Part shown: piece after piece, positions 1 to 64,000 of the stretch | Position numbering within the stretch: the stretch's first letter is position 1 | How the letters are laid out: each line of letters starts with the position of its first letter | Source of the DNA: Verrucomicrobiia bacterium | GTDB lineage: Bacteria > Verrucomicrobiota > Verrucomicrobiia > Limisphaerales > UBA1319 | Length of the DNA stretch: 64,000 bases | Direction: 5' to 3' | NCBI GenBank assembly: GCA_963664225.1 | Contig: OY760937.1 | Span: forward strand, 1,728,001 to 1,792,000 | Translations under genes and position numbers: made by a program | Notes under the pieces: generated by a model | Database searches by the model: none | What the model saw: only the letters and a program-made list of their open reading frames with translations | Told to the model about the DNA's origin: nothing

Positions 1-11
1 GTTGCAGCCCG

Positions 12-1367
12 TCAAACGGATTCAGGATCCGGGTGCGTATAGCCCGCGCGATACGGACGGCGCAGGAGGCGGTTGGCTTCCTCGTCGCCAATGACCTGGC
101 CCTTGACGGGATCCCAGGCCAGCGAGCGGCCGAGCTTCATCGAGAGGTTGGCCATGACACACGACGAGCTGGAGATATGCCCCTGCTCGATGTCGGCCAC
201 CGGTTTGCCCCGGGACTCGATATTGGCCAGGAAATCCTTCATGTGCCAGCGCGTGGCGGAGGCGCAATGTCTTTCGAGGTCCTTCTCGGTCTGATCCTCA
301 GGATACTTGTCGTATTCAAAAAGCGGTTCGCCGCTGAGTGTGGGTTTGCTCTCGCCAGCGGGGAAGTAATCGTAATTGAACACGCTGGTCTTGAGTGTGC
401 CCTTGTCGCCGTAGAACGTCGCGCTCCAGGGATATTTGGCATCGGGCGATTCGCCCCAGGTGCGATGCGTCCAGATGACCTTGGTTTCGCCAAAATCAAA
501 CGTGGCCTCCTGGGTGTCCGAAATGTTCGCCTTGCTGGCTTTGTCCACCAGAATGCCGCCGGTGGAGCTGATCGTTTTGGGCCAGCCCAGATCCATCATC
601 CAACGGGTCATGTCGAACATGTGAACGCACATGTCGCCCACGATGCCGTTGCCGTATTCCATGAAGGCCCGCCAGCCGCGCGGGTGGACCCACTGGTTGT
701 AGGGCCGCATCGGCGCGGGACCGGTCCACATCTCGTAATCCAGATGCTCGGGCGGTGTCCCGTCCGGCGGATTGCCCGAGGCGCGCATGTGCCAGTAACA
801 GCAAATCTCGACCATGCCAATCTTCCCCAGCAGGCCCTCCTTGATGACCCGGTCGCGGGCCTCGATGAGATGGGGCGTGCTGCGGCGTTGCGTGCCCACT
901 TGAACCACCTTTTTGTATTTGCGTGCCGCGGCGACCATGGCCTGCCCTTCCACCACATCCACGCCGACCGGCTTTTGCACATAGACATCCGCGCCCGCCT
1001 GCACCGCGGCCGTCATCGCCAGCGCATGCCAATGATCGGGCGTGCCCACGAGCACGATGTCCAAATCCTTTTCCTTGAGCATCTGCCGGTAATCGCCGTA
1101 GAGGCGCGGTTTTTTCTTTGAAATCTGGCGTTCGGCCACGATCTCGGCGGCTCCAGCGAGCATGTGCTGATCCACATCGCACAGGCTCACGACTTCGACC
1201 GGCGCGACCTGGATCAGGCGCAGCAAATCGCTCTTGCCATACCAACCGGTGCCAATGAGGCCCACGCGATATTTTTTATCGGTCACGTACTCCGCGGCAT
1301 ACGAGGACGGGATTGCGGCCATGGCAAGGCCGGCCGCGCTGAGTTGTAGGAATTTTCGGCGGTTCAT
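12..1367 (-). CDS. Gfo/Idh/MocA family oxidoreductase with Tat signal
   Basis: N-terminal NRRKFL twin-arginine motif, GLIGTGWYG Rossmann motif, GTPDHWH, QKP, GDMCVH. Confidence 0.9.
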   Translation of the reverse strand: MNRRKFLQLSAAGLAMAAIPSSYAAEYVTDKKYRVGLIGTGWYGKSDLLRLIQVAPVEVVSLCDVDQHMLAGAAEIVAERQISKKKPRLYGDYRQMLKEKDLDIVLVGTPDHWHALAMTAAVQAGADVYVQKPVGVDVVEGQAMVAAARKYKKVVQVGTQRRSTPHLIEARDRVIKEGLLGKIGMVEICCYWHMRASGNPPDGTPPEHLDYEMWTGPAPMRPYNQWVHPRGWRAFMEYGNGIVGDMCVHMFDMTRWMMDLGWPKTISSTGGILVDKASKANISDTQEATFDFGETKVIWTHRTWGESPDAKYPWSATFYGDKGTLKTSVFNYDYFPAGESKPTLSGEPLFEYDKYPEDQTEKDLERHCASATRWHMKDFLANIESRGKPVADIEQGHISSSSCVMANLSMKLGRSLAWDPVKGQVIGDEEANRLLRRPYRAGYTHPDPESV

Positions 1368-1503
1368 GGGCGCAAAATAACCTTTATTCTTTTTTTCACA
1401 AGTCTTTTGGAAATGAGCTTTTTTGTTCCGACCTCATAAGGCCCCCAGACCCATATTTACAGGCGAGCTTGACTGCGGGGCGCTGGAATGGTAGCCAAAA
1501 CTC

Positions 1504-3585
1504 ATGTCGATTTCTTCAAGATGGGGCATTTCCAACCCGGTACTCTGTTGCGCCGCGTTGTGCCTGGTGTTGTGGACGGGATGCACGCCGCCGGGCCCCA
1601 AGGCCCTGCTGACGGGCGAGCGCCTCATTCACGAGGGCAAATACGAGGAGGCCATTGCCAAATTAAAGGTGGCCACCGAGTTGCTGCCCACCAACGCCCA
1701 GGCTTGGAACCATCTTGGTCTGGCCTATCATGGGGCCGGACAGGTGGACAACGCCGTGCATGCCTATCAAACCGCTCTTTCCCTGAATCGCAACCTGGCC
1801 GCCACGCGTTTCAATCTGGGCTGCCTCTTTCTGGAACAGAACAATCCAACCGCAGCCGTCTCCGAACTCTCCTCCTATACGGTTTTTAACCCGGTCTCCG
1901 CCGAGGGCTGGGGCAAACTCGGCCTGGCCCAACTCCAATTGGGACAGTTGAACCCCGCCGAGCAATCGTTCAAACAGGCCTTAAAATTGGAGAGCCGTTT
2001 CCCATCCGCACTCAACGGCCTGGGTCTGATTCAGTTGCGCCGCAACCGCACGACCGATGCGATGCAATATTTCGGCATGGCCCTGCGCCAGCAGACCAAC
2101 TACGGCCCGGCCATCCTCAATGAAGCCATTGTTTATCAGCAGTATCTGAAGAATCGTCCCGTGGCGTTGCAGAAATACCGGGAGTATCTCCTGGTCAACC
2201 CGGGCGCGCCGGACGCCCAGGCCGTGCGGGACATGGTCCATGTCCTTGAATTGGAGCTGGGACCCGCCTATGCACCGGTGGTGACAAATCCCCCGCCCCT
2301 CTTGGCCACGGTGGTGACGCAAACAACCGTGCTCGCCAGCGCCCCATCCAATACCGTTCATCCTGCGCTGACGAACATCAAGGCATCGGTCCTTGTCCCC
2401 GTGGTGACCAACCTCAAAGCAACCATTGCAGCGCCCGCAGTAGTGACGCCGCCCGCGCAGAAGACGCTCGTGGAATCCGAACCGGTGCTTAAAACGAACG
2501 CTCCTCAAACCGTTGTCGCCCGGCCCGAACAACCCAAAATCAAGCCTTCGCCTGTTGTCGTGCCTGTGGTTGCCAGCAAGCCTGTGGAAGCTCCTGCAAA
2601 AGTGGCGGAAGCCCCAATCGTTGCCGAGAAAGTGCTGAACACGGTGCCTGTGGCCACTCCGCCCCCTGCGCCCGTCCTGACCACCCCAGTGGTTGAACCC
2701 GTGACAATTCCCGTGATCACCGAAACACCCGGCGCCACACAAACCATAACCTATGCCTCCGCACCCCTGGCGGAGCCGCAAACCATTAATACCACGGTCC
2801 CAGTCCAAAATGCCCCGGTCCCAGCCCAAACCAACGAATTCCCTTCCGCCCAAAAACCGCCAAAAAAATCGCTCATCCAAAAAATCAACCCGGTCAACTG
2901 GTTGAGTTCCAGCGCGAAAACCCCGAAGACCCCGAAAACCGGGAAGATCGTGACTCCGCTCACCACGGCCAATCGCGTCACATCGTCCACCCCGGCGGAA
3001 ACCCTGGTTATCCCTGGCACTCCTAATTCATCCCAGACCGCGAGTGCGGTGCCGCCTCAGACCACTTCCCGGATCGCGCGGTATCCGTTCGTCTCCCCGC
3101 CCCTGCCCCAGGCGGGCGACCGCCCGGCTGCGGAACGCGCACTGCGAGAGGGAAGCCAGGCTCACACTCTGGGGCATTGGCCGGATACGCTTGCGGCGTA
3201 TCGCAAAGCGGCGCAAGCGGATCCCTCCTATTTTGCCGCGCGCTACAACCTGGCCCTGGCGCTCCTTCACGAGCAGGCTCTCTCGCAGGCGCTGCTGGAA
3301 TTTGAGACCGCGCTGGTCATCGATCCATCATCCTTTAACGCCCGTTACAATTTCGCCCTGGCGCTCCAGGAGGCCAATTATCCCACCGATGCCGCCAATG
3401 AATTCAACAAGCTGGTCGCTCTTGCCCCTGCGGACAACCGGCTGCATCTGGCCCTGGGCAACCTGTATGCCCGGCAACTGTTCCAGCCCCAGATGGCCCG
3501 CAAGGAGTATCTGCGGCTGCTGGAACTCGAGCCTGGCCATCCCCAGGCGCTCGCGATCCGCCAGTGGCTTGCAGAAAATCCTTAA
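1504..3585 (+). CDS. TPR-repeat protein, probable lipoprotein, with long Pro/Val/Thr-rich linker
   Basis: LWTGC lipobox-like motif; TPR motifs (AWNHLGLAY, ARYNLALAL) in N- and C-terminal blocks. Confidence 0.85.
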   Translation: MSISSRWGISNPVLCCAALCLVLWTGCTPPGPKALLTGERLIHEGKYEEAIAKLKVATELLPTNAQAWNHLGLAYHGAGQVDNAVHAYQTALSLNRNLAATRFNLGCLFLEQNNPTAAVSELSSYTVFNPVSAEGWGKLGLAQLQLGQLNPAEQSFKQALKLESRFPSALNGLGLIQLRRNRTTDAMQYFGMALRQQTNYGPAILNEAIVYQQYLKNRPVALQKYREYLLVNPGAPDAQAVRDMVHVLELELGPAYAPVVTNPPPLLATVVTQTTVLASAPSNTVHPALTNIKASVLVPVVTNLKATIAAPAVVTPPAQKTLVESEPVLKTNAPQTVVARPEQPKIKPSPVVVPVVASKPVEAPAKVAEAPIVAEKVLNTVPVATPPPAPVLTTPVVEPVTIPVITETPGATQTITYASAPLAEPQTINTTVPVQNAPVPAQTNEFPSAQKPPKKSLIQKINPVNWLSSSAKTPKTPKTGKIVTPLTTANRVTSSTPAETLVIPGTPNSSQTASAVPPQTTSRIARYPFVSPPLPQAGDRPAAERALREGSQAHTLGHWPDTLAAYRKAAQADPSYFAARYNLALALLHEQALSQALLEFETALVIDPSSFNARYNFALALQEANYPTDAANEFNKLVALAPADNRLHLALGNLYARQLFQPQMARKEYLRLLELEPGHPQALAIRQWLAENP

Positions 3586-3618
3586 ACCCGGCCACGACTT
3601 CTGATAGAGTCTCCAGCC

Positions 3619-4317
3619 ATGCACGGAATTGTTTTTGCCCCACACCTGCTGGCAGCAGCCAGTTTGGACTCCAAAGGTCTGGACCTCTCCAGCATTGCGG
3701 TGGGCTGGTTCGATGGTTTGGTCGTCCTGATGCTCGTTGCGGGCTTGCTGCGGGGGCGTCGCCGGGGCATGTCGGCGGAGTTGCTGGACCTTATTCTGTG
3801 GATCCTGATTGTGGTGGTGGGCGGATTGGGACACTCCGCTTTGGGCAAGGTGGTCTCGAACATCACAGGCACAGGTCTGATGTTCTCTTATATTGTCTCC
3901 TATCTGGGAATCGCCATATTCCTGGGCTTCATTTTCACGATGCTCAAGCACGGCGTGGGTGAAAAACTCATCGGCAGCGACGTGTTCGGGAACCTCGAGT
4001 ATTACCTGGGCATGTGTTCCGGCATGATCCGTTTTTTCTGCATGGTGTTCATGCTCATGGCGGTTCTTAACGCCCGGTTGTACACCAGCGACGAATTGAA
4101 GGCCCAGATCAAATACCAGGAAAAAGAACTCGGCAGCGTCTTTTTCCCCACCGTGGGCATGATGCAAAAGAGTGTCTTTCAGGATTCGTTCGTCGGGAAG
4201 TTCACCAAGGACAACCTCTCCATGCTGCTGGTGACTCCCATGCAGCCGGAAGCGCCCAAGGAAGGCATTGGCCACCGTCGTGAAAAAGAGGTCAACGACG
4301 CCCTGGGCATCAAGTAA
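3619..4317 (+). CDS. CvpA family membrane protein
   Basis: FD.LV....GLLRGRRRG..EL pattern and about four hydrophobic helices. Confidence 0.7.
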   Translation: MHGIVFAPHLLAAASLDSKGLDLSSIAVGWFDGLVVLMLVAGLLRGRRRGMSAELLDLILWILIVVVGGLGHSALGKVVSNITGTGLMFSYIVSYLGIAIFLGFIFTMLKHGVGEKLIGSDVFGNLEYYLGMCSGMIRFFCMVFMLMAVLNARLYTSDELKAQIKYQEKELGSVFFPTVGMMQKSVFQDSFVGKFTKDNLSMLLVTPMQPEAPKEGIGHRREKEVNDALGIK

Positions 4318-4354
4318 CCGGCGCGGATTTCCTGGCGTCACGTTTGCCATCCAC

Positions 4355-6175
4355 ATGGCGGGACTTTTTTCCGAATCCAATCTCGATCAGGTTCGAGCCG
4401 CAAGCGACATTGTCGATGTCATTGGCGCGCATATTCAGCTCAAGCGCCTCGGCGGCAGCTTCGTGGCCTTGTGCCCCTTTCACAAGGAAAAGACCCCCAG
4501 CTTTCATGTCAATCCGTCGCGCCAGATTTTTCATTGTTTTGGATGCCAGAAGGGCGGCGATGTTTTCACCTTTGTCCAGGAATACGAAAATGTGGACTTC
4601 GGCGAGGCGGTCCGACGCCTGGCGGAACGGGCCGGAATCGTTCTGGAGACGGACCAGACTCCCGGACAATCCCGCGCGCGCGAAATCAAGGAAACCTTGC
4701 GGGACATTCACGAGCAAATTGCGAAGCATTGGTCCGCGGTCCTCGCCTCGGATCCGAAGGCGCAGATTGCCCGCGACTACATTGCCAGACGCCAGCTCAG
4801 TGACGAAGCCGTAAAGCTCTTTCGCATCGGCTTTGCGCCCGACGCCTGGGAGGACACCGTGCAATGGGCCACGGCTAAAAAATACGACCTGTCGATCGTG
4901 GAACAGGCGGGGTTGATTCTAAAACGGGACAACGCCCAGGGCTACTACGACCGTTTTCGCGGACGCCTCATTTTCCCGATCTGCGACGAGCAAGGCCGGG
5001 TCTGCGCGTTCAGCGGACGCATCCTGGCGGAGGACGTGAAAACCGCCAAATACGTCAACTCCCCTGAAACGCCGATCTTTTCCAAACGCAAAACCTTCTT
5101 CGGACTGGATAAATCGAAACGCGCCATTCTCGACGCCCAATTCGCTCTGGTGTGCGAGGGCCAGATCGACCTGATCTCCTGTTTCATGGCGGGCGCCCGG
5201 AACATCGTCGCGCCGCTGGGCACGGCCTTCACCTCGGAACACGCGCGCATTCTCAAGCGCTTTGTCAACGAAGTGGTTCTCTGCTTTGACTCCGACAAGG
5301 CCGGCCAAACCGCTGCCGTCCGCGTTCTGGACGACCTCCTCTCCAGCGGTCTGGCGATTCGCGTGGCCGTGGTGCCCGCGCCCCATGATCCGGACAGCTT
5401 CATCAAGGCCAACGGCGGCCCGGCATTTCTGGATCTCATAGCGAAGGCACGGGGCTTTTTCGATTTCTACCTCGATTACCTGTGCCGGGGAAACGATCCG
5501 GCCACGGACCGGGGGCGTTCGGCCATCGTCAAGGCAATGGGCGAAGCGCTCTTGAAAACGGGTAGCCCGGTCCTCCTGGATGCCCACGCGCAGGAGACCG
5601 CCCTGCGGCTCGGTGTGGGAGCGGGCGCCATTCGCGCCGAATTTTCAAAATTGGGAACCCATTCACGGCCCGCACCCATCGAAGAGGACCCGCTGGAGGA
5701 GACCGACGCTCCGGAAGTGGTGCGGCCATCGACCAAGGAATTCTGGTTTCTCAAATGCCTGTTTGCCGACGAAGTGGACACCGCCTGGGTGGCCGCCCAT
5801 CTGGACCCGCAATGGATTGAGCACGCGGATGTGCGGCAAATTGTAACCCACTTTCTGGCGGCCCATCGGGAGGCGCGATGGAACGGTGCGGCGTCGATTC
5901 TGGGCGGGTTGGAAAACGAGACCGCGCGGCATTTGCTCACCGAGGCCCTGACCGATCGCCGGCCAATCCCCAACGCGCGGCTGCAATTGGAGGACATGGT
6001 GCTGTGGCTGCGCAACCAGCCGATGGAACGTCAGCTTGCGCGATTGACGCAGCTCTTGTCCAAGCCCGAACTGAGCGACAGCCAGCGCTTGAATTTCCTC
6101 GAGCAGCTCACCGCCTTGCGCCAGCAAAAACAGACTCCCCTCCAGCCATTGCCCGGCTCGGATTACACGGGTTAA
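4355..6175 (+). CDS. dnaG: DNA primase
   Basis: CHC2 zinc finger CPFH...CFGC, DRFRGRLIFPI, KYVNSPET, TOPRIM EGQID and FDSD; start placed at ATG 4355. Confidence 0.97.
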   Translation: MAGLFSESNLDQVRAASDIVDVIGAHIQLKRLGGSFVALCPFHKEKTPSFHVNPSRQIFHCFGCQKGGDVFTFVQEYENVDFGEAVRRLAERAGIVLETDQTPGQSRAREIKETLRDIHEQIAKHWSAVLASDPKAQIARDYIARRQLSDEAVKLFRIGFAPDAWEDTVQWATAKKYDLSIVEQAGLILKRDNAQGYYDRFRGRLIFPICDEQGRVCAFSGRILAEDVKTAKYVNSPETPIFSKRKTFFGLDKSKRAILDAQFALVCEGQIDLISCFMAGARNIVAPLGTAFTSEHARILKRFVNEVVLCFDSDKAGQTAAVRVLDDLLSSGLAIRVAVVPAPHDPDSFIKANGGPAFLDLIAKARGFFDFYLDYLCRGNDPATDRGRSAIVKAMGEALLKTGSPVLLDAHAQETALRLGVGAGAIRAEFSKLGTHSRPAPIEEDPLEETDAPEVVRPSTKEFWFLKCLFADEVDTAWVAAHLDPQWIEHADVRQIVTHFLAAHREARWNGAASILGGLENETARHLLTEALTDRRPIPNARLQLEDMVLWLRNQPMERQLARLTQLLSKPELSDSQRLNFLEQLTALRQQKQTPLQPLPGSDYTG

Positions 6176-6250
6176 CGGAGTCAGGATAACCAATAAGGCA
6201 CGCCCTCAACCTGTACTTCTCCACCATGGGAAGGACGAGCGTTGGACGGT

Positions 6251-8489
6251 TTATCCCGAAGGGATTACATCATTCAGGCCGGGGTTGCGAGGAACGAGCT
6301 ACCCCGGGTTGCGCACGCCCACGCACCACCAACTCTGTAGGAGTTGGATCAATCCCATACATGCCGTTCGTCGGATTCAATTTCGGATCGTTTTAAAAGG
6401 ATTGCGCGGACGGGACGATTGCGGGTGAGGTTGATCGAACGTGGCTGGATGATCCGCATCCGGAATCGTGGCACGTCCCGTTCCAGTCTGGCGGACATGG
6501 TGGCTTAATTTCCATACAACCACTGCGGCACCAAATTTCCATCTTATTATCCCGAAGGGATTAAATCATTCAGACCGGGGTTGCGAGGAACGAGCTACCC
6601 CGGGTTACACATGCCCACGCACCACCAACTCTGTAGGAGTTGGATCAGTCCCACACATGGCGTTCGTCGCATTCAAATTCATATCGTTTTAAAAGGATTG
6701 CGCGGACGGGACGATTGCGGGTGAGGTTGATCGAACGTGGCTGGATGATCCGCATCCGGAATCGTGGCACGTCCCGTTCCAGTCTGGCGGATATGGTGGC
6801 TTAATTTCCATACAACCACTGCGGCACCAAATTTCCATCTTATTATCCCGAAGGGATTAAATCATTCAGACCGGGGTTGCGAGGAACGAGCTACCCCGGG
6901 TTACACATGCCCACGCACCACCAACTCTGTAGGAGTTGGATCAATCCCATACATGGCGTTCGTCGCATTCAATTTCGTATCGTTTTAAAAGGATTGCGCG
7001 GACGGGACGATTGCGGGTGAGGTTGATCGAACGTGGCTGGATGATCCGCATCCGGAATCGTGGCACGTCCCGTTCCAGTCTGGCGGATATGGTGGCTTAA
7101 TTTCCATACAACCACTGCGGCACCAAATTTCCATCTTATTATCCCGAAGGGATTAAATCATTCAGACCGGGGTTGCGAGGAACGAGCTACCCCGGGTTGC
7201 GCATACCCACGCGCCACCAACTCTGTAGGAGTTGGATCAATCCCATACATGGCGTTCGTCGCATTCAATTTCGTATCGTTTTAAAAGGATTGCGCGGACG
7301 GGACGATTGCGGGTGAGGTTGATCGAACGTGGCTGGATGATCCGCATCCGGAATCGTGGCACGTCCCGTTCCGGTCTGGCGGATATGGTGGCGGTATAAT
7401 CTCCATTCAACCGCTTCGGCGCCGGATTCCCATTCCATTATCCCGAAGGGATTAAATCATTCAGACCGGGGTTGCGAGGAACGAGCTACCCCGGGTTGCA
7501 CATGCCCACGCGCCACCAACTCTGTAGGAGTTGGATCAATCCCATACATGGCGTTCGTCGCATTCAATTTCGTATCGTTTTAAAAGGATTGCGCGGACGG
7601 GACGATTGCGGGTGAGGTTGATCGAACGTGGCTGGATGATCCGCATCCGGAATCGTGGCACGTCCCGTTCCAGTCTGGCGGATATGGTGGCGGTATAATC
7701 TCCAATCAACCACGGCGGCACTGGATTTCCATCTCAATATCCCGTAGGGATTAAATCATTCAGCCCGGGGTTGCGAGGAACGAGCTACCCCGGGTTGCGC
7801 ATACCCCCCCACACCACCAACTCTGTAGGAGTTGGATCAGTCCCACTCATGTAGTTCTTCGCATTCAATTTCGTATCGTTTTAAAAGGATTGCGCGGACG
7901 GGACGATTGCGGGTGAGGTTGATCGAACGTGGCTGGATGATCCGCATCCGGAATCGTGGCACGTCCCGTTCCAGTCTGGCGGATATGGTGGCTTAATTTC
8001 CATACAACCACTGCGGCACCAAATTTCCATCTTATTATCCCGAAGGGATTAAATCATTCAGACCGGGGTTGCGAGGAACGAGCTACCCCGGGTTGCGCAT
8101 CCCCCCCCCATCACCAACTCTGTAGGAGTTGGATCAGTCCCACACATGGCGTTCGTCGCATTCAATTTCGTATCGTTTTAAAAGGATTGCGCGGACGGGA
8201 CGATTGCGGATTGCGGGTGAGGTTTATCGAACGTGGCTGGATGATCCGCATCCGGAATCGTGGCACGTCCCGTTCCAGTCTGGCGGATATGGTGGCCGTT
8301 TAATCTCCAATCAACCACTGCGGCACGGGATTTGGATCTCATTATCCCGAAGGGATTAAATCATTCAGACCGGGGTTGCGAGGAACGAGCTACCCCGGGT
8401 TGCACATGCCCACGCACCACCAACTCTGTAGGAGTTGGATCAGTCCCACTCATGTCGTTCTTCGCATTCAATTTCGTATCGTTTTAAAA
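6251..8489. repeat. Tandem array of ~296-307 bp units (7 full + 1 partial): REP-like hairpins plus 3' end of a Y1 transposase gene
   Basis: Unit starts at 6251, 6547, 6843, 7139, 7438, 7737, 8035, 8342; hairpins ATCCC-GAA-GGGAT, CCGGGGT...ACCCCGG, CCAACTC-TGTAG-GAGTTGG. Confidence 0.97.
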
Positions 8490-8526
8490 ATTCACGGTAT
8501 TCTGATTTATGGGCAATCTTCCTCAA
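8440..8526 (-). pseudogene. C-terminal remnant of IS200/RAYT-type (Y1 HUH) transposase; shorter versions in every array unit
   Basis: Translates to RKIAHKSEYREFLKRYEIECEERHEWD*, resembling the F.EEYR.FL..YEI.FDERY.WD C-terminus of this family. Confidence 0.75.
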
Positions 8527-8580
8527 TGTCTCCCAGCCCGCACGCTCCCGCACCGGCCAGGCAGCGGGGTGGACAAAAGC

Positions 8581-8694
8581 TCCGATTGTTGACCTGCAGT
8601 GAAAAAGGGTTTAAATCCCATACATGCGACGAATTAAGAATGGATTCCGGCCGGTCCAATTCACGAACCGCTGGTCGCATTGTCAAAGTTGGGC
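8581..8694 (+). promoter_or_regulatory. attI-like cassette leader with candidate promoter
   Basis: TTGACC (8589)-N16-TTAAAT; inverted repeat ATGCGAC (8624)/GTCGCAT (8674); GTTGGGC core at 8688-8694 just before the first cassette ORF; homologs at 26610-26812 and 28493-28606. Confidence 0.55.
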
Positions 8695-8705
8695 TTCTGA
8701 TCGGT

Positions 8706-9002
8706 ATGAAAGCGCGCTCCATGTTCCTGCTGTCCCTAATTCTGATGTTCGGGGCACTGCTTATGGTGCTTCGGGGACGGTCTCAACTTAACGAGTCTTT
8801 TCAGGCTTGGCATAGTGGCGAGCATGAGGTTTTTCGGCAGTTTGCCCATCGAGGTGGATGGTTTATTTACCCTGCTTGGGCGCTCGCTGTCGGCGGCGTG
8901 GCATGCCTGTTCGCCTCGTACCGCAGACACGAGCCCGCGTGGCGATGGACGGTGGTGGCCCTGCTTGTGCTCTTCCTCCTTTTCGGCCTCGCGCCCGTAT
9001 GA
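8706..9002 (+). CDS. Cassette-borne small membrane protein (98 aa)
   Basis: Three hydrophobic segments; lies between attI-like core and attC; frame conserved in the duplicate. Confidence 0.7.
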   Translation: MKARSMFLLSLILMFGALLMVLRGRSQLNESFQAWHSGEHEVFRQFAHRGGWFIYPAWALAVGGVACLFASYRRHEPAWRWTVVALLVLFLLFGLAPV

Positions 9003-9009
9003 AACCGAA

Positions 9010-9135
9010 GTTCAACCAGTTCACCACACTGAACTGCCGCCAAGCGTTGCAGTTTCGATGCGCCGGGTTCTTCGGGCGTTGCATTTGCTGGCAGCTCCCG
9101 TTTACGGCGCCCGTCGGTGAGCCAGAGCGTTAACC
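9010..9135 (+). other. attC site
   Basis: R'' GTTCAAC ... ttcacc/ggtgag L boxes ... R' GTTAACC, directly after a stop codon. Confidence 0.7.
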
Positions 9136-9152
9136 GCTATACATCACGCACT

Positions 9153-9440
9153 ATGAAATTCTTTACCACCCCCGATGACAAATTTGTGCATCTTGCAGAC
9201 GATGACAAGCAGCGGGCTGCGGCTTTGGACCTTCTGGAGAGTTCTCGCTCGGCCTATTATTTTGGCGGGCTCCTGGTCATCGCGGTCGCGGCGTGCTTGG
9301 AATTGAGCGGGCACGGTATGGGAGGTTTCGCCATTTTTGGCGTATTGTGTACTTGTCTTGCCTTCAAGTATGAGTCAGACATACGGACACTTAGGATGGT
9401 TGACAATATGCGGAAGAGATATGAAACCAGAGTTAGTTAA
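9153..9440 (+). CDS. Cassette-borne small membrane protein (95 aa)
   Basis: ORF bounded by attC sites; two hydrophobic segments; conserved in the duplicate. Confidence 0.7.
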   Translation: MKFFTTPDDKFVHLADDDKQRAAALDLLESSRSAYYFGGLLVIAVAACLELSGHGMGGFAIFGVLCTCLAFKYESDIRTLRMVDNMRKRYETRVS

Positions 9441-9513
9441 CAAAACGCTCCAGGCAATCGCCGTCAAGCGCTTCGGTTGGCATGTCGGCTGTGCCTGATC
9501 TTGCTCGTTAGGC
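9435..9513 (+). other. attC site
   Basis: R'' AGTTAAC overlapping the stop codon, caggca/tgcctg arms, R' GTTAGGC. Confidence 0.8.
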
Positions 9514-9522
9514 CTCTTTTAT

Positions 9523-10038
9523 ATGTCGCGCGCGAAGGTCAGATGGATTTGGGTTTGCAGCGCGGTCGCCGTCTTGATATTGGCGGCTGTGGCGTTGGTT
9601 TGCTGGCACGGCGCAGCCGAGCCTCTCGGGAACTTTCCGATTTCGCTCCATGGTACAACCAACGATCCGATACGTGGATTGGTGGCCTCCTTCAGCGTGA
9701 CCAACGAGAGCCGGATGAGCATTTACTACTGTATTTGTCCGGTTCAAGTGAAGTCGGACGGTGCATGGCCAGACTTGCGGATTCCGCGCAGCGGCGGCAG
9801 TGAGTTGGCATCGGGCGGGGCTGACGTGTTTTCTGTCGTGGCGCCGGCAGCCGCGCAAGAGTGGAGAGTTCCGGTGGTGTGGGGATACAGACCCACAGGG
9901 TATCGGTCCGTCACGGGACGGGTGAAATACAATCTCCGCTTGAATTGGGACCGGCTGCGACATGGACGGTTCCCAACGCTGGACAACCACGCACAGTTCA
10001 CGCTGCATGCCAGCTATTCCCCGACGTTCAGCAAATGA
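9523..10038 (+). CDS. Cassette-borne hypothetical protein with N-terminal TM/signal segment (171 aa)
   Basis: ATG about 10 bp after the attC R' box; conserved in the duplicate; own attC not found. Confidence 0.7.
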   Translation: MSRAKVRWIWVCSAVAVLILAAVALVCWHGAAEPLGNFPISLHGTTNDPIRGLVASFSVTNESRMSIYYCICPVQVKSDGAWPDLRIPRSGGSELASGGADVFSVVAPAAAQEWRVPVVWGYRPTGYRSVTGRVKYNLRLNWDRLRHGRFPTLDNHAQFTLHASYSPTFSK

Positions 10039-10186
10039 GAAACGGCTTTCATGGTTTCTGAGCTGTCGGAGTAAAGGGATTCGCCGGGCGCAGGACAAAA
10101 TTCAGGAAGCTGGTAAAAGCCTAAACCATACGAACCCAGCCAAGACGCCAATCGGCGTTGTGGGGCATATAATCCGGTGCGGTGGC

Positions 10187-10265
10187 ATCCTCCAAACCGT
10201 CCAATCATTCAGAAAACGCGAAAAAGTTCTCCCTCTCCGCTCTGGGGAGAGGGCCGGGGTGAGGT
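10187..10265. repeat. REP-like unit; a second copy starts at 10370 and is interrupted by IS110
   Basis: Identical 19-mer ATCCTCCAAACCGTCCAAT at 10187 and 10370, each followed by a CTCC(C/T)TCTCC..GGGGA palindrome. Confidence 0.65.
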
Positions 10266-10454
10266 GGCTTTTCGATTCCCATCCACTCTAATTCTCCGCG
10301 TTCTCCGCGCCTCCGCGTGATGCCTTTTTTCGCGCCCCATTCCTTCGCCCGTCAACCCCGCGCGGCGGTATCCTCCAAACCGTCCAATAAACCCAGGGCT
10401 CGCAATACTCCTCCTTCTTGTATCTGATTTTCCATCTATTCTTGTTTTGTTTGA

Positions 10455-10638
10455 AAAGACGGAATAAATGGAACTGTCCTGCCGCCTGCAGGCGGCAGGA
10501 CAGTGGCGCGGACGAGCTCGTTTCCTTCTTGCATTGGTTTTTAACCAAATGCGCGAGGAGCCAGAGCCGTTCGTGCCTGTGTCCTAAACTCGAACCGTTG
10601 CTTGAGCGGCCCACCAAGGCCTGCTCGTATTTACAAGA
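10455..10638 (+). ncRNA. Predicted IS110 bridge RNA (ends approximate)
   Basis: 5' hairpin ACTGTCCTGCCGCCTGCAGGCGGCAGGACAGT; target guides TTTCCTTCT and AGGAG; donor guides ACCGTTGCTTG and TACAAG. Confidence 0.8.
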
Positions 10639-11580
10639 ATGAGCCAGAACACTATGACCACTATCTACGCTGGTTTGGATATTGCCAAGCTGAGTCTTGA
10701 TCTCCAACTGGCCGGTCGTTCCCACCATCTGCCCAATACCGCCGCCGGTCATCGCCAGCTCGTCAAACTCCTGGCGCAGCATCCCGGCGCTCACGTCATC
10801 TGTGAAGCCACCGGCGGCTACGAGCGTGAGGTGGCTGACGCCCTCCATCATGCCAGCATTCCTGTCAGCATCATCAATCCCGCCCGCGTCCGGCATTTCG
10901 CCCGCGCCCAGGGACAACGGGCCAAAACCGACCGTATAGATGCCGCCGTCCTCTCCGCCTATGGGCAGGCCTTCGCCCCCAAACCCACGCCCGCGCGTTC
11001 CGAGGTGGAGGAGCAGTTGACCGAACTGGTTCGCCGCCGCACTCAGATCCTTGATCTGCTTATTAGCCAGCGCCATCAGATCGAACGCCTCACGCTGCCC
11101 AAGTTGCGCCGCCAGGCCCAGAGCCTGCTGCGTCGATTGGAACGGGATCTGGAGCATATCGAGACCCAACTCAAAGCGCTGCGCCAGAAAACCACAGAAT
11201 TGGATGAGCGCGCAAAGAAACTCGAGGCTATTACTGGGGTGGGCGCGATTACCGCCTTGGGGGTTTTGGCTGAGCTGCCCGAGTTGGGCACGCTCAATCG
11301 GGGGCAGGCCGCCGCCTTGGCCGGACTGGCTCCACATCCTCGAGAAAGCGGCCAGTGGCAAGGCCGCCGCTCCATCGGTGGCGGAAGAGCCGCCGTTAGA
11401 CGTGCCCTCTACATGGCCGCCCTGGTGGCTGCGCGCTGCAATCGCCAACTCAAGGAGTTCTAGGAACGACTCCGATTGGCGGGCAAGCCCGCCAAAGTCG
11501 CGCTCACCGCCGTCATGCGCAAACTCATTGTCCTGATGAACCAAATCCTTAAAAACCCAGATTTTGCACTCTCAAATTAA
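10639..11580 (+). pseudogene. IS110 transposase with internal nonsense codon
   Basis: GLDIAK, CEATGGYE, AKTDRIDA, RESG motifs; TAG at 11461-11463 in EF*ERL, then frame continues GKPAKVALTAVMRKL to TAA 11580. Confidence 0.88.
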
Positions 11581-11610
11581 ATACCGTTGCTCCTGGGGGG
11601 AGTTCTCCAT

Positions 11611-11741
11611 GGTTAAATCTTTTCCTCCTGGTTCTAATCTGTGTTTCTCTGAGCCATCTGTGGATTTCCCCTGCTTATCCCTATCCGTGCCATCCGTGAT
11701 ATCAGTGGTTAAAAATCCTGCTCATCCTGCTTATCCATGTT
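11611..11741. repeat. Dispersed ~130 bp composite repeat; inverted homolog at 40859-40997
   Basis: Collinear blocks ggttaaatctt.tcctcctgg, gccatctgtggat, atccgtg.catccgt, gtggttaaaaatcc, tatccatgtt. Confidence 0.75.
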
Positions 11742-12117
11742 GATATTTCTTCACCCACCTCTTTCCATGTAACTTGTAATGAAAGACATCCCACTTTGGG
11801 TTCATGGGGAGGGCGGTCGTCCTTTCAGATCTGACTTTTGCCGGACCCTCAATCGCCGCCCGGCCATTCCCGAAACTCTTGCTGAATTCGTTTCGTATAT
11901 ACTCACATGCCCTTTATAAGGACTTTTTTCCCTTGCCGAAGAATTTTGTCCTGCGCCCGGATTCGCCCTCAGCTTGGATCGGTTCTGGACTTGCAGCAGA
12001 AAACCAGCACGCGGGAAAACCCTGTAAAACGCCACGAAAGCGCATGAGAAGGCCCATTCCAACAATGGCTTCAAATATTTTAATGAATCAATCAATGAAG
12101 AAGTGCGTCCGATCCAA

Positions 12118-14550
12118 ATGAAAAATATCACCGCACTCTTCCTTGCTGCATGCATTATCGAATGCAGTTCGGTTCTGGTTTCTGCGGCGATAATTAACAA
12201 CAGCCCGACCCGCTCGAACGGGGCCGACGGCGGAGAAGAATTCATCGGACCGCTGTCCGGCTGGGACAACGTCAAGAGCTACGGCGCCGCCGGTGATGAT
12301 TCGCGCGACGACACGGCATCGATCCAGAATGCCTTGAATGCCTGGGGAACTTCCGGGCACAGCAAGGTGCTCTTTATTCCCGCCGGGACCTACCGGATTA
12401 ATCGCACACTCGCTGCGGCCAACAAATCCGGTTGCCAGCTTTTGGGCGCCGACCCATCGACCGTGACCTTCAAGTGGTGTGGGGCGGAGGGCACGAACAT
12501 GTTCGACTTTAATTCTGTCACCAAAACACGCATGGGCCGGTTCACGCTCGATGGCGGCGGCACGGCCGGGGTGGGCTTCTGGCTGTGGGTGTCCAACGGC
12601 ACGGCGAATGCCAGTTCCATGGAAGATGCCGTCTTCAAGAACATGCGCATCGGCCTGCGGTTTTGCGACCATCCGGGTGAAGTCGCCGGGCCGCCGAACT
12701 ACATCTGTGATTTTCCCATCGACCGCTGCCAGTTTCTCAACTGCACGGTTGCGGGCATCAACCAGAACAATCCCAACACGCTCAACCTGCCCGCTGAGTA
12801 TTGCCTTTTTGACCATTGCGGCTTTGGCGTGACCGACGATCTTGCGGGAACCTCGGGCCACGGCAATATCCAGATTTACAACTCAGTGTTTCGGCATTCG
12901 ACCTTTGCTGACGCGGCCTTTCGTCCCGACGCCTCATTCTCCTCGTTCCGGGGGAATTACTCGATTGGATCCCAAATGTTCGCGAGCATCGCATGGAACG
13001 GACGCAATGGCCTCGGCCTGACGCTGCAGGACAACGTGATCCTGGACCCCGTGGACACGCCGATCCGCATCCTGTGCGCCGGGGCCTTGTCGCTGATCGA
13101 CAACGTGATTCGATACAACGGCACCGTGGCCCAGGTGGGCGTGGGCGGCGCCTATGCGGATGACACGATATCGGTTGGCAACACCTATTGTAAGACAAGT
13201 CGGACAAACCCGATTTCCTCCTCGGGCCGCGTGACCAGACTGGACGACCTGTGCGTGAGCGCCAGCGCGATCACCAATACCGAGCCGGTCCTGCCGCCAA
13301 CACCGCCGAACAAAAATCGGTTCATTTGCGAACTCCCGGCCAACGCCACCGGTGCGGATATTCAGAATGCCATCGATTCCCTCCATGCCAGCCATAACGG
13401 GCAGCGTGCCGTCATTCACATTCCGGCGGGAGTTCACACGGTCACCAATACGATTACCGTACCCGCCAATAGCGATATTCAACTGGTCGGCGACGGGGTG
13501 TTCTCGAGCGTTTTGCGCTGGGCCGACGCCCCGGCGAACCATGGATCGATGCTCCTGAAGCTGACCGGCCCCAGCCGGGCGACGGTGCGGGATCTGTTGA
13601 TCAACGCCAATGGGAATTGCGATCGCGGCCTGGTGACCGATGTGGCCGACGTGCCTGGTGACCGTGTTTACATGAGCCAGATCGGTTGCGATAACTTCGG
13701 CCCCGCTGTTTCCACGTATCGCTGGTCGGACATATTGATCCACGGCCAGTCGAACGCCATCGTGGACATCAACACCGCGGAATTGAACTACTCCGGCAAC
13801 GCGGCCTACAGCAACGGGGTCGTCGTCGTTGCCGGCCCCTCCGTGAGCGTTTATGGCAATACGCCGGTCGGTTCGCCCTTTGCCGGTGGACGCACCATCA
13901 TCACCGGCGTCAATATTGGCGGTTATGAAGTTCACAATAATGCGCAACTACTGGTTCAGGATTCCTGGTACGAGGCGCATCCCATCGAAAACCCGCGTTT
14001 CCTGAACCTGACCTCGTCAGGCACGGTGACCCTGCAAGGCAATCTGATAGCCCCTTGCAACGGCCCCGTCACCGCCGGGACACCGGGGATCGACATCGAC
14101 GGCTTCCAGGGCCGCTTCTCCCTCCTGAGCAGCTTCTTCAATCACTGCAATACCAACGCCCATTCCACAACCGTGGTCCTCGCGCCGAACACCGGAACGA
14201 ACTGCAACGTTCTGGTCATGGGCTCAGTCGGTGACGATGGTAGTGTCAACGGCCAGTGGTTCTTTAACAAGTCGGCCACCGCCAACGTCGGATTCCTGAA
14301 TAATAATTTTTATACCGTCGGCCTGGGTCTGACCCAGAACACCAATTCGGGTCGCGAGGACGCTGCATTCCTGCGGACCATGCTCGCCCAGTCGCGAACT
14401 CAAAAACGAGTGGCCTGGCCCTTGACAGCCACACCGACCGGCACGTCCGATGTTCGGTGCTTCCGGGTTTTTGTCATCAACGCCATTTCGGCCAACATGG
14501 TCATTTACAGATCCGCCTCCGGCCTGCCCGGCATCACCCCGCTGCGGTGA
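12118..14550 (+). CDS. Secreted beta-helix protein with two pectate-lyase-3/GH55-like modules
   Basis: Signal peptide; NVKSYGAAGDDSRDDTASIQNAL...FIPAGTY; second module DIQNAID...HIPAGVH...LVGDG. Confidence 0.75.
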   Translation: MKNITALFLAACIIECSSVLVSAAIINNSPTRSNGADGGEEFIGPLSGWDNVKSYGAAGDDSRDDTASIQNALNAWGTSGHSKVLFIPAGTYRINRTLAAANKSGCQLLGADPSTVTFKWCGAEGTNMFDFNSVTKTRMGRFTLDGGGTAGVGFWLWVSNGTANASSMEDAVFKNMRIGLRFCDHPGEVAGPPNYICDFPIDRCQFLNCTVAGINQNNPNTLNLPAEYCLFDHCGFGVTDDLAGTSGHGNIQIYNSVFRHSTFADAAFRPDASFSSFRGNYSIGSQMFASIAWNGRNGLGLTLQDNVILDPVDTPIRILCAGALSLIDNVIRYNGTVAQVGVGGAYADDTISVGNTYCKTSRTNPISSSGRVTRLDDLCVSASAITNTEPVLPPTPPNKNRFICELPANATGADIQNAIDSLHASHNGQRAVIHIPAGVHTVTNTITVPANSDIQLVGDGVFSSVLRWADAPANHGSMLLKLTGPSRATVRDLLINANGNCDRGLVTDVADVPGDRVYMSQIGCDNFGPAVSTYRWSDILIHGQSNAIVDINTAELNYSGNAAYSNGVVVVAGPSVSVYGNTPVGSPFAGGRTIITGVNIGGYEVHNNAQLLVQDSWYEAHPIENPRFLNLTSSGTVTLQGNLIAPCNGPVTAGTPGIDIDGFQGRFSLLSSFFNHCNTNAHSTTVVLAPNTGTNCNVLVMGSVGDDGSVNGQWFFNKSATANVGFLNNNFYTVGLGLTQNTNSGREDAAFLRTMLAQSRTQKRVAWPLTATPTGTSDVRCFRVFVINAISANMVIYRSASGLPGITPLR

Positions 14551-14714
14551 ATCCGCTACGTGATCGTTAAACCTGCCCGGGCGTGCAGCCGGTTGACCAG
14601 CGGTCAACGGAAAGTCAACCGGTTGAACGCTCTTTTCCGCACGAAAAAAGTTCCCGGCGGTCGCGATTCTTAATGAGCTTTACACGACGCTGGTAAGGTC
14701 GCAAAATTGGGCTT

Positions 14715-16712
14715 ATGTCGAATAGTCTGCCTGTGACAAGCCTGACAGGGGAGCGGTCACTGACGCAAGTTGCCGCAAACCAAGTACTAACGGAGCTGGA
14801 TGCCGCGATCAAGCGCACCCAGGATTACCTCCTTGGCCAGCAAACACCCGAGGGTTACTGGGTGGGCGAACTGATTGTGGACTCCACCATCGTCTCGGAC
14901 ATGGTGGCCTATCGCCACTGGAGCGGTAAGGTCGATCCGGAATGGCAGCGCAAAGCGGTCAATCACATTTTTTCGCTGCAACTCCCTGAGGGCGGCTGGA
15001 ATATATATCATGGGGGTCCGGCGGAAGTGAATGCCACCGTAAAAGCCTACCTGGCTTTGAAGCTCGCCAGAGTGCCCTTGACGGACCCGCGCATGCTCAA
15101 GGCCCGCAGCGTCGCCCTGAGCCTGGGCGGTGTGGCCCGCATGAACACCTTCTCCAAGCTCTACCTTGCATTGCTGGGTCTCTATTCGTGGGAATATGTG
15201 CCCACCATTCCGTGCGAGGTCATCCTGGTCGGTAAGTGGTTCCATGTGAACTTCAACGAGATGAGTTCCTGGAGCCGGTCCATGCTTGTGCCGCTCTCGA
15301 TCATCAACCATTTCAAGCCGACCCATGCCCTGCCGGGCATCAACCTCGATGAGCTGTATCCGGAGGGTTTTCACGAACGCGACCTGGCGTTGCATCCAGA
15401 TCCCAACCTGTTCACCTGGAGGAATTTTTTCCTGTGGCTGGACCGCCTGCACAAGTTTGTGGAAAATTACAAGCTCCAGCCGTTTCGCAAACGGGCGTTG
15501 CGCAAGGCCGAGCAATGGATGGTGGAGCGCTTCGAAGGGACCAACGGACTGGCCGCCATTTTCCCGGCCATACTCAATTCCCTCATCGCCCTCAAGGCCC
15601 TGGGTTATCCGGATAATCATCCCGATGTGCTTCGGGCTGAACGCGAATTGAAAAGGCTGGAACACGAGACCCCCGATACGGTGCGCCTGGAACCGTGCCT
15701 TTCCCCCGTCTGGGACACCGCCATCACCATCATTGCCCTGCACGAATCGGGTCTGGCCAGCGACCATCCGGCCCTGCAGAAGGCGACCAGTTGGGTGCTC
15801 GACCGCGAGATTCGTTTTCGCGGCGACTGGCAGTTCAAGAATCCCGCCAAGGTGGAACCGAGCGGCTGGGTGTTCGAGTTCGATAACAAGTGGAATCCGG
15901 ATGTGGACGACACGGCCATGGTGCTGCTGGCGCTGCGGAAAATTCCGACCGGTGATCCGGCCCGACGCGATGCCGCCTTTAAACGCGGGCTGGATTGGAT
16001 GCTTACTTTTCAGTGCAAGGACGGCGGCTGGGCGGCGTTCGACAGGGACTGCACGAACGGCATTCTGGAGAAGGTTCCGTTTGCCGATCACAACGCGATG
16101 CTCGATCCCGAGTGCGCGGATATTACGGCGCGCATTCTCGAGTTGCTCGGTTACGAAAAGTTTTCCGTGGAAAACGACCAGATCAAGGAGGCCTTGAATT
16201 ACCTTCAAAGGCATCAGGAGGAGGACGGCTCCTGGTATGGCCGCTGGGGCGTGAATTACATTTATGGCACCTGGCAGGTGCTGCGCGGTTTGCGCGCCCT
16301 GGGTCTGCCCATGCAAGAGGATTGGCTTCTCAAGGCCCGCAGCTGGCTGGAGAGCGTGCAGCACGAGGACGGCGGCTGGGGCGAGCGCTGCAATACCTAT
16401 GACGATCCCGTGTTCAAGGGGCAGGGACCGAGCACGGCCTCGCAAACCGCCTGGGCCGTGATGGGCCTGTGCGCGTTCGACGACCCGCAGATTCCCGCAT
16501 TGCGCCGGGGGATCGATTATTTGTTGCGCACCCAGAATGCGCAGGGCGACTGGACGGAGGCTGAAATCACCGGCACCGGTTTTCCCAAGGTCTATTATCT
16601 GAAATACGACATGTACCGGATCACCTGGCCGCTGCTCGCGCTGGCGACCTACCGCAATCTGCTGCATCAGGCCATTCTCAAGGGCAACGGCCACTGGCCG
16701 ACGGCCTCCTGA
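14715..16712 (+). CDS. shc: Squalene-hopene cyclase
   Basis: DVDDTA catalytic motif; QW repeats (QTPEGYW, QCKDGGW, QEEDGSW); GTGFP. Confidence 0.95.
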   Translation: MSNSLPVTSLTGERSLTQVAANQVLTELDAAIKRTQDYLLGQQTPEGYWVGELIVDSTIVSDMVAYRHWSGKVDPEWQRKAVNHIFSLQLPEGGWNIYHGGPAEVNATVKAYLALKLARVPLTDPRMLKARSVALSLGGVARMNTFSKLYLALLGLYSWEYVPTIPCEVILVGKWFHVNFNEMSSWSRSMLVPLSIINHFKPTHALPGINLDELYPEGFHERDLALHPDPNLFTWRNFFLWLDRLHKFVENYKLQPFRKRALRKAEQWMVERFEGTNGLAAIFPAILNSLIALKALGYPDNHPDVLRAERELKRLEHETPDTVRLEPCLSPVWDTAITIIALHESGLASDHPALQKATSWVLDREIRFRGDWQFKNPAKVEPSGWVFEFDNKWNPDVDDTAMVLLALRKIPTGDPARRDAAFKRGLDWMLTFQCKDGGWAAFDRDCTNGILEKVPFADHNAMLDPECADITARILELLGYEKFSVENDQIKEALNYLQRHQEEDGSWYGRWGVNYIYGTWQVLRGLRALGLPMQEDWLLKARSWLESVQHEDGGWGERCNTYDDPVFKGQGPSTASQTAWAVMGLCAFDDPQIPALRRGIDYLLRTQNAQGDWTEAEITGTGFPKVYYLKYDMYRITWPLLALATYRNLLHQAILKGNGHWPTAS

Positions 16713-16763
16713 GAAGCCGGTGGCTTTCTCGAAGAGGCGGTTTCAGGCCCGGGATTGGTACGT

Positions 16764-16792
16764 AAAAAAGGACACCCTTGCGGGTGTCCTTT
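16764..16792 (-). terminator. Intrinsic terminator downstream of rpsA, possibly bidirectional
   Basis: AAAGGACACCC-TTGC-GGGTGTCCTTT hairpin with T6 tract on the minus strand. Confidence 0.85.
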
Positions 16793-16827
16793 GTGCTGTT
16801 GCCGGATTATGACCGGCAGATCGGAAA

Positions 16828-18492
16828 TCAATCGACCTTGGTATCGTCCGCGGCGTCGAAGGCGTGTTGCAGGGCCACGAGGTCTTCGCCCGGTTTGAGG
16901 GCGTCGAGGATGGCTTGCTCGGCCTTGAGCTGGTCGGGGGTGTAATTCGCGGCCTTGATGGACAGACCGATGCGGCGCTCGCCCTTGTCGATCTTGATCA
17001 CGCGGGCGGACACGTCCTGGCCCACCTTGAGCATGTTCTTGATCTTGTCGATGTGCTGCTCGCTGACCTGGGAGATGTGCACCAGGCCGTCAATGTCGTG
17101 CTGCAGGCCCACAAACGCGCCGAAGCTGGCGAGCTTGGTGACTTTGCCGGCGATGAGATCGCCCACGCGATAGAGCGTGTCGATGCTCTCCCACGGATCG
17201 GTGGAGAGTTGCTTGACGCCCATGGCGATGCGCTGATTGGACTTGTCGATTTCCAAGACAATGGCTTCGACATCCTCGCCCTTCTTGAGCACTTCGGAGG
17301 GGTGATTGATCTTGCGCGTCCAGGAAATGTCGGAGACGTGGATCATGCCGTCCAGACCATCTTCCAGTTCGATGAAGGCACCGTAGCTGGTGAGGTTGCG
17401 GATCTTGCCGGTGACCTTGGTGCCCGGAGGATACTTCTCGGCGGCCTTGTCCCACGGATTGGTCTCGAGCTGGCGGATGCTGAGGGAGATCTTCTGCTCC
17501 TCGCGGTTGATGCCCAACACGATGGCTTCGACTTCCTGATCGACCTTGAGCACATCGGCCGGTTTGGCCACGCGCTTGATCCAGGAGAGTTCGGTGACAT
17601 GGACGAGGCCTTCGACACCGGGTTCGAGTTCGACGAACGCGCCGTAGGGAACGAGATTGACGACTTTGCCTTTGACCTTGGTGCCCACGGGGAACTTGGT
17701 CTCGATCTGGTCCCAGGGATTGGCCAGCTTCTGCTTGAGACCGAGGCTGACGCGCTCTTTTTCCTTGTTGATGTCCAGGACGACCACGTCGATGTCCTGA
17801 CCGACTTTGAGGAGTTCCGAGGGGTGCCCAATGCGGCCCCAGCTCATGTCGGTGATATGGAGCAAGCCATCGATGCCGTTGAGGTCGATGAACGCGCCGA
17901 AATCGGTGATGTTCTTGACGGTGCCCTTGCGGATGTCGCCCGGGGTCATCTCGGTGAGGAGTTTGCCACGGCGTTCGTTGCGTTCCTGCTCGATCAATTC
18001 GCGGCGGGAAAGAACGATGTTCTGGCGCTCCTGGTTGAGCTTGACGACCTTGAAGTCGTAAGTGTTGCCGACATAGGCGGCCAGGTTCTTGGGCGGGACG
18101 ATGTCGATCTGCGAGGCGGGCAGGAAGGCCTCCACGCCGATATTGACGAGCAAGCCGCCTTTGACCACGGCCTTGACTTTGCCGGCGATGGTTCCGCCTT
18201 CGTTGCAAATGGTGAGGATCTTATCCCAGTTCTGTTTGAATTCGGCTTTTTCCTTCGACAGGATGACATTGCCATCCTTGTCTTCGAGCCGTTCGATGAG
18301 GACGTCGATCTGGTCGCCGATTTTGACGGCCTTGACGTCATCGAATTCATTTCCGGAAATGACGCCTTCGCTTTTATAACCGATATCGACGAGGACTTCC
18401 TTGGAACGCACCTCAATGACGGTGCCTTTAACGATCTGACCAGGAGCAAAGCCAAACTGGCTCTGCTTCATGGCCTCTGCCATGGTTAGCAT
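16828..18492 (-). CDS. rpsA: 30S ribosomal protein S1
   Basis: Six S1 repeats (FGAFIDL..IDGLLHI etc.). Confidence 0.97.
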   Translation of the reverse strand: MLTMAEAMKQSQFGFAPGQIVKGTVIEVRSKEVLVDIGYKSEGVISGNEFDDVKAVKIGDQIDVLIERLEDKDGNVILSKEKAEFKQNWDKILTICNEGGTIAGKVKAVVKGGLLVNIGVEAFLPASQIDIVPPKNLAAYVGNTYDFKVVKLNQERQNIVLSRRELIEQERNERRGKLLTEMTPGDIRKGTVKNITDFGAFIDLNGIDGLLHITDMSWGRIGHPSELLKVGQDIDVVVLDINKEKERVSLGLKQKLANPWDQIETKFPVGTKVKGKVVNLVPYGAFVELEPGVEGLVHVTELSWIKRVAKPADVLKVDQEVEAIVLGINREEQKISLSIRQLETNPWDKAAEKYPPGTKVTGKIRNLTSYGAFIELEDGLDGMIHVSDISWTRKINHPSEVLKKGEDVEAIVLEIDKSNQRIAMGVKQLSTDPWESIDTLYRVGDLIAGKVTKLASFGAFVGLQHDIDGLVHISQVSEQHIDKIKNMLKVGQDVSARVIKIDKGERRIGLSIKAANYTPDQLKAEQAILDALKPGEDLVALQHAFDAADDTKVD

Positions 18493-18811
18493 ACTATTGT
18501 TTTACGATCTGATTGCGGGAGGCTTGGTCGGCAGCACCTTGGAGAGCATGCCGGACAAAGACTCCATTGCCTAACAAACCAAACGCTGTCTGACAACGGA
18601 GGGTTGATGGTTCGTTTAAGCGTTAACTTTTTTTTCTCAGCCTTAATGAACAACCGCACACACGGAGTTCAGGCAAATTCAACCTTAAGCCCTATCATGC
18701 CGATGGCAAGCGTGAAAAACGCAAATAACGGCGGCCAAAATCCGTCCCGTTGGCCCCGTCCTTTTCGCTGGCCAGAAATCGGTTTTCAGGCATCGTAAAA
18801 CCCTGGAAATT

Positions 18812-19957
18812 GTGGAAACAACGCTCGATAAAAAACTGAATGTGAGCCATTTCGAGCCGGATTTGCCTCCGGCATCGATCAGGTGCGTCCTGCGGCATTG
18901 TGCGGCGTCCATCGGCATCTATGGGGCGCTGCTGGCGTTCATGCTCACCAATCCCTGGTATAGTTCGTTGCTGCAATGCTCGATCGGCGGGGTGACCGGC
19001 GCGCGCTTTTACGTCTGGCTTTACCTGATCTATGCGGTCGTGGCGCCGGCGGTTTATCTGGCGTTCAGACCGGCTTCGTTGCGCGTCTCCAAGAACCTGA
19101 TGATCGTTGGTTACCTGGGGCGCCTCCTCGGGAAACTCCTGGGCTTCCGCAGGAGCGCCGTCAGTGACTGGCTTCCCACTTATCATGAGCGCAATGCCCT
19201 GATGTTTCTGCTGATCAAGCTGATCTATGGGCCGATGATGGTGAATTCGGTGTGTTACGGAGTGGACAAGGTCGGCTACTGGCTGCCCTTTCTCACGCGC
19301 AAAACGGCATGGATCAACACCTTGGACGTGGGTTATACGATATTTGTGGCCGGAGTGTTCCTGGTGGATTCGTGCCTGTTTTGTTTTGGGTATCATGCCG
19401 AGGCGGGATTTCTGCGCAACCGGGTCCGCTACGTCGAGACGAGCCTGTTCGGTTTGACGGTGTGTCTGCTGTGCTATCCGCCGTTCAACGAAGTGACCAC
19501 GCATTTCTTTGGCACGTCCAACAATTCCGAAAACATCCTGTTCCGTGGCGATTTGCATCATCCGGTCACCTGGCTCCTGCGGGGCATGGCGGTGTTTTTC
19601 CTGCTGATGCTCATCTCCTCCTCGCTCTCGCTTTTCACCAAGGCCAGCAACCTGACCAACCGGGGCATTGTCACCCGGGGCACCTACGCGATTGTCCGCC
19701 ATCCGGGTTACACGGCCAAGAACCTCTTCTGGCTGAGCACCCTCATTCCGCTGTTTTTCAACATCAATCCATCCGCGCCGTTTTTCAGCTGGACGGGTTA
19801 CCTGCTGTTTTGCCTATCGACCATCGGCGGTTTTATCGCCTGGTCCACGATCTATTGTCTGCGGGCGCTGACCGAGGAGAAGTTGCTGATGCGCGACCCG
19901 GAATACGTCGCCTATTGCAAAAAAGTCCGCTGGCGCTTCATTCCCGGTGTGATCTGA
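18812..19957 (+). CDS. Isoprenylcysteine carboxyl methyltransferase/PEMT-family membrane protein
   Basis: GIVTRGTYAIVRHPGY and RALTEEKLL..DPEY..Y..KVRWRFIPG. Confidence 0.8.
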   Translation: METTLDKKLNVSHFEPDLPPASIRCVLRHCAASIGIYGALLAFMLTNPWYSSLLQCSIGGVTGARFYVWLYLIYAVVAPAVYLAFRPASLRVSKNLMIVGYLGRLLGKLLGFRRSAVSDWLPTYHERNALMFLLIKLIYGPMMVNSVCYGVDKVGYWLPFLTRKTAWINTLDVGYTIFVAGVFLVDSCLFCFGYHAEAGFLRNRVRYVETSLFGLTVCLLCYPPFNEVTTHFFGTSNNSENILFRGDLHHPVTWLLRGMAVFFLLMLISSSLSLFTKASNLTNRGIVTRGTYAIVRHPGYTAKNLFWLSTLIPLFFNINPSAPFFSWTGYLLFCLSTIGGFIAWSTIYCLRALTEEKLLMRDPEYVAYCKKVRWRFIPGVI

Positions 19958-19986
19958 ACGACCCGTGCCGCAAGATTTCCGGGCAT

Positions 19987-20016
19987 AAAAAAACGGCGGT
20001 TTAACCCGCCGTTTTT
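19987..20016. terminator. Bidirectional intrinsic terminator
   Basis: AAAAACGGCGG-TTTAAC-CCGCCGTTTTT between convergent genes. Confidence 0.85.
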
Positions 20017-20042
20017 GAAAACTTCACTCACCGAACACTGGT

Positions 20043-21413
20043 TCAAGACCAGTATTCGCGCGGATCGGTGATTTTGCCCGTCAACGCGCTGGCGGCCACC
20101 GTGGCCGGAGAGGCGAGGAACACCTGCGAATCCTTGTGCCCCATGCGACCGGGGAAATTACGGTTGGTGGCGCTGATGCACTTGAGCGGCGCATTCATGC
20201 GACCGAACGTATCCACCGGCCCGCCCAGACAGGCGGCGCATCCGGCGTTCTCGGTCATCTGCACACCGGCGGCCACGAGAATCTCCCACAGAGTCTGTTC
20301 GCCCCAGCGGGTCGATTGCAGATCGTGTGCGATCTCGGGCGTGGCGGGCACGCCAAAGGTGTCGATGGCCACATGTTTGCCGCGAACGATGCGGGCGAAA
20401 TCCAGGAAATCGCTCGTTTTGCCCCCCGTACAGGACCCGATGTAAGCGCGGTCCAGTTTGATATGGCCCAATTCCTTGGCCAGCTTGCGTTGACCGGGAT
20501 CGGGATGGCAGGCCACCGTTGGCTCGAGCTTGTCCAGATTGATGGTCAACTCGGAATAAAACTTCTCGTTGCCCGAACGTTCCACCGGTTCATAGGTCGA
20601 TTTGGTGCCGTTTAACTTGCAGCGCCAATCGACATAGGCCCTGGTCTGGTCGTCGAACTCGAAAATTCCGTTCTTGCCGCCGGCCTCGATCGCCATGTTC
20701 GCGATCGTCATGCGGTCGTCCATGGTGAGACCGGCCGCGCCGGGACCGTCGAACTGCATAGCGCGGTAGGTGGCGCCGTCGAAGCCGACGGTGCCGATGC
20801 AATCCAGGATCACATCCTTGGCCATCACGCCGGGCTGGAGTTTGCCTTCGAGCCGGAAATGCATGGTGGCGGGAACCTTGAGCAAGAGCTTTCCCGTGCC
20901 CATCACGAAGCCTGCGTCCGTGTTTCCAATGCCGGTCGCGAATTGGTTGAATGCGCCCGCCATGCACGTGTGGGAATCCGTGCCGAACAGCACTTCGCCC
21001 GGACGGGTATGGCCCTTCTGGGGCAGCGCCGCGTGGCAGACGCCCGCGTAACGGGAGCCGAACTGGCGCTTCTGAGCCCCTTTGGCCACATCGAACACCC
21101 AATGCCCGTTGGGATCGTCAATCACGTCGTAGAAATAGGGCAGGCCCTGTTCCTTTGAAAACTCGCGCAACAGATCCACATTGCGGTTTGATTTGCTGTC
21201 GGCGGTGAAAATGTAGTGATCGGGCATGATCACAATTTTCTGCCGATCCCACACCTTCGCGTTCGCGCCGAATTCGCGCTTGAACACACCGATGGTGCCC
21301 GGACCGCAGACATCGTGGGTCATGAGCACATCCGCGCTGACCCAGACATTATCGCCAGCTTCCACGCGCGCCCTGCCCGATGCCCGCGCCAATATTTTCT
21401 CTGTAAGCGTCAT
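20043..21413 (-). CDS. leuC: 3-isopropylmalate dehydratase/homoaconitase large subunit
   Basis: MTLTEKIL, GTDSHT, GSCTGG, CAACLG, TNRNFPGRMG; no small subunit adjacent. Confidence 0.85.
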   Translation of the reverse strand: MTLTEKILARASGRARVEAGDNVWVSADVLMTHDVCGPGTIGVFKREFGANAKVWDRQKIVIMPDHYIFTADSKSNRNVDLLREFSKEQGLPYFYDVIDDPNGHWVFDVAKGAQKRQFGSRYAGVCHAALPQKGHTRPGEVLFGTDSHTCMAGAFNQFATGIGNTDAGFVMGTGKLLLKVPATMHFRLEGKLQPGVMAKDVILDCIGTVGFDGATYRAMQFDGPGAAGLTMDDRMTIANMAIEAGGKNGIFEFDDQTRAYVDWRCKLNGTKSTYEPVERSGNEKFYSELTINLDKLEPTVACHPDPGQRKLAKELGHIKLDRAYIGSCTGGKTSDFLDFARIVRGKHVAIDTFGVPATPEIAHDLQSTRWGEQTLWEILVAAGVQMTENAGCAACLGGPVDTFGRMNAPLKCISATNRNFPGRMGHKDSQVFLASPATVAASALTGKITDPREYWS

Positions 21414-21762
21414 AAACTACAGGGGAATCTATCGGACCCTCCGTCCGACTGCAACTGGGGAAAAATGGACGAAAATCGCTTTCAAGCTTCCGATCTCAAG
21501 CAATCAAACGGTTTCATGGTTTGAATTGGAGTTGAGACAGGATGTGGAGGATGAACAGGATTGAGGGGATGCCAGCGGCGTGAATTCTCCTCGAAAAGTG
21601 CAAACAGGGGCGCGACGTCCTCGATTTATTTTGGCCCAGTGATATTGCCTTGTTCAGGAAGCCATTTCAGGTATTATCGTTAAATAATCCACTGGAGGCC
21701 CGGTTTGTTTCCGGTGTTTGAGTTTCGGACAAAACGCACGTTTAGAACGGAATCAAAAATTT

Positions 21763-21981
21763 ATGTCGCTTTGGCAAATCTTCGTCTCGGTCTTCAGCAT
21801 TAGCTTTGCCGTGTTCATTTTGTGGATGCTTGTTGATTGTATTCGGAACGAGGAGGACAAGAATGAGCGCGTGATTTCAGCGATGCTTATTTTGTTTTGC
21901 GGTTTTATTTACGCTCCGGTTTATTTTGTGCAGCGGCATCTTCCAAGGCGTGAAGAGATGAAGAAGCGATTGCACCCCTGA
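21763..21981 (+). CDS. Small membrane protein, PLDc N-terminal-like
   Basis: LWMLVDCIRNE..K pattern with two TM helices. Confidence 0.6.
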   Translation: MSLWQIFVSVFSISFAVFILWMLVDCIRNEEDKNERVISAMLILFCGFIYAPVYFVQRHLPRREEMKKRLHP

Positions 21982-22036
21982 CAGTTCCTTCTCCCGGCGC
22001 TTGGCTTTCTGATTCAAACATGGTTTAATCCAAGGC

Positions 22037-22813
22037 ATGGGATTGCCAAAGCACAAGCCGGTTCCGCTCAAGACATTGGTCGAATATTGTGACCGGATGC
22101 TCGAAATTGAGGGATTCGCCGATTGGCCGGGCGCGGTCAACGGCCTCCAGATGGAGAACGGCGGACAGGTGACGCGGATCGTTGCCGCCGTCGATGCGAG
22201 TCTCGAAGTGGCCCGGTGCGCAGTGGAGGCGAAGGCGGATCTTTTACTGGTGCACCACGGTCTGTTCTGGGGCGAACCCCGGCCGTGGACCGGTGGGCGG
22301 TATGAGTTGATGCGGTTGCTCTGCGAGAACAAGGTGGCCGTTTATAGCGCACATCTGCCTCTGGACGCGCATCCCAAACTTGGGAACAACGCCCTGCTTT
22401 GCGCGGCGCTAGGTTTCAAGCGGTTGACCCCGTTCTTTACCGAAAAAGGGCGTGCCCTTGGTTTTCAAACCATCATGGACATCCCGCTGTCTGATTTAAC
22501 CGTGAACCTCACCCAGGCAGTGGGGGCGACCCCTGTGGTGCTGGCGTGCGGTCCGGAACGTTGTCGGCGGATTGGCGTGGTGACGGGGGGCGCGGGAGGG
22601 GAACTCCGCCAGGCCGTTTCCGAGGGGATCGACACGTTCATCACCGGCGAGGGACCGCACTGGTCTTACGCGCTGGCGCAGGAACTGGGCGTTAACGTGC
22701 TCTATGGCGGTCATTACGCCACCGAGACTTTTGGGGTCAAGGCGCTGGCGGCGCATCTGGCCGCGCGCTACGGCCTGCCGTGGGCGTTCATCGATCAACC
22801 GAGCGGTTTGTAA
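22037..22813 (+). CDS. Nif3-like dinuclear metal centre protein
   Basis: NGLQ, VHHGLFW, AHLPLDAHP, GGHYATE. Confidence 0.92.
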   Translation: MGLPKHKPVPLKTLVEYCDRMLEIEGFADWPGAVNGLQMENGGQVTRIVAAVDASLEVARCAVEAKADLLLVHHGLFWGEPRPWTGGRYELMRLLCENKVAVYSAHLPLDAHPKLGNNALLCAALGFKRLTPFFTEKGRALGFQTIMDIPLSDLTVNLTQAVGATPVVLACGPERCRRIGVVTGGAGGELRQAVSEGIDTFITGEGPHWSYALAQELGVNVLYGGHYATETFGVKALAAHLAARYGLPWAFIDQPSGL

Positions 22814-22914
22814 TGTACGCCGATACGCTTTGACGGTTCGGAGGGGCTGGCCCATATTTGCAGCGCAATATTTTACGCGCGGGAAAAAACGTGTTAAATT
22901 TGGCGCTGGATTAA

Positions 22915-24276
22915 ATGGCTGACCTGATTACAGAAACGGAAACAAGCGGATCGTCCTCCACGGGAACCCTTGGCGGTTCCTATCGATCAGTGCCGGTGCC
23001 CAAGGGGGTTGGGTTCTGGCGAAAAATGCTGGCTTTCAGCGGACCTGGCTACCTGGTGGCGGTGGGTTACATGGATCCCGGCAACTGGGCCACAGACCTC
23101 GCGGGAGGATCCCGGTTCGGCTACACCCTGTTGAGCGTGGTGCTGCTCTCGAGCATCATGGCCATTATCTTGCAGACGCTGGCGGCCAGGCTCGGAATTG
23201 TCACCGGACGCGACCTGGCGCAAGCCTGCCACGATCAATATTCACCCGCCGTATCCATGGCGCTGTGGATCATGTGCGAGGTCGCCATTTGCGCCTGCGA
23301 CCTGGCCGAAGTCATCGGATCGGCCATCGCCCTCAAGCTCTTATTCAACATCCCATTGGTGTGGGGCGTTTGCATCACCGTGCTGGATGTATTCGGCATT
23401 CTGTATCTGGAGAAGAAAGGTTTTCGTTATATGGAAGCCCTGGTGGTGGTGCTAATTCTGACGATTGGCGGGTGTTTCCTGGCCATCATATTGATGTCGC
23501 ATCCCTCCATCAGCAGTCTGCTCAGCGGATTCATCCCGCGCACCGAGGTGGTGACAAATCCCGTCATGCTCTACATGGCCATCGGCATTCTGGGGGCCAC
23601 GGTCATGCCGCATAATTTGTATCTGCATTCCTCCCTGGTCCAAACCCGCAAATTCGACCAGGACAACGCGGGCCGGATCGAGGCCATGCGTTTCGCCACC
23701 CTGGACGTCGTGGTGGCGTTGGGCACGGCGTTGTTCATCAATGCGGCCATCCTGATCGTGGCCGCGGCCACTTTTCATGTGAACGGACAGCAAAACGTGG
23801 CGGAAATCCAGGACGCCCACAAGATGCTTGCGCCGATTTTGGGAACGCAGGTCGCGGGCATTTTGTTCGCGCTGGCCCTGCTGGCGTCCGGCCAGAACTC
23901 CACGCTCACCGGCACACTGGCCGGGCAGATCGTCATGGAAGGCTTTTTGAATCTGCGGATGCGGCCGTGGTTGCGGCGGTTGATCACCCGCCTGATCGCC
24001 GTGGTGCCTGCGGTCATCGCCAGCGCCATCTATGGCGAAAGCGGCACGGCCAAGCTGCTGATCTTCAGCCAGGTGATCCTCAGCATCCAGCTCTCCTTCG
24101 CCGTGGTGCCCCTGGTCATGTTCACGAGCAACCGGCGCATGATGGGGCGTTTTGTGAGCCCCTGGTGGTTGCAGGGGCTGGCTTGGCTGGTAACCGCCGC
24201 CGTGGTGATTTTAAATGTAAAGCTCCTGATGGATTTCGTGGGTGTCAGCGAATGGCTGACCGCCTTGATGAAGTAA
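22915..24276 (+). CDS. mntH: Nramp divalent metal transporter
   Basis: YMDPGN and MPHNLYLHS motifs. Confidence 0.93.
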
Positions 24277-24288
24277 CTCCCGCCACTT

Positions 24289-24717
24289 ATGTATAAAAAA
24301 ATCCTCGTCGCCCTCGATAATACGCATGCGGACGAAAGTCTCCTCCCGCATGTGGCGCGGATGGCGGCAATATGCGGCGCGGAACTGCTCCTGGTGCACG
24401 TGGCGGATGGCTGGGCCGCGCGCAATTACGAGCGCTTTCAATTGCAGGAGTCCGAGGAGATGAAAACCGACCGCGCCTACCTGGACCAAAAGGCGGAGGA
24501 ACTCCGTGCCCAGGGATTGAATGCCACCGCGCAGCTCGCGCTTGGAAATCCGCCCGAAGAGATTCTGAAAATATCCGAGATCGAGAATTGCGACCTCATC
24601 GCGATGACCACCCATGGGCACCGGTTCCTGGGGGATTTGCTTTACGGAAGCACCATTTCAAAGGTTCGGCATCACGCGCAGGTTCCCCTCCTGATCGTCC
24701 GCGCGCAGAAGGTTTAA
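24289..24717 (+). CDS. Universal stress protein
   Basis: MYKKILVALD...DLIAM..HG......GS......PLLIV. Confidence 0.9.
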   Translation: MYKKILVALDNTHADESLLPHVARMAAICGAELLLVHVADGWAARNYERFQLQESEEMKTDRAYLDQKAEELRAQGLNATAQLALGNPPEEILKISEIENCDLIAMTTHGHRFLGDLLYGSTISKVRHHAQVPLLIVRAQKV

Positions 24718-24993
24718 GCCCCTCGCAAATATTCATCCCCCGAGAAGGATAGGATGAAACTGATGGTGCTGCAGAGACTGTTGAAACAGGAGTTGGGCTC
24801 ACCGTGTGGCAATGATCCATTGTGACCTTGCCTCCGTACGGCGTCCGGCATTATCCACCCGGAGCAATCCTGTAGGCGTTGAAGCAAATTCGCATCCCGG
24901 CGTTGTCGCACGATCCGAATCAGCCCACGGACGTGCTGAAGGTCGATGTGGACGAGGACGGCAACGGCGGCGGTAAAGAAATTGGTGAGGTGT

Positions 24994-25086
24994 GATCAAC
25001 GCTCCGACTCAGGCACGCTGGGCCAATGATGTTCTGCTGCCAACTGAGACGCGATCCCAGCGTTGCCTGCAGCCGGTTTGTTGGAC
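24994..25086 (-). other. attC site
   Basis: R'' GTCCAAC, caggcaacgctggg/cccagcgtgcctg arms, R' GTTGATC. Confidence 0.85.
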
Positions 25087-25090
25087 TGCC

Positions 25091-25480
25091 TCACTCAAGC
25101 TCGCTTTCTTTCAATGCCATCTTCATCGGCACTCCAGCATCCGCAATTTGGCGTATCATGCCAGCCTGAGCCGAGTTCGCCACATGATTGGTAGCATCAA
25201 CGAACAACACTACTGCGGCACTGACCCTCTTGAAGCGTGCACACTCCGACTTTAATTCATCTGCGGTCATATACTTCTTGTTCACAAATACGGCACCCGT
25301 CGCATCGATCTTGACCTTGGCCCACTCCGAGACTGAGGGTGCGGGTGAACCTGCGGACTGCCCCGGGAATACTCCGCTGCTTTGGTTCGCAGGGGCTTCG
25401 GAGTTGGTTGACTGGGTCTCCTGTTTGCACCCGGCAACCACAAAAAGCACAGCGCATCCTATTAGTAATGGGATTTTCAT
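25091..25480 (-). CDS. Cassette-borne lipoprotein with ExbD/TolR-like C-terminal fold
   Basis: VVAGC lipobox; VKIDATGAVFVN...ADEL pattern; bounded by attC sites. Confidence 0.65.
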   Translation of the reverse strand: MKIPLLIGCAVLFVVAGCKQETQSTNSEAPANQSSGVFPGQSAGSPAPSVSEWAKVKIDATGAVFVNKKYMTADELKSECARFKRVSAAVVLFVDATNHVANSAQAGMIRQIADAGVPMKMALKESELE

Positions 25481-25495
25481 ATGATATTTATTCGT

Positions 25496-25561
25496 GTCCA
25501 ATGCTCAAGGTGACCCACGAGCGTCCGCAGGGCGCGAGTTGGGTCCACCGTATGGTTGGAA
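25496..25561 (-). other. attC site with degenerate R'
   Basis: R'' TTCCAAC, ggtggaccca/tgggtcacc arms, R' ATTGGAC. Confidence 0.75.
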
Positions 25562-25981
25562 CTTTCGTCTATGTCGAACGAGGTCTCTCTTGATCCCAAA
25601 GACAACTAACGACGGCAAAATGAGTGCCACCAGGCCACATGAGATGATCTCATTCTTCAGAAGCGCGTCAGGAGCTTCGAGAACTGATGTTCTTGGAGCG
25701 TCCGGATCGAAGAAGACAACCAGCGCAACGCTGGGTCGGAGTTTGCCGCGTTCTGGATTCGGCATGCCCGTTTGTGTCTGACCCGTGTAAACACGATTCT
25801 TTACAGTATATTGGTAGCGAACCGTTTTGTGGAAGCTGACCGTCGCTTCGGTCACAGCACCCTGGCAGTGACTCGCGTGTTTCGTGAGCCGCCAGAATGT
25901 GGGAATATTCAAGCTGCCTGTCCCGACCGCCGTGATGAGCGCAAGAATCGGCCAAAATGTGATGAGGACGCCTCTATTCAT
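25505..25981 (-). CDS. Cassette-borne membrane protein, DUF3592-like
   Basis: TM helix, beta domain (VRYQYTV....TG, VFFDPDAP.TSVL), second TM; ORF reads into the attC. Confidence 0.6.
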   Translation of the reverse strand: MNRGVLITFWPILALITAVGTGSLNIPTFWRLTKHASHCQGAVTEATVSFHKTVRYQYTVKNRVYTGQTQTGMPNPERGKLRPSVALVVFFDPDAPRTSVLEAPDALLKNEIISCGLVALILPSLVVFGIKRDLVRHRRKFQPYGGPNSRPADARGSP

Positions 25982-25989
25982 GTGCCTTG

Positions 25990-26048
25990 GCCCAACGCCA
26001 ACGTCAGCGTTGGGGCGGAACCCCATTCGTTGCGCCGCCTGGTTCGGC
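25990..26048 (-). other. Degenerate attC site
   Basis: R'' GCCGAAC ... R' GTTGGGC between two cassette ORFs; arms pair poorly. Confidence 0.5.
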
Positions 26049-26591
26049 TTTTATCGGCCAGTACCTGGCATCACGCGTAAGAACCAGCTCCCCGTTTTTA
26101 TACACTGACAATCGTGAGAATGACTCCGTGTCCGAATAGGTTCCCACAGAAATCTCCATAAATTCTCCATGTGCGCCAGATGATGCGGTGAGCCGCTTTT
26201 CGGGGTACACAACAACTGTGCTCACTGCAAGACTGCCGCCGGTAATCCCCCAGGACTTTATGGCCGAAGCCTTCTCATCATATGCTATGACGGCGCGCAG
26301 GGGCTCTTTGACGTATTGGGAGTCCATGCTGCACACGATATATTTGCCGCCAATCGTTTTCATGGTCACCACGGATTCTTCTGTGAAGGCCCGGCCGTCC
26401 CGGAGCTTGAAAGCAGAGCTGCACTTGGCAACCTTCCAGAATGGCAACGATGCCAGTTCAGTGCGCAGCGCGTTGGTGTCACCAGGGGCCGCGACCAAGG
26501 TATTGAATTGCTCTAGTGTCATCGGATCCTGACCCCGCGCGACGCCCGCGATAAGCAACACCGAGAAGTAAATAAGTAAAGTTGTTTTCAT
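26004..26591 (-). CDS. Cassette-borne secreted hypothetical protein (195 aa)
   Basis: Signal peptide MKTTLLIYFSVLLIAGVARG; follows the attI-like leader. Confidence 0.7.
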   Translation of the reverse strand: MKTTLLIYFSVLLIAGVARGQDPMTLEQFNTLVAAPGDTNALRTELASLPFWKVAKCSSAFKLRDGRAFTEESVVTMKTIGGKYIVCSMDSQYVKEPLRAVIAYDEKASAIKSWGITGGSLAVSTVVVYPEKRLTASSGAHGEFMEISVGTYSDTESFSRLSVYKNGELVLTRDARYWPIKAEPGGATNGVPPQR

Positions 26592-26609
26592 AATGCGATT
26601 AAAGTGACA

Positions 26610-26812
26610 TACCGTCTTTGATTATGCGCCGAGCAACTCGTATCTTGGACCGGGCAGAGTCCATTCTCAATTCGTCGCATATACGGAGTTTAAACCCTTT
26701 TCCAATGTTGGTCAATGTCAGAGGTTTGCCCACGCCGCTCGCTGGCCGACGTGGGAGTGAGCGGGCTGGGAGACATTGAGGCAGATTGTCCGTAAATCAG
26801 AATACCGCGAGT
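26610..26812 (-). promoter_or_regulatory. Diverged attI-like leader, homolog of 8490-8694
   Basis: Shared blocks caatgtctcccagcccgc, ttgacc...aaaagggtttaaa, atgcgacgaatt.agaatgga, cgcat..tcaaag; GTT core degenerate. Confidence 0.55.
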
Positions 26813-27113
26813 TTATAAAAGGATACGAAATTGAATGGGACGAACGCCATGTATGGGACTGATCCAACTCCTACAGAGTTGGGGGGGGGTATGCGCAACC
26901 CGGGGTAGCTCGTTCCTCGCAACCCCGGTCTGAATGATTTAATCCCTTCGGGATAATGGAATGGGAATCCGGAGCCGAAACGATTGAATGGAGATTATAC
27001 CGCCACCATATCCGCCAGACCGGAACTGGACACGCCACGATTCCGGATGCGTATCACCCATGCAACCCTGAGTGGAATGCAATCATCCAGCGCCGGGTCG
27101 CGAGGCACGAGCT
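26778..27113. repeat. tnpA 3' remnant plus REP unit (inverted relative to the 6251 array) and a partial opposing REP
   Basis: Plus strand encodes KSEYREFIKGYEIEWDERHVWD*, followed by the same three hairpins and linker. Confidence 0.85.
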
Positions 27114-27148
27114 TTATTCCGACAGCTCAGAAAACACGAAAGCAGTTT

Positions 27149-27664
27149 TTATTTGCTGACTGTCGGGGAATAGCTGGCATGCAGCGTGAACTGTGCGTGG
27201 TTGTCCAGCGTTGGGAACCGTCCATGTCGCAGCCGGTCCCAATTCAAGCGGAGATTGTATTTCACCCGTCCCGTGACGGACCGATACCCTGTGGGTCTGT
27301 ATCCCCACACCACCGGAACTCTCCACTCTTGCGCGGCTGCCGGTGCCACGACAGAAAACACGTCAGCCCCGCCCGATGCCAACTCACTGCCGCCGCTGCG
27401 CGGAATCCGCAAGTCTGGCCATGCGCCGTCCGACTTCGCTTGAACCGGACAAATACAGTAGTAAATGCTCATCCGGCTCTCGTTGGTCACGCTGAAGGAG
27501 GCCACCAATCCACGTATCGGATCGTTGGTTGTACCATGGAGCGAAATCGGAAAGTTCCCGAGAGGCTCGGCTGCGCCGTGCCAGCAAACCAACGCCACAG
27601 CCGCCAACATCAAGACGGCGACCGCGCTCCAAACCCAAATCCATCTGACCTTCGCGCGCGACAT
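27149..27664 (-). CDS. Cassette protein, duplicate of 9523-10038
   Basis: Near-identical 171 aa translation. Confidence 0.7.
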   Translation of the reverse strand: MSRAKVRWIWVWSAVAVLMLAAVALVCWHGAAEPLGNFPISLHGTTNDPIRGLVASFSVTNESRMSIYYCICPVQAKSDGAWPDLRIPRSGGSELASGGADVFSVVAPAAAQEWRVPVVWGYRPTGYRSVTGRVKYNLRLNWDRLRHGRFPTLDNHAQFTLHASYSPTVSK

Positions 27665-27673
27665 ATAAAAGCG

Positions 27674-27752
27674 GGCTATCGTTCAGGCTCAGGCACAGCC
27701 GACATGCCAACCGAAGCGCTTGACGGCTACTGCCTGGAGCGTTTTGTTAACC
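27674..27752 (-). other. attC site with degenerate R'
   Basis: R'' GGTTAAC, ctccaggca/tgcctgag arms, R' GATAGCC. Confidence 0.75.
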
Positions 27753-28034
27753 AACTCTGGTTTCATATCTCTTCCGCATATTGTCAACCATCCTAAGTGT
27801 CCGTATGTCTGACTCATACTTGAAGGCAAGACAAGTACACAATACGCCAAAAATGGCGAAACCTCCCATACCGTGCCCGCTCAATTCCAAGCACGCCGCG
27901 ACCGCGATGACCAGGAGCCCGCCAAAATAATAGGCCGAGCGAGAACTCTCCAGAAGGTCCAAAGCCGCAGCCCGCTGCTTGTCATCGTCTGCAAGATGCA
28001 CAAACTTGTCATCGGGGGTGGTAAAGAATTTCAT
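27747..28034 (-). CDS. Cassette protein, duplicate of 9153-9440
   Basis: 95 aa; differs only at the last residue. Confidence 0.7.
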   Translation of the reverse strand: MKFFTTPDDKFVHLADDDKQRAAALDLLESSRSAYYFGGLLVIAVAACLELSGHGMGGFAIFGVLCTCLAFKYESDIRTLRMVDNMRKRYETRVG

Positions 28035-28051
28035 AGTGCGTGATGTATAGC

Positions 28052-28177
28052 GGTTAACGTTCTGACTCACCGACTGGCGCCGTAAACGGGAGCTGCCAGC
28101 GAATGCAACGCCCGAAGAACCCGGCGCATCGAAACTGCAACGCTTGGCGGCAGTTCAGTGTGGTGAACTGGTTGAAC
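28052..28177 (-). other. attC site
   Basis: Copy of 9010-9135. Confidence 0.7.
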
Positions 28178-28184
28178 TTCGGTT

Positions 28185-28481
28185 TCATACGGGTGCGAGG
28201 CCGAAAAGGAGGAAGAGCACAAGCAGGGCCACCACCGTCCATCGCCACGCGGGCTCGTGTCTGCGGTACGAGGCGAACAGGCATGCCACGGCGCTGGCAG
28301 CGAGCGCCCAAGCAGGGTAAATAAACCATCCACCTCGATGGGCAAACTGCCGAAAAACCTCATGGTCGCCACTATGCCAAGCCTGAAAAGACTCGTTAAG
28401 TTGAGACCGTCCCCGAAGCACCATAAGCAGTGCCCCGAACATCAGAATTAGGGACAGCAGGAACATGGAGCGCGCTTTCAT
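28185..28481 (-). CDS. Cassette protein, duplicate of 8706-9002
   Basis: Near-identical 98 aa translation. Confidence 0.7.
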   Translation of the reverse strand: MKARSMFLLSLILMFGALLMVLRGRSQLNESFQAWHSGDHEVFRQFAHRGGWFIYPAWALAASAVACLFASYRRHEPAWRWTVVALLVLFLLFGLAPV

Positions 28482-28492
28482 ACCGATCACAA

Positions 28493-28606
28493 GCCCAACT
28501 TTAACAATGCGACCAGCGGTTCGTGAATTGGACCGGCCGGAATCCATTCTTAATTCGTCGCATGTATGGGATTTAAGCCCTTTTCCACTGCAGGTCAACA
28601 ATCGGA
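28493..28606 (-). promoter_or_regulatory. attI-like leader, copy of 8581-8694
   Basis: Near-identical, with GTTGGGC core. Confidence 0.55.
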
Positions 28607-28630
28607 ACAGGTCGCGCACAATGCCGGATG

Positions 28631-28747
28631 CGTCCCATCCGCGCAATCCTGTAGGGTTGCAATCTTTCAGCCCCGGGTCGCGAGGAACGAGCCACCCGGG
28701 GTCATCGTCCACCCTCCATAATTTCCCCAACGCAGTAAACGTTGAAT
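28631..28747. repeat. Diverged REP unit
   Basis: gcaatcctgtagggttgc; ccccgggtcgcgaggaacgagccacccgggg; caacgcagtaaacgttg. Confidence 0.7.
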
Positions 28748-28820
28748 CAAATTCGCATCCGGCATTGCAGCGCGATCTGAATCGGCCAGAGGGCGTGATG
28801 AGTGACTTCGACGCGGCTTC

Positions 28821-28889
28821 GTTCAACCCGTGAAAGCAAATAATCCTTCGCTCCGCTCCGGATTATCTACATTCCTTTTTTTGTTGGGC
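28821..28889 (-). other. Possible attC site
   Basis: R'' GCCCAAC, ataatcc/ggattat arms, R' GTTGAAC at the gene end. Confidence 0.5.
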
Positions 28890-29540
28890 GGCTCGCATTT
28901 CACGTCGATAACGCATCATGACCAGATGGATGCAAGGTGGCACTGCTAGAAGCAAACCCACCACGGCAATGATACAGGCGAGAGAATGCGAACATAAATG
29001 CACAAAAAGGCCGCTGATGCTGGTCCTCTGCGACAACCTAATCCGTAGGCTCGGCTTCGTCGCATCGATAGCAGCCATCGGCTTGTCGTTCTGAAATGAA
29101 ATCTCATAGTTCTTGCCGACTTCGCCCGTGAACGTGAGCGTGTGATATGCAACTTTCTCAGCATAAAAAGCTGTGTCTGGATTAGGCGAAATCCCCTCGG
29201 CGAGAATATTCCCATCACAAATGATGCTTTGCCTAACCGGAATATGAGTCGGAAGGTCACGAATCACTCCGGGTGCATTCGTTCTCGGACATACGACATC
29301 AACCCAATAAACGCCCTTGAATGCCACGGTGAACCCGTTGGTAAAAGAGAAATCCCCATCATAACGAATGCTCTTCTCAAAGGCAGGTTTGGCCATCCGC
29401 TCATTACGCGATGCTAACTGCCAAACTAATACTGCTGTCACTAACGATAAAAGCGCGAGAACTGTGAACACAATCGTTGAGGATTTCAGTCCCAACATGG
29501 GTTCTGACGTCATCGGATGGTCTGTTGTGAAAACATTCAT
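28863..29540 (-). CDS. Cassette-like membrane protein with N- and C-terminal TM helices; start uncertain
   Basis: Lower-GC ORF directly after a GTTAGGT core (29554-29560). Confidence 0.65.
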   Translation of the reverse strand: MNVFTTDHPMTSEPMLGLKSSTIVFTVLALLSLVTAVLVWQLASRNERMAKPAFEKSIRYDGDFSFTNGFTVAFKGVYWVDVVCPRTNAPGVIRDLPTHIPVRQSIICDGNILAEGISPNPDTAFYAEKVAYHTLTFTGEVGKNYEISFQNDKPMAAIDATKPSLRIRLSQRTSISGLFVHLCSHSLACIIAVVGLLLAVPPCIHLVMMRYRREMRAAQQKKECR

Positions 29541-29553
29541 GACATCCACTGCC

Positions 29554-29705
29554 ACCTAACATTAAGCAGTGTATGCGCCGCACCCTAGGTTGCAAGCGCG
29601 CAGACTTGTCCAGAGCCTCACGAGGGCATGGCGCAGACATTGCTTAACGTTGGTCAACATCAGAGCTTCTGACCACCCCGCTGGCTGGCCGGTTTGGGAG
29701 CGGAG
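29554..29705 (-). promoter_or_regulatory. Third type of attI-like leader
   Basis: Shares ctccc..accggccag.cagcggggtgg.ca.aagctc.gat..ttgacc with 8545-8594; tgcgcc/ggcgca inverted repeat; GTTAGGT core. Confidence 0.45.
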
Positions 29706-29722
29706 AGCAGAGGGCGGGTCGC

Positions 29723-30143
29723 TGATCCAACTCCTACAGAGTTGGTGGTGCGTGGGCATGTGTAACCCGTGGTAGCTCGTTCCTCGCAACCCCGGTCTGA
29801 ATGATTTAATCCCTTCGGGATAATGAGATGGGAATCCGGTGCCGCCGTGGTTGATTGGAGATTATACCGCCACCATATCCGCCAGACTGGAACGGGACGT
29901 GCCACGATTCCGGATGCGGATCATCCAGCCACGTTCGATAAACCTCACCCGCAATCGTCCCGTCCGCGCAATCCTTTTAAAACGATACGAAATTGAATCC
30001 GACGAACGGCATGTATGGGACTGATCCAACTACTACAGAGTTGGTGGTGCGTGGTTATGTGCAACCAGGGGTAGCTCGTTCCTCGCAACCCCGGGCTGAA
30101 TGATTTAATCCCTTCGGGATAATGAGATGGCAATCCGGCGCCG
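29723..30143. repeat. ~1.4 units of the 296-bp repeat, inverted relative to 6251-8489
   Basis: Near-identical to array units. Confidence 0.93.
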
Positions 30144-30372
30144 CAGATGGATGAACAGGATGGGGTGTGGATTGGCAGGGACGGGAATCCGCAGATGGAG
30201 ACCGGGAGGAACGGACTCAACCGCAAAGAGCACAGTGCCGGGAAAAAGGCAATGGACCACTGAGGCACGGAGGGGGACAAAATAAATTTATGCGTTTTAG
30301 TCCTGCACCCCAGGCAAACAGTGCGCCTGGTTTCAAATTGTGTTTTTCACGCTCTCTGGTTAGATTGGAAGG

Positions 30373-31194
30373 ATGTTGTTGGAGTTCACAAAAATGAACG
30401 GGGCGGGGAATGACTTTGTGCTGGTGGATAACCGCGAGCGCAAGATTCAACTGACCCGGACGCAGGTGACGCAATTATGCCACCGCCAGCGGGGCGCGGG
30501 CGCGGATGGCCTCATCCTGCTCGTGCCGTGCGCGAGCGGGCGCGCCGATTGGGCCTGGGATTTTTATAACAGCGACGGCAGTTCCGCGGAGATGTGCGGC
30601 AACGGCGCCCGTTGTTTCGCCCGGTTCGTCCAGAAACTGACCGGTTCCGCCAACACCCTCTCCTTCGAGACCACGGCCGGGGTGATCTCCGCGCGGATTC
30701 TTGGGGACCGGGTGGCGGTGAACCTGACCGCGCCAACGAACCTCCAACTCAACCTGAAGGTGCCCCTGACGAGCGGCGTGCAGACCGTTCACTCGATCAA
30801 CACCGGCGTGCCCCATGCCGTGCTGATGGTGGAGGATGCGGACAAGGCGATGGTCCAATCCTGGGGATCGGAACTGCGTTTCCACGCCCAGTTTCAACCG
30901 AAGGGGACGAATGTGAATTTCGTGCAGGTGACCGGCCCTGGGGCGATCCGGGTGCGGACCTATGAGCGCGGTGTGGAAGGGGAAACGCTGGCGTGCGGCA
31001 CGGGAGTGACCGCTTCGGCCCTGATTGCCGCAAAGGTGCACGGGTTCAGCTCGCCCGTTCGGGTGCGCGTGCAGGGCGGAGACACGCTGGAAGTGAGCTT
31101 CAAGCAAAATAACGGCGCTTTCGAAGAGGTTTGCCTGACCGGCCCCGCGGATTTTGTTTTCAAGGGGCAAATCGAGATTGGACTGGCCAAATAG
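30373..31194 (+). CDS. dapF: Diaminopimelate epimerase
   Basis: GAGNDF, EMCGNG, ERGVEGETLACGTG. Confidence 0.96.
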   Translation: MLLEFTKMNGAGNDFVLVDNRERKIQLTRTQVTQLCHRQRGAGADGLILLVPCASGRADWAWDFYNSDGSSAEMCGNGARCFARFVQKLTGSANTLSFETTAGVISARILGDRVAVNLTAPTNLQLNLKVPLTSGVQTVHSINTGVPHAVLMVEDADKAMVQSWGSELRFHAQFQPKGTNVNFVQVTGPGAIRVRTYERGVEGETLACGTGVTASALIAAKVHGFSSPVRVRVQGGDTLEVSFKQNNGAFEEVCLTGPADFVFKGQIEIGLAK

Positions 31195-31234
31195 GCGGCA
31201 ATCCGCCACCATTTTCTTTTACTGAGGTATTGCC

Positions 31235-32110
31235 ATGTTTACCGGAACTTACACCGCAATTGTCACGCCATTTAAGAACGAACAGCTCGATGAACCCGCT
31301 CTGGAGAGTCTGATCAAGGCCCAGATCAAGGGTGGCGTCACCGGCATCATACCGGTGGGCTCCACCGGCGAATCGCCCACGCTGAGCTACGAGGAGCACA
31401 TTCACGTCATCGAGCTGGCGGTCAAATTTGCGGGCCAGAAGATCAAGGTCATTGCCGGAGCGGGCGCCAACGCGACCCACGAGGCCATTTTCCTGGCGCA
31501 GGCGGCGGAGAAGGCGGGCGCGGACGCCTGCCTGCAAGTGGTTCCCTATTACAACAAGCCGACACAGGAGGGGCTGTTCCGCCATTTCCAGGCGATCTCC
31601 CAGGCCACCCATCTGCCCATCATCCTTTACAACATCCCCGGCCGGTGCGGTGTGGAAATCGCGGTGGAAACCATCCAGCGCCTGGTCAAGGAGTGCAAAA
31701 ACATCGTCGGCAGCAAGGAATCGACCGGCAACCTCGACCGCATCAGCCAGATGCGCGCGGTGCTGGGCGACCGTTTTTCCATTCTCTGCGGCGATGACTC
31801 GCTCACCCTGCCCTTCATGGCCCTGGGCGCGGACGGCGTGGTCAGCGTGGCTTCCAATATCATCCCCAAGGAAATGAGCCAGTTGGTCCTGGCCATGTCC
31901 ATGGGCAAGCTGGATATCGCGCAGAAGATCCATTACAAATACTTCCAGCTTTTCCGCGATCTTTTTATCGAGACCAATCCCGGCCCCATCAAGGCGGCAT
32001 TGGCGATGACGGACGCCATCGAGGAGGAATACCGGCTGCCCATCACCCCGATGAGCGCCAAAAACCGCGAGATCCTCAGGGCCACCCTCAAGGCTTGCGA
32101 TATTCTGTAA
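31235..32110 (+). CDS. dapA: 4-hydroxy-tetrahydrodipicolinate synthase
   Basis: GSTGES, PYYNKP, YNIPGR, KES, ETNP. Confidence 0.96.
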   Translation: MFTGTYTAIVTPFKNEQLDEPALESLIKAQIKGGVTGIIPVGSTGESPTLSYEEHIHVIELAVKFAGQKIKVIAGAGANATHEAIFLAQAAEKAGADACLQVVPYYNKPTQEGLFRHFQAISQATHLPIILYNIPGRCGVEIAVETIQRLVKECKNIVGSKESTGNLDRISQMRAVLGDRFSILCGDDSLTLPFMALGADGVVSVASNIIPKEMSQLVLAMSMGKLDIAQKIHYKYFQLFRDLFIETNPGPIKAALAMTDAIEEEYRLPITPMSAKNREILRATLKACDIL

Positions 32111-32130
32111 ACGAACCGGGTCGTGGAATT

Positions 32131-32865
32131 ATGACAAAACTCATCATTGCCGGATGCAAGGGCCGCATGGGCCACGCGTTATTGGATTGCGCGTCGCGTC
32201 TGCCCAAGCTCGAAGTCACAGGCCGCGTCGATCTGGGCGACGACGTCCGTCCGCTCATTTCCGACTGCGACGTCATCATCGACTTCACTTTCCATACGGC
32301 CACCCCTGACTTTGCGAAGCTCTGCGCGCAACATGGCAAGGCGCTGGTCATTGGCACCACCGGCCACACGCCGGAGGAGAAGGCCGCGATCCAACTCGCC
32401 GCCACAAACATTCCCATCGTCTGGAGCTCGAATTATTCCACCGGCGTGAACACCCTGTTCTGGCTCACGCGCAAGGCCGCTGAAATTTTGGGCACCGGTT
32501 ATGACCTTGAGATTGTCGAAATGCACCACCGCCACAAAAAGGATGCCCCGAGCGGCACCGCGGAAACATTGGCGCGCATTCTGGCTGGGGTCCGCAATGA
32601 GCAACTGGAAAAAGTCATCCGCCATGGTCGCCAGGGCATCACGGGCGAGCGCACCAATGAGGAGATCGGGATGCACTCGCTCCGCGGCGGCGATGTCGTG
32701 GGAGATCACACCGTCATTTTTGCGGGAACGGGCGAACGCCTGGAACTGACCCACAAGGCCTCCAGCCGCGACACCCTGGCCAATGGCGCGTTGCGCGCCG
32801 CCCAGTGGGTCGTGGGCCAAAAGGCCGGCATCTACGACATGCAGAACGTGCTGGGGCTCCAGTAA
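32131..32865 (+). CDS. dapB: 4-hydroxy-tetrahydrodipicolinate reductase
   Basis: G..GRMG, GTTG, EMHHRHKKDAPSGTA. Confidence 0.96.
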   Translation: MTKLIIAGCKGRMGHALLDCASRLPKLEVTGRVDLGDDVRPLISDCDVIIDFTFHTATPDFAKLCAQHGKALVIGTTGHTPEEKAAIQLAATNIPIVWSSNYSTGVNTLFWLTRKAAEILGTGYDLEIVEMHHRHKKDAPSGTAETLARILAGVRNEQLEKVIRHGRQGITGERTNEEIGMHSLRGGDVVGDHTVIFAGTGERLELTHKASSRDTLANGALRAAQWVVGQKAGIYDMQNVLGLQ

Positions 32866-32883
32866 AGGCGCTGGAGCGAGTCC

Positions 32884-33417
32884 ATGCACCCCGATTCGCA
32901 CATCCAATGGGATTGGAACCGCGCTGCGTTCATTGCCCTGGGATCGAACGTCGGCGATCGCCCGCGCATTGTCCGGGAGGCGATGAAACAAGTGGCTGCG
33001 CTTTCCAGCGGTCCGGTCAAGTTTTCCTCCCTCTGGATCACCACCCCGGTGGATTGCCCGCCCGGTTCCCCCGCGTTCTTGAATGCTGCGGTGGGGATCA
33101 CGCCAGCCACCGGTCTGGAACCTGAAGAACTCTTGCGCCAGTTGCTCCACCTCGAAAAAGAATGGGGGCGCCAGCCCAAAATCGTCCTCAACGAACCCCG
33201 CCCGCTGGATCTGGACCTCATCGCATTCGGCACATGCGTCCGCCACACGGCGCAATTGACCCTGCCCCATCCGCGTGCCCATCTGCGGCGGTTTGTGCTC
33301 CAACCGCTCAGCGAGATTGCGCCGAATCTTGTTTTGCCGGGGCAAACAAGGACGGTGGTGGAGTTGTTGGGCGAGTTGCCCGTTGATGCGGCCCTGCGGA
33401 AATACTCGGAAGCGTAA
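32884..33417 (+). CDS. folK: 2-amino-4-hydroxy-6-hydroxymethyldihydropteridine diphosphokinase
   Basis: ALGSNVGD, FLNAA, PRPLDLDL, LPHPR...RRFVL.PL. Confidence 0.93.
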   Translation: MHPDSHIQWDWNRAAFIALGSNVGDRPRIVREAMKQVAALSSGPVKFSSLWITTPVDCPPGSPAFLNAAVGITPATGLEPEELLRQLLHLEKEWGRQPKIVLNEPRPLDLDLIAFGTCVRHTAQLTLPHPRAHLRRFVLQPLSEIAPNLVLPGQTRTVVELLGELPVDAALRKYSEA

Positions 33418-33743
33418 AGAGCTGCGACGGGTGCGAGACAGGAATTGTCCGGAAGGAAGGAAGTTTTCTAAACGGACCCCGCTCGTGCCTCGCTGGGCGA
33501 GGAATAAGATTGGCGCGATTAGCGTGTTCGGGGCGCAGGGGTGGTAGTGGACGCGGCGGCGGGTTCCAGCGCCTGCGGATTGGAAATCCGCGATACGGTT
33601 GGAAACCTGCGCTACGGGTCGGCCCGGATCGGTGCGCAGAAGAGTGGCGCGATAAGCGTGTTCGGGGCGCAGGGGTGGTAGTGGAAGCGGTGGCGGGTTC
33701 CAGCGCCTGCGGATTGGAAATCCGCGATACGGCAGCAACGGTG

Positions 33744-34706
33744 TCATGGAGCAACACAGAATCTGGGATCTTTTAGGGCATGATTCATCAATACGATGAG
33801 TTTCCGCATCACTGCTGTCAGCGCCACTTTGGGCTTCTTGCCCGCCGCCCGCAGCCTCTTATAAAAGGCCTTGAGGATGGAATTGCAGCGCACCGCTGCC
33901 ACGGAGGCCATGTAGAGGGCGCGGCGCACCCCGGTCCGGCCGCCACCAATGTGACGCTGGCCTTCCCAAGGGCCGCTCTGGCGCACCCACGGGGCCAGCC
34001 CCGCCAGGGCTGCCGCCTGGCCCCGGTTGAGGGTTCCCAGTTCGGGCATCTGCGCCACTACCGTCACGGCCGTCAGCATCCCCACGCCGGGAATTTCCGC
34101 CAGGCGGGTGACTTGTTTTTGCTCGACGGCGTGGCGGGCCAGGGCGGCGGTTAATTCGGCCAGCACTGCGGCCAAACGGCTTTCCAGATGCCGTATCAGC
34201 TTGGCGTGTTCGGTGCGGACGAAGGGTGAGTCGTGGTGTTCGGCCTGATTTTTGGCGATGGTCAGGAGATCTTTGAGTTGTTCGCGCCAGGTCACCAGGG
34301 CGGTGAGCTCAGTGTGGGCTGGCGTCGGGGCGGTGGTGGCAGCGGGCTCCAGGGCCTTGCCGAAGGCGCTCAGGCTGGCAGCATCGATCGGATCGCTCTT
34401 GGCCCGCTGGCCGGTGGCGCGGGCGAAGGCACGGGTCTGGGCCGGGTTGACCACGCTGACGGGTAAACCGGCCGTGTGAAGTGCCGCCACGACGGCACGC
34501 TCATAGCCGCCAGTGGCTTCGAGGATCACGTGGGCACCGGGCACAGCACCCAGACATTGGACCAGTTGTGTGTGCCCCGCCGCATCGTTGGTCACGTCCA
34601 GGAGCCGTCCGGGAAGGTGAAGTTGGAGAGTGGCCTTGGCGACGTCCAGACCGACATGGACAGGGGCGGATTTTTCAGTCATAATATTAAAGTTGTTCGG
34701 ACTCAT
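33744..34706 (-). CDS. IS110 transposase (DEDD RuvC-like + Tnp20); alternative start 34682
   Basis: GLDVAK, LEATGGYE, AKSDPIDA, RQSG catalytic Ser, GKKPKVALTAVMRKL. Confidence 0.93.
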   Translation of the reverse strand: MSPNNFNIMTEKSAPVHVGLDVAKATLQLHLPGRLLDVTNDAAGHTQLVQCLGAVPGAHVILEATGGYERAVVAALHTAGLPVSVVNPAQTRAFARATGQRAKSDPIDAASLSAFGKALEPAATTAPTPAHTELTALVTWREQLKDLLTIAKNQAEHHDSPFVRTEHAKLIRHLESRLAAVLAELTAALARHAVEQKQVTRLAEIPGVGMLTAVTVVAQMPELGTLNRGQAAALAGLAPWVRQSGPWEGQRHIGGGRTGVRRALYMASVAAVRCNSILKAFYKRLRAAGKKPKVALTAVMRKLIVLMNHALKDPRFCVAP

Positions 34707-34895
34707 TCTTGCAAATACGAGCTGGCGTTGTAACACGCCGCTCTGGTAACGGTTCGAGTTTCGGACAAAGGCGAGCGCGATTCATGCTGCCGTACGGTCT
34801 GGCTTTCACCAGACCAAGATTGGAACGAACACGCGTCCGCCGTCCCTTCCCCGCCTGCAGGCGGGGAAGGGACACCACTTCTTTCTTGTTCAACG
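34707..34895 (-). ncRNA. Predicted IS110 bridge RNA (ends approximate)
   Basis: 5' hairpin GTCCCTTCCCCGCCTGCAGGCGGGGAAGGGAC; target guides TTCCAATCT and TACGGCAG; donor guides ACCGTTAC and TGCAAG. Confidence 0.82.
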
Positions 34896-35119
34896 CGAAC
34901 CAACAAACAAGTGGCAAATTCAAACATACAAGGTTGGAAACCTGCGCTACGGGTCGGCCCGGATCGGTGCGCAGAAGAGTGGCGCGATTAGCGTGTTCGG
35001 GGCGCAGGGGTGGTAGTGGAAGCGGTGGCGGGTTCCAGCGCCTGCGGATTGGAAATCCGCGATACGGGTCGGCAGAAGCCTGATCTTGCAAATGGGCCAT
35101 GATCACCTAGCTTTGGGGG

Positions 35120-35797
35120 ATGGATTTGCCTTGCCAGGTACCGATCATGACACTGCCGGACGCGACCCTCTTTCCAGGGTCGCTTCTGCCGTTGCACATT
35201 TTCGAGCCCCGTTACCGGCGCATGCTCAAGGATGCCCTGGAAACGAGCCGGGTGTTCGCCATTGCCATGCGCAAACCCGGAAGCAAACAGGAAATTCCCC
35301 TTCAGGTGGCCGGTTTGGGCATGATCCGCGTGGCGTTGAAACGGCCGGACGGCACGTCCCATGTCATTTTGCAGGGCCTCTCTCGGGTGGCGCTCATGGG
35401 CGCGGTGCGGCGCAGGCCCTACCGGATTGAATCCGCCATGCCTCTGCTGGCCAAACGGGATACCTTCCCGGATGCGCCCGCATTGACCCGCCAGTTGCGA
35501 AACCTGGTCACCGCGCGTCTGGAACAGGATGAGCCCATGACCAAATACGAACTGCTCAAGCAACTGCCTCCGGAGGCGGTGCCGCACTTCGATGCCATGG
35601 CCGCCTCTTCGCTCAAGCATTTCGTGGAACTCCTGGGCGAGGTCAAGGATCCGGGCCAGGTGGCCGATCTGGTCGGTTGCACCCTGCTGCGCAAAGCCAG
35701 CGAGCGCCAGATCATCCTGGAGACCGTGGAAATCGAGCCCCGCCTGCGCATGGTCATCCGATTTCTGAAGGAGGAAATTCATAGCGAAGGTTTATGA
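35120..35797 (+). CDS. Lon N-terminal (substrate-binding) domain protein
   Basis: LFPGSLLPLHIFEPRYRRM motif. Confidence 0.85.
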   Translation: MDLPCQVPIMTLPDATLFPGSLLPLHIFEPRYRRMLKDALETSRVFAIAMRKPGSKQEIPLQVAGLGMIRVALKRPDGTSHVILQGLSRVALMGAVRRRPYRIESAMPLLAKRDTFPDAPALTRQLRNLVTARLEQDEPMTKYELLKQLPPEAVPHFDAMAASSLKHFVELLGEVKDPGQVADLVGCTLLRKASERQIILETVEIEPRLRMVIRFLKEEIHSEGL

Positions 35798-35868
35798 AGG
35801 CCACAAAGCATTGATTTGGAGTCCACCGAGTCCAGTTTGAATCACGAACCAAAACACAGAGTCAAACC

Positions 35869-36300
35869 ATGAACCCACCTTCAGAAAGGGACTTGAACCC
35901 CGTCAACACCGGCCTCGCCGAGTATCACGCGGCGTTGTTTGCCAACCTGGTTGTTCAACAGGCCAGCCTGGCCATGATGTTCCTGGGCCAGATCGCCAAT
36001 CCCGAGACCGGCCAGCCCATGCTCGATCTGGAGGGCGCCCGGCTCATCATCGACCAGTTGGAAATGATCCAGGCCAAGACCAGGGGTAATTTGTCCCCCA
36101 ATGAAGAGGAAATGCTCAAGGAAAGCCTGACCAACCTGCACCTGGCTTTTGTGCAGCAGGCCAATGCGACCCCTTCCGCCGAATCCGCCACAGCAGCGGC
36201 CACCAAACTCCCGGCCTCTGCTGAAGCTCCCAATTCTTCCGCAGGCGCCGAAGAAGCCGAATCCAAAAAGAAGTTCACCAAGAAATACGGCCAGGAATAG
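35869..36300 (+). CDS. DUF1844-like protein
   Basis: AMMFLG.I.NP.TG....DL..AR..ID.L....KT.GNL. Confidence 0.75.
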   Translation: MNPPSERDLNPVNTGLAEYHAALFANLVVQQASLAMMFLGQIANPETGQPMLDLEGARLIIDQLEMIQAKTRGNLSPNEEEMLKESLTNLHLAFVQQANATPSAESATAAATKLPASAEAPNSSAGAEEAESKKKFTKKYGQE

Positions 36301-36411
36301 GCTGGGAAGGCCGGAGAAGATCGGTGGTTTCGTGGTTCTTATCGCCATGCGGACACGGTATTTCGCACAAACCTCTTGTGTAACGGCCCGTCATGGTTTT
36401 GATTGGCGGGA

Positions 36412-38394
36412 ATGAATCGCGTCCGCCTGTTACCAGAGCAAGTCGCCAACCAGATCGCCGCCGGTGAAGTCGTCGAACGACCCGCCAGCGTCGTGAAGGA
36501 ATTGGTGGAAAACGCGCTGGACGCCGGTTCGAGCCGCATCACCGTTGAAATTCAAGCCGGGGGTCGCGCCATGATCCGTGTCACCGACGACGGCATCGGC
36601 ATGAGCCGCGATGACGCCCTGATGTCCCTGGAGCGTCACGCCACGAGCAAAATCAAGACCGCCGAGGATCTCCACGCCATCACGACCATGGGATTCCGCG
36701 GGGAGGCTCTCCCCAGCCTTGCGAGCGTCAGCCGCATGACCCTGACCACGCGGGAACGCGACGGCGCGTCCGCCGAGGGGGCGCAGATCGTCATTCACGG
36801 TGGAAAAATTCTGGAGGTCAAATCCGCTGGAGCGCCCACGGGCACCTGCATCGAGGCCCGCCAACTCTTTTACAACCTGCCCGCGCGCCGCAAATTCCTG
36901 CGCACCGAGGAAACCGAACGCGCCCACATCCAGCACTACCTGATCCTTGCCGCACTGGCCAATCCCGGGGTCGCCTTCACGTTCCTCCAGGAGGGACGCA
37001 CCGTCTGGCAACTGCCCGGCATCCCGTCAGCGCCTGACGCGGGCCATCCCTTTGCAGCCTTGCTCGACCGCTTGCGCGCGCTCTACGGCACAAACGAACG
37101 ATTCATCCGGGTGGACCATGAGGCGTTGCTGCCCGTGCCGCCCACTTATCAAAATGAGCCTCCCGAAGAACCTCGGCGATTGATCGTGTGGGGCTTTGCG
37201 GGGGAACCGGGCGTCTCACGCTCGACCCGCGAGAACCAGCATTTATTCGTCAATCGCCGCCCTGTCGATAATCGCGGCCTGAATTTCGCGCTGCTCGAAG
37301 GCTACCACAACGCCTTGATGAAAGGGCGCTACCCGGTCTGCTGCCTGTTTCTGGAAATCGATCCGATGGAGGTGGACGTGAACATCCATCCCTCCAAACG
37401 CGAGGTGAAATTCCGTCGGGAACAAGCCGTTCGACAGATCGTGGGCCAGGCCGTCCGCCACGCGCTCCTGGAGCATCATGCCGCGGGACAGGCCGCGTCC
37501 GCAGCGCAAGCCACCGCGTCAAGCCCGGCATCGCAATCGGCATTGGCACCTGCGCACACACAACCGCCTGAAATCCCGCATACTGCGGTCGATCTCCCCA
37601 TTTTTCATGCGCCTCCTCAGCACGCGCCAACACCCACGCCAAATTTCCCAGCGGTCCCAGGCGCGCCTGCAATCCCGATTTCTCCGATAGGTAAACCTTC
37701 AGCGCCCATCGCGCGTCAGGAACCCTTGCTGCCACAAACGGCGTTTCGCCCGCAGCCCCCTGGCGATCCCAAAGCCCCCGCTCCGTTCGATGCCGCCCCC
37801 GTGCCGCTCCTGGCCGTTCCCCTGCGCATGATCGGCGTGATCGGCCGTCTCTACGTGGTGCTGGAATCGGATCGCGGTTTGGTGCTGATGGACCAGCACG
37901 CCGCGCACGAACGGGTTCTCTACGAGCAGATGCTCGCGCGCGCCGACCAGGGCCAGGCCCCGTCCCAGCGATTGCTCCTGCCGGACACCATCGAACTCTC
38001 CGCGCGGGACGCCCAATTCCTGCGCGAGCAGCTTCCCCTGCTCAACCGCCTGGGGGTGGGATTGAGCGAATTTGGCGAACGCACATTTCTGCTGGACGCC
38101 CTGCCGCCCTACGCGCCTGCCGGCAACGCGCGCCAATTCGTGCTGGATATTCTGGATGAATTAAAAGCTGCGGGCCAGTCCGTGAATTCCTGGCGGCTGG
38201 GCGAAAACGTGGTGGCCAAAACCGTCTGCCGTCACGCCGTCAAGGCGCACGATCCCCTGGCCGCACCGGAGATTCTCACCCTGATCGAGGACTTGCGCCG
38301 CTGCACCATGCCCTACACCTGTCCGCACGGCAGACCCACGCTCATCGAGCTGGGCTTTCGCGAATTGGAGAGGCGATTCGGTCGCGTGCAGTGA
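36412..38394 (+). CDS. mutL: DNA mismatch repair protein MutL
   Basis: IAAGEVVERPASVVKELVEN, GFRGEAL, DQHAAHERVLYE, CPHGRP. Confidence 0.97.
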   Translation: MNRVRLLPEQVANQIAAGEVVERPASVVKELVENALDAGSSRITVEIQAGGRAMIRVTDDGIGMSRDDALMSLERHATSKIKTAEDLHAITTMGFRGEALPSLASVSRMTLTTRERDGASAEGAQIVIHGGKILEVKSAGAPTGTCIEARQLFYNLPARRKFLRTEETERAHIQHYLILAALANPGVAFTFLQEGRTVWQLPGIPSAPDAGHPFAALLDRLRALYGTNERFIRVDHEALLPVPPTYQNEPPEEPRRLIVWGFAGEPGVSRSTRENQHLFVNRRPVDNRGLNFALLEGYHNALMKGRYPVCCLFLEIDPMEVDVNIHPSKREVKFRREQAVRQIVGQAVRHALLEHHAAGQAASAAQATASSPASQSALAPAHTQPPEIPHTAVDLPIFHAPPQHAPTPTPNFPAVPGAPAIPISPIGKPSAPIARQEPLLPQTAFRPQPPGDPKAPAPFDAAPVPLLAVPLRMIGVIGRLYVVLESDRGLVLMDQHAAHERVLYEQMLARADQGQAPSQRLLLPDTIELSARDAQFLREQLPLLNRLGVGLSEFGERTFLLDALPPYAPAGNARQFVLDILDELKAAGQSVNSWRLGENVVAKTVCRHAVKAHDPLAAPEILTLIEDLRRCTMPYTCPHGRPTLIELGFRELERRFGRVQ

Positions 38395-38442
38395 GACGGC
38401 GGCAGAGCCAAAGCAGAATGCGGATGCGGCGAAGCGGCTTCA

Positions 38443-39075
38443 TCAATCCACCTCCGAATGATGCCGCGCCACGGCTTCAACCCGGTTGCGCACCTGCATT
38501 TTCTGGCAAATGCTTTTCACGTAGGTGCGCACTGTTTCCACACCGATATTCAATTTATCGGCAATTTCCTTGTATATAAACCCTGTGGAAAGCAGGTCCA
38601 GCACCTGCAATTCGCGCGCCGACAGGTTCTGTTTTGGCTTGTTGGCGGGGCCGATCAGGTGGAAATGTTGCACCACTTTTCGCGCAATATGACTGGACAT
38701 CGGCGCTCCACCCGCATAGGCGTCGCGTATGGCATCGAGCAATTGATTCGGGGGGCTGGACTTGACCAGGTAACCGTTGGCTCCGGCCTTCAAGGCGCTG
38801 AAGATGCGCTCACTGTCCTCGTAAACCGTCACCATGATAATCTGGAGCGTGGGCACCAGCTTGGTCAGTTCCGCAACGCACTGGATGCCGGACATGCCCG
38901 GCAGCCGGATATCCATGAGCACGACGTTGGGTTTGAGCGTCGGAATGCCCTTCAAGGCCTCCTCACCGGACGCAAACACACCCACGCATCGGATATCCGG
39001 GGCGGTGCCCAGAACATCCACGAGCTGCTGCCTGAGTCCCGGATCATCCTCCACTATCGCCACTGTTTTGTTCAT
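38443..39075 (-). CDS. NarL/LuxR-family response regulator
   Basis: REC domain (VEDD, LMDI, K) plus LSARE..VL HTH. Confidence 0.93.
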   Translation of the reverse strand: MNKTVAIVEDDPGLRQQLVDVLGTAPDIRCVGVFASGEEALKGIPTLKPNVVLMDIRLPGMSGIQCVAELTKLVPTLQIIMVTVYEDSERIFSALKAGANGYLVKSSPPNQLLDAIRDAYAGGAPMSSHIARKVVQHFHLIGPANKPKQNLSARELQVLDLLSTGFIYKEIADKLNIGVETVRTYVKSICQKMQVRNRVEAVARHHSEVD

Positions 39076-39091
39076 AATGCGCGCCCTTCGA

Positions 39092-40786
39092 TTAAGTGTT
39101 TGCTTTTATTACAAGGCGCATCCGCACCGTTGTTCCCCGGCCAGCCTGGCTTTCAATGGAGCAGTCGCCGCCGATATCCGCCAGACGCCGTTTCATATTG
39201 GTAAGGCCGTTTCCGATCGTGTCGTCCGCCTGCTGAAAACCGCCGCCGTCATCCTGAATGGAGACTGATAGCAACTGCGCTTTAAAGTCAACGAGCAAGG
39301 TCACCTCCGACGCGTGGGCGTGCTTCATGACATTATGCACCGCCTCCTTGACCGCCATGATGATGTTGTGACGCGTCTGGCTGGAAACCTGGACATCGCG
39401 CGGCAGATCCAGCACATGGAGCCGGCAGCGAAGCTGGGCCTGCGTGCACAATTGATTCACCATCTGGCAGAGGTAATTTCCCAGGGCATCCAGATTGTCG
39501 TTCTCCGGATTCACCGCCCAAACCGTTTCGTAGAGCGCGGAGACCAATTCCCGCGACATGCTCGAAATACTGGCAAAGTCGGTGCGCGCCTTTTCGGGTA
39601 GCGTGGCGGTGTCTTGAGCCATGCCGCTTAACAGGGAAATCTGGGTCACACGCGCGCCCAGGTCGTCGTGAATATTCTGGGCGATGCGCAACCGTTCCTG
39701 TTCCAAAAGCCGCTGCTGCTGGAGCCGCAAAACCTCCCGCCGCATCCGATGCCACGTGTAATACCGGCCGGACGCCACCGAGGCCGCCATGATCAGGAGG
39801 GCGGACAGGCCCCAAAACCAGGGCATACTCCAAAATGGGAGCGGCACCCGCACCCGCAGCAAAGCCTCCGCCCCCGTGGGAATGCCCAGGGGAGTGGCCT
39901 CCGCAACACGAAAACTAAAATCGCCATGGGGCAGAGTCCCGTAAAAGGCGCTGTTCACGTCGCTGGCGCCGATCGTGAACAACTCGTTCCATTCCACCAG
40001 CAATTGTTCGCCCGCCACCACCTTTGGCGCGATATCGTTCAGGTTGCGCCACTCGGCGTGACTCAACCCGTCCTCATCCAAAATGGCAAAGGCCCGGGTC
40101 AAAGGATCCCGCCCAATCTCCACAATGATCGCCATGCTCGGACGGGTGCCATCCCGAATCCACCCCTGTGGCACCTGGTTGAGAGGCTCATTCTTCGAAT
40201 CCTGGTTGAAAGGCGAGCGTATCAATGCGACTGCGGGACGATTGCCGGACGAAATCCTGGAAACCACCAGATCGTCCACCACAAAAATGCCCACCGTGGA
40301 GGGCGGCCCCGCGGAGGAAATCACCGCCTGCAGTCGGGACGCACCCGGTGGAACGATCAGCGTCTCCCGCCGATGCGTCAGCGTGGCACTTTCCAGCGCG
40401 CCATTCCATCCCGCGCTGTCCCCGGTGGCCCTGAAAGTTTTCATGGCGATAAAATCCCCGGCATCGTCCAGAAACCGCAGCACCAGATTCATCTCGCCAC
40501 CACCCTCGTGCCAGGTCGTGTCGTATCCCTCCAATTTGTAGCGCAATCGGATGGGCGCGCGGCTCGCATTGGTGGCGTGACCAAAACCGAACGAAATGTT
40601 TTTTGGAAATGGCCTTAAAAGCAACGGCCCTCCGGCACGCCACGGCACCGGCTTGCCATCCACGACCGCCGAACGGATCTCCAGGAAATTCGTCGCCTGA
40701 TTGACGGGCCGGGCCGCCTCCGCACGGGAAGACCCCGCGAAGAATGCCAGAAGCATCAAAAGAACGGCTGCAATGCGCTTTACCAC
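39092..40786 (-). CDS. HisKA_3-type sensor histidine kinase; start placed at GTG 40786
   Basis: ERLRIAQNIHDDLG, KEAVHNVMKHA, DDGGG, GNGL; signal peptide and TM helix. Confidence 0.9.
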   Translation of the reverse strand: MVKRIAAVLLMLLAFFAGSSRAEAARPVNQATNFLEIRSAVVDGKPVPWRAGGPLLLRPFPKNISFGFGHATNASRAPIRLRYKLEGYDTTWHEGGGEMNLVLRFLDDAGDFIAMKTFRATGDSAGWNGALESATLTHRRETLIVPPGASRLQAVISSAGPPSTVGIFVVDDLVVSRISSGNRPAVALIRSPFNQDSKNEPLNQVPQGWIRDGTRPSMAIIVEIGRDPLTRAFAILDEDGLSHAEWRNLNDIAPKVVAGEQLLVEWNELFTIGASDVNSAFYGTLPHGDFSFRVAEATPLGIPTGAEALLRVRVPLPFWSMPWFWGLSALLIMAASVASGRYYTWHRMRREVLRLQQQRLLEQERLRIAQNIHDDLGARVTQISLLSGMAQDTATLPEKARTDFASISSMSRELVSALYETVWAVNPENDNLDALGNYLCQMVNQLCTQAQLRCRLHVLDLPRDVQVSSQTRHNIIMAVKEAVHNVMKHAHASEVTLLVDFKAQLLSVSIQDDGGGFQQADDTIGNGLTNMKRRLADIGGDCSIESQAGRGTTVRMRLVIKANT

Positions 40787-40858
40787 AAAGGAGTGTTTAC
40801 CGGTGGCATCGAAAATTGGCAAGCCTGCCGGGCCGTTGCGGAGGGCGCAGGAGTTATT

Positions 40859-40997
40859 AACATGGATAGTCAGGATGCACAGGATGGGGGGATTTTTAAC
40901 CACGGATTGGACGGATGACACGGATGGGGAGATAAGCGGGGGCGATCCACAGATGGCAGAAGAACACAGATTTGGACCAGGAGGATAAGATTTAACC
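40859..40997. repeat. Inverted homolog of the 11611-11741 repeat
   Basis: Collinear shared blocks. Confidence 0.75.
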
Positions 40998-41501
40998 GGA
41001 TAGCTTTTAACCGCTAATTGACGGCAATAGGCGCTAATACAATGGAAATTGGAATATGAGTAGGGATTGTATATTCCTGTGCCGCTAAGGGTGCAGGACA
41101 AATTCCTTCGGTGAAAAAGGAAGGACTCTTAATGAAGCCCTTCTCTCCAGCTCTCCCCGCTCGTGCCTCGCAGGGCGAGAGAGAAGAATCACGCGATCGG
41201 TTTTTTGGGCCGACTGTGTTCATTCGTCCGATATATTTCCATGTCGTTTTAAAGCATTTTTAGGCTTTCTGGAGAATTCTGTCATGCACCCTGACCCTGT
41301 GGCTTGTCGCATTTGTCAGGAGAATGTTGCGGTTTTGAATTGTGCCCTGCGACCCGAAAAAATTCAGGGCCGCAGGGCTGATTTCGGCACTCACTGGCGA
41401 CGGCCATAGCCGACGAAGCCTCGAATGGATGCGAGGCCGACTCGGAGGAACAAGCCATCCGCGCAATAACCGAAATTGAATTGTGGCGAAATCCCGGGTG
41501 T

Positions 41502-42149
41502 TTACATTGGGTCCAGACGCCCGGGTTCCGCAGGATGTTCGCCGGTTGAACTTCTGAATCCCTGACTGCATCGAACCAGCCATGCGGCGAGGCAAAAGAG
41601 CGTCAGGTCTATCGCGAGATTGACCAGGCCAATGTGTTTGCCGCCCAGCGTCCCGAAGCAGCCACATTCGATGTTCAATCCCCGCGCGAGTGCGGACAGG
41701 ATGACGATGGCAAACATCACCGTCATGCCGGCAATGAGAAGCGCGGCGGCTCTCAACCAAACGCCTGTGAGGACAAACGCGCCGGCGACGACCTCCATCC
41801 AGGGCATGAGAATGGCGACCAGGTTGGTGAACTGGTGAGGCACCAGCCGGTAGTTGCTGACGTCGATGGCGAACTTCGCCGGATCCGCAATTTTTAGGAC
41901 GCCGGCGAAAATAAACGCGCCGCCCACCACCAAACGCAGCATCCAGGCGATATAAATCGCACTGTTTTTGGGCGCAAAGGGCCGGTCTGCGCGCACGTCA
42001 CGACCGAACTTGTCCGCGCCTTTCCCCTCGCCAACCGACATGAGGGAATGAACTTGCGGCGATGCGATGGCTTGAGCCATACCGGCGGAAGACACGGAAC
42101 CTCTCTGCGACAAGACAAAATCATCGCACTGTGTGGGAGGCGATTTCAT
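41502..42149 (-). CDS. MauE/DoxX family membrane protein
   Basis: LRL..G..FI.AG..KI.DP..F, GLNIECGCFG; ATGA overlap with the upstream gene. Confidence 0.85.
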   Translation of the reverse strand: MKSPPTQCDDFVLSQRGSVSSAGMAQAIASPQVHSLMSVGEGKGADKFGRDVRADRPFAPKNSAIYIAWMLRLVVGGAFIFAGVLKIADPAKFAIDVSNYRLVPHQFTNLVAILMPWMEVVAGAFVLTGVWLRAAALLIAGMTVMFAIVILSALARGLNIECGCFGTLGGKHIGLVNLAIDLTLFCLAAWLVRCSQGFRSSTGEHPAEPGRLDPM

Positions 42150-42610
42150 TGCTGGCCTTTCTGCGCGGTCGGCAAGCCGGCCTCGCGCCATTTGGTCCAG
42201 CCATCCAAGAGGAGGTGTGTATTGGTGTAGCCCAACTGGCGCAGGCTTGCCTGGAGGCGATGACTGAGTTCACAATCCATGCCGTCACAATAGAGAACGA
42301 GGCTCGAATCGGGCGAAAGGATCGGCGCGATTTCACCGAAGTGCTGATCGAACGATTGCGCGGGAAGATTCAAGGCGTTGCCGATATGACCGGCGGCGTA
42401 ATCCGCGGGTTCGCGCGCGTCCAGAAAGAGTGTGGCGCCGCCATGCCAAAGCTCTTTTGCCTTTTCGAGTGGGATGAACTCATCGGCTTGGATCGCCTTC
42501 TTTGGAGGGGTGATCAACGGGAGGCCGCGTGGGGAGGCCTGATTGCCCGCCAGACCCAATGCAACGCCCAGGAGGAGAATCACAGAGGCCTGTTGGAGTA
42601 GTCCACGCAT
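42146..42610 (-). CDS. Rhodanese-like domain protein
   Basis: LDARE..DY..GHI..A, YCDG..C, L.GW..W. Confidence 0.88.
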   Translation of the reverse strand: MRGLLQQASVILLLGVALGLAGNQASPRGLPLITPPKKAIQADEFIPLEKAKELWHGGATLFLDAREPADYAAGHIGNALNLPAQSFDQHFGEIAPILSPDSSLVLYCDGMDCELSHRLQASLRQLGYTNTHLLLDGWTKWREAGLPTAQKGQQ

Positions 42611-42618
42611 AAGCGGTG

Positions 42619-43650
42619 TTACGGCTTGAAGACGTTGACAATGACGGGCACTTCCATCCTGGGCTGCGCCGGGACGGAGGTTTCAAAAGACACGTTGCCG
42701 CTGACCGTCTTTTCGGGGGTTTCATTGAGTTTGGCCACGAGCTCATAGACCTTGCCGGAATCCCCGGGGACAAGCTCGACTTGAATTCCGGGGATGGTGC
42801 TCCTGGCATTCTTGATCTCAATTGGTTCTCCGGTGGCCGAGCGTATGGTCACGCGGCGCACCACCTGCGCTTCCGGGGGGGCTGCCGCTGTTGGCGCGGT
42901 TCCAGTGACACTCCAATACAGGGCTTCCGGGCTGAGACTGACCTGACCCATGAACTGGCCGTATATATAGACGCTTGAAACGGGGCTGTTCGTTTGATCG
43001 GCGGCGTAGATGTGGACATATTCGTTGAAGCGGCGGGGAACCCCCTCGCGTTGAATCGTGATGTTAATGCGCGCGCTGGAGGCATCCGCCCCGCCCGCCG
43101 GCTCGACCCTGGCCGTGATCCAGGGCTTGGAAACGTCGAGCCTTAGGATCGTGAGCGGCTTTCCATCAGTGCGGGTAATCGTGGTAAATTGTGAGGCTTC
43201 ATTGGTGCCGAAAGGCAGGTTGAGCGGCAGCGCCATTGGGTTGAGGTCGTAGAGTGGCGTGTAGTCCACCTTGATGGCGAGCGAAACCACGGGTGTCTTT
43301 GGATCGTTGGACATCACCGAAATGTGTTTTTCCATGTTCGCGCGCGCGCGGCCCAGACTCAGCGTAAAGGTCAACTCGCCGGTTTCACCCGGTTTGAGTG
43401 TGTCAGGCTTCAGGCCGGCGGTGGTGCAGCCGCAGGAGAGTTTGGGCGGTTCGAGTTTGAGGATGTCATCGCCAGCGTTGGTGTATTTGAAGGTGCCGGA
43501 AACGGTTTCGACCAGCGAGGTTTTACCGAAGTCATAAACCAATTGGTCGAACTGGATTTTGGGGGCGCCGGCCCCAAGAGCGGCGAAACACATCGCCCCG
43601 GTGAAAGAGACGGCGATGAAGAGGGTTGATTTGAGAAATGTCAATTTCAT
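42619..43650 (-). CDS. DUF1573 domain secreted protein
   Basis: YDFG....F.YTNAGD..L.....SCGCT....LKPGE. Confidence 0.8.
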   Translation of the reverse strand: MKLTFLKSTLFIAVSFTGAMCFAALGAGAPKIQFDQLVYDFGKTSLVETVSGTFKYTNAGDDILKLEPPKLSCGCTTAGLKPDTLKPGETGELTFTLSLGRARANMEKHISVMSNDPKTPVVSLAIKVDYTPLYDLNPMALPLNLPFGTNEASQFTTITRTDGKPLTILRLDVSKPWITARVEPAGGADASSARINITIQREGVPRRFNEYVHIYAADQTNSPVSSVYIYGQFMGQVSLSPEALYWSVTGTAPTAAAPPEAQVVRRVTIRSATGEPIEIKNARSTIPGIQVELVPGDSGKVYELVAKLNETPEKTVSGNVSFETSVPAQPRMEVPVIVNVFKP

Positions 43651-43741
43651 GTTTTCGTGGTGTTTTCTTTTATCATTAAATGGCAACCCTTGGGATGTCC
43701 GCCGGGTCCGCTTATTCATCCGCACTGATCTTAACAAAGAT

Positions 43742-43780
43742 AAAAACCCAGCCGAAGAATAATATACTCCGGCTGGGTTC
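43742..43780 (-). terminator. Intrinsic terminator
   Basis: AACCCAGCCG...CGGCTGGGTT hairpin with T tract on the minus strand. Confidence 0.7.
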
Positions 43781-43795
43781 AACGGTCGCGTCGAA

Positions 43796-46700
43796 TTATT
43801 GCGGCGCGAGAATGAGCCGATAGAAGCAGGTCGCATGACCTTCCTGCGTATCGGTGACGGTGAGAATGCCGCCTGTGCCGGCGATCGGCATATTGGGCAG
43901 GCTGGTCCAGGTCGAATCGCTCAACGAGCTCTTAAACTGGACCATGTATAGCTTGCCAATCTCGCTGGCAAACGACAGGGAGAAACCATCCGCGTTGTAA
44001 CGCAGGACGGGGACTCCCGAACCGCCAATGAGCGGCCGAATGGATTGAATCGCGCAACTGGCTGTGGCGGAGACGGTGCATTCGGTGCAGGTCAGGCAGG
44101 TTGATTTGCCTGTGACGGTGACGGTGACCGCGCTTGCGTCAACCGGGACCGTATAGCTGCCCGCGAACGATTTCGATTCACCCGGAGCCAATTCAATCGG
44201 GCCCAACACCGGGGTGGTGTTTCCGGACTGAGGACCGAACACGATGACATTGGTCAGGGTGACGTCGCCAGAGTTGCTGACTTTGCCGTTGAACACATAC
44301 AAGCCGCCCAGCGGTATCGGCGACGACGGGCACACCTGGGTGAGGGTGAGTCGTGGCGAGCTGAGCAGCGGACACACCTGCGAGGCGGTGGCGCTCACGC
44401 GTGTGTTGGCGCAACGGTCCTGACCGCGCGCGGTGACGGTGTCCAGAATTTCGCAGCAGTCCATCGGTGCGGTGTAACTGCCTGTGAAGTCCGCAACGGC
44501 TCCCGGCGCCAGGGTGATCGGACCGATGACCGGGACATTGTTGCTGGGCTGATTGTTCACCACAAAGACATTGACCAGGGTGACATTGCCAATGTTCTTA
44601 ACCGTGCCGGTGAAGGTGTAGAGGCCGCCGCGCGGTGTGGGTGAGGACGGGCAGTTCTTGGTGACGGCGATGCGCGGAGTGGTCATTATCGGGCAGGTCG
44701 TCGAAACGCTGTTTGAAACTGCGGCGTCGGTGCACAAGTCATAGCCAGTGGCCGTGACAATGTCGTTCCCGCAGAAATCCTCGGGAACGATGAAGGAGGC
44801 GTAGTAGGTCACCATTTCTCCCGGCGCCAGGATGATGGGGCCCAGCACTGGAGTATTGTCGCCTGACTGGTTATTCACCACGGTCACATTCATGAGGGTG
44901 ATGGTACCCGCGTTGCTGACCGTGCCGCTATACATGAGCAGGTCGCCGGGTTGGAGAATCGCGGTGGGACAAACCTTGGTCACCACGATCTTCGGCGAAG
45001 TCACCAGCGTGCAAGTCCGCGTGAAGGTGTCGGTGACTGTGACGCCGGTGCAGTCCTGGCCACTGGCGGTGACCATGCTGGAATCGACGCAGCAATCCTC
45101 GTGCGTGGTGTAGCTGCCTGAGAAGTTGGCCGACGCCCCCGGGGCCAGCGAATTGAGGGTGAAGATCGGGGTAAGCCCGCTGCGATCATTGTAAACAACG
45201 ATGTTTCTGAGCGTGCTGTTCCCGGTGTTGCTGACCTTGCCGGAGTAGGTGAGTATTCCGCCGGGCACGACGGGTATGGCCGGGCAGGTCTGGGTCACCG
45301 CGATCGCGGGGGCGGTGACGAGGTTACAGGTCGTGGACACACTGTCGGAAACCAGTGCTCCGGTGCAGGTGCTCCTGGCCGATGCCGTCAGCACGGAGAC
45401 GATGGAACATTCCGCGCCCGCGGGCACGGGGAGGTTGAAACTGAAGTCCGCGGTTGCGCCGGGCGCCAACCCTGCGACGGTGAAGACGGATCCACCGGGT
45501 ACGGTGGGCGTCGTCGTTGTCGATAAGGCCAGAACCTCGGATGCGCTCAGGCCCCGGTTGTAGATGCGGACTTCATCAATGACACCATTGAAGAACCGAT
45601 CCAGACCGGCGTCGCGGGCGCCGATGGCCCAACTGGCGTTGACTTGCAACGATCCCATGCCAGTCGCGGTGGACGCGATGGCAACGCCGTTGCGGTAGAG
45701 AATCCATGCCGAACCGTTGTAAACGCCGGTCAGGTGGACGTAGTTGCCCAGGTCGCTGCCAGGCATCGCAGCGGCGGCGACGGGCTCGTTGACGTTGTCC
45801 CAGGATCCCACTTCATATCGACCACTGTTGATGCGCAGGAACACGGAGCCGAAGGTCGTCGTGGTATAACCATGGGCCACGATATCCTGTTTGCCAGTGG
45901 TGGACAGGGGCTTGATCCACGCCGACATGGTGATCTGGCCGGCGAAGTTCAGGCTGGCGTTGTTGGGGATCAGGACCGCCGAATTGGCGCCATTGAAGTT
46001 GAGGGCGTTGTTGATTCTTCCAGAAACGCGCGCGGCGTTCATGATGGAGCCGTTGTTGGCCAAACCGGAACCGTCGAGAGCCACGTTCCCGCTGGTTTCA
46101 TCGAGCGGCCAATAGCCGACCAATCCGGAGGTGGTTGGCCCCGGCTGACCGGGCTGGCTGCCATTGACCACAACGATGTTGGTCAAAGAAACGTTACCCG
46201 TGTTTCTGACCGTGCCCTGATAGATGAGGGTTCCGCCCTCGGAAACGGGCGAAGTGGGGCAGAATTGGGTGACCACAATGCCCGGCGTGGTGATCAGCGG
46301 ACAGGTGGCCGAAGCGCTGTTGCTGACAAGGGCGTTGGAGCAGGCGTCGCTGCCTGTGGCGGTCACCGAACTGGTGAAGGAGCAGGCATCCGCCGGCGTT
46401 GTGAAGTTCGCCGTAAAGTTGGCGGACACTCCAGGCGCCAGGCTAGGCACTGTGAGCACGGCCGTGCCGGACTGGGGCTGGGTGGTGACGACGGTCACAT
46501 TATTCAATGTGACATTGCCGGAATTTCTCACCGTGCCGGTGTATGTGATTGGACCACCGATGGTAGTGGGGGCGGTCGGACAGACGAGAGACACCGCAAC
46601 GGACGGAGCGGTGGCCACCGGGCAGGTGGACACGAAGGTCTGTGCGACTGCCTCGCCGGTGCAAGGATCCTTGGCGGAAGCCCTGATGTTGGCGGTGACG

Positions 46701-49090
46701 GAGCAGACATCCGCCGGGACCGTGTAACTGCCCGTGTAGTTAGCGGACGCTCCGGGCGCCAGTGTCGCCGCGGTAAAGACGGTTGTGTTCGCGGCCGGGC
46801 GGTCGCTGATCACAACGACGTTCGACAGGGTGATATTTCCAGCATTGCGGACCGTGCCCGTGTAAGCGAGCAGGCTGCCAGGCGCGACGGGCGCGGTCGG
46901 ACACGATTGAGTCACCGTGATGACCGGTGTTCCAAGGATGGCACAGGTCGAAGTGACCTTGTTCGAGACGGGCACGCCGCAAATGCTCGTGCCAGTGGCG
47001 GTCGAGACGCTTGTGATGGAGCAATTCGTCGGCGCCAGGTAACTGCCGGAGAAATTAGCGGTCATTCCGGGAGCCATCGTGGGTGCGGTGAACACGGGAG
47101 TGCTGCCGCTCCGATCGTTCATCACAACGACATTGGTGAGCGTGATGTTGCCGGAGTTGCGCACTGTGCCGGTGTAAAACAACTGACTGCCCGGAGTCAC
47201 CGGGTTGGCGGGACAATCCTGGGTGACAACGATGCCGGGCGTGGTAATGAGCGCGCAGGTGGCCGAAGCAATGTTTCTGACCAGGGTGTTGGCGCAGGCG
47301 TCGCTGCCCGTGGCCGCAACCGTGGCGCTGACCGAGCAGGCATCCGCGGGAGCGGTGAAGCTGGAGGTAAAGTTGGCTGAAGCTCCAGGCGCCAGGCTCG
47401 GGACTGTCAATACGACCGTGTTGGGGACGGGCAGATCGTTGAGGACGGTGACATTGTTCAAAGTGACGTTGCCGGAATTCCTGACTGTGCCGGTGTACGT
47501 AATTGGGCCGCCTGTGGGGGCGGACACGGCGGGACAGGCCAGAGTAACGGCGATGGCCGGACCCGTACCCACCGGGCAGGTGGAGACGAAGTTCCGGGTG
47601 ACGGCTGCTCCCGTGCAAGAATCTTTGGCATTGGCCTGGATGTTGGCGGTGACGGAGCAAACGTCCGCCGGGACGGTGTAACTACCTGAGTAGTTGGCGG
47701 ACGCGCCGGGCGCCAGGGAAGCCACCGTGAAGACCGTTGTATTAGGGGTCGGACGATCACTGACCACAACCACGTTGTTGAGGGTGATGTCCCCCGAGTT
47801 GCGAACCGTGCCCGTGTAGGCGAGCAGACTGCCGGGTGCAACCGGCGCAGCGGGACAACTTTGTATCACTTCAATGGAAGGAGTTGTGAGGATGGGAGTG
47901 GTCGCGCTGGCTGTATCGGTCACCTGGACTCCGCATGCGCTCGCGGCGCGGGCGGTCAGGGTGTCCGAGATGGAACAGTTGGTCGGCGCCGGGTAACTGC
48001 CGGAGAAAGTGGCGACCGCACCGGGCGCCAGTGACGGCAGTGTGAACACCGGCGTATTGGCAACGGGTTGACTATTCACGACGACAATGTTGGTCAATGT
48101 TACATTGCCCGTATTGCTGACGCTGCCGGAGAACACCACTAACTGCCCTGGTGAAACCGGCGTGCCGGGATACGACTTGGTGACCCGGATTCCCGGTGTC
48201 AACACATTCGCGCAGGCCGCGCTCGCGGAACTGGTTACGGTCTTGGGGTTTGCTGTAAATTGGTCAATGCCTTGCGCCACCAGAATGGCGGTGTCCGGAC
48301 TGCAGGGATTCAACGGAATCCAGCTCCCACTAAACGTGGCAACCTGGCCCTTGGCGAGGTTGGTGGGGAAGAGAACCACGAAAGAACCGTTGTCCACATT
48401 ATTTGTGACGGTCACACCCACCAGTGTATTGTTGCCGCAATTATTGACCGTGCCGGTGAATCGGATCAATCCGTTTTCTCCCACTCCGCCAACGCATTGC
48501 ACCGCGATCTGGATGCAGGGCTGGCTCACCTCTGTATTCACTCCCTGGAAACCGCCACCGATGCTGGGCGTCTCGTTCTGATGAATGACACCGATGTCAT
48601 TGGCCGTGGCGCGCAAGGTGCCGTCGGGCTGAATATCCTGGGCGCGAACGACATAAGAGACGACGTTGGGATAGAAATCCGACTCCCCGTTAAGCAAACT
48701 CCTCCGCACCAAAATCGACGTGAAGTTGTTGGTCTTGCCATCCGGTGTGGTAATGAACGCCTGAATATCGCTGGCATCACAGGCGATTTGCGGACTGCCG
48801 GGCAACCCGTTGAATACGGTCGCGCTATAGCGGAGCGTGTCACCAACGTGGACGTCTGCCGCATCGGTATAGAGGTTGATACCCAGAGCACTGCCGGTGC
48901 ATCCCGGCGGGCTCTGCGCCCAAGCTGGAAGCGTTCCATACAGCAGAAAAGCCATTCCAGCCAGGAACAGCAGTATCCTGAATGGAATGCCTCCTTTGCG
49001 TGTAAAGGAAGCTATTTCTCGCGCCTGGGAAGATCCACACGGAGATGGAAGGCGGGAAGCCATCTGGTGGGTTTTTGTTGAAGTATTCAT
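43796..49090 (-). CDS. Large Cys-rich surface protein: ~12 Ig-like repeats, a LamG domain and a C-terminal FYR domain
   Basis: Repeats P.I.VT..CP...YTGTV.N.GN.TL.N; LVGYWPLDE...FNGVIDEVRIYNR; start approximate. Confidence 0.85.
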   Translation of the reverse strand: MNTSTKTHQMASRLPSPCGSSQAREIASFTRKGGIPFRILLFLAGMAFLLYGTLPAWAQSPPGCTGSALGINLYTDAADVHVGDTLRYSATVFNGLPGSPQIACDASDIQAFITTPDGKTNNFTSILVRRSLLNGESDFYPNVVSYVVRAQDIQPDGTLRATANDIGVIHQNETPSIGGGFQGVNTEVSQPCIQIAVQCVGGVGENGLIRFTGTVNNCGNNTLVGVTVTNNVDNGSFVVLFPTNLAKGQVATFSGSWIPLNPCSPDTAILVAQGIDQFTANPKTVTSSASAACANVLTPGIRVTKSYPGTPVSPGQLVVFSGSVSNTGNVTLTNIVVVNSQPVANTPVFTLPSLAPGAVATFSGSYPAPTNCSISDTLTARAASACGVQVTDTASATTPILTTPSIEVIQSCPAAPVAPGSLLAYTGTVRNSGDITLNNVVVVSDRPTPNTTVFTVASLAPGASANYSGSYTVPADVCSVTANIQANAKDSCTGAAVTRNFVSTCPVGTGPAIAVTLACPAVSAPTGGPITYTGTVRNSGNVTLNNVTVLNDLPVPNTVVLTVPSLAPGASANFTSSFTAPADACSVSATVAATGSDACANTLVRNIASATCALITTPGIVVTQDCPANPVTPGSQLFYTGTVRNSGNITLTNVVVMNDRSGSTPVFTAPTMAPGMTANFSGSYLAPTNCSITSVSTATGTSICGVPVSNKVTSTCAILGTPVITVTQSCPTAPVAPGSLLAYTGTVRNAGNITLSNVVVISDRPAANTTVFTAATLAPGASANYTGSYTVPADVCSVTANIRASAKDPCTGEAVAQTFVSTCPVATAPSVAVSLVCPTAPTTIGGPITYTGTVRNSGNVTLNNVTVVTTQPQSGTAVLTVPSLAPGVSANFTANFTTPADACSFTSSVTATGSDACSNALVSNSASATCPLITTPGIVVTQFCPTSPVSEGGTLIYQGTVRNTGNVSLTNIVVVNGSQPGQPGPTTSGLVGYWPLDETSGNVALDGSGLANNGSIMNAARVSGRINNALNFNGANSAVLIPNNASLNFAGQITMSAWIKPLSTTGKQDIVAHGYTTTTFGSVFLRINSGRYEVGSWDNVNEPVAAAAMPGSDLGNYVHLTGVYNGSAWILYRNGVAIASTATGMGSLQVNASWAIGARDAGLDRFFNGVIDEVRIYNRGLSASEVLALSTTTTPTVPGGSVFTVAGLAPGATADFSFNLPVPAGAECSIVSVLTASARSTCTGALVSDSVSTTCNLVTAPAIAVTQTCPAIPVVPGGILTYSGKVSNTGNSTLRNIVVYNDRSGLTPIFTLNSLAPGASANFSGSYTTHEDCCVDSSMVTASGQDCTGVTVTDTFTRTCTLVTSPKIVVTKVCPTAILQPGDLLMYSGTVSNAGTITLMNVTVVNNQSGDNTPVLGPIILAPGEMVTYYASFIVPEDFCGNDIVTATGYDLCTDAAVSNSVSTTCPIMTTPRIAVTKNCPSSPTPRGGLYTFTGTVKNIGNVTLVNVFVVNNQPSNNVPVIGPITLAPGAVADFTGSYTAPMDCCEILDTVTARGQDRCANTRVSATASQVCPLLSSPRLTLTQVCPSSPIPLGGLYVFNGKVSNSGDVTLTNVIVFGPQSGNTTPVLGPIELAPGESKSFAGSYTVPVDASAVTVTVTGKSTCLTCTECTVSATASCAIQSIRPLIGGSGVPVLRYNADGFSLSFASEIGKLYMVQFKSSLSDSTWTSLPNMPIAGTGGILTVTDTQEGHATCFYRLILAPQ

Positions 49091-49820
49091 ACTGTTCCTC
49101 TTTTCTAAACCGAATTGGATGAAATACATTTTAAGCTTCCACCTTACTGGCTGCCTGTCAAAAAATTAAATGCAACGACTTTAATTTTCGCGCCAACAAC
49201 GCACCGAGGCCAATAACACTTGGCGTTCGGCGGCAAGTGAGCACGAGAAGCAAGCTCCGACTCGCGTTCGCTGCATTCAAACGGGCTCGATTGAAGACTC
49301 TTGATGGCTGCCATATTTTTCCGGGTTTTCCAGTCCCAATACTCAAAGGCAAATCGACTCAGTATCACCTTCCAGTGGAATATATTTCGCATTTACGCGG
49401 CCTATGTTACTCCAGCGAGGAAGTCGGCGCCATGGGGTGTTACCCTACCTTTCCACGTGAGGGTAGTATCCGGCACAAGGGTAGTGAATACCGAAACTAA
49501 TAGGTATTAATATTGAAGCCGCACCCTAAACAGCACCATCCATACTACTTACATTACTCATTGCTGCATAAGTATTTCTGAATGAATCCGACAGACGAAT
49601 AATCCATTCTTATCGATCCCATTTTCCCTTAGGAACCGGTGCCGGAGGAGGGAGGTGGCCGGGTTGGGAGCGATCCGGTGCGATCGGCAAGGCGAGGCTC
49701 AGTGCGAAGCACCCCTTCACGGACGCCGGTAAAATCGATCGCAAAAGCGCTCACGCCGCCGCACGGAACGCATTTGCCGACGAACCCAAAGGATCGCGTT
49801 CCGTTGCCTTGCCGACCCGC

Positions 49821-50693
49821 TTATTTCGCGGCCGACAGCCGCAGCTTGACGATGACGGGATAATGGTCGCTGGGAAATTCACCGGGGCGCGCGTAGATCA
49901 CGGTTTCGGCGCGATCCACCTGCACGCCGCCGCGCGTAAGAATCCAGTCGATGCGCTCGCCGGTGGGCACTGCGGCTTTGAAATTATTGAATGTGGCAAA
50001 GCCTTCACCGTGCCGCTCAGGGGCCGCCAGCCAGGCGTCGGTGAAGAACTTCTCCCCGGTCAAAAGGTCGTAAGCCTTGTTGTCACCGGCGGCCGCGTTG
50101 AAATCGCCCGTCAAAATCACCGGGAGTGTTGTCCCCAGGGCCTCGACGCGTTTGCGGAGCAGTTCCGCGCTCTTCTCGCGGGCGAGTTGCACCTGGTGAT
50201 CGAAGTGGGTGTTGAAGTGGTAAAACTCCGCACCCGTAACGCGGTCGCGAAACTTGATCCATGTGACCATGCGGCGATTGGTGTTGCCCCAAGTCGTCGA
50301 GCCCATCACCTCGGGTGTGTCGGACAGCCAAAAGTGATCATAGGCAAGCGGTTCGAGCCGCGCCTTGCGATAGAACACGGCCATGAACTCGCCCCGGCTG
50401 CCGCCTTCGCGACCCAGGCCAATCCATTCGTAATCCGGAAGTTCGGCGGCAATGTCCTTGAGCTGCGAATAAACCCCCTCCTGCGTTCCCATCACATCCG
50501 GCGCAAGCTCGCGGATCAGTTTGGTCATGAGGGGACGGCGCTCCGGCCATGCGTTGGGCGGATTCGTACTGGCGTAGCGCAAATTGTAGGTCATCACGTT
50601 GAGCGCGGACGGCGATACGTTGGACTGTGCGCTGGAACGGCTTGGAGTGACGAGCGCCAACAACAGGGCGATGGAGAGCAGGAGTGATTTCAT
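49821..50693 (-). CDS. Secreted endonuclease/exonuclease/phosphatase family protein
   Basis: MTYNLR, GTQE, NTHFD, GDFN, IDWI, SDHYPV. Confidence 0.92.
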   Translation of the reverse strand: MKSLLLSIALLLALVTPSRSSAQSNVSPSALNVMTYNLRYASTNPPNAWPERRPLMTKLIRELAPDVMGTQEGVYSQLKDIAAELPDYEWIGLGREGGSRGEFMAVFYRKARLEPLAYDHFWLSDTPEVMGSTTWGNTNRRMVTWIKFRDRVTGAEFYHFNTHFDHQVQLAREKSAELLRKRVEALGTTLPVILTGDFNAAAGDNKAYDLLTGEKFFTDAWLAAPERHGEGFATFNNFKAAVPTGERIDWILTRGGVQVDRAETVIYARPGEFPSDHYPVIVKLRLSAAK

Positions 50694-50711
50694 AATTGAT
50701 TCAAAAGCCTT

Positions 50712-51815
50712 CTACACATTGAATTTGAAGTGCAGCACTTCGCCGTCGTTCACGACGTAGTCCTTGCCCTCGACGCGCAGGGTCCCCTTGTCCCGGGCGC
50801 TGCTCAGGGAACCGCACTTGACCAGCGCATCCCAGAGGATGGTTTCCGCCCGGATGAAACCGCGCGCAAAATCCGAGTGAATCGCACCTGCGGCCTGGAC
50901 GGCGGTGTCGCCCGCGTGAATGGTCCAGGCGCGCACTTCCTTATCGTTGAACGTGAAAAAGGTGCGCAAGCCGAGGAGCTTGTAAACACTTTGTATCAAG
51001 AGATCCACGCCCGAATCCTTCACACCCAACTCCTTGAGAAACTCCTTCCCTTCCTCGGGTGTCAAATCCGCGAGATCGCTTTCAAGCTGCGCGCTGACCA
51101 CCACCGTGTCGCAATCGTGATGGGCGCGGGCGAATTCACGCACTTTACTGACCAGCGGATTCGTGTCCGCAGTCGCCAGGTCCGCATCCTTGACGTTGGC
51201 CACGTAGATCACCGGCTTGTCGCTGAGCAGGTAAAAGCCCTTCATCAAGACCTTCTCCTCCTTCGTCAAGGTCATGGTGTTCGCCGGTTTTCCCGCGTTG
51301 AGGTGCGGCTCAATCCGGACGAGCAAATCCATCTCGGGGATGGCGGCCTTGTCGTTGTGCTTGATGTCCTTGGCGAGTTTGATTTTTTTGTTATGTAGCG
51401 CCTCGAGGTCCGAAAGAATCAACTCCGTCGCCACAATCTCAATGTCGCGCACCGGATCGATGGTTCCGGTCACATGCGTAATGTCCTCATCTTCAAAGCA
51501 TCGCACCACATGAATCAACGCATTGACTTCCCGCACATGGCTCAGGAATTTATTACCCAGGCCCTCCCCCTTGGAGGCGCCCTTGACCAACCCCGCGATA
51601 TCCACGCACTCGATCATGGTGGGAATGAGGTTCTGATTGTGCGCAATGGGCATCAGCGCCTTGAGCCGCTCATCGGGAACGGCCACTGCCGCCACATTGG
51701 CGTCGATGGTGCAGAAGGGGTAATTGGCGGCCTCCGCCTTGTGTGTGCGCGTGATGGCGTTAAAAAGGGTGGATTTGCCCACATTGGGCAAACCGAGAAT
51801 GCCGGCTTTCAACAT
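50712..51815 (-). CDS. ychF: Redox-regulated ATPase YchF
   Basis: [43 protein letters not shown]. Confidence 0.96.
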
Positions 51816-51953
51816 AAGAATCAGTGATTAAATCTTCCGGCTGAGGCCGGGGTGGGCGCGAACATTTCCGTCCGCGCCCGGGTAATTTTTTCCAAAGAGA
51901 ATCGATGCCCCAAACCATGGGGCGCCGATCGTATTTAACCCGTCAATGCCCGA

Positions 51954-53192
51954 TCAGGCCTTCAGACCGGTCGTATCGAATTCGTACTTCGTGGCCGCCT
52001 TCATCATTTCGTCCCAGGTGACCTCGCGGCGCTCGTAGGCGGCGGTCCGGCCGAGGATGGTGGTCAGATTGCTTCGAACGCTCGGCACCACAGTGGCATT
52101 CTCGAAGTTGCCTTTGGTGATGTTGTCGTAAAAAGTGGCGATATTGGTGATCACTCCCTCGGTGTAGAGGTTCTTCATCGCGCCGCCGTTGTAAGGATCG
52201 TCGCTGCGAATGAACACGTTGCCGAAATAGTTGGTCTCGGCGTAACCCAGCGTTCCAAACACGCGGCAGAGAATGTCGTCGAAGTGCATGCCCACCTGCT
52301 TGGAATTGAAATCGACAATCTGGTCGCCGGGGAATTTGAAGAGCACGCCGAAATGATCCCAGCAATCGCCGACGAATTCGCGGATCTTGCCGCCCATGCC
52401 GTAGGCGCTGATCGGGGCCGCGTCCATGAACCAGCACGCCACGTCCAGCGCGTGAATGTTCTGCTCGGTGATGATGTCCCCGGACAGGAACTTGTCCACG
52501 CCCCAGGCGCGCAGGCGCACCTCGGGATTCTTTGGATCCTTGCGCAGGATGGGGTCCATGCCGCCCCAGGTGGAATCGCAGCGGTAGCAGGCCTCGGTGA
52601 GAATGATTTTGCCGATCTCGCCGTTGCGAACGCGCTTGACCGTTTCCTGATAGGCGGGATTGGCGCGGGTCTGGAAATCGACCAGGAAAACCTGCTTCTT
52701 CTCAGTCGCCTTTTTGCCGCTCGCCTCAATCGTTTGACAGCCGGGCACGTCCACGGCGATGGGCTTGGCCACATACACATGTTTGCCTGCGGCCACTGCG
52801 GCCTCGGCATGAATGGGATGGAAGTAGGGGGGCGTCTCGATGACCACGGCGTCGAGTTTTTGTTCCAGCAGCTTTTTGTAACCGTTCAAGCCGCTGAACC
52901 GCATATTGGTCTCGATCTTGAAGGTGTCGCCGCAGGCATTGGCCTTGTCCTGAAAATAATCCGCGCAGGCCACGACATTGTAATTGCCGTTTTTCTTGAA
53001 CAGGTCGGCAATCCATGTGCCGCGACCGCCGCAGCCGATGAGGCCAATATCGATTTTGGTGTTCGCCTCCGCGCCGAAAACCAGGTTCGGCTGGACCACG
53101 GCGAAGGACATGGCGGCGGCACCCGCAGTGACAAACTGGCGGCGGGACAACGCACCCGCGCCCGCATTCTTAAGCGCATGATTCTCAGACAT
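51954..53192 (-). CDS. Gfo/Idh/MocA family oxidoreductase with Tat signal
   Basis: SRRQFV, GLIGCGGRG, TPP.FH, KP; GGAG RBS before ATG 53192. Confidence 0.9.
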   Translation of the reverse strand: MSENHALKNAGAGALSRRQFVTAGAAAMSFAVVQPNLVFGAEANTKIDIGLIGCGGRGTWIADLFKKNGNYNVVACADYFQDKANACGDTFKIETNMRFSGLNGYKKLLEQKLDAVVIETPPYFHPIHAEAAVAAGKHVYVAKPIAVDVPGCQTIEASGKKATEKKQVFLVDFQTRANPAYQETVKRVRNGEIGKIILTEACYRCDSTWGGMDPILRKDPKNPEVRLRAWGVDKFLSGDIITEQNIHALDVACWFMDAAPISAYGMGGKIREFVGDCWDHFGVLFKFPGDQIVDFNSKQVGMHFDDILCRVFGTLGYAETNYFGNVFIRSDDPYNGGAMKNLYTEGVITNIATFYDNITKGNFENATVVPSVRSNLTTILGRTAAYERREVTWDEMMKAATKYEFDTTGLKA

Positions 53193-53327
53193 TGAATCTC
53201 CTTCCATTGACATGTTTACCCCACAAGCCCGGCGCAATCAGTTGCAACGGGCTGGTGCGGCTGAGAATGCCGTTCTGAGACGCGACAGGCAAGATGAAAG
53301 GAGAGACCGGGAAACCGGACCAGTCCC

Positions 53328-53903
53328 CTACTCGTTAATGCCCCAGTGGGTGCTCTGCTGGGCGCGGGAAAGCATTTCGTCGAGTATTGGCGAAGAGGCG
53401 TTGGCCCGGCGCAACATCATGTCCAGGTAGTCCATCCCCTCAGGAGGTTGGGATTCCCAGCGGGACATGAATTGCATTCCGGCGCGTTTGGCCAGGTCCG
53501 CCAGATAACCATGAACAGGAATGGGCCGTCGCTTCAAGTTGTCCCTGCCGATCAGCGCCGCCAACAAGCCGCTTTTGCCCTGACGTTGATCCAGCCATAA
53601 CTCGTTGCAGGCCCTGGCCTCATCGGGCAAATCACTGGTTGCGTCCAGCGAATAGATGATCATGTCCGCCTGCGCGGCGGATTGGGCTGCGAGACCTGCG
53701 ATAACCCCATCCATCAAAAACTGAAATTTCCACCACGAAAAATCCAGATCGACGTCCGACATGAACTTGAAAGCCAGACGTGAAGACAACTTCAAAGCCC
53801 GTTCGCGAGACTCCGTATCGCCATAGAACACGGCCACCCTGCAAGGTGCATCCGATTCGCTGAATCCATCAATGCTCTTAAATTGTTCTATCTTCTCGGT
53901 CAT
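53328..53903 (-). CDS. Hypothetical protein
   Basis: 191 aa ORF filling the gap between genes; ends HWGINE. Confidence 0.65.
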   Translation of the reverse strand: MTEKIEQFKSIDGFSESDAPCRVAVFYGDTESRERALKLSSRLAFKFMSDVDLDFSWWKFQFLMDGVIAGLAAQSAAQADMIIYSLDATSDLPDEARACNELWLDQRQGKSGLLAALIGRDNLKRRPIPVHGYLADLAKRAGMQFMSRWESQPPEGMDYLDMMLRRANASSPILDEMLSRAQQSTHWGINE

Positions 53904-54103
53904 TTTTTTCGGAAAAGCAGCGACACTTCGCCCCCCATGTGTGTGCCGCCAATCCTATGAATGAACATCGTCCAATCATCCGTATTGTCAAAAAATGATA
54001 TTCGAAAAAATCAAATGTCCGGTTCAGAACATTACCTGTTCAATACCAGATATATGCACACTGGACTGCGACCTGTGGTTTGATTCTTCCCGGAACCTCC
54101 CTG

Positions 54104-55102
54104 TTATAGGATGGTTCCATCCAAAAATGGCGCGCCCGCCGCCCCTTTTTGAATGTTTTCCACCGTGACCCGGGCGATTTCGGTCAACGCCTCCCGGGTT
54201 AAAAACGCCTGATGCGATGTGATGATGACATTGGAAAAAGTCAGCAAACGGGACAATTCATCATCCTGGAGCACCTGCCCGGAAAGGTCCTGGTAAAAAA
54301 TACCCGCCTCCTCCTCATAAACATCCAGAGCCACGCCGCCCAATCGGCCATTTTTCAAGGCCTTGATCAAGGCCGTGGTTTCGATGAGCTTTCCACGGCT
54401 CGTGTTGATTATAAATGCCCCCGGTTTGAGCAGCGCGAGGGTTCGCTCATTGAGCAGATGCATCGTTTCGGGCATCAATGGCACATGCAGCGACAAGATG
54501 TCGCTGGCGCCCAGCAGGGTGTCGAAATCCGAATAAACCACCCCGAACTTTTCCGCCCATTCCCGATCTGGAAATGGATCGTAGGCCAGTATTTTCACAC
54601 CGAATCCATGGAGAATTTGCGCGGTTACGCGTCCGATCTTGCCGGTGCCAACAATGCCCGCGGTTTTTCCGTAAATCTCAAACCCGACCAGTCCGGTCAG
54701 CGAAAAATTAAGCTCCCGCACGCGCAGCCAGGCCCGGTGCGTTTTGCGCGCCAGTGTCAGCAGCAGGGCCTTGGCGTGCTCGGCCACCGCATGCGGGGAA
54801 TAGGCCGGAACGCGGGTGACGGCAAAGCCCAGCTTGCGGGCCGCCACCAGATCCACATTGTTGAATCCAGCGCACCGCAAAGCCACATGCCGCACCCCCA
54901 ATTCATGCAGGCGGCGCAGACACGCCTCGTCCACCCGGTCGTTCACAAACACGCAGGCCACACCCGCGCCGGATGCCGTCGCGGCCGTTTCCGAATCCAG
55001 GCGAAATTCGTGAAAACGCCACTGAATCCGGTCCGGTGCGGCGGCCTGGCCCAGAAATTCGACATCGAAGGGCTTGGCATCATAAACTGCGACAGTCGTC
55101 AT
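54104..55102 (-). CDS. ldhA: D-lactate (2-hydroxyacid) dehydrogenase
   Basis: LRCAGFNNVD, VPAYSPHAVAEH, GTGKIG, NTSRG, DVYEEE, HQAF. Confidence 0.88.
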   Translation of the reverse strand: MTTVAVYDAKPFDVEFLGQAAAPDRIQWRFHEFRLDSETAATASGAGVACVFVNDRVDEACLRRLHELGVRHVALRCAGFNNVDLVAARKLGFAVTRVPAYSPHAVAEHAKALLLTLARKTHRAWLRVRELNFSLTGLVGFEIYGKTAGIVGTGKIGRVTAQILHGFGVKILAYDPFPDREWAEKFGVVYSDFDTLLGASDILSLHVPLMPETMHLLNERTLALLKPGAFIINTSRGKLIETTALIKALKNGRLGGVALDVYEEEAGIFYQDLSGQVLQDDELSRLLTFSNVIITSHQAFLTREALTEIARVTVENIQKGAAGAPFLDGTIL

Positions 55103-55351
55103 AAGATTATTGAGGGTGATTCCGGGTTTTGAAATGCAACCCATGCCCGGCATCCTATCCCTTTATTCTGGGTTGGCAACCCGGATGACCGGTCGCCCCA
55201 CCGGCAATACCGGACAATATTTCACTTCCCAATTGACACGAAACTGTCAAATGGCCCATGCTTCCAACGTAGCGAATGGGTGGCGCGCGTTTCTACCACA
55301 ATCTCGTTTATCTGGTTGAATCCCCCGACGTCACCCATCGGAACCGAGCTT

Positions 55352-58300
55352 ATGAACGATCAACGTCTGGCCCATCGGCGGATTTCTCCGAAACCTTCAT
55401 CGATACTTCTCACGCTGGCCATGGTGTGGTGTTGCGGCCACGTGCCCGCCGCGGCCGGCAGTTCCGATCCAAACCGCGTGGGCGAGTACGTTGTCCGGCT
55501 CAACCTGACCTGCAACGGCACAGCGGCATCAAGTGTCAGCAGCGATGGCATTACCGCCACATCGAAGGATGCGTTTTCGGGATCGGTCAACAGCGAAATA
55601 CACTACGAAGTGATCCGGATCAACGCGGAGACGTTTGCCTCCGGCGATGAGATCAGCGGAAGCTCCTCCGTGAGTGTTTCCGGAGGAGGCTCCGCTTCCA
55701 TCAAATCCAAGGATGGCAGTTTCAGCGCCTCATGGACCTATTTGCCAGACCCGTATTTCGATCCCACGATTGCATTGGCCTGCGGCACCATGGAGTCCGG
55801 TTCCGATCCCGATATAACCCCCAATGCCTGGGCCTGCCGTGGCGATGACCCGAATAGTCAAATCAAGATCACACCCGAAACCGCCAATCCCTCAACGCAA
55901 GGTCGTGGGGCCGCCGCCGATGCGGTGGCGAAACTGGAAGGCTTCGATTTCACAATTCCGACCAATAAAGTGGGTTGGACCCGCAGCGGGACGCATTCGG
56001 CCCAGGTCAGTTATCCAACCCTCGGTGGTTCCATCCAGGGCAGCGCCTCTGTCTCTGTCACCGTCGAGTTCATTCCCGACCAAAACTCCCCTTGGGAGGC
56101 CATCATTGAAGGAGTTCCCGGTGCAAAGCCCGCCTACGAGGATTGGATCCCCTTGGGAGGCCCGGATGATGCGGACGAAAACCCCGGCAGCATGTTCCCC
56201 GTGCATGTCTATATCCGCGCCAAAGATGGCAGCGACAAGATTCCCCCATTGGCGAAATACTCTTTCTTCCTCAAAGACGTGTCCCGTGAACCGGGGATCA
56301 ACATGAACTTCCCTCATCGATCCGTCCCCGCTTACCTGGATGATGTCGAAATCCCTTTCGATCTGCGAATCCAGCCCGGCGATGGCATGACCCCGGGCGA
56401 AGTCGGCCAGTTGACGGAAACCGACGATATGGTCGTGGGTGCGGCGGTGGGGATCAACAGTTACGACTACGGCGCCTATGGAAAGTTGCGGGTGATTGCG
56501 CAAACCAGCGATGGCTACACCCTCGTGGCGCATCCGAAAGACCAGCCGGATGTCGATTTCCTAACCCTGCCCAAGGATGACAATCTGAACCATGTGGCCG
56601 ATGCCTGGGAGAAGGCGACCAACGTATTCGATCAATCCTATGCCGCCGATTGGGATGAAACCTCGACTCCTGCGAAACAGCGCACCAATGGGGACGGCAT
56701 ATCCCTCTACGAAAAATACCGCGGTTTTAGTTTTCACCGCGTTTACCAAAGACTGAATCCGTCGCTAAAATATGTATTTGTTTACGACCCCAGCGGGATG
56801 GTGGGGATGACCATTGGGGCCGATGGCAGCGACTTTCAAAAGGCCTCCGGCTGCAAGGTGATCATTGTTTCATCCAAGGAGTGGACCGGGCAAGGTGACT
56901 TCGATCATTATAATCGGATTGTGAACTTCAACTGCCTGCGGGAAAACCATGCCATCGATCAGCACGCCCTGCACTTCGAGATGAATTACGAAGATCACCC
57001 GGGCAACCCGGTGGAATGGACGCGCCTCTTTCGTGAGAAGTATGGCGAAGCGCCCGACCCCATTGGGGACACGGTCAATGGCTGCAACTTCCCTGATGTC
57101 ACTGTCGCGGGAGACCCATGGACGCCCAAGAACTCGATACGCGCAGAAGCTTACCCGGCGCACATCATCAACAACATTAACCAGACGGCGGCATACCACA
57201 CGATGGGACTCGCCAAATTCAGCACCTATTCAAGCCTCTCGGGCGACGCCCAACGCCGGATGGGCCAGGATATTTGGAAGAATAATGATGATTACATCGC
57301 CGCAAATCATGACCAGTGGCTGCGGCGGGTTCAACTGGGAATCTCCCGAACGATTGCCCACGAATTGGGCCACGGAATTGGCGTGGATGATCTTTCAAAT
57401 CATCAAGTGCATCCAACGAACTGCCTCATGCGCTACTTCGGCTCGTCTGACTTCGCAAGAAACCCGGACGACCGCTTTGAGCTAAAAGCCCGTGTGCCCT
57501 GGCCCAATATTTTCTGCGGGAAGGCCGAAGGCACCAAAAAAGGTGTTGCCTGCTGGGCACAACTTGGCGTGACCGACCGCCTGCCCTCCAGTGGAGCGGC
57601 CCTCATGGCCGCAATCACCATGAATTCAGCAAATTCAAGCGTTGCGACAAGGGCTGTATCGGGTGGCGCCACCACGTACTTTGCTTCGGGAACCGAGCAA
57701 ACGGCCGCGCCTTTTGAACTGAGCCAGGAACTCCGTTGGACCAACGTCTGGGCGGGTGATCCGCTCCGTCTGCGTCTCCGGCTGGATTGTGCGCAATTCC
57801 AGCAGGCCTGGACTTTGGCTGCCATTGAGGCAACGACCAATATCAGCCCGTCGAGCACGCTGCCGTGGATATCCACCAATTGGCACGAAGGTCTTTCTTT
57901 GAGTCTTTATCGCCTTGAAACCAATGGAGTGCGGACTCCGATTTTGAGCGGGAATGGCTGGACCAACTATTTGCGTCCGGTCTTGGTCCAGCCCGAGGAC
58001 TTGGGTTTGCGCTCATGGTCTTCCTCACGCGAGTGGCTGGTCACTCCTGAAGCAGCCGGGCTAAAGGAAGGAACTTACGTTGTAACCGCACAATGGCAGG
58101 GAGCCGGCCTGACCGATCCGCCAACAGCGCCCAGCGATGGACCGGTAATGGCCGCGGATTTGACTTTTCAGGTCGTTAAACCGCTGGATAACGAAGATAA
58201 AGCCGATTATTTGCACCACATGGCCTTCTGGCAATTCTTGAACGGCCTGAATGGTGCGGCACTCACGAATGCCCTCGAGGCATTGCGCCTACAGCCCGGC

Positions 58301-58681
58301 GTCGTTAATCCAGAGACGCATGAGTTGACCATGATCGCAGCCACTGCCGCACTACGATTGAACGATCTTCTTTCAGCAGCAAAAACTCTGGATGCACAGG
58401 AATTACTGATGGAGGCTTCCCCGACGTCTGAAGTTGGGGACTGGATCAAGCACACGCTCAAGGCCTTGAAACCCGAGCTTCGGGTTGCAAAGTTATCGCC
58501 TTTAACCATAACGGTAATCGGACACACCAATCAGAATTATCAAGTGTTCTCAAGTCCGGATTTGAAAACCTGGACTTCGGTTCAAACCATAAAGATGACC
58601 GACAACCAAACGAACATTGTGGATCCAGAGGGCGTATTGGCCACTCCGAAATTCTATAGGATAACGTGGCTTAAACCTTAG
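55352..58681 (+). CDS. Large secreted protein with zincin motif and C-terminal FYR domain
   Basis: Signal-like N-terminus; HELGHGIGVDD; CLMRY; YQVFSSPDLKTW...KFYR. Confidence 0.75.
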   Translation: MNDQRLAHRRISPKPSSILLTLAMVWCCGHVPAAAGSSDPNRVGEYVVRLNLTCNGTAASSVSSDGITATSKDAFSGSVNSEIHYEVIRINAETFASGDEISGSSSVSVSGGGSASIKSKDGSFSASWTYLPDPYFDPTIALACGTMESGSDPDITPNAWACRGDDPNSQIKITPETANPSTQGRGAAADAVAKLEGFDFTIPTNKVGWTRSGTHSAQVSYPTLGGSIQGSASVSVTVEFIPDQNSPWEAIIEGVPGAKPAYEDWIPLGGPDDADENPGSMFPVHVYIRAKDGSDKIPPLAKYSFFLKDVSREPGINMNFPHRSVPAYLDDVEIPFDLRIQPGDGMTPGEVGQLTETDDMVVGAAVGINSYDYGAYGKLRVIAQTSDGYTLVAHPKDQPDVDFLTLPKDDNLNHVADAWEKATNVFDQSYAADWDETSTPAKQRTNGDGISLYEKYRGFSFHRVYQRLNPSLKYVFVYDPSGMVGMTIGADGSDFQKASGCKVIIVSSKEWTGQGDFDHYNRIVNFNCLRENHAIDQHALHFEMNYEDHPGNPVEWTRLFREKYGEAPDPIGDTVNGCNFPDVTVAGDPWTPKNSIRAEAYPAHIINNINQTAAYHTMGLAKFSTYSSLSGDAQRRMGQDIWKNNDDYIAANHDQWLRRVQLGISRTIAHELGHGIGVDDLSNHQVHPTNCLMRYFGSSDFARNPDDRFELKARVPWPNIFCGKAEGTKKGVACWAQLGVTDRLPSSGAALMAAITMNSANSSVATRAVSGGATTYFASGTEQTAAPFELSQELRWTNVWAGDPLRLRLRLDCAQFQQAWTLAAIEATTNISPSSTLPWISTNWHEGLSLSLYRLETNGVRTPILSGNGWTNYLRPVLVQPEDLGLRSWSSSREWLVTPEAAGLKEGTYVVTAQWQGAGLTDPPTAPSDGPVMAADLTFQVVKPLDNEDKADYLHHMAFWQFLNGLNGAALTNALEALRLQPGVVNPETHELTMIAATAALRLNDLLSAAKTLDAQELLMEASPTSEVGDWIKHTLKALKPELRVAKLSPLTITVIGHTNQNYQVFSSPDLKTWTSVQTIKMTDNQTNIVDPEGVLATPKFYRITWLKP

Positions 58682-58762
58682 CTGTCCGTCCTGTCTGCCG
58701 ACGAAAAATTCAGACCGTGCGGACTCGACAAATCGCCGGGCCGGGAACAGTCTTTGATTCAA

Positions 58763-59374
58763 ATGGATAGTCAAACAGATTCACCTCTCGACCGCCTCTG
58801 GGACGAATACGCCCTCGCGTTCAAGGATTTCGATGATCTGACCCTGGCGCGATGGATGTCGCAGACCCTGGGCCAGCTTCATGGAAAAGTCTGGAGGCTC
58901 TCGCATCCCCTGGTGGGCGCCTTTCGATTGGCCTCTCACCAAGGCCATGAGCGTCAGATCTGGCTCAAGCGCCTCGTGAACATTCCCATGTCCTACGTGG
59001 AGGCGCCCTGCTGCCGCGCCCCATTGCTGCCCCTGCTCACCCGCGATGTCCTCGATGCCGGCCTCGTTTGCCAGCATTGCAATGGCACGGCTGTGCCATT
59101 CAATGAAATCCCGGCTGAATTGCAGTCCAAGATCAAATCATGGGCGCTGGCTTACGAACCCGTCCATGCCGTGGCGCACCAGGAGGATGATAAACATATT
59201 AGCGCGGCCGAATACGATCGCCAATTCGAGGTCGCTGCCACAGCCGCCGAGGGCTTTCTCACCACTGCGGGAAATGTCCTCGCGCCGCTGCTGCTCGATC
59301 ACTACCCGGCAGTCATTTGGGAAGACCAGGATGAGTGCCTCGAAGTGCGGCCGGAGGATATCGTGTTCCATTGA
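58763..59374 (+). CDS. Hypothetical protein with possible Zn-binding cysteines
   Basis: 203 aa ORF; CC...CQHC. Confidence 0.65.
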   Translation: MDSQTDSPLDRLWDEYALAFKDFDDLTLARWMSQTLGQLHGKVWRLSHPLVGAFRLASHQGHERQIWLKRLVNIPMSYVEAPCCRAPLLPLLTRDVLDAGLVCQHCNGTAVPFNEIPAELQSKIKSWALAYEPVHAVAHQEDDKHISAAEYDRQFEVAATAAEGFLTTAGNVLAPLLLDHYPAVIWEDQDECLEVRPEDIVFH

Positions 59375-59446
59375 ACTCGAATCGCCAACTGCAAGCAGCG
59401 CAACTTCTTCTTTCAAAAAAGCCGCGTTTCCACTAAATACACCCCC

Positions 59447-60382
59447 ATGAAATCCATTTTTAACCGCCTCCAATCGCTACAAATGGCTGCCGCCATCCTC
59501 GCGACCGCCTGCGCCGTAAATGCTGCTGCGCCATCCGGTCCCATTGAATTGTGGCCTCAGATCCCTCCCGGAGACACCGCTGAATCGATGAAAGCCCTGG
59601 GAGAAGAAAAGGATATATCCAAGACCGGCGAAGGTCTAGTCGCGGGCAAACCGCTCATTCGCCTCGGCAACGTCACCCGCCCCACCATCACCATAAGCAA
59701 ACCCGCGCCTGATAAAGACACCGGCGCCGCCGTCCTGGTCTGCCCCGGCGGCGGCTATACCATCCTGGCCATGGACCTCGAGGGAACGGAAGTCGTTTCC
59801 TGGCTCAACTCCGTGGGTGTGACCGGCATCGTTCTCAAATACCGCGTGCCCGCGCGGCCCAATCGCGAGCGCTATGACGCGCCCCTTCAAGACGCCCAGC
59901 GGGCGATGGGGTTGGTACGACAACATGCCTCCGAATGGGGCATCAACCCCCAGCGCATTGGCGTCATGGGATTCTCCGCGGGCGCTCACCTTTCGGCGGC
60001 GTTGAGCTGCAATTACGAAAAACGCACTTATCCAGCCATCGATGACGCCGATCAGCAGAGCTGCAAACCCGACTTTACCCTCCTGGTCTATCCCGCCTAT
60101 CTCACGGTCGAAAAAGAAGGCGACCGCGTGGCCTCCGAATTAAATATCACCCCGCAAACCTCCCCGACATTGCTCATTCAAACCGGGGACGACCCCGTGC
60201 GCGTGGAATCGAGCCTTTATTATTACATGGCATTGAAGAAGGCCAAAGTCCCTGCGGAAATGGACATCTTCGCCACGGGCGGTCACGGCTACGGTTTGCG
60301 GCACACGGCAGACGCGGTAACGGATTGGCCGCAGCGCGCCACACGCTGGATGCAAGGCCTTGGCGTGCTGGAGAAGAAATAA
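59447..60382 (+). CDS. Alpha/beta hydrolase (esterase)
   Basis: PGGGY, GFSAG, DD.V, GGHGYG. Confidence 0.9.
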   Translation: MKSIFNRLQSLQMAAAILATACAVNAAAPSGPIELWPQIPPGDTAESMKALGEEKDISKTGEGLVAGKPLIRLGNVTRPTITISKPAPDKDTGAAVLVCPGGGYTILAMDLEGTEVVSWLNSVGVTGIVLKYRVPARPNRERYDAPLQDAQRAMGLVRQHASEWGINPQRIGVMGFSAGAHLSAALSCNYEKRTYPAIDDADQQSCKPDFTLLVYPAYLTVEKEGDRVASELNITPQTSPTLLIQTGDDPVRVESSLYYYMALKKAKVPAEMDIFATGGHGYGLRHTADAVTDWPQRATRWMQGLGVLEKK

Positions 60383-60429
60383 AGAAATGAAGTAAACGGG
60401 CGGATTCCGTGAGGGTTTAATCCTCAGAG

Positions 60430-61179
60430 TCAGGCGCTCAAGGACTCCGTTCCGCTGTCGTTGGAATCGAATAATTCAGGCTTTCCGATCATGCGGGAAA
60501 GCATCGACTGCAGGGCCCGTTCCGCAGCCTCCACTGCGTTGAGCGCGCCTGGGATGTTGCCCGCCATCACCGCCAGTTCCAAGCTCACCATGGTTTGTGA
60601 GAATCCGTATAAATCCAATTTGCGCGCCCGGGCCAACAAAGCCCCGGCCAATTCCCATGCACCAAGCCGGTCGTTGACGTTCAGCCATTGCCGCAATTTT
60701 GCCAGGTCACGTTCGGCTGTTTCAAGAAATGCCAGGCATCCGTCTATTAACGGTTCGTTCGGAGTGACCTCTTTCAAACCCTCTGGTGCTGGTTGATCCT
60801 TTGTCGGGGGAGCGCATTGGGTGGCGCGCTCAAAAACCCGTCTGACGGTTTCCTGTGTAAACGGTTTTAAGATGTAACCTTCCACATCGAGGGAAACCGC
60901 GGTTTTGATCGACGCTCTGTCTCTGACCAGGGAGCAAAAGATGACTTTGAGCCGCTTAAAACGATCATCCTGACGGAGACGTCGAAGCAATTGGATCCCG
61001 TCCATGCGCGGCATCGTGATTTCCAAAAGGCATAGATCGGCCGCCACGCCAGCATCCAACTGATTCCAGGCATCCAGGCCATCTTCGGCCTCAACGACTT
61101 CGACGTCCTGGGCCTGGCTGAAAATTTGCCGAAGCAGTGCTCGCGTTACCGCATCGTTGTCCACGATCATTAACTTCAT
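60430..61179 (-). CDS. Atypical receiver-domain protein with HPt-like tail
   Basis: MKLMIVDND...LLEITMPRMDG...YILKPF. Confidence 0.8.
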   Translation of the reverse strand: MKLMIVDNDAVTRALLRQIFSQAQDVEVVEAEDGLDAWNQLDAGVAADLCLLEITMPRMDGIQLLRRLRQDDRFKRLKVIFCSLVRDRASIKTAVSLDVEGYILKPFTQETVRRVFERATQCAPPTKDQPAPEGLKEVTPNEPLIDGCLAFLETAERDLAKLRQWLNVNDRLGAWELAGALLARARKLDLYGFSQTMVSLELAVMAGNIPGALNAVEAAERALQSMLSRMIGKPELFDSNDSGTESLSA

Positions 61180-61351
61180 AATTCGCAATCCAGAATTGAC
61201 CCCACCATCGCCCTGTTTTCCCGGGCCCCATGTTGCTTCTTGTGAAGAACCGGCCAACCCGACAATCCTCATCCCGAAGATTTCCGGATAGCGGCGCAAA
61301 AACCAGCAACTCTCATGCCGAAGAGCCTCAGCTCGAGATATTTGATGAACA

Positions 61352-62452
61352 TTACTTAATTCCGGATTGCAGCCACTTCGCCGCTTTTCTATGCGCGGCG
61401 GCGAACGGGAATCGGCCCAATTGGTCCATCGTCAGCCATCTCATTGACGAATCCCGCAGAGTTGGAGGGTGAGAGACGCATCCGCGAAACACATGCATCA
61501 CAATCCGATGATGCGTAATGGAGTGTCGGATCTCTCCCAGCTTGTGTCCCAGTTCAGGACGGAACCCGAGGATTATTTCCACCACTGCCAGTGATTTGTC
61601 CATGCCAGAGGAGGAAGACTCCACACTTGGAAACTCCCATAAGTGTGCATTTACGCCATTTCCGGAGCGTTGACAGGCCAGCACGCGGCCATTGTTTTCG
61701 ATAATCCAACATACCAATTTTTTATGGACAGTTTTGGTCCTGATTTTGGGCGGTGGAATAATCCCAGTCAGACCGGACAGATAAGCGAAGCAAAAACGTT
61801 GCACGGGACATCGGTCGCACCGGGGCTGGCGAGGTGTGCAGATAAGAGCTCCCAGTTCCATCAACGATTGATTCAAATGACTGCATTGAAGACCCATGGG
61901 CGACTTCCGGCGATGCGCCGCCTCCACCAACTCCGCCGCTCGCAGCCAGAGAAATTGGTTTGTTTCTTTCGCGCGCGGATCCGTCCGAATTCCCAGAATC
62001 CGGCATAAAACCCGGGTGACATTGCCATCGAGAATCGGTTCCGGCTGGTTAAAGGCGATGCTGCAGATCGCTCCAGCGGTGTATCGACCGATGCCGGGCA
62101 ACGCGAGCCAGCCTTCCAGGTCCATGGGCAAACGGCCTTCCTGCGTTTCCACCAGCCATTGCGCGGCGCTTCGCAGGTTTCTCGCGCGGGTGTAATACCC
62201 CAGTCCCTCCCAAAGCTTGAGCACCTTTTCTGCAGGGGCGGAGGCAAGCGCCTGCACCGTGGGAAAGGCCTTAATCCAACGTTCCCAATAAGGCACCACG
62301 GCGACCACCTGGGTCTGCTGCAACATGGCTTCTGACACCCATATCGCATAGGGATCGCGCGTTCGCCGCCAGGGCAAGTCCCGAGCGTTGTCGGAATACC
62401 AATCCAGTAATTTGGAAACGATGGCAGCGATTTTTCTTTGATCCGGCGTCAC
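61352..62452 (-). CDS. mutY: A/G-specific adenine glycosylase; start approximate
   Basis: WVSEAMLQQT, WEGLGYY.RARNL, LPGIGRYTA, DGNV.RV, 4Fe-4S Cys motif. Confidence 0.93.
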   Translation of the reverse strand: MTPDQRKIAAIVSKLLDWYSDNARDLPWRRTRDPYAIWVSEAMLQQTQVVAVVPYWERWIKAFPTVQALASAPAEKVLKLWEGLGYYTRARNLRSAAQWLVETQEGRLPMDLEGWLALPGIGRYTAGAICSIAFNQPEPILDGNVTRVLCRILGIRTDPRAKETNQFLWLRAAELVEAAHRRKSPMGLQCSHLNQSLMELGALICTPRQPRCDRCPVQRFCFAYLSGLTGIIPPPKIRTKTVHKKLVCWIIENNGRVLACQRSGNGVNAHLWEFPSVESSSSGMDKSLAVVEIILGFRPELGHKLGEIRHSITHHRIVMHVFRGCVSHPPTLRDSSMRWLTMDQLGRFPFAAAHRKAAKWLQSGIK

Positions 62453-62628
62453 ACGCACCACATACTGAGAAAAAACCCTCCTACGCAAGAGAAGAACCAC
62501 AGTTGAAGAACCAAAGCCACAGATTTACACAGATCCGCACAGATTCATAAAAAAGAAATTGATTCCGTTTGTGCTGTGCCAATCTGTGAGGGTATGCGGC
62601 TATTCCCGTGGCTGTCTTTGCGGCTGAT

Positions 62629-63009
62629 TCAAAAAACCATTCGTTTGAACTCCACTTTCGTTTTGCCAAAATTGATCAACAATCCGACTTTGATTCCGGT
62701 GGCTTTGAGCTCGTTGAGCAACTGCGCTTCGTCGGAAGGTTGGTATTCCACCGCCACTTTCAATTCCACGAGCACGCGTTGCTCCACCAGCAAATCGGCC
62801 GCGTAATCGCCCACACACACGCCTTTGTAACGAACCGGAATGGGATGCTCCAACTCCGCGTTGCGTCGGCGCATTTTCAACTCCACCTGCATCGCCCGCT
62901 GATAAACCTTCTCCAGATACCCATATCCCAATTCCCGCTGCACATCGAATGCAGCGCCGATGATATCGCGCGTCACCGGATCCCTTTCCGTTTGTGATTC
63001 TGTGTTCAT
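62629..63009 (-). CDS. GxxExxY protein (PD-(D/E)XK-like)
   Basis: LGYGYLEKVY, ADLLVE..VLVELK, GLLINFG. Confidence 0.9.
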   Translation of the reverse strand: MNTESQTERDPVTRDIIGAAFDVQRELGYGYLEKVYQRAMQVELKMRRRNAELEHPIPVRYKGVCVGDYAADLLVEQRVLVELKVAVEYQPSDEAQLLNELKATGIKVGLLINFGKTKVEFKRMVF

Positions 63010-63179
63010 CTGTGGCCAAATCAATCGCTCATCACCGGAGCTTTCTCCGTTTTCATCTCCATCCGAACAGAAGCATGATAATCTAATTGCCAATTAATTG
63101 AAATGGCAATCCCTGACGGGCGCATTTTTGTTTAAATTATGGCCGGACTTTTCTACATTGAGGCGTCATTGCTGAACTT

Positions 63180-64000
63180 GTGAAACCACTAACGAGCCAT
63201 ACTTGCCTGCTGAACGGGGACCAGGCCGCGATCTTGAAAGATTATTTGGAAGATCACGGATTCCTGTTTCGCGAGGTGCCGTACGCCCGCTTCGCCGCGG
63301 CCAACGACCTGGTCAACGTGGTCTATTACCAGAGCGGCAAGCTCGTCATCCAGGGCAAGGGAACACAGGAATTCGTCGAGTTCATCCTCGAGCCTGAGAT
63401 TCTCAAGGAAGCCAAAGTGGGCTATGAGAAGGTGCTTAATCCCGACCTACTTCTGCCTCGTGTGGGCGTGGACGAAAGCGGCAAGGGCGATTTCTTCGGG
63501 CCCATGTGTGTCGCGGGCGTGTATGTGAACGAGGCCGTCATCAGGGCGTGGGAGGACGCCGGCATCCGCGATTCAAAGCTCATTTCCAGCGACAAGAAGA
63601 TTGCCGAGCTGGCCAAAGTCATTCGCGAAACCCCGGGCTGCGTTCAGACCGTGGTGCCGATTGGCAACGAGGCCTACAACCGGTTGTATGCGAAAATGAG
63701 ATCGGTCAACGCGTTGCTCGCCTGGGGTCATGCCCGCGTGATCGAAAACCTCATGGGCCTGCGTTATAAAATGCAGCCGCCGCCCGTGCGCGCCATCAGC
63801 GATCAGTTTGCCAGCGAAAAAAGCGTGGTCTCGAAGGCCATGATGAGCATGGGCCGGGAGATCGAACTGGTCCAGAGGCACAAGGCTGAATCTGATATCG
63901 CGGTCGCCGCGGCCTCGATTCTGGCGCGTGACGAATTCGTGAGCCGACTCGCGCGCATGGAAAAACAGTTCGGCGTGAAATTTCCAAAAGGCGCTTCACC
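63180..64000 (+). CDS. rnhC: Ribonuclease HIII, truncated by window end; not in the ORF track
   Basis: Manual translation from GTG 63180: Y.SGKLVIQG, GVDESGKGDFFGP, GIRDSK, SDQF, VAAASILAR. Confidence 0.92.
   Translation, partial: MKPLTSHTCLLNGDQAAILKDYLEDHGFLFREVPYARFAAANDLVNVVYYQSGKLVIQGKGTQEFVEFILEPEILKEAKVGYEKVLNPDLLLPRVGVDESGKGDFFGPMCVAGVYVNEAVIRAWEDAGIRDSKLISSDKKIAELAKVIRETPGCVQTVVPIGNEAYNRLYAKMRSVNALLAWGHARVIENLMGLRYKMQPPPVRAISDQFASEKSVVSKAMMSMGREIELVQRHKAESDIAVAAASILARDEFVSRLARMEKQFGVKFPKGAS

Follow-up and report, generated by a model that had tools for sequence, protein, structure and literature searches.

A tandem array beside dnaG in a Verrucomicrobiia bacterium, probably the amplified remnant of a RAYT-like Y1 transposase locus

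The window analyzed here, a 64,000-nucleotide stretch from a Verrucomicrobiia bacterium, carries a head-to-tail array of short units in which the end of a transposase gene is joined to a three-hairpin, REP-like module. On balance, and with modest confidence, we read this array as the amplified wreck of a local RAYT-like Y1 transposase locus that grew by recombination or slippage. On this reading, a REP system whose modules are commonly found in tandem arrays in this genome left the array behind as a by-product, and its growth requires no transposase. The sequences directly show the anatomy of the unit, its single deletion junction, its restriction to one 24-kb neighborhood, the association of module and gene, and comparable duplicates in relatives; how the steps followed one another and how recombination took place are inferred.

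Results

Anatomy of the array

The array lies on the minus strand, and the gene just upstream of it is dnaG. Tandem Repeats Finder reported a period of 296, 7.5 copies, 94% matches, and 1% indels over 6251–8489, in agreement with the 7.5 head-to-tail units of ~297 bp that a sequence-only reading had described. Read on the minus strand, each unit runs from a ~150-nt spacer through the last 16 codons of tnpA into a ~100-nt three-hairpin module. The features of the array region are as follows; L008 denotes the locus of the intact transposase gene.

4268–6175, plus strand: dnaG, DNA primase, 635 aa (ORF; Pfam DNAG_N, Zn_ribbon_DnaG, Toprim, DnaB_bind)
6251–8489, minus strand: tandem array, 7.5 units of 296 bp (TRF, one-unit genome BLAST, unit alignment)
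6253–6362, 6549–6658, 6845–6954, 7141–7250, minus strand: modules 1–4 (nhmmer)
7440–7549, 7739–7850, 8037–8147, 8344–8453, minus strand: modules 5–8 (nhmmer)
6845–6954, minus strand: module example, REP-like, three hairpins (nhmmer, ssDNA fold, covariation)
6352–6399, 6648–6695, 6944–6991, 7240–7287, minus strand: tnpA tail copies 1–4 (tblastn)
7539–7586, 7840–7887, 8137–8184, minus strand: tnpA tail copies 5–7 (tblastn)
6944–6991, minus strand: tnpA tail example, 16 codons, LLKRYEIECDERHVWD plus stop (tblastn of intact TnpA, residues 136–151)
6977–7000, minus strand: spacer/tail deletion junction example, CGCGCAATCCT then TTTAAAACGATAC (junction-match search)
6991–7140, minus strand: spacer example, ~150 nt (alignment to L008:1167–1355)
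8443–8523, minus strand: 27-codon tnpA tail remnant, RKIAHKSEYREFLKRYEIECEERHEWD, at the array start in gene orientation (tblastn)

The minus-strand frame ends in every unit with LKRYEIECDERHVWD and a stop, or with a close variant. The seven array tails are 69–88% identical to residues 136–151 of an intact 151-aa Y1_Tnp protein, and the longer remnant at 8443–8523 is 74% identical to residues 125–151 (tblastn). The tail, which had been taken for the C-terminal end of a Y1 transposase, therefore is just that: tblastn links the peptide to the intact protein, which Pfam places among the Y1/HUH transposases. Upstream of the tail, the unit spacer has its homologue in the stretch that separates the direct from the inverted module ahead of the intact gene: unit positions 1–151 align to L008:1167–1355 with three gaps, and positions 141–296 align to L008:1882–2034 (tail plus module). 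A minus-strand frame beginning MPRFRMRIIQ... was rejected as part of a gene because this alignment shows that it is the spacer being read. Five short array ORFs and a 208-aa ORF running out of the array matched no Pfam or NCBIfam family.

The units have pairwise identities of 91.9–98.6%, with differences at 54 columns of their alignment. They are mosaics in which variants of the spacer and of the module occur in differing combinations, the expected product of repeated unequal exchange. The array is bounded by the outer edge of a module at 6251 and by the end of the shared 16-codon tail at 8489, as expected of an array with a direct repeat at each end.

An assembly artefact is unlikely, and the notion that only one or two of the units are real deserves very little credence. 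Long identical repeats are error-prone in assembly, and no contig listed for the public runs spans the array, but the differences at 54 columns argue against such an error, as do the depths of the public-run contigs, in which unit-specific variants stand at approximately single-copy depth and shared pieces at ~3–5 times flank depth. In run X1, 7673–7791 forms a separate contig at a depth of 32.7 (flank 25.8–39.3), and in run X3, 7692–7775 is likewise a separate contig at about flank depth; stretches shared by three units reach depths of 84–155 (X1) and 22.5–43.7 (X3). These runs, which belong to two different studies, may include data used for the genome assembly. The contig joints 7538>8587 and 7239>8587 were set aside as evidence, since their sides are 30 nt and fit paralogous copies.

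The three-hairpin module

The eight array modules were detected with nhmmer E values of 1e-34 to 1e-37, one per unit and all on the minus strand, without the inverted REP pair by which a BIME or REPIN is defined. The window contains 11 copies of a 19-nt stem, CCAACTCTGTAGGAGTTGG (0 expected by chance): eight on the plus strand in the array and three on the minus strand at 26864, 29727, and 30026. The three hairpins fold as single-stranded DNA and show covariation, with compensatory base changes among 55 related sequences. The hairpins of the sequence-only reading thus stand, and the GTAG loop it assigned to one of them does not: the first hairpin loop is CTACA on the minus (gene) strand, and TGTAG is its plus-strand complement. 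A GGTAGC motif on the gene strand belongs to the 5′ arm of the second hairpin and does not form a foot. Because the same module flanks the intact gene and recurs at 80 related loci, the hairpins can be identified, as had been proposed, with the REP-like repeat of the transposase gene.

Genome-wide, nhmmer returned 79 module matches, which collapse across strands to 53 loci. A 29:24 split in module orientation relative to replication was discarded because the origin/terminus call behind it is invalid: cumulative GC skew climbs nearly monotonically, and block means have no two-arm pattern.

The intact transposase gene

No Y1_Tnp match was found inside the 64-kb window, consistent with the earlier statement that no full transposase lies there. 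An HMM search of the genome for a tnpA with the same tail and hairpins did find one, an intact gene at 3202502–3202957 (L008:1483–1938), 1.47 Mb from the array. The unit is non-autonomous, as had been suggested. The 151-aa product matches Pfam Y1_Tnp at 73.3 bits (cut-off 23, E 2.4e-20) and NCBIfam transpos_IS200 at 55.6 bits (cut-off 55), and its sequence contains the HVH (HUH) and YITEQ (catalytic Tyr) motifs. It is the one gene in the genome with the array-type tail; the other Y1 genes are at most 43% identical to it, and six divergent paralogues are 33–43% identical. No match to PF07282 (TnpB) was found anywhere in the genome. A TnpB/IscB omega-RNA right end was rejected for that reason, for want of an Rfam match, and because the tail is that of TnpA.

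The intact locus consists of a direct module, a ~190-nt spacer, an inverted module ~30 nt before the start codon, the gene, and a direct module across the stop. This arrangement, with inverted module copies on both sides of the gene, is REPtron-like. The second-hairpin loop of the upstream inverted module is identical to that of the array modules.

A single deletion junction and its spread

Aligned to this locus, the array unit is the whole cassette minus the upstream inverted module and ~135 codons, a derivation that replaces the "right end" mini-element of the sequence-only reading. The 24-mer spanning the junction has eight genome matches at no more than two mismatches, all inside the window and within 24 kb of one another: seven in the full array units and one at 29965–29988 in the nearby duplicate. 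It had 0 matches in the metagenome contigs scanned. Confinement of the junction to one neighborhood indicates that the unit spread by local duplication, both tandem and segmental, and not by distant transposition. Constant ends at unlinked sites, as looked for in an IS200/IS605 or MITE-like element, were not found, the junction being restricted to the window. The related loci near the array are listed below.

8541–8694, plus strand: repeat "P," ~150 nt, between the array and the next gene (BLAST)
26779–27112, plus strand: second locus, comprising a 27-codon tail, module, spacer, and inverted-module start (BLAST, nhmmer, tblastn)
27112–28606, minus strand: 1.5-kb inverted duplicate of 8581–10076 (three small genes), 97.5% identical (window self-BLAST)
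28604–28760, plus strand: spacer remnant, inverted module, and leader, with no gene after (alignment)
29722–30154, plus strand: third locus, 1.4 units (window self-BLAST, junction search)

The second and third loci correspond to inverted copies previously placed at 26778–27052 and 29723–30143, now with the limits given above. In the second, the tail spans 26779–26859 and the module 26849–26954, and the duplicated segment cuts the locus at 27112. The third consists, in order, of a tail-less module, spacer, 16-codon tail, module, and ~25 nt of spacer. The outside flank is common to all three loci, main array included, but 0 spacer bases follow the last module at the main array, whereas ~25 do so at 30154. 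Because the far ends differ, there is no one fixed outer-end position, and with the junction present only eight times, all within 24 kb, nothing points to movement of the 296-bp unit as an element.

Two other repeats in this region extend the inventory. The fragment at 28604–28760 is a fourth copy, absent from the sequence-only reading, of which 28631–28755 matches the sequence immediately preceding the intact gene at 94% identity. Repeat P has 13 further genomic places (BLAST) and adjoins modules at other loci, and a P-plus-module composite recurs at 846, 848, 1960, 1962, and 221 kb.

These features can be accommodated by a series of ordinary events. A second cassette copy would have arisen here, head to tail, and one ~535-bp deletion would have removed the inverted module and ~135 codons, joining the upstream spacer directly to the 16 terminal codons. 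Two 146-nt direct repeats (tail plus module) would then remain with a 150-nt spacer between them, and unequal recombination or replication slippage between them could have produced the 7.5 units, after which segmental duplication would have taken pieces to two nearby sites. Three details of the junction sit less comfortably with this scheme. Its microhomology, CGCGCAATCCT versus CGCGAATTCT, holds for today's intact gene and is weaker against the window's 27-codon remnant, and the junction has two T beyond those of a simple crossover. The left deletion breakpoint, moreover, lies 1–2 nt from the foot of the inverted module's terminal hairpin (AATCC/TGTAGGGAT at the intact locus), where a hairpin-directed nuclease might have cut.

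A breakpoint at a hairpin foot also speaks for an alternative that we consider possible, although distinctly less probable, in which the transposase built the array. By analogy with published models, single-stranded DNA would be cut beside the module, the 3′ end would prime copying, and strand transfer would add a unit; in another form, an excised unit circle would undergo rolling-circle copying, as modelled for E. coli BIMEs. In either version, flanking DNA, namely the tnpA tail and spacer, would have been swept into the unit. Passages of Ton-Hoang et al. 2012 (PMC3333891) model rolling-circle-like tandem amplification and mention units that sequester gene fragments, tnpAREP among them. The genome moreover retains an intact gene with the same tail and, in its inverted module, the same second-hairpin loop. 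Against catalysis by the transposase, the activity of enzymes of this subclass is putative, the unit is limited to one neighborhood and one junction, and the outer ends of the three loci lack a fixed, cleavage-like position. For the amplification itself, we favor ordinary unequal recombination or slippage over transposase catalysis.

Long-period arrays in the genome and duplicates in relatives

The genome contains 41 arrays with a period of at least 100 and identity of at least 85%. Eighteen of these are open reading frames throughout, and because 15 of the 18 lack the module, tandem duplication is evidently common in this genome in any case. Among the 23 non-coding arrays, 16 bear repeats that are also found flanking RAYT-like genes of this genome, where roughly 3–5 would be expected on an assumed intergenic fraction. 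This excess points to a role of the module or its enzyme beyond chance homology, and so weighs against growth by recombination or slippage alone. The flank repeats of two ordinary IS200 copies were in 0 of the 41 arrays examined, and 28 of the 79 module matches fall in long-period arrays, which cover 0.68% of the genome. These last three counts are in keeping with an array built by the transposase, but hairpins that did no more than stall replication or supply homology would also bring modules and arrays together, and the figure of 3–5 is only as good as the fraction it assumes. Several other module-bearing arrays have edges 95–468 nt from a module, so a direct module at each end does not account for every array.

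We surveyed 80 related loci, mostly in MAGs labelled Verrucomicrobiota or Planctomycetota. All 80 have module matches, most with an inverted module upstream and a direct one downstream; in this gene family the downstream module starts within the final codons of the gene. Extra tails were found at four of the 80, a recurrence of head-to-tail duplicates at the gene that adds to the case for the enzyme, and module arrays occur in L030 and L090. L090 carries three whole genes in head-to-tail order (620 bp, 99%), joined within the second hairpin, which is palindromic. In L024, a second copy of 214 nt of tail plus module (99%) sits 756 bp upstream, and decayed pieces of the gene lie in the interval. 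A second direct copy is present 2–3 kb away in both L070 and L083. These analogous duplicates are precedents for the array. The full unit and its spacer were absent from the 40 related genomes searched; in 15 of these, the match is limited to tail plus module or to the final 56 nt.

The array in relation to dnaG

The array lies exactly between dnaG and a differently oriented gene set, a position that would suit a hairpin block kept for a cell function, whether ending or stabilizing the dnaG transcript, insulating it from the divergent gene cassette, or binding a nucleoid protein. Roles of this sort for REPs and BIMEs are listed in the introductions of PMC8266576 and PMC3333891. We nevertheless judge such a function improbable here. 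Rfam searches at gathering scores were negative across the window, as was a search of 6100–8800 with E relaxed to 1; a scan of 5900–9000 revealed no promoter-like site; and the sole terminator-like site, at 8846–8861, is outside the array. Among the public runs listed as containing the sequence, none is an RNA run. The fold of the unit is no better than that of shuffles (z −0.99), the short array ORFs lack family matches, and the spacer, as judged by the 40 related genomes, is peculiar to this one. Nine relatives retain dnaG together with the gene that precedes it, and downstream of dnaG in these nine, nothing matches the window's genes, module, or transposase; a module lies within ~1.5 kb downstream of dnaG in 0 of the 9.

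Comparison with known systems

The array is a larger-than-usual REP/RAYT tandem cluster, of a known kind rather than a new type of element. Its description as "not a standard REP/BIME layout" was too strong, since portions of PMC3116915 and PMC3733652 describe tandem REP or REPIN clusters that include flanking DNA. The closest likeness is to the REPIN clusters of P. fluorescens SBW25 (Bertels and Rainey 2011, PMC3116915), which, in the account of them drawn on here, are likewise head-to-tail runs of a REP-type element plus flanking sequence, some beside RAYT genes, and are commoner than chance, leading the authors to infer a second, unknown cluster-forming mechanism. The largest reported in that account contains four REPINs in just over 700 bp, compared with 7.5 units in 2.2 kb here. 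The present array also differs in that the flanking DNA of the unit is a recognizable 3′ piece of a transposase gene, and in belonging to a different phylum and a different Y1 subclass.

The layout of the intact locus shares with the REPtron, as outlined in PMC3333891, a single cognate Y1/HUH gene between inverted copies of its own hairpin repeat, as well as scattering of the repeat through the genome and good conservation of local tandem copies within a locus. With the REPtron and BIME-2 of E. coli there is a further parallel, in that the enzyme-driven amplification models described there can take in gene fragments. The components are nonetheless distinct. In place of a single 20–40-nt palindrome with a 5′ GTAG foot, as REPs are characterized in the material cited, the module is a 100-nt set of three hairpins, and the 296-bp unit combines a single module of constant orientation with 190 nt of other DNA, where a BIME has an inverted pair. 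The enzyme carries YITEQECHH, the IS200-like Y motif, and not the Y---NP given for class 2 TnpA-REP in excerpts of PMC6006769 and PMC8266576. IS200/IS605 elements such as IS608 and ISDra2 share the enzyme fold family (Pfam, NCBIfam) and the presence of ssDNA hairpins beside the gene. In contrast to those elements, the genome has one intact copy with this tail instead of several near-identical elements, its flanking hairpins are inverted and not direct, many module copies are gene-less, and TnpB is missing from the genome.

The intact protein fits TnpA-Y1 subclass 1.2 as summarized in part of Quentin et al. 2018 (PMC6006769), an assignment made from motifs alone: EDHVH, WQ, YITEQECHH, 151 aa, and a conserved tail correspond to DH[IV]H, WQ, Y---Q--HH, ~148 aa, and a conserved tail of ~30 residues. 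The low copy number with divergent paralogues noted there for the subclass has its counterpart in the six paralogues found here. The same summary lists the subclass as "REP: no" and assigns it chiefly to Cyanobacteria and Bacteroidetes, whereas the module accompanies the gene at every related locus surveyed here. It is possible, though less likely than not, that subclass 1.2 Y1 enzymes are active REP enzymes that add head-to-tail copies of module-adjacent DNA. If true, the array, the genome's 16 module-bearing arrays, and the triplicated genes of relatives would be footprints of that reaction and would provide a natural in-vivo test system for the rolling-circle-like model so far only drawn for E. 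coli BIMEs.

The portions of the papers cited here model how REP-type repeats multiply and cluster and report no in-vivo proof. Against that background, the present locus is unusually legible, with its long unit, single dated junction scar, and retained piece of the enzyme's own gene, and the genome offers many parallel arrays together with an intact cognate gene. If published profiles confirm the assignment, the REPtron arrangement would extend to subclass 1.2 and to the Verrucomicrobiota and Planctomycetota.

A tandem array downstream of dnaG

Tandem Repeats Finder placed a tandem array at window 6251-8489, just where the sequence-only reading had put it, with a period of 296, 7.5 copies, 94% matches and 1% indels. 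The array starts 76 nt after the stop codon of dnaG.

Window 4268-6175: dnaG, an ORF with primase domains

A count of the first hairpin's 19-nt stem gives 11 occurrences across the window and none in 100 shuffles. Eight of these copies lie within the array, and the stem matches in the opposite orientation at 26864, 29727 and 30026 bear out the inverted copies described earlier. On the minus strand, the frame at the end of each unit reads LKRYEIECDERHVWD followed by a stop, and the three hairpins proposed to lie 3′ of this tail are present in the predicted single-strand DNA fold. The GTAG loop has to be corrected: the first loop is CTACA on the gene strand, with TGTAG as its complement, and the second hairpin has a GGTAGC in its 5′ arm. 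Identity among the units is 91.9-98.6%; they are mosaics, with variants of the three-hairpin module and of the spacer end combined differently from unit to unit. Longer minus-strand ORFs of the array were considered as part of the gene and rejected; they read through the spacer.

The public runs of two studies have contigs in which unit-specific stretches show approximately flank depth and shared stretches several times that depth; this argues for several distinct units, although the contigs are possibly not independent of the assembly and none spans the array. Nothing in the data suggests a functional RNA. An Rfam search gave no match, no promoter-like sites were found and no terminator-like sites within the array, the unit shows no folding advantage over shuffles, the spacer has no match beyond this genome in the 40 related genomes searched, and the module is absent downstream of dnaG in nine of nine relatives.

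An intact transposase with the same tail

The host genome is closed (5.78 Mb), and a genome-wide Y1_Tnp profile search returned 10 matches, nine above the cut-off and none inside the window, in agreement with the earlier statement that no complete transposase of this family lies there. The genome's Y1 genes comprise six subclass-1.2-type paralogues, two ordinary IS200-type genes and one class 2 RAYT; no TnpB was found genome-wide. One Y1_Tnp gene is flanked on both sides by unit-like sequence, and the tails of the eight other Y1 genes have no repeats anywhere in the genome.

Genome 3202502-3202957 (1483-1938 of L008, the sequence piece with the intact locus): intact Y1 gene, 151 aa, C-terminus EYREFLKRYEIEWDERHVWD

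This protein scores 73.3 bits against Pfam Y1_Tnp and 55.6 bits against the NCBIfam IS200/IS605 transposase, barely above the cut-off of 55. Searched against the genome by tblastn, it retrieves seven 16-residue tails in the array, a further tail at window 29974-30021 and two longer ones of 27 residues (8443-8523 and 26779-26859), so the peptide tail of the unit is indeed that of a Y1 transposase, as had been proposed.

In gene orientation, the intact locus consists of a direct module, a spacer of ~190 nt, an inverted module, a 30-nt leader, the gene and a direct module overlapping the stop codon, and its two upstream modules fold together as a long hairpin (z -5.4). Unit positions 1-151 align with the intact spacer (L008:1167-1355, three gaps) and positions 141-296 with L008:1882-2034, where the final 16 codons and the downstream module lie. 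Judged from this two-block alignment, the unit is the intact cassette minus ~535 bp, the lost part being the inverted module, the leader and ~135 codons.

The module as a REP-like repeat of the gene family

A profile built from all eight array modules has 79 matches in the genome. Module matches are also present at all 80 public-genome loci coding for the closest relatives of the intact protein (65-77% identity); the genomes are mostly labelled as Verrucomicrobiota or Planctomycetota MAGs. There, the inverted module usually ends ~25 nt upstream of the start codon and the direct module starts in the last codons. RNAalifold predicts the three hairpins from 55 aligned sequences, of which 53 are direct modules of relatives (out of 59 that qualified) and the other two are an array module and the intact locus; 10 of 19 pairs are preserved via changes on both sides.

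The intact protein fits the TnpA-Y1 subclass 1.2 signature, an assignment made from motifs alone; the published classification gives DH[IV]H, WQ, Y---Q--HH, a length of ~148 aa and a tail domain of 30 residues (PMC6006769). Six paralogues have the Y---Q--HH motif; they are divergent, with 33-43% identity to the intact protein, and several of them have repeated flanks of their own (up to 37 BLAST hits).

Y---Q--HH paralogues in G000, the whole genome:
193877-194359
2207256-2207732
2905859-2906407
3264016-3264501
3599096-3599563
3202484-2957

Spread within one neighbourhood

The 24-nt spacer-to-tail junction has eight genome matches at ≤2 mismatches, seven in the array and one at 29965-29988, with none elsewhere in the genome at that threshold and none in the metagenome contig collection. 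Among 40 related genomes, 15 have matches, limited to the tail-plus-module part or to the module's final 56 nt; neither the spacer nor a complete unit is matched in the 40. All three window loci have a ~150-nt repeat, P, as the outer flank of the tail, and a 1.5-kb inverted duplication (8581-10076 versus 28606-27112, 97.5%) is tied to them. In a fourth fragment (28604-28760), part of a spacer is left together with an inverted module and the leader, and no gene comes after them; over 28631-28755, identity to the intact locus is 94%. The far ends of the copies are unlike, the main array ending directly after the module and the copy at 30154 retaining ~25 nt of spacer. The confined junction, the common flank, the associated duplication and the differing ends point to spread by tandem and segmental duplication inside one 24-kb neighbourhood, rather than to an element that transposes.

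P copies in the window:
8541-8694
26616-26810
28477-28606
29652-29702

P has 13 further copies in the genome, and at several unlinked loci (846, 848, 1960, 1962 and 221 kb) it has a gene start on one side and a REP-like module on the other. Because its stretch …CGCATGTATGGGATTTAAACCCTTTT… looks like the close of the transposase tail joined to the first hairpin, P may be an older, decayed tail-plus-module that is now situated upstream of small genes. The 1.5-kb duplication (8581-10076 and 27112-28606) includes three small ORFs, 100-170 aa in length, of which the first has a hydrophobic N-terminal stretch; a 208-aa ORF overlapping this first ORF matched no Pfam or NCBIfam family. Approximately 2 kb beyond the array, a 274-aa ORF (10639-11463) starts MSQNTMTTIYAGLDIAKLSLDL…, which we take to be typical of IS110-type transposases, and has weak paralogous matches at 33757-34772; together these suggest that the region downstream of dnaG is variable and rich in mobile elements. 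The GC skew of the genome lacks the usual two-arm pattern, with values above zero over 0-1.3 Mb and 3.6-5.8 Mb and close to zero in the stretch separating them, and gives no basis for placing origin and terminus.

Growth of the array

On balance, the array has probably grown by recombination or slippage without the enzyme. The deletion would leave two direct 146-nt blocks (16 codons plus module) around a 150-nt spacer, and unequal exchange or slippage between these repeats could then produce the array. Its span, from the outer module edge (6251) to the end of the common tail (8489), is the footprint expected of such events. Duplicates in relatives are presumed to be earlier stages of this growth. 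At L090, three complete genes follow one another head to tail (620 bp, 99%), and the joint falls within the second hairpin, which as a palindrome gives direct homology between inverted modules. At L024, 214 nt of tail plus module are duplicated 756 bp upstream (99%) with decayed gene fragments between; L070 and L083 each have a second direct copy 2-3 kb away, and L030 has a 375-bp, 2.6-copy array with modules directly after the gene. The triplicated orthologous gene occupies L090:2278-4168, and at 4159-4353 the third hairpin forms an array of 4.4 copies with a 44-bp unit.

Transposase-driven amplification, the mechanism favored by the sequence-only reading, is a published hypothesis, for and against which the data here are evenly silent. 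In their treatment of tandem BIMEs, Ton-Hoang et al. propose enzyme-driven, rolling-circle-like models, with units that may incorporate gene fragments, tnpAREP included (PMC3333891). Several observations keep it possible. The genome is rich in long-period arrays, and the 41 with a period of at least 100 and at least 85% identity make up 0.68% of its length and contain 28 of the 79 module matches. When the flanks of all RAYT-like genes in the genome were used as queries, their repeats lay in or abutted 16 of the 23 long-period arrays that are not ORFs, against a rough expectation of 3-5 that assumes an intergenic share of 10-20%. In several of the module-bearing arrays, a gap of 95-468 nt separates the edges from the module, and direct modules at the flanks therefore do not account for these arrays. 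The deletion's left breakpoint falls at a hairpin foot, to within 1-2 nt, and the junction microhomology (CGCGCAATCCT versus CGCGAATTCT) is good only against the present-day intact gene, with two T left unexplained. We rank recombination or slippage above amplification by the enzyme, which we regard as possible but less likely.

Examples of long-period arrays in G000:
619150-622984: 615 bp x 6.2
2566430-2568486: 204 bp x 7.7
4443712-4444639: 237 bp x 3.9

Comparison with known REP systems

The layout had been called non-standard, but tandem REP/REPIN clusters with flanking DNA, some adjoining RAYT genes, are already described in Pseudomonas and other bacteria (PMC3116915, PMC3733652). Compared with those clusters, the array here is larger and more legible, belongs to another phylum and another enzyme subclass, and its unit keeps the end of the enzyme's own gene. 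The subclass listing in PMC6006769 gives TnpA-Y1 subclass 1.2 as mainly cyanobacterial and Bacteroidetes and without REPs, whereas here modules accompany the gene at 80 of 80 relative loci.

Follow-up and report, generated by a model that had tools for sequence, protein, structure and literature searches.

How does a bacterial chromosome that encodes no integron integrase come to hold several short gene clusters that look like integron cassette arrays, many of them headed by the same leader? The question is raised by the interval between usp and dapF in a 64,000-nt window (the whole stretch of DNA that was analysed) from a Verrucomicrobiia bacterium (GCA_963664225.1 OY760937.1:1728001-1792000), whose genome, G000 below, is a single 5.78-Mb contig. 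All seven ORFs of the interval lie on the minus strand, in three modules (A, B and C) of REP/tnpA-tail repeats, leader and small ORFs (Table 1). A sequence-only reading had described these three modules and a fourth near 8.5-10.1 kb, and the Pfam matches of the flanking genes, the ORFs, the repeats and the leader copies show them to be real. Module B (27112-28606), however, matches 8581-10076 at 97.5% as its duplicate, and so is no independent module. The sequence-only reading gave every module a leader and attC sites. This holds for modules B and C, whereas module A retains the upstream part of the leader only, reaching TTGACC, and has no attC match; the 171-aa ORF likewise lacks an attC. We favour the reading that these are three small integrase-less arrays of the CALIN type in which an attI/promoter-like platform has probably been kept and multiplied, two being headed by a full leader and one by a remnant.

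Table 1. Features of the usp-dapF interval and of the related fourth module (window coordinates)
Feature	Position	Strand	Evidence or remark
Tandem run of eight ~297-bp units (tnpA tail with part of a REP doublet)	6251..8489	-	upstream of fourth module
Fourth module: leader, three ORFs as in module B, attC 9435-9513	8562..10076	+	BLAST, R2
usp	24289-24717	+	PF00582, 102 bits
REP hairpin CAATCCTGTAGGCGTTG + 'ext' repeat	24865..24990	+	12 BLAST copies in genome
attC site 3, module C (R'' GTCCAAC, R' GTTGATC)	24994..25086	-	R2 24.3 bits, E 0.0028
Cassette ORF, 129 aa, lipoprotein-like N-terminus	25091..25480	-	single-copy in genome
attC site 2, module C (R'' TTCCAAC, R' ATTGGAC)	25496..25561	-	R2 30.6 bits, E 9.7e-5
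Cassette ORF, 173 aa	25505..26026	-	weak DUF3592 match, under cut-off
attC site 1, module C (R'' GCCGAAC, R' GTTGGGC)	25990..26048	-	R2 23.7 bits, E 0.0038
Cassette ORF, 195 aa, secreted-type	26004..26591	-	ORF prediction
Leader, module C	26616..26740	-	leader alignment, HMM/BLAST, promoter scan
tnpA tail (3' remnant of Y1 transposase gene)	26760..26862 (stop 26860-26862)	+	divergent from module C leader
REP doublet part (~60-nt core, middle part, piece of inverted arm)	26853..27112	+	hairpin 26864-26882
Cassette-type ORF, 171 aa, without attC	27149..27664	-	module B copy ends at 27112, cut by REP doublet
attC, module B (R'' GGTTAAC, R' GATAGCC)	27674..27752	-	R2 32.8 bits, E 3e-5
Cassette ORF, 95 aa	27747..28034	-	ORF prediction, genome copy count
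Weak attC-like site (R'' GTTCAAC, R' GTTAACC)	28052..28177	-	R2 11 bits, E 3.3
Cassette ORF, 97 aa, membrane protein	28185..28478	-	ORF prediction, genome copy count
Leader, module B	28499..28606	-	TTGACC 28593-28598, TAAATC 28570-28575; upstream part cut at 28606
Inverted arm of REP doublet + part of 'ext'	28604..28801	+	hairpin 28728-28744
ORF, 230 aa, module A	28863..29555	-	no attC found
Remnant upstream of leader, reaching TTGACC (29652-29657)	29646..29720	-	repeat comparison
1.5 tandem units of REP hairpin + core + middle part + tnpA tail (29977-30024)	29722..30154	+	repeat comparison
dapF	30373-31194	+	PF01678, 172 bits

attC sites and cassette order

The attC sites that had been proposed from sequence were recovered, on the cargo strand, by covariance models trained on relatives. 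Model R1 was trained on nine intI-adjacent attC sites from three other genera and, as a positive control, gave 159 matches in 341 kb of relatives, in long arrays on the expected strand. Model R2 was made from 99 such matches, taken from relatives only, and was run with filters off over 96 kb (the 64-kb window and four leader loci). It found 10 distinct sites at E<0.05, all within leader modules and all on the cargo strand, and no further match below E 1 in the rest of the window; in a search of the whole genome, 6 of 11 matches at E<=1 fall in leader modules. The usp-dapF stretch holds five sites (R2 11-32.8 bits), three of them within 1.1 kb in module C and one strong and one weak in module B. 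Site 3 of module C folds as single-strand DNA with z -2.47, and site 2 reaches into the 173-aa ORF at its 3' end.

In an integron array the R' of one cassette should pair with the R'' of the next site, and two examples noted earlier are correct: GTTAACC precedes R'' GGTTAAC and ATTGGAC precedes R'' GTCCAAC. Across the arrays, 39/48 variable positions pair between R' and the next R'' as against 27.5 by permutation (P ~5e-5), half of the pairs (6/12) being without mismatch; even the R' of the weak site in module B pairs 7/7 with the R'' that follows. The cargo ORFs are thus genuine integron cassettes with attC sites. The R' GTT is altered in 5/22 sites of G000 compared with 9/99 in the relatives' set, although thresholds of selection differ between the two sets. 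The module B attC has R' GATAGCC and its duplicate at 9435-9513 has GTTAGGC. Four of the 12 full leaders have no attC downstream, even at E 5 with R2.

All 23 cargo proteins are single-copy, except for three that the duplication of module B has doubled and for one partial match at 28% identity. The 129-aa protein has no family match over any cut-off. The 195-aa protein matches 65 clusters (its own counted) at E<=0.001 and was not found when 40 + 400 further genomes from the order and the phylum were searched.

A repeated leader in a genome without integrase

No intI (TIGR02249) was found in the whole single-contig genome, the best match scoring 82 bits with a cut-off of 265; the best matches omit model positions 184-244 and none is near a leader. 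This is consistent with the integrase-less arrays of the sequence-only reading. Over the same cut-off, intI is present in 115/401 genomes of the phylum and 16/41 relatives. CALINs are as common as complete integrons and are usually seen as silent stores. As defined by Cury et al. 2016 (PMC4889954), a CALIN is a cluster with no fewer than two attC sites (within 4 kb) and without an integron integrase in the vicinity, and the paper states that its cassettes cannot be driven by Pc; module C has three sites, in a genome with no intI. Likenesses to CALINs and SALINs (the latter being single attC sites that lack an integrase) as described there and in 10.1101/2022.09.11.507474 are the attC-bounded cassettes, the missing intI, few cassettes per cluster, unassigned cargo and several clusters per genome. 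The difference is that most clusters of G000 are headed by one conserved leader.

The leader is present in 12 full and two partial copies, by BLAST and HMM. Eleven copies were aligned, a truncated twelfth at genome 847.8 kb being excluded, and the alignment has 56 invariant columns, all within ~100 nt and ending ...CAAAG. In 7 of the 11, conservation stops at G^TT (the caret marks the crossover-like point), after which come TT and a variable RRRY-like tetramer. The leader measures ~125 nt in all, with ~70 nt from promoter to crossover-like point. The promoter motif is sigma-70-like (TTGACC, 17 nt, TAAA(T/C)(C/T)) and points into the cassettes; 8/11 copies have TAAATC as the -10 hexamer, without the final T, and a promoter scan flagged the module C leader only (TTGACC-17-TAAACT, 9/12). 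That leader has TTGACC at 26710-26715, TAAACT at 26687-26692, ATGCGACGA at 26672-26680, CCGGTCCAA at 26645-26653 and a 3' end ...TCAAAG at 26616, where the next bases are ACGGTA, not TT. The module B leader ends ...TTAAAG at 28499, then TTGGGC, and the fourth-module leader has TTGACC at 8589-8594 and ...TCAAAG at 8688. The TTGACC and GTT-type core reported from sequence are present, but the crossover-like GTT is at the 3' end of the leader and not near TTGACC. When the junction is compared with the first R'', 15/24 variable positions agree against 9.3 by permutation, a weak signal (P 0.04, n=6); over the six bases set against the first-cassette R'', one copy is perfect (GTTATGT/ACATAAC) and another has 3/4 variable positions.

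By these features the leader resembles a promoter/attI platform, with a predicted promoter and a putative attI function. Its sequence gives nothing by BLAST in 40 relatives, its HMM nothing in intI-bearing integron loci, and two leader patterns have no match in the species collection. Compared with the attI regions beside intI, it shows no detectable sequence similarity, whereas the layout is alike in a member of the same genus (G001) and one of the same family (G006). G001 has a truncated intI (a 221-bit fragment) and one attC; its platform reads TTGAAT-16-TAAACT, 66 nt, then ...ACTG^TTAGGC, with a first R'' GCCTAAC. G006 has intI and at least 20 attC sites, and its platform ...ATTG^TTCGGC is followed by a first R'' GCCGAAC. 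These sedentary chromosomal integrons share with G000 the attC family (GCCNAAC...GTTNGGC, ~60-135 nt) and the order of predicted promoter, ~70-100 nt and G^TTRRRY; they differ in that G000 has no integrase, another attI-like sequence and many short arrays in place of one long one. G006 also has, on contig C6, an additional attI copy without intI (89% over 130 nt), which lies downstream of a carboxylesterase gene, ends in G^TT and is followed by two attC sites. However, this is one extra copy compared with 12 to 14 here, G006 still has its integrase, and no REP linkage is seen there.

Integrons typically have one attI (PMC4889954, PMC9024848). What is new here is at least 12 heads of one promoter/attI-like leader in an integrase-less genome; CALINs are already known. 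Such heads, each with different cassettes, would show the docking-and-expression part of an integron multiplying and persisting alone, a natural case for cassette maintenance and expression after loss of the enzyme. They also offer concrete material for experiments, since the 125-nt leader and the attC sites are defined and integrases are available from named relatives. Standard tools would label all of them as plain CALINs, since attI is searched for in class 1 only (IntegronFinder 2, PMC9024848).

REP elements and the origin of the arrays

A Y1 transposase gene is present intact in the genome (3202484-3202957; PF01797, 73 bits; C-terminal end ...YEIEWDERHVWD and stop). Inverted hairpins flank it, at 3202452(+) and at 3202960(-), and there are doublets to either side. 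Its final codons and stop recur at window positions 26839-26862 and 30001-30024 (+), and after both remnants comes CCAACTCCTACAGAGTTGG, the hairpin, or a sequence close to it. Genome-wide this motif is matched 77 times at <=3 mismatches, and GTAG is found both in the loop of the hairpin and in the core. This agrees with the REP/BIME/REPIN systems (REPtron) as described in PMC8266576: one Y1 gene with inverted repeats, GTAG, tens of intergenic copies, doublets and tandem runs. The G000 units differ in being ~300-400 nt long, in carrying in some cases 50-100 nt from the 3' end of the transposase gene, and in being joined to cassette boundaries and the leader. Leaders and REP are linked across the genome: a hairpin lies <=400 nt upstream of 7/12 leaders against 0.06 expected. 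A tnpA tail divergent from the leader does lie beside module C, but a tail adjoins the leader only in two full copies of G000 and in one metagenome contig. At four loci the REP-bearing unit starts (G/A)^TTG(A/C)TC, immediately past an attC-like 3' arm; the repeat at 24865..24990, read on the minus strand, opens TTGATCACACC immediately past the last attC of module C.

The sequence-only reading had the REP-associated Y1 transposase disperse the platforms, hairpin-bounded units being cut out and pasted as single strands with leader and cassettes. The modules are indeed bounded by inward-facing REP hairpins, like the transposase gene itself, an intact gene of the same family is at hand, and REP doublet, tnpA tail and leader are found together as a recurring unit, at 8.2-8.7 kb, at 26.6-27.1 kb and at a further locus in a related metagenome genome. 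We nonetheless regard such dispersal as distinctly improbable. Module B, the sole recent copy, starts just upstream of TTGACC and ends ...AATAAAG, neither end being a REP hairpin or a GTT site, and no sequence trace of hairpin-ended transposition was seen for the modules. The copy sits inside a REP doublet (26853-27112 and 28604-28801 form one doublet, split by module B, whose uninterrupted form is found in metagenome contig L041), and because ~77-nt direct repeats of the doublet flank it on both sides, homologous recombination is indicated. The start of the REP unit at a cassette boundary in four loci likewise favours integrase-type or homologous recombination, and five of the 12 leaders have no hairpin within 400 nt.

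Another possibility is that the leader is not an attI but a mobile promoter travelling with the REP-linked unit, the cassettes having been inserted by an integrase at secondary sites and kept because they were expressed. The REP linkage and the lack of likeness to known attI regions fit this, as does the cargo-less leader beside miaA in L041, which is followed by ATAGTA and no GTT; the preprint 10.1101/2022.09.11.507474 describes efficient cassette insertion outside att sites, with expression near a resident promoter. Against it, the insertions counted at 12 copies fall at a single base of the leader, conservation ending at CAAAG^TT in 7/11 aligned copies, and a single insertion base is what a dedicated site would give and not a loose secondary one; moreover, the bona fide attI of G006 also has a second copy that lacks intI, and its borders are the same. 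We consider this account unlikely. An account with nothing integron-like, in which ordinary lineage-specific operons occupy a repeat-rich intergenic hotspot and the leader is a duplicated promoter, is scarcely credible. A crude palindrome detector does find no site in 24700-30400, folding of the gaps between ORFs does not surpass that of shuffled sequence (z +0.15 to -1.4) and ORFs in module C are spaced by only ~22 nt. It is contradicted, however, by the cassette-logic test and by the covariance models from true arrays, whose sites overlap the 3' ends of ORFs and belong to a family that also adjoins intI in relatives.

We propose that in these integrase-less arrays every small ORF is without a promoter and has a folded attC site at its end and that the leader would be an integron platform minus its enzyme, its sigma-70-like promoter reading into the cassettes and an attI-type crossover (...CAAAG^TTRRRY) lying ~70 nt downstream. 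The arrays would have been loaded by an integron integrase since lost from the lineage or supplied in trans, and may now be fixed, decay having set in at some sites. The surrounding REP doublets and tnpA tails would be relics of the REP-associated Y1 transposase system, acting as homology for duplication and rearrangement as at module B.

More tentatively, and with some doubt, the platform may itself be mobile in the manner of a cassette. Taken as one block, 'ext', REP doublet, tnpA tail and leader open with TTGATC directly after an attC G and close with ...CAAAG, where the following cassette starts with TTRRRY; with such borders the block could be excised and inserted by an integron integrase acting in trans, the attI-like leader standing in for attC. 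Homology, and perhaps single-strand hairpin chemistry, would be contributed by the REP system. If so, new promoter-equipped docking sites would be seeded chromosome-wide, and the result would be a distributed integron that has many heads competent for expression but no enzyme of its own. Other mobile elements, the IS1111-attC group and group IIC-attC introns, home to attC sites and live inside cassette arrays. The G000 REP unit is similarly a mobile element family resident in such arrays, but it starts at the G^TT crossover and not within the attC hairpin. Between metagenome contig L043 and genome 1958-1959 kb, the leader and the distal cassette are common, and three other cassettes lie between them in L043.

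attC sites and cassettes between usp and dapF

The sequence-only reading described tandem modules in which a leader heads an array of cassettes; the leader is a promoter/attI-like sequence of ~125 nt. This observation is confirmed and its interpretation as integron material is largely right, but the accompanying proposal that a transposase disperses the leaders is unsupported. The genome is a single contig of 5.78 Mb, of which the window covers positions 1728001-1792000, and seven minus-strand ORFs lie between usp and dapF (Table). The order dapF-dapA-dapB is conserved in four of nine loci of relatives, with usp and mntH upstream in none; the same-genus contig begins 170 nt ahead of dapF.

An initial view of the locus as ordinary operons without attC sites was wrong, since later models found such sites. 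A simple AAC...GTT palindrome detector, strict or relaxed, gave nothing in 24700-30400, and four inter-ORF gaps folded no better than shuffled sequences. Both approaches misled because attC sites have bulges and overlap the 3' ends of ORFs, an overlap that also made the gaps look too short. In control arrays the detector missed most true sites (six in the control array L071, as against ~20 by model). Rfam at gathering thresholds gave 0 matches in the window; Rfam is not known to contain an attC family.

Integron integrases are common in the phylum, 115 of 401 genomes having one above the TIGR02249 cut-off. As a control, sequence on the array side was retrieved for 24 intI loci, and nine clear attC sites from three genera were used to build a covariance model (R1); these training sites show compensatory changes at 13 of 24 predicted pairs. 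R1 made 159 matches in 341 kb of relatives, with long arrays on the expected strand, and also matched sites in the leader modules of the present genome. A second model (R2), built anew from 99 matches in relatives only, was run with filters off on 96 kb comprising the window and four leader loci. It returned 16 matches at E<=5, and the eleven rows at E<0.05 represent 10 distinct sites, each of them on the cargo strand within a leader module. Across the whole genome, six of 11 matches at E<=1 fall in leader modules (among the 150 of 1808 first-look candidates that were scored). No attC was detectable downstream of four leaders.

The six bases that follow the G of R' are part of the next cassette, whose own R'' they are expected to pair with. 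Of the 48 variable positions in 12 adjacent pairs, 39 match, compared with 27.5 on permutation (P ~5e-5), and pairing is perfect in six of the 12. Both examples from which cassette logic had been proposed hold, GTTAACC preceding GGTTAAC and ATTGGAC preceding GTCCAAC.

The 23 cargo proteins behind leaders are single-copy, except for one duplicated module and one partial match of 28% identity. NCBIfam and PADLOC scans of 20 cargo proteins gave no match above any cut-off. A 195-aa cassette protein (window 26004-26591, minus strand) has 64 other clusters in public data at 44-88% identity and was not detected in 40 relatives or in another 400 genomes of the phylum; so patchy a distribution fits a travelling cassette. 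At genome 1957135-1957626 (L012 3135-3626, minus strand), one leader heads a membrane-anchored acyl-carrier-like protein (PF00550, 28 bits), followed by ORFs that by eye are MBOAT-like and DltD-like, a cargo of another kind than the small orphan cassettes seen elsewhere. A truncated IS110-family transposase ORF (window 10639-11463, plus strand; PF01548 71 bits, PF02371 67 bits) lies just 3' of the fourth module, at the expected place of its third cassette's attC, and a GCCTAAAC motif is found nearby at window ~10130-10140.

Coordinates of the features discussed (window positions unless marked as genome)
Feature	Position	Strand	Remarks
usp	24289-24717	+	one border of the finding
dapF	30373-31194	+	other border of the finding
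attC sites, module C	25990-26048; 25496-25561; 24994-25086		R2
attC site, module B	27674-27752		R2
Weak attC-like site	28052-28177		R2
attC site, fourth module	9435-9513		R2
'ext' repeat	24898-24994	+	after REP hairpin; 11 other genome copies
Last 50-100 nt of Y1 gene, with stop	26760-26862; 29977-30024		hairpin and core after each
Tandem run	6251-8489		eight head-to-tail ~297-bp units, 84-94% alike
Intact Y1 (IS200-like) transposase gene	genome 3202484-3202957		PF01797, 73 bits
Arrays without a full leader (L085, L087-L090)	genome 4118065-4119441; 5221156-5221713; 2833417-2834073; 1680095-1680757; 3107882-3107983		1-4 attC sites

The leader as a candidate attI platform

The genome contains 12 copies of the leader, three of them in the window (8562, 26740 and 28623) and nine spread over four regions outside it, alongside two partial copies that retain the 3' half only. 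In an alignment of eleven copies, from which the truncated twelfth was left out, 56 columns are invariant within ~100 nt. The conserved blocks are TTGACC, 17 nt, TAAA(T/C)(C/T), ATGCGACGA, CCGGTCCAA and a terminal ...ATCAAAG; the putative -10 is weak in most copies, and the sequence 3' of the leader differs between copies. Three contigs of one metagenome carry the leader. A BLAST search of 40 relatives, among them the same genus, did not detect it, and neither of two leader patterns matched anything in the species collection. Other functions for the leader were considered. Changes in its putative stems are not compensatory, so no claim of a structured RNA is made; a peptide frame was rejected, as the substitutions inspected fall outside third codon positions and only a few copies share the frame of the ORF.

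Conservation ends at ...CAAAG, and TT plus a variable tetramer comes next in seven of the eleven aligned copies (junction hexamers TTGGGC, TTGGCA, TTATGT, TTCGAG, TTAGCC and TTAGGC); the junctions of module C and of a cargo-less leader in the metagenome contig L041 lack the TT. For the six leaders whose first site was identified, 15 of 24 junction positions pair with the first R'' against 9.3 expected (P 0.04), perfectly so for GTTATGT/ACATAAC.

The term integrase-less is accurate for this genome, in which the best intI match, at 82 bits, falls short of the 265-bit cut-off. Kinship of the leaders to attI sites beside intI did not hold up at the level of sequence, with no likeness to any attI adjoining intI. 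In the same-genus genome G001, intI is truncated (221 bits) and the platform reads TTGAAT-16-TAAACT, 66 nt, ...ACTG^TTAGGC (^, joint), with first R'' GCCTAAC. The same-family genome G006 has an intact intI, at least 20 attC sites and a platform ending ...ATTG^TTCGGC, with first R'' GCCGAAC. The true platforms of both relatives share the layout of the leader. The attI region of G006 also recurs on its contig C6 (130 nt, 89% identity; L106 3277-3406 against L102 2504-2633). This second copy extends from close to the -35 as far as G^TT and lacks intI; two attC sites follow it, and it adjoins a carboxylesterase gene. In addition, the metagenome contig L043 and genome 1958-1959 kb have a leader and a distal cassette in common, and L043 has three other cassettes between them, each with an attC; such differences would be the turnover expected at an attI.

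CALINs (attC clusters without an integrase) and SALINs (single sites) are well described, and their origins are debated as intI loss, rearrangement or secondary-site insertion (PMC4889954; 10.1101/2022.09.11.507474). The usp-dapF arrays fit the CALIN definition, and they differ from CALINs in their multiplied promoter/attI-like head. Integrons are described as typically having one attI, and IntegronFinder 2 omits the attI search outside class 1 (PMC9024848). At the level of titles and abstracts, the literature searched on extra attI sites and on integrons with REP or IS200 elements yielded no account of attI platforms in multiple copies or of arrays linked to REPs.

REP hairpins and the origin of the leader copies

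Nine Y1 genes are present in the genome, among them the intact gene listed in the Table. This gene is bordered by inverted hairpins (CCAACGCTGTAGGCGTTG upstream and a near-complement after the stop) and by doublets, which consist of a ~60-nt core in both orientations; at <=3 mismatches, the genome has 77 matches to the hairpin motif. This gene and hairpin system fits the REP/BIME description (PMC8266576). Y1 gene tails, hairpins and cores are all present in the window, and the sequence-only description of REPs with or without a tnpA tail is correct. Each unit of the tandem run contains the final ~50 nt of the Y1 gene, a REP hairpin, a core and a middle part; a gene tail inside such a run is odd for REP/BIME arrays.

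A REP hairpin lies <=400 nt upstream of seven of the 12 leaders against 0.06 expected, in the same orientation in six of the seven, in copies that are not all independent. One contiguous unit comprises 'ext' (a repeat adjoining the REP hairpin), a REP doublet, a tnpA tail and a leader. L041 has this unit intact, at a locus that lacks it in the present genome; in the window it is interrupted by module B.

Direct support for dispersal of the leaders by the Y1 transposase was not obtained. At 97.5% identity, module B (27112-28606) duplicates 8581-10076. It sits inside a doublet, between ~77-nt direct repeats at 27036-27112 and 28617-28692, and neither of its ends is a hairpin or a GTT site. From its borders, module B looks like a product of homologous or illegitimate recombination and not of Y1 transposition. 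The REP-bearing unit itself starts at a cassette boundary: its 'ext' end reads (G/A)^TTG(A/C)TCACACC right after an attC-like 3' arm in all four 'ext' copies that carry that end (genome 337164, 845142, 1753000 and 5188509), these being four of 12 regex matches of which the remaining eight are unrelated sequence. The unit thus lies in arrays as a cassette would. A search of the genome allowing up to 3 mismatches gave no circular or tandem platform junction (CAAAG then TTGATCACACC). Contigs from four sequencing runs break at repeats; the only 'skip' joint in them (27089 to 28634, 38 letters between) was rejected as an empty site because it matches a paralogous doublet beside the intact transposase gene.

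The longest 'ext' copies can be translated into the C-terminal end (~45 residues, the last being ...DALRYLIASKGRAMAVRKLIGV before a stop) of a protein for which the genome has no full-length parent gene. Small integrase-less arrays without a full leader occur at genome ~1680, 2833, 3107, 4118-4119, 4880 and 5221 kb, that at 1680 kb with the 3' half of a leader and two REP doublets upstream. Upstream of several leaders, the stretch from the REP hairpin to the leader contains heptamer/octamer repeat runs (ccctcagc and gccctccgc types), for example at genome 1959974-1960070 and 846250-846330, and their number varies between copies.

Follow-up and report, generated by a model that had tools for sequence, protein, structure and literature searches.

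A REP-like hairpin repeat as the predicted target of an IS621-type bridge-RNA element in a Verrucomicrobiia bacterium

A 64,000-nucleotide stretch of a Verrucomicrobiia bacterium genome (contig OY760937.1 of assembly GCA_963664225.1; hereafter the window) very probably carries an intact, recently active IS110-group insertion sequence of the IS621 type, with a bridge RNA encoded in its non-coding left end. The whole insertion sequence, including both copies of its CT core, occupies positions 33734..34932 on the minus strand, on which all the features mapped below also lie. The initial annotation of the window had described an IS110 element with a bridge RNA visibly directed against a host REP, and this description held at the level of recombinase domains, element ends, CT core, a two-loop RNA and covariation between guides and flanks. 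Altogether, the interpretation as an IS621-type bridge-RNA element is supported by these sequence features.

The ends of the element were placed by alignment of the five copies present in the genome (c1 to c5), which are 99% identical. Identity runs from TGTATG (34930) to ACCGTTG (33736), the flanks differ between copies, and a CT core is present at both junctions in all five, so that the span 33734-34932 comprises the element plus both core copies; counting one core copy, the element proper is 1197 bp long. The left core, between the left target (LT) and the right donor (RD), lies at 34931..34932 and the right core, between the left donor (LD) and the right target (RT), at 33734..33735, giving ends common to all copies of the form ...LT-CT-TGTATG ... 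ACCGTTG-CT-RT. The alignment also confirmed, for the window copy, the target TTCCAAC-CT-GCCGTA that had been reconstructed from the window alone. The non-coding left end measures 248 nt (34930-34683), and the right end extends 8 nt past the stop codon (TGA, 33746-33744). A long left end with the RNA upstream of the gene is described for the IS110 group, with the reverse arrangement in the IS1111 group (PMC11208160).

The recombinase gene (33744..34682) encodes 312 aa when read from the ATG at 34682; a start at the ATG further upstream (34706) would lengthen the product to 320 aa, the same length as the database protein. Both domains of the family were detected above their curated cut-offs, PF01548 at residues 28-166 (E 1.1e-17) and PF02371 at residues 210-293 (E 9.6e-18), and phmmer aligned residues 9-303 of the protein with the IS621 recombinase (PDB 8wt6; E 7e-34, 120.8 bits). 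In this alignment with 8wt6_A, whose chain numbering is the native numbering plus 2, the query has identical residues at IS621 D11, E60, D102, D105 and S241-G242. D11, E60, D102, D105 and S241 are the residues named as catalytic in PMC11208158; the recombinase is presumably active. It had earlier been called compact, a feature that is not distinctive, since 312-320 aa is about the size of the 326-aa IS621 protein; the two proteins are otherwise distant, as the phmmer score indicates.

The predicted bridge RNA spans 34701..34916, its 5' end being set by the junction promoter described below and its 3' end falling no earlier than the stem that closes the donor loop; we infer from the sequence both that the RNA is made and where it ends. 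Folding of the left end returned 5' hairpins followed by two internal-loop modules, with z-scores of -6.3 and -5.7 and none of 200 shuffled sequences as stable. A stem-loop at ~34874-34915 is followed, just upstream of the target-binding loop, by a perfect palindrome of 16+16 nt (34842..34873; 100% complementary), which forms 14 bp and a 4-nt loop in the folds and in which 7/7 pairs of the corresponding helix (helix 1) show compensatory changes. The target-binding module (34770..34841; helices 2-5) consists of an outer stem, an internal loop and an inner hairpin at 34796-34815; the last is the stem GGTCTGG...CCAGACC that the initial annotation had noticed between the two target guides. The donor-binding module (34701..34759; helices 6-7) is closed by the outer stem ACTC (34759-34756)/GAGT (34704-34701) and holds an inner hairpin at 34719-34743.

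Folding and covariation with homologues had been proposed as checks of the RNA, and both bear it out. RNAalifold found compensatory changes in 25/32 pairs among 15 relatives. A covariance model built in this analysis matched the window at 34683-34884 (model R1, 175.6 bits); run against 69 sources, it gave 64 matches, mostly to left ends of relatives. Across 47 distinct sequences, 93.3% of cells are paired and 33/36 pairs change on both sides, values that none of 500 shuffles reached, in an alignment that was fitted to the model and so leans towards the modelled structure; sliding the partner by 1-3 columns reduced pairing to 30-44%. A scan of 33000-35600 against Rfam 15 returned no match to a bridge-RNA family, so the assignment of the RNA to this class rests on our covariance model. 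The same scan (E <= 1) placed Antizyme_FSE on the palindrome, a candidate that we rejected as a chance-level match (20.6 bits, the gathering score being 40).

We then considered the sequences that occupy the two internal loops. According to the published rule, the left target guide (LTG) pairs with the bottom strand and the right target guide (RTG) with the top strand, the core included (PMC11208160). The LTG of the window copy, TTCCAAT-CT (TTCCAATCT; 34817..34825), has the same sense as LT and core and therefore pairs with the bottom strand, matching at 8/9 positions with a single difference that can pair as U:G. The RTG, TACGGC-AG (TACGGCAG; 34787..34794), is the reverse complement of CT-GCCGTA and matches core and RT at 8/8 positions. 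In 20000 dinucleotide-preserving shuffles of the left end, a match as good as that to LT arose 600 times and one as good as that to RT 30 times, and the two together, in order and within 60 nt, in none.

Both guides covary with the flanks of the elements that carry them. In 32 lineages the RTG matches its own flank at 7.16/9 positions on average and non-cognate flanks at 4.66, and in 11 lineages the LTG scores 6.73 against its own flank and 4.76 against non-cognate ones, with 0/20000 permutations as extreme in either case, although these tests overstate independence because the lineages are related. The right-end junctions of the relatives were located using the donor guide. The smaller sample for the LTG reflects the removal of five lineages in which the guide falls partly in paired columns (L065, L072, L106, L079 and L089) and of two that were mislocated (L002 and L003); by eye, L065 (CGGCG-CT) fits, and L072 fits at LT only, its RTG matching its RT at 5/9 positions. 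The core and RT positions 1-5 are paired in 100, 94, 97, 88 and 69% of lineages, after which pairing falls to background. The long right guide to which attention had been drawn is thus real, comprising the core plus 6 nt in the window copy, but it is a property of the clade (core plus about 5 nt) and is not peculiar to this element. In wild-type IS621 the RTG is 4 nt long including the core, i.e., core plus 2 nt, against core plus 5-6 nt here (PMC11208160, PMC11208158).

The donor loop reads the two ends of the element, LD ACCGTTG (its last 7 nt, 33736..33742) and RD TGTATG (its first 6 nt, 34925..34930). The left donor guide (LDG), ACCGTTA-C (ACCGTTAC; 34746..34753), differs from LD at position 7; extended as ACCGTTA-CC, it agrees with LD plus core (ACCGTTG-CT) at 7/9 positions, with CC instead of CT at the core. 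Position 7 of LD is described as tolerant of mismatches (Durrant 2024, PMC11208160), and in relatives L065 and L072 a G-to-A change at this position is accompanied by A in the LDG. The right donor guide (RDG), TGCA-AG (34708..34713), pairs with CT-TGTA and matches the expected TACAAG at 5/6 positions plus one G:T wobble, homologues having either TACAAG or TGCAAG in these alignment columns. The donor match reported initially, ACCGTTAC at 34753..34746 and TGCAAG at 34713..34708 with one wobble, was therefore recovered as it stood, and the coordinates given for all four guides were exact on the minus strand.

Next to the RTG, a handshake guide CA in the target loop (34785..34786) is complementary to LD positions 7 and 6 (T-G), and the first of its two bases complements LD position 7 in 33/33 distinct combinations (30 C:G, 3 U:A). 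The corresponding handshake in the donor loop is less regular: it fits in 15 of 28 combinations by Watson-Crick pairing and in one by wobble, some parsing errors being among them, and it fits copies c3-c5 but neither c1/c2 nor the LT of the window copy itself.

A promoter-like arrangement appears when the two ends are joined. The hexamer TTGCTC at the right end (33749..33754; -35-like) comes to lie 17 nt from TATGTT at the left end (34923..34928; -10-like) after circularisation, and the pattern TTGnnn-17-nAnnnT occurs in 14/22 distinct junctions of relatives, that of the window included, as a matter of sequence evidence only. In the integrated copy, a promoter and terminator scan detected no promoter on the minus strand. 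Based on these features we propose that a DEDD/Ser recombinase would be guided by a ~200-nt bridge RNA transcribed from the non-coding left end, in which one internal loop would hold the left target guide UUCCAAU-CU and the right target guide UACGGC-AG, the second loop pairing likewise with ACCGTTG-CT-TGTATG, the sequence formed where the ends meet in the excised circle. Through recombination at the common CT core, the element would enter the 3' arm of a hairpin, and CT would remain at both junctions. End joining would assemble the promoter TTGCTC-17 nt-TATGTT, and the bridge RNA would be driven only from the circle.

The hairpin in question belongs to a host repeat that the element interrupts. 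Its left half, GTAGCGCAG-GT-TTCCAAC, lies at 34933..34951 (LT TTCCAAC, 34939-34933), and the right half at 33709..33733 comprises RT GCCGTA (33733-33728) and, after it, the doublet's second hairpin, TCGCGGATTTCCAATCCGC. Empty sites elsewhere in the genome have the form GTAGCGCAG-N9-CTGCCGTATCGC, and the CT core stands once in each empty target, 29 such sites reading GCAG-N9-CTGCYGT. The string GTAGCGCAG occurs 86 times in the genome, and most of the 80 matches listed are followed by a hairpin, e.g., GCAGGTT-TCC-AACCTGC, GCAGACT-TCC-AGTCTGC or GCAGACA-TCC-TGTCTGC; counts gave 49 second hairpins, as well as 75 generic-pattern hairpins whose arms are complementary. These short imperfect palindromes, with many dispersed intergenic copies and stems kept by compensatory changes, resemble repetitive extragenic palindromes. 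Classical REPs are defined by their linkage to RAYT genes and a 5' GTAG. None of the nine Y1-transposase genes (PF01797) in the genome has the target repeat within 700 bp, and we therefore call the target REP-like, the REP label resting on resemblance.

All five copies are flanked by LT-CT ... CT-GCCGT inside the same hairpin doublet. The suggestion that other copies would be found at the same REP position was thus borne out in 5/5 cases, at the same position of one repeated hairpin family, and insertion at unrelated sequences was not seen among them. Occupancy tracks the guide match. No target in the genome matches the guides perfectly: against the guide-derived 15-mer, empty sites number 0 with no mismatch, 1 with one, 18 with two and 163 with three, and the occupied sites have 1, 1, 2, 2 and 3 mismatches. 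Grouped by mismatches in LT, the REP-like targets are occupied in 4/8 cases with one mismatch, 0/7 with two, 1/13 with three and 0/5 with four. The exception is copy c3, whose site has three LT mismatches, and base pairing alone therefore does not account for every insertion.

This exception speaks for an alternative that we consider very unlikely, namely that the target is chosen mainly by the protein or the complex reading the shape of the REP-like stem-loop, with RNA complementarity secondary or used in part. The c3 insertion lies in the hairpin variant ATCCTGT, with 3/7 LT mismatches and a stem kept by compensatory changes (GCAGACA-TCC-TGTCTGC), and in the IS110-family element ISPpu10 of Pseudomonas putida a target stem-loop involving LT is reported as an additional specificity determinant (bioRxiv 10.64898/2026.03.19.712850). 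According to that preprint, ISPpu10 likewise inserts in REP copies and duplicates CT, and its left target is likewise the 3' arm of a stem-loop with the 5' arm just upstream and the stem kept by compensatory changes; it differs in host phylum and target sequence. Insertion directed to REPs by way of a stem-loop containing the left target is thus already described for ISPpu10, where gating by the stem-loop is experimental, whereas here it is suggested by one insertion in a poorly matching, stem-preserving variant. Against shape as the main determinant, the guides change with the flanks across the 32 and 11 lineages examined, whose targets are unrelated in sequence. Furthermore, at least 12 second hairpins match the LTG perfectly (TTCCAAT-CT-GC) and have no RT match, and none of them is occupied, which shows that pairing between RT and RTG matters. 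Guide pairing remains our preferred explanation, with target structure at most an added layer, as in ISPpu10, and not a replacement.

The distribution of the copies bears on their origin. Copies c4 and c5 have more than 100 nt of right flank in common and may represent one insertion that was duplicated afterwards, and every copy is situated in an intergenic array rich in repeats; that of the window falls precisely on a junction within a local tandem array of 134-136 nt units. (The 136-nt unit around the element was considered as a dispersed repeat and rejected, as it is confined to the window.) One could read from this that a decayed relic, no longer transposing, was multiplied to five copies as segments were duplicated or as repeat arrays underwent homologous exchange; such an origin is highly improbable, given that frames are intact in 5/5 copies with no more than 3 substitutions each, that the catalytic residues are conserved, and that, outside the ~25-nt repeat core, c1, c2, c3 and c4/c5 have different flanks on both the left and the right, which amounts to at least four independent insertions. 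A search of 20 relatives with the right flank returned no comparable orthologous empty site; the best matches were only 66-76% identical, even within the genus. Contigs assembled from four DNA runs (X1, X3, X4 and X5) and compared with 33300-35400 break at the repeats and contain neither a joint across the element nor an empty site. Word depth over the element body was ~4-5x that of the flanks in X1 and X3, a ratio that we do not take as copy number, and two soil metatranscriptomes contained 6-7% of the sampled words. That the matches instead reflect a fragment of the host repeat captured by the left end, without guide function, has practically no chance of being right: the LTG string TTCCAATCT does occur verbatim in REP-like second hairpins (GCAGATTTCCAATCTGC), which also read TTTCCAATC, but LTG and RTG occupy opposite strands of an internal loop that is conserved and has covarying stems, the RTG is the reverse complement of RT instead of a copy, the strings found at these columns in relatives from other hosts are different and match the different flanks of those relatives, and the two guide matches never coincided in the 20000 shuffles.

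At least four repeat copies, of two stem subtypes, lack exactly the four bases that hold the core, CTGC (or TGCC), one of them being the neighbouring unit junction in the window, and one copy bears a scar, the left target having given way to the element's last 10 nt. It is tempting, if rather doubtful, to speculate that the hairpin family records both the activity of the bridge recombinase and resistance to it. The CTGC-less repeats and the scar could be abortive or imprecise recombinase products, or core-less alleles selected as uninvadable. If true, and given that two stem variants lie within one wobble or one mismatch of the left guide, the guide RNA and the structured repeat family would be engaged in an arms race.

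IS621 of Escherichia coli is among the closest known systems. On the basis of PMC11208160, PMC11208158 and PDB 8wt6, both elements have a two-domain recombinase with a DEDD and Ser site, an RNA in the long left end with target and donor internal loops, LTG, RTG, LDG and RDG in the same orientation, a CT core that takes part in each of the four pairings, a handshake base following the RTG and a promoter that arises where right and left ends join. Unlike IS621, the element described here has two 5' stem-loops, one of them a perfect 14-bp hairpin, and targets a REP-like hairpin in the genome of another phylum. ISPpu9 of P. putida KT2440, also of the IS110 family, has several copies in REP sequences; in most of them the gene for a small RNA follows the transposase (PMC12288879), whereas here the RNA lies upstream and only 8 nt follow the stop codon. 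The ISCro4 transposase (PDB 9t56) is the second solved relative by sequence (E 8.4e-33), a likeness drawn from the sequence match and the title of the entry.

The evidence well supports regarding the element as a new but ordinary instance of the mechanism that was described in 2024, the understanding of which it leaves unchanged. It adds a natural bridge-RNA element mapped to the base, with Verrucomicrobiota MAGs as its nearest database relatives, and the matches to our covariance model could seed a family description, as Rfam 15 has none. The genome offers five natural insertions and 29 empty target sites, some matching the guides well and others poorly. Of use to tool builders, the element combines a clade-wide RTG of core plus 5-6 nt, as opposed to core plus 2 in IS621, with a left half-site buried in a stem-loop, two features for which experiments on other IS110 elements have each shown a link with specificity.

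The IS110 element (33734-34932, minus strand, 1197 bp) comprises a 248-nt non-coding left end on the minus strand and a recombinase gene (33744-34682, minus strand) that encodes 312 amino acids, or 320 with an upstream ATG; its right end lies only 8 nt past the recombinase stop codon. Both IS110 domains (PF01548 and PF02371) are present, and the solved structures nearest to the protein are those of the IS621 transposase (8wt6, E 7e-34) and ISCro4 (9t56). Alignment to IS621 showed that D11, E60, D102, D105, S241 and G242, named as its catalytic residues by Hiraizumi et al. (PMC11208158), are all identical in the recombinase. The compactness remarked on in the initial annotation is not distinctive, as IS621 is given as 326 residues long, against 312-320 here.

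The genome is a single contig (C1) of 5.78 Mb with five copies of the element (c1-c5) at 99% identity, and we set the copy ends by aligning the five together with 120 nt of flank. Identity starts exactly at TGTATG and stops exactly after ACCGTTG, with CT at both junctions in 5/5 copies. On the left, the copies are flanked by GTAGCGCAG and then by GTTTCCAAC (c1, c2), ACATCCTGT (c3) or ACTTCCAGT (c4, c5); on the right, GCCGTAT, GCCGTAC or GCCGTTT precedes a second hairpin. Elsewhere in the genome, empty sites read GTAGCGCAG-N9-CTGCCGTATCGC, and there are 29 sites with the pattern GCAG-N9-CTGCYGTNTYGC. Because the copy flanks and empty sites read in this way, the entry point always falls at the CT of a hairpin's 3' arm (e.g. 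GCAGGTT-TCC-AACCTGC), and the stem of this hairpin varies by compensatory changes. Copies c4 and c5 have a long right flank in common and may not be independent; we therefore count at least four independent insertions. The flanks of the five aligned copies bear out the target reconstructed in the initial annotation, and insertion of other copies at unrelated sequences, which it named as a refutation, does not occur among these five. No empty site was found in the contigs of four DNA runs, and an orthologous one was not obtained, the relatives being too distant. The element lies exactly at a unit junction of a local tandem array (33463-33732 and 34932-35067), whose 134-136 nt unit is present 2.7 times with 99% identity between two of the copies, is found nowhere else in the genome, and has the right half of the hairpin target at its start and the left half at its end.

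The four guide positions proposed earlier proved exact. The left target guide (LTG), TTCCAATCT, agrees with the left target (LT) plus core at 8/9 positions, the sole difference being one that would pair U:G with the bottom strand, and the right target guide (RTG), TACGGCAG, corresponds base for base to the reverse complement of CT-GCCGTA. The left donor guide (LDG), ACCGTTAC(C), agrees with ACCGTTG-CT at 7/9 positions, the mismatches including position 7 of the left donor (LD), which Durrant et al. describe as mismatch-tolerant (PMC11208160), and the right donor guide (RDG), TGCAAG, pairs with CT-TGTA with one G:T wobble. This orientation agrees with the published rule, given in the same source, that the left guides (LTG, LDG) pair with the bottom strand and the right guides (RTG, RDG) with the top strand, the core taking part in all four pairings. 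When the left end was shuffled 20000 times with dinucleotides preserved, both target matches occurred together in the right order in none of the shuffles. The long right target guide pointed out earlier is real, with 8 nt paired here, but is a property of the clade and not peculiar to this element: clade RTG pairing extends over the core and right target (RT) positions 1-5 (100, 94, 97, 88 and 69% of lineages) and then drops to background. In wild-type IS621 the right guide pairs over 4 nt with the core counted in, and this can be lengthened to 7 (PMC11208160, PMC11208158).

The strongest evidence for function is the tracking of guides and flanks across relatives. At loci L032/L033, LTG GCGTCC-CT and RTG AAGGT-AG accompany flanks GGCGTCC-CT and CT-ACCTT; at L036, TTGCCCT-CT and TTGGGG-AG accompany TTGCCCT-CT and CT-CCCCAAG; and at L064, AGCGCA-CT and TCTTGG-AG accompany CAGCGCA-CT and CT-CCAAAAC. 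Guides and junctions alike have an AT core at L079 and L089. We used one representative per distinct loop and dropped rows with fewer than 6/7 positions agreeing between right-end junction and donor guide; the LTG test also dropped rows failing a left-junction or loop-length rule, which removed several families. RTG matched its own right flank at 7.16/9 positions versus 4.66/9 for the flanks of other lineages (32 lineages), and LTG matched its own left flank at 6.73 versus 4.76 for non-cognate flanks (11 lineages); 0/20000 permutations reached either value, figures that overstate independence since the lineages are related. One locus, L072, showed no fit at RT. The base that follows RTG is a Watson-Crick partner of LD position 7 in 33/33 combinations, three of them U:A cases with an LD ending in A, and corresponds to the 'handshake' described for IS621 (PMC11208158); the base after RDG fits in 15 (plus one wobble) of 28. 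AT replaces CT in L079, L089, L090 and L104, all from Alphaproteobacteria MAGs, both at the junctions and at every guide position, with junctions GGGAT/TGTATG and ACGGTAG-AT, RTG ...CGAT and RDG TACAAT.

The left end is predicted to fold far more stably than shuffles (z -6.3). The predicted fold opens with two 5' stem-loops, of which the one at 34842-34873 is a perfect 14-bp hairpin; two modules come after these, each with an outer stem, a guide-bearing internal loop and an inner hairpin. In a MAFFT alignment of 15 left ends, from relatives of the protein in public genomes, RNAalifold found compensatory changes in 25/32 pairs. When 69 sources were searched with a covariance model built from this alignment, 64 matches came up, among them the five element copies and a second IS110 family of the same genome. 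Among 47 distinct model-aligned sequences, an alignment fitted to the model and so favouring structure, 93.3% of cells pair and 33/36 pairs change on both sides, and the independent MAFFT/RNAalifold result agrees in direction; 0/500 shuffles reached the observed pairing, and 30-44% remained paired when the partner was shifted by 1-3 columns. A scan of Rfam 15 returned no family for the bridge RNA.

The second, related family (window 10462-10662, plus strand, with a downstream gene; also loci L006, L008, L009 and L010) has about 70% nucleotide identity over part of the gene and a bridge RNA scoring 145 bits with the covariance model, in two guide versions. The first has LTG TTTCCTT-CT and RTG GAGG-AG with flanks ..CTCCTT-CT/CT-CCTGGGG or ..TCCTTC-CT/CT-CCTCCCC, and the second LTG CCATTCC-CT and RTG TCGGG-AG with flanks ..GTTCC-CT/CT-CCCTGCA and ..GCTCC-CT/CT-CCCCGCT. 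Its targets are not REP and its guide-flank matches are looser.

A promoter scan of the integrated copy gave no promoter-like site on the element strand. When the right end is joined to the left end, TTGCTC (33754-33749) lies 17 nt upstream of TATGTT (34928-34923), and TTGnnn-17-nAnnnT occurs in 14/22 distinct junctions of relatives. This candidate promoter, which would be made by joining the ends, matches the description of IS621, whose circle likewise reconstitutes a promoter (PMC11208160, PMC11208158). The joined ends of the second family lack a TTG -35 at 17 nt.

Scanning the genome with the guide-derived 15-mer gave no perfect match; one empty site had 1 mismatch, 18 empty sites had 2 and 163 had 3, and the occupied sites have 1, 1, 2, 2 and 3 mismatches. 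By LT mismatches, occupancy of the REP-like targets was 4/8 with one, 0/7 with two, 1/13 with three and 0/5 with four, all small numbers. At least 12 second hairpins of the repeat doublet (GCAGATTTCCAATCTGC; e.g. C1:1962809, 2141829, 2142078, 2332224, 3670096) fit LTG plus core without a mismatch (TTCCAAT-CT-GC) but do not match RTG. None of these is occupied, and the right guide therefore has a part in target choice. Copy c3 lies in a hairpin variant that matches poorly but preserves the stem, in keeping with the 'sequence plus structure' logic that has been reported for ISPpu10; there too, LT forms the 3' arm of a conserved REP stem-loop (bioRxiv 10.64898/2026.03.19.712850). The label REP, used in the initial annotation, holds by resemblance, the repeat being a dispersed, intergenic, compensated palindrome after GTAG, but no Y1-transposase gene lies near a copy (0/9 in the genome).

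One repeat copy (C1 ~4456886-4456924, minus strand) reads GTAGCGCAG-ACACCGTTG-CT-GCCGTATCGCGG, with the last 10 nt of the element in place of LT, and a diverged second case lies at C1 3481325 (plus strand). A deletion running from the GACA in a left flank of the GCAGACATCC type to the GACA within ...CCATGACACCGTTG would give such a copy, which has the appearance of a scar left by loss of the element through microhomology, not precise excision. In repeat copies belonging to two stem subtypes (GGTTTCCAAC, GACTTCCAGT), precisely the four bases holding the recombination core, CTGC (or TGCC), are missing; these copies can no longer fold into the full hairpin or provide a CT core. Among the 80 matches listed of 86, they lie at window ~33590-33612, the unit junction beside the element, and at C1 216039, 1918062 and 2199802, with a different 4-nt loss at C1 2568774. 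A 79-nt left-end relic, 96% identical (C1:3572927-3573005, plus strand), keeps the left half-site GGTTTCCAAC-CT and ends inside the 14-bp hairpin with no gene behind it.

Altogether, the element agrees with IS621 in the membership features that can be judged from sequence, the donor-loop handshake base fitting in part of the combinations, and would work like it; we infer bridge RNA expression and recombinase activity. REP targeting by IS110 elements has long been known (cited in PMC11208160 and in the ISPpu10 preprint, 10.64898/2026.03.19.712850), and a stem-loop target layout has already been described for ISPpu10 in that preprint; the element therefore adds an example of a known mechanism and, while not surprising, is of use because it is a natural case mapped in detail and has a long right guide.
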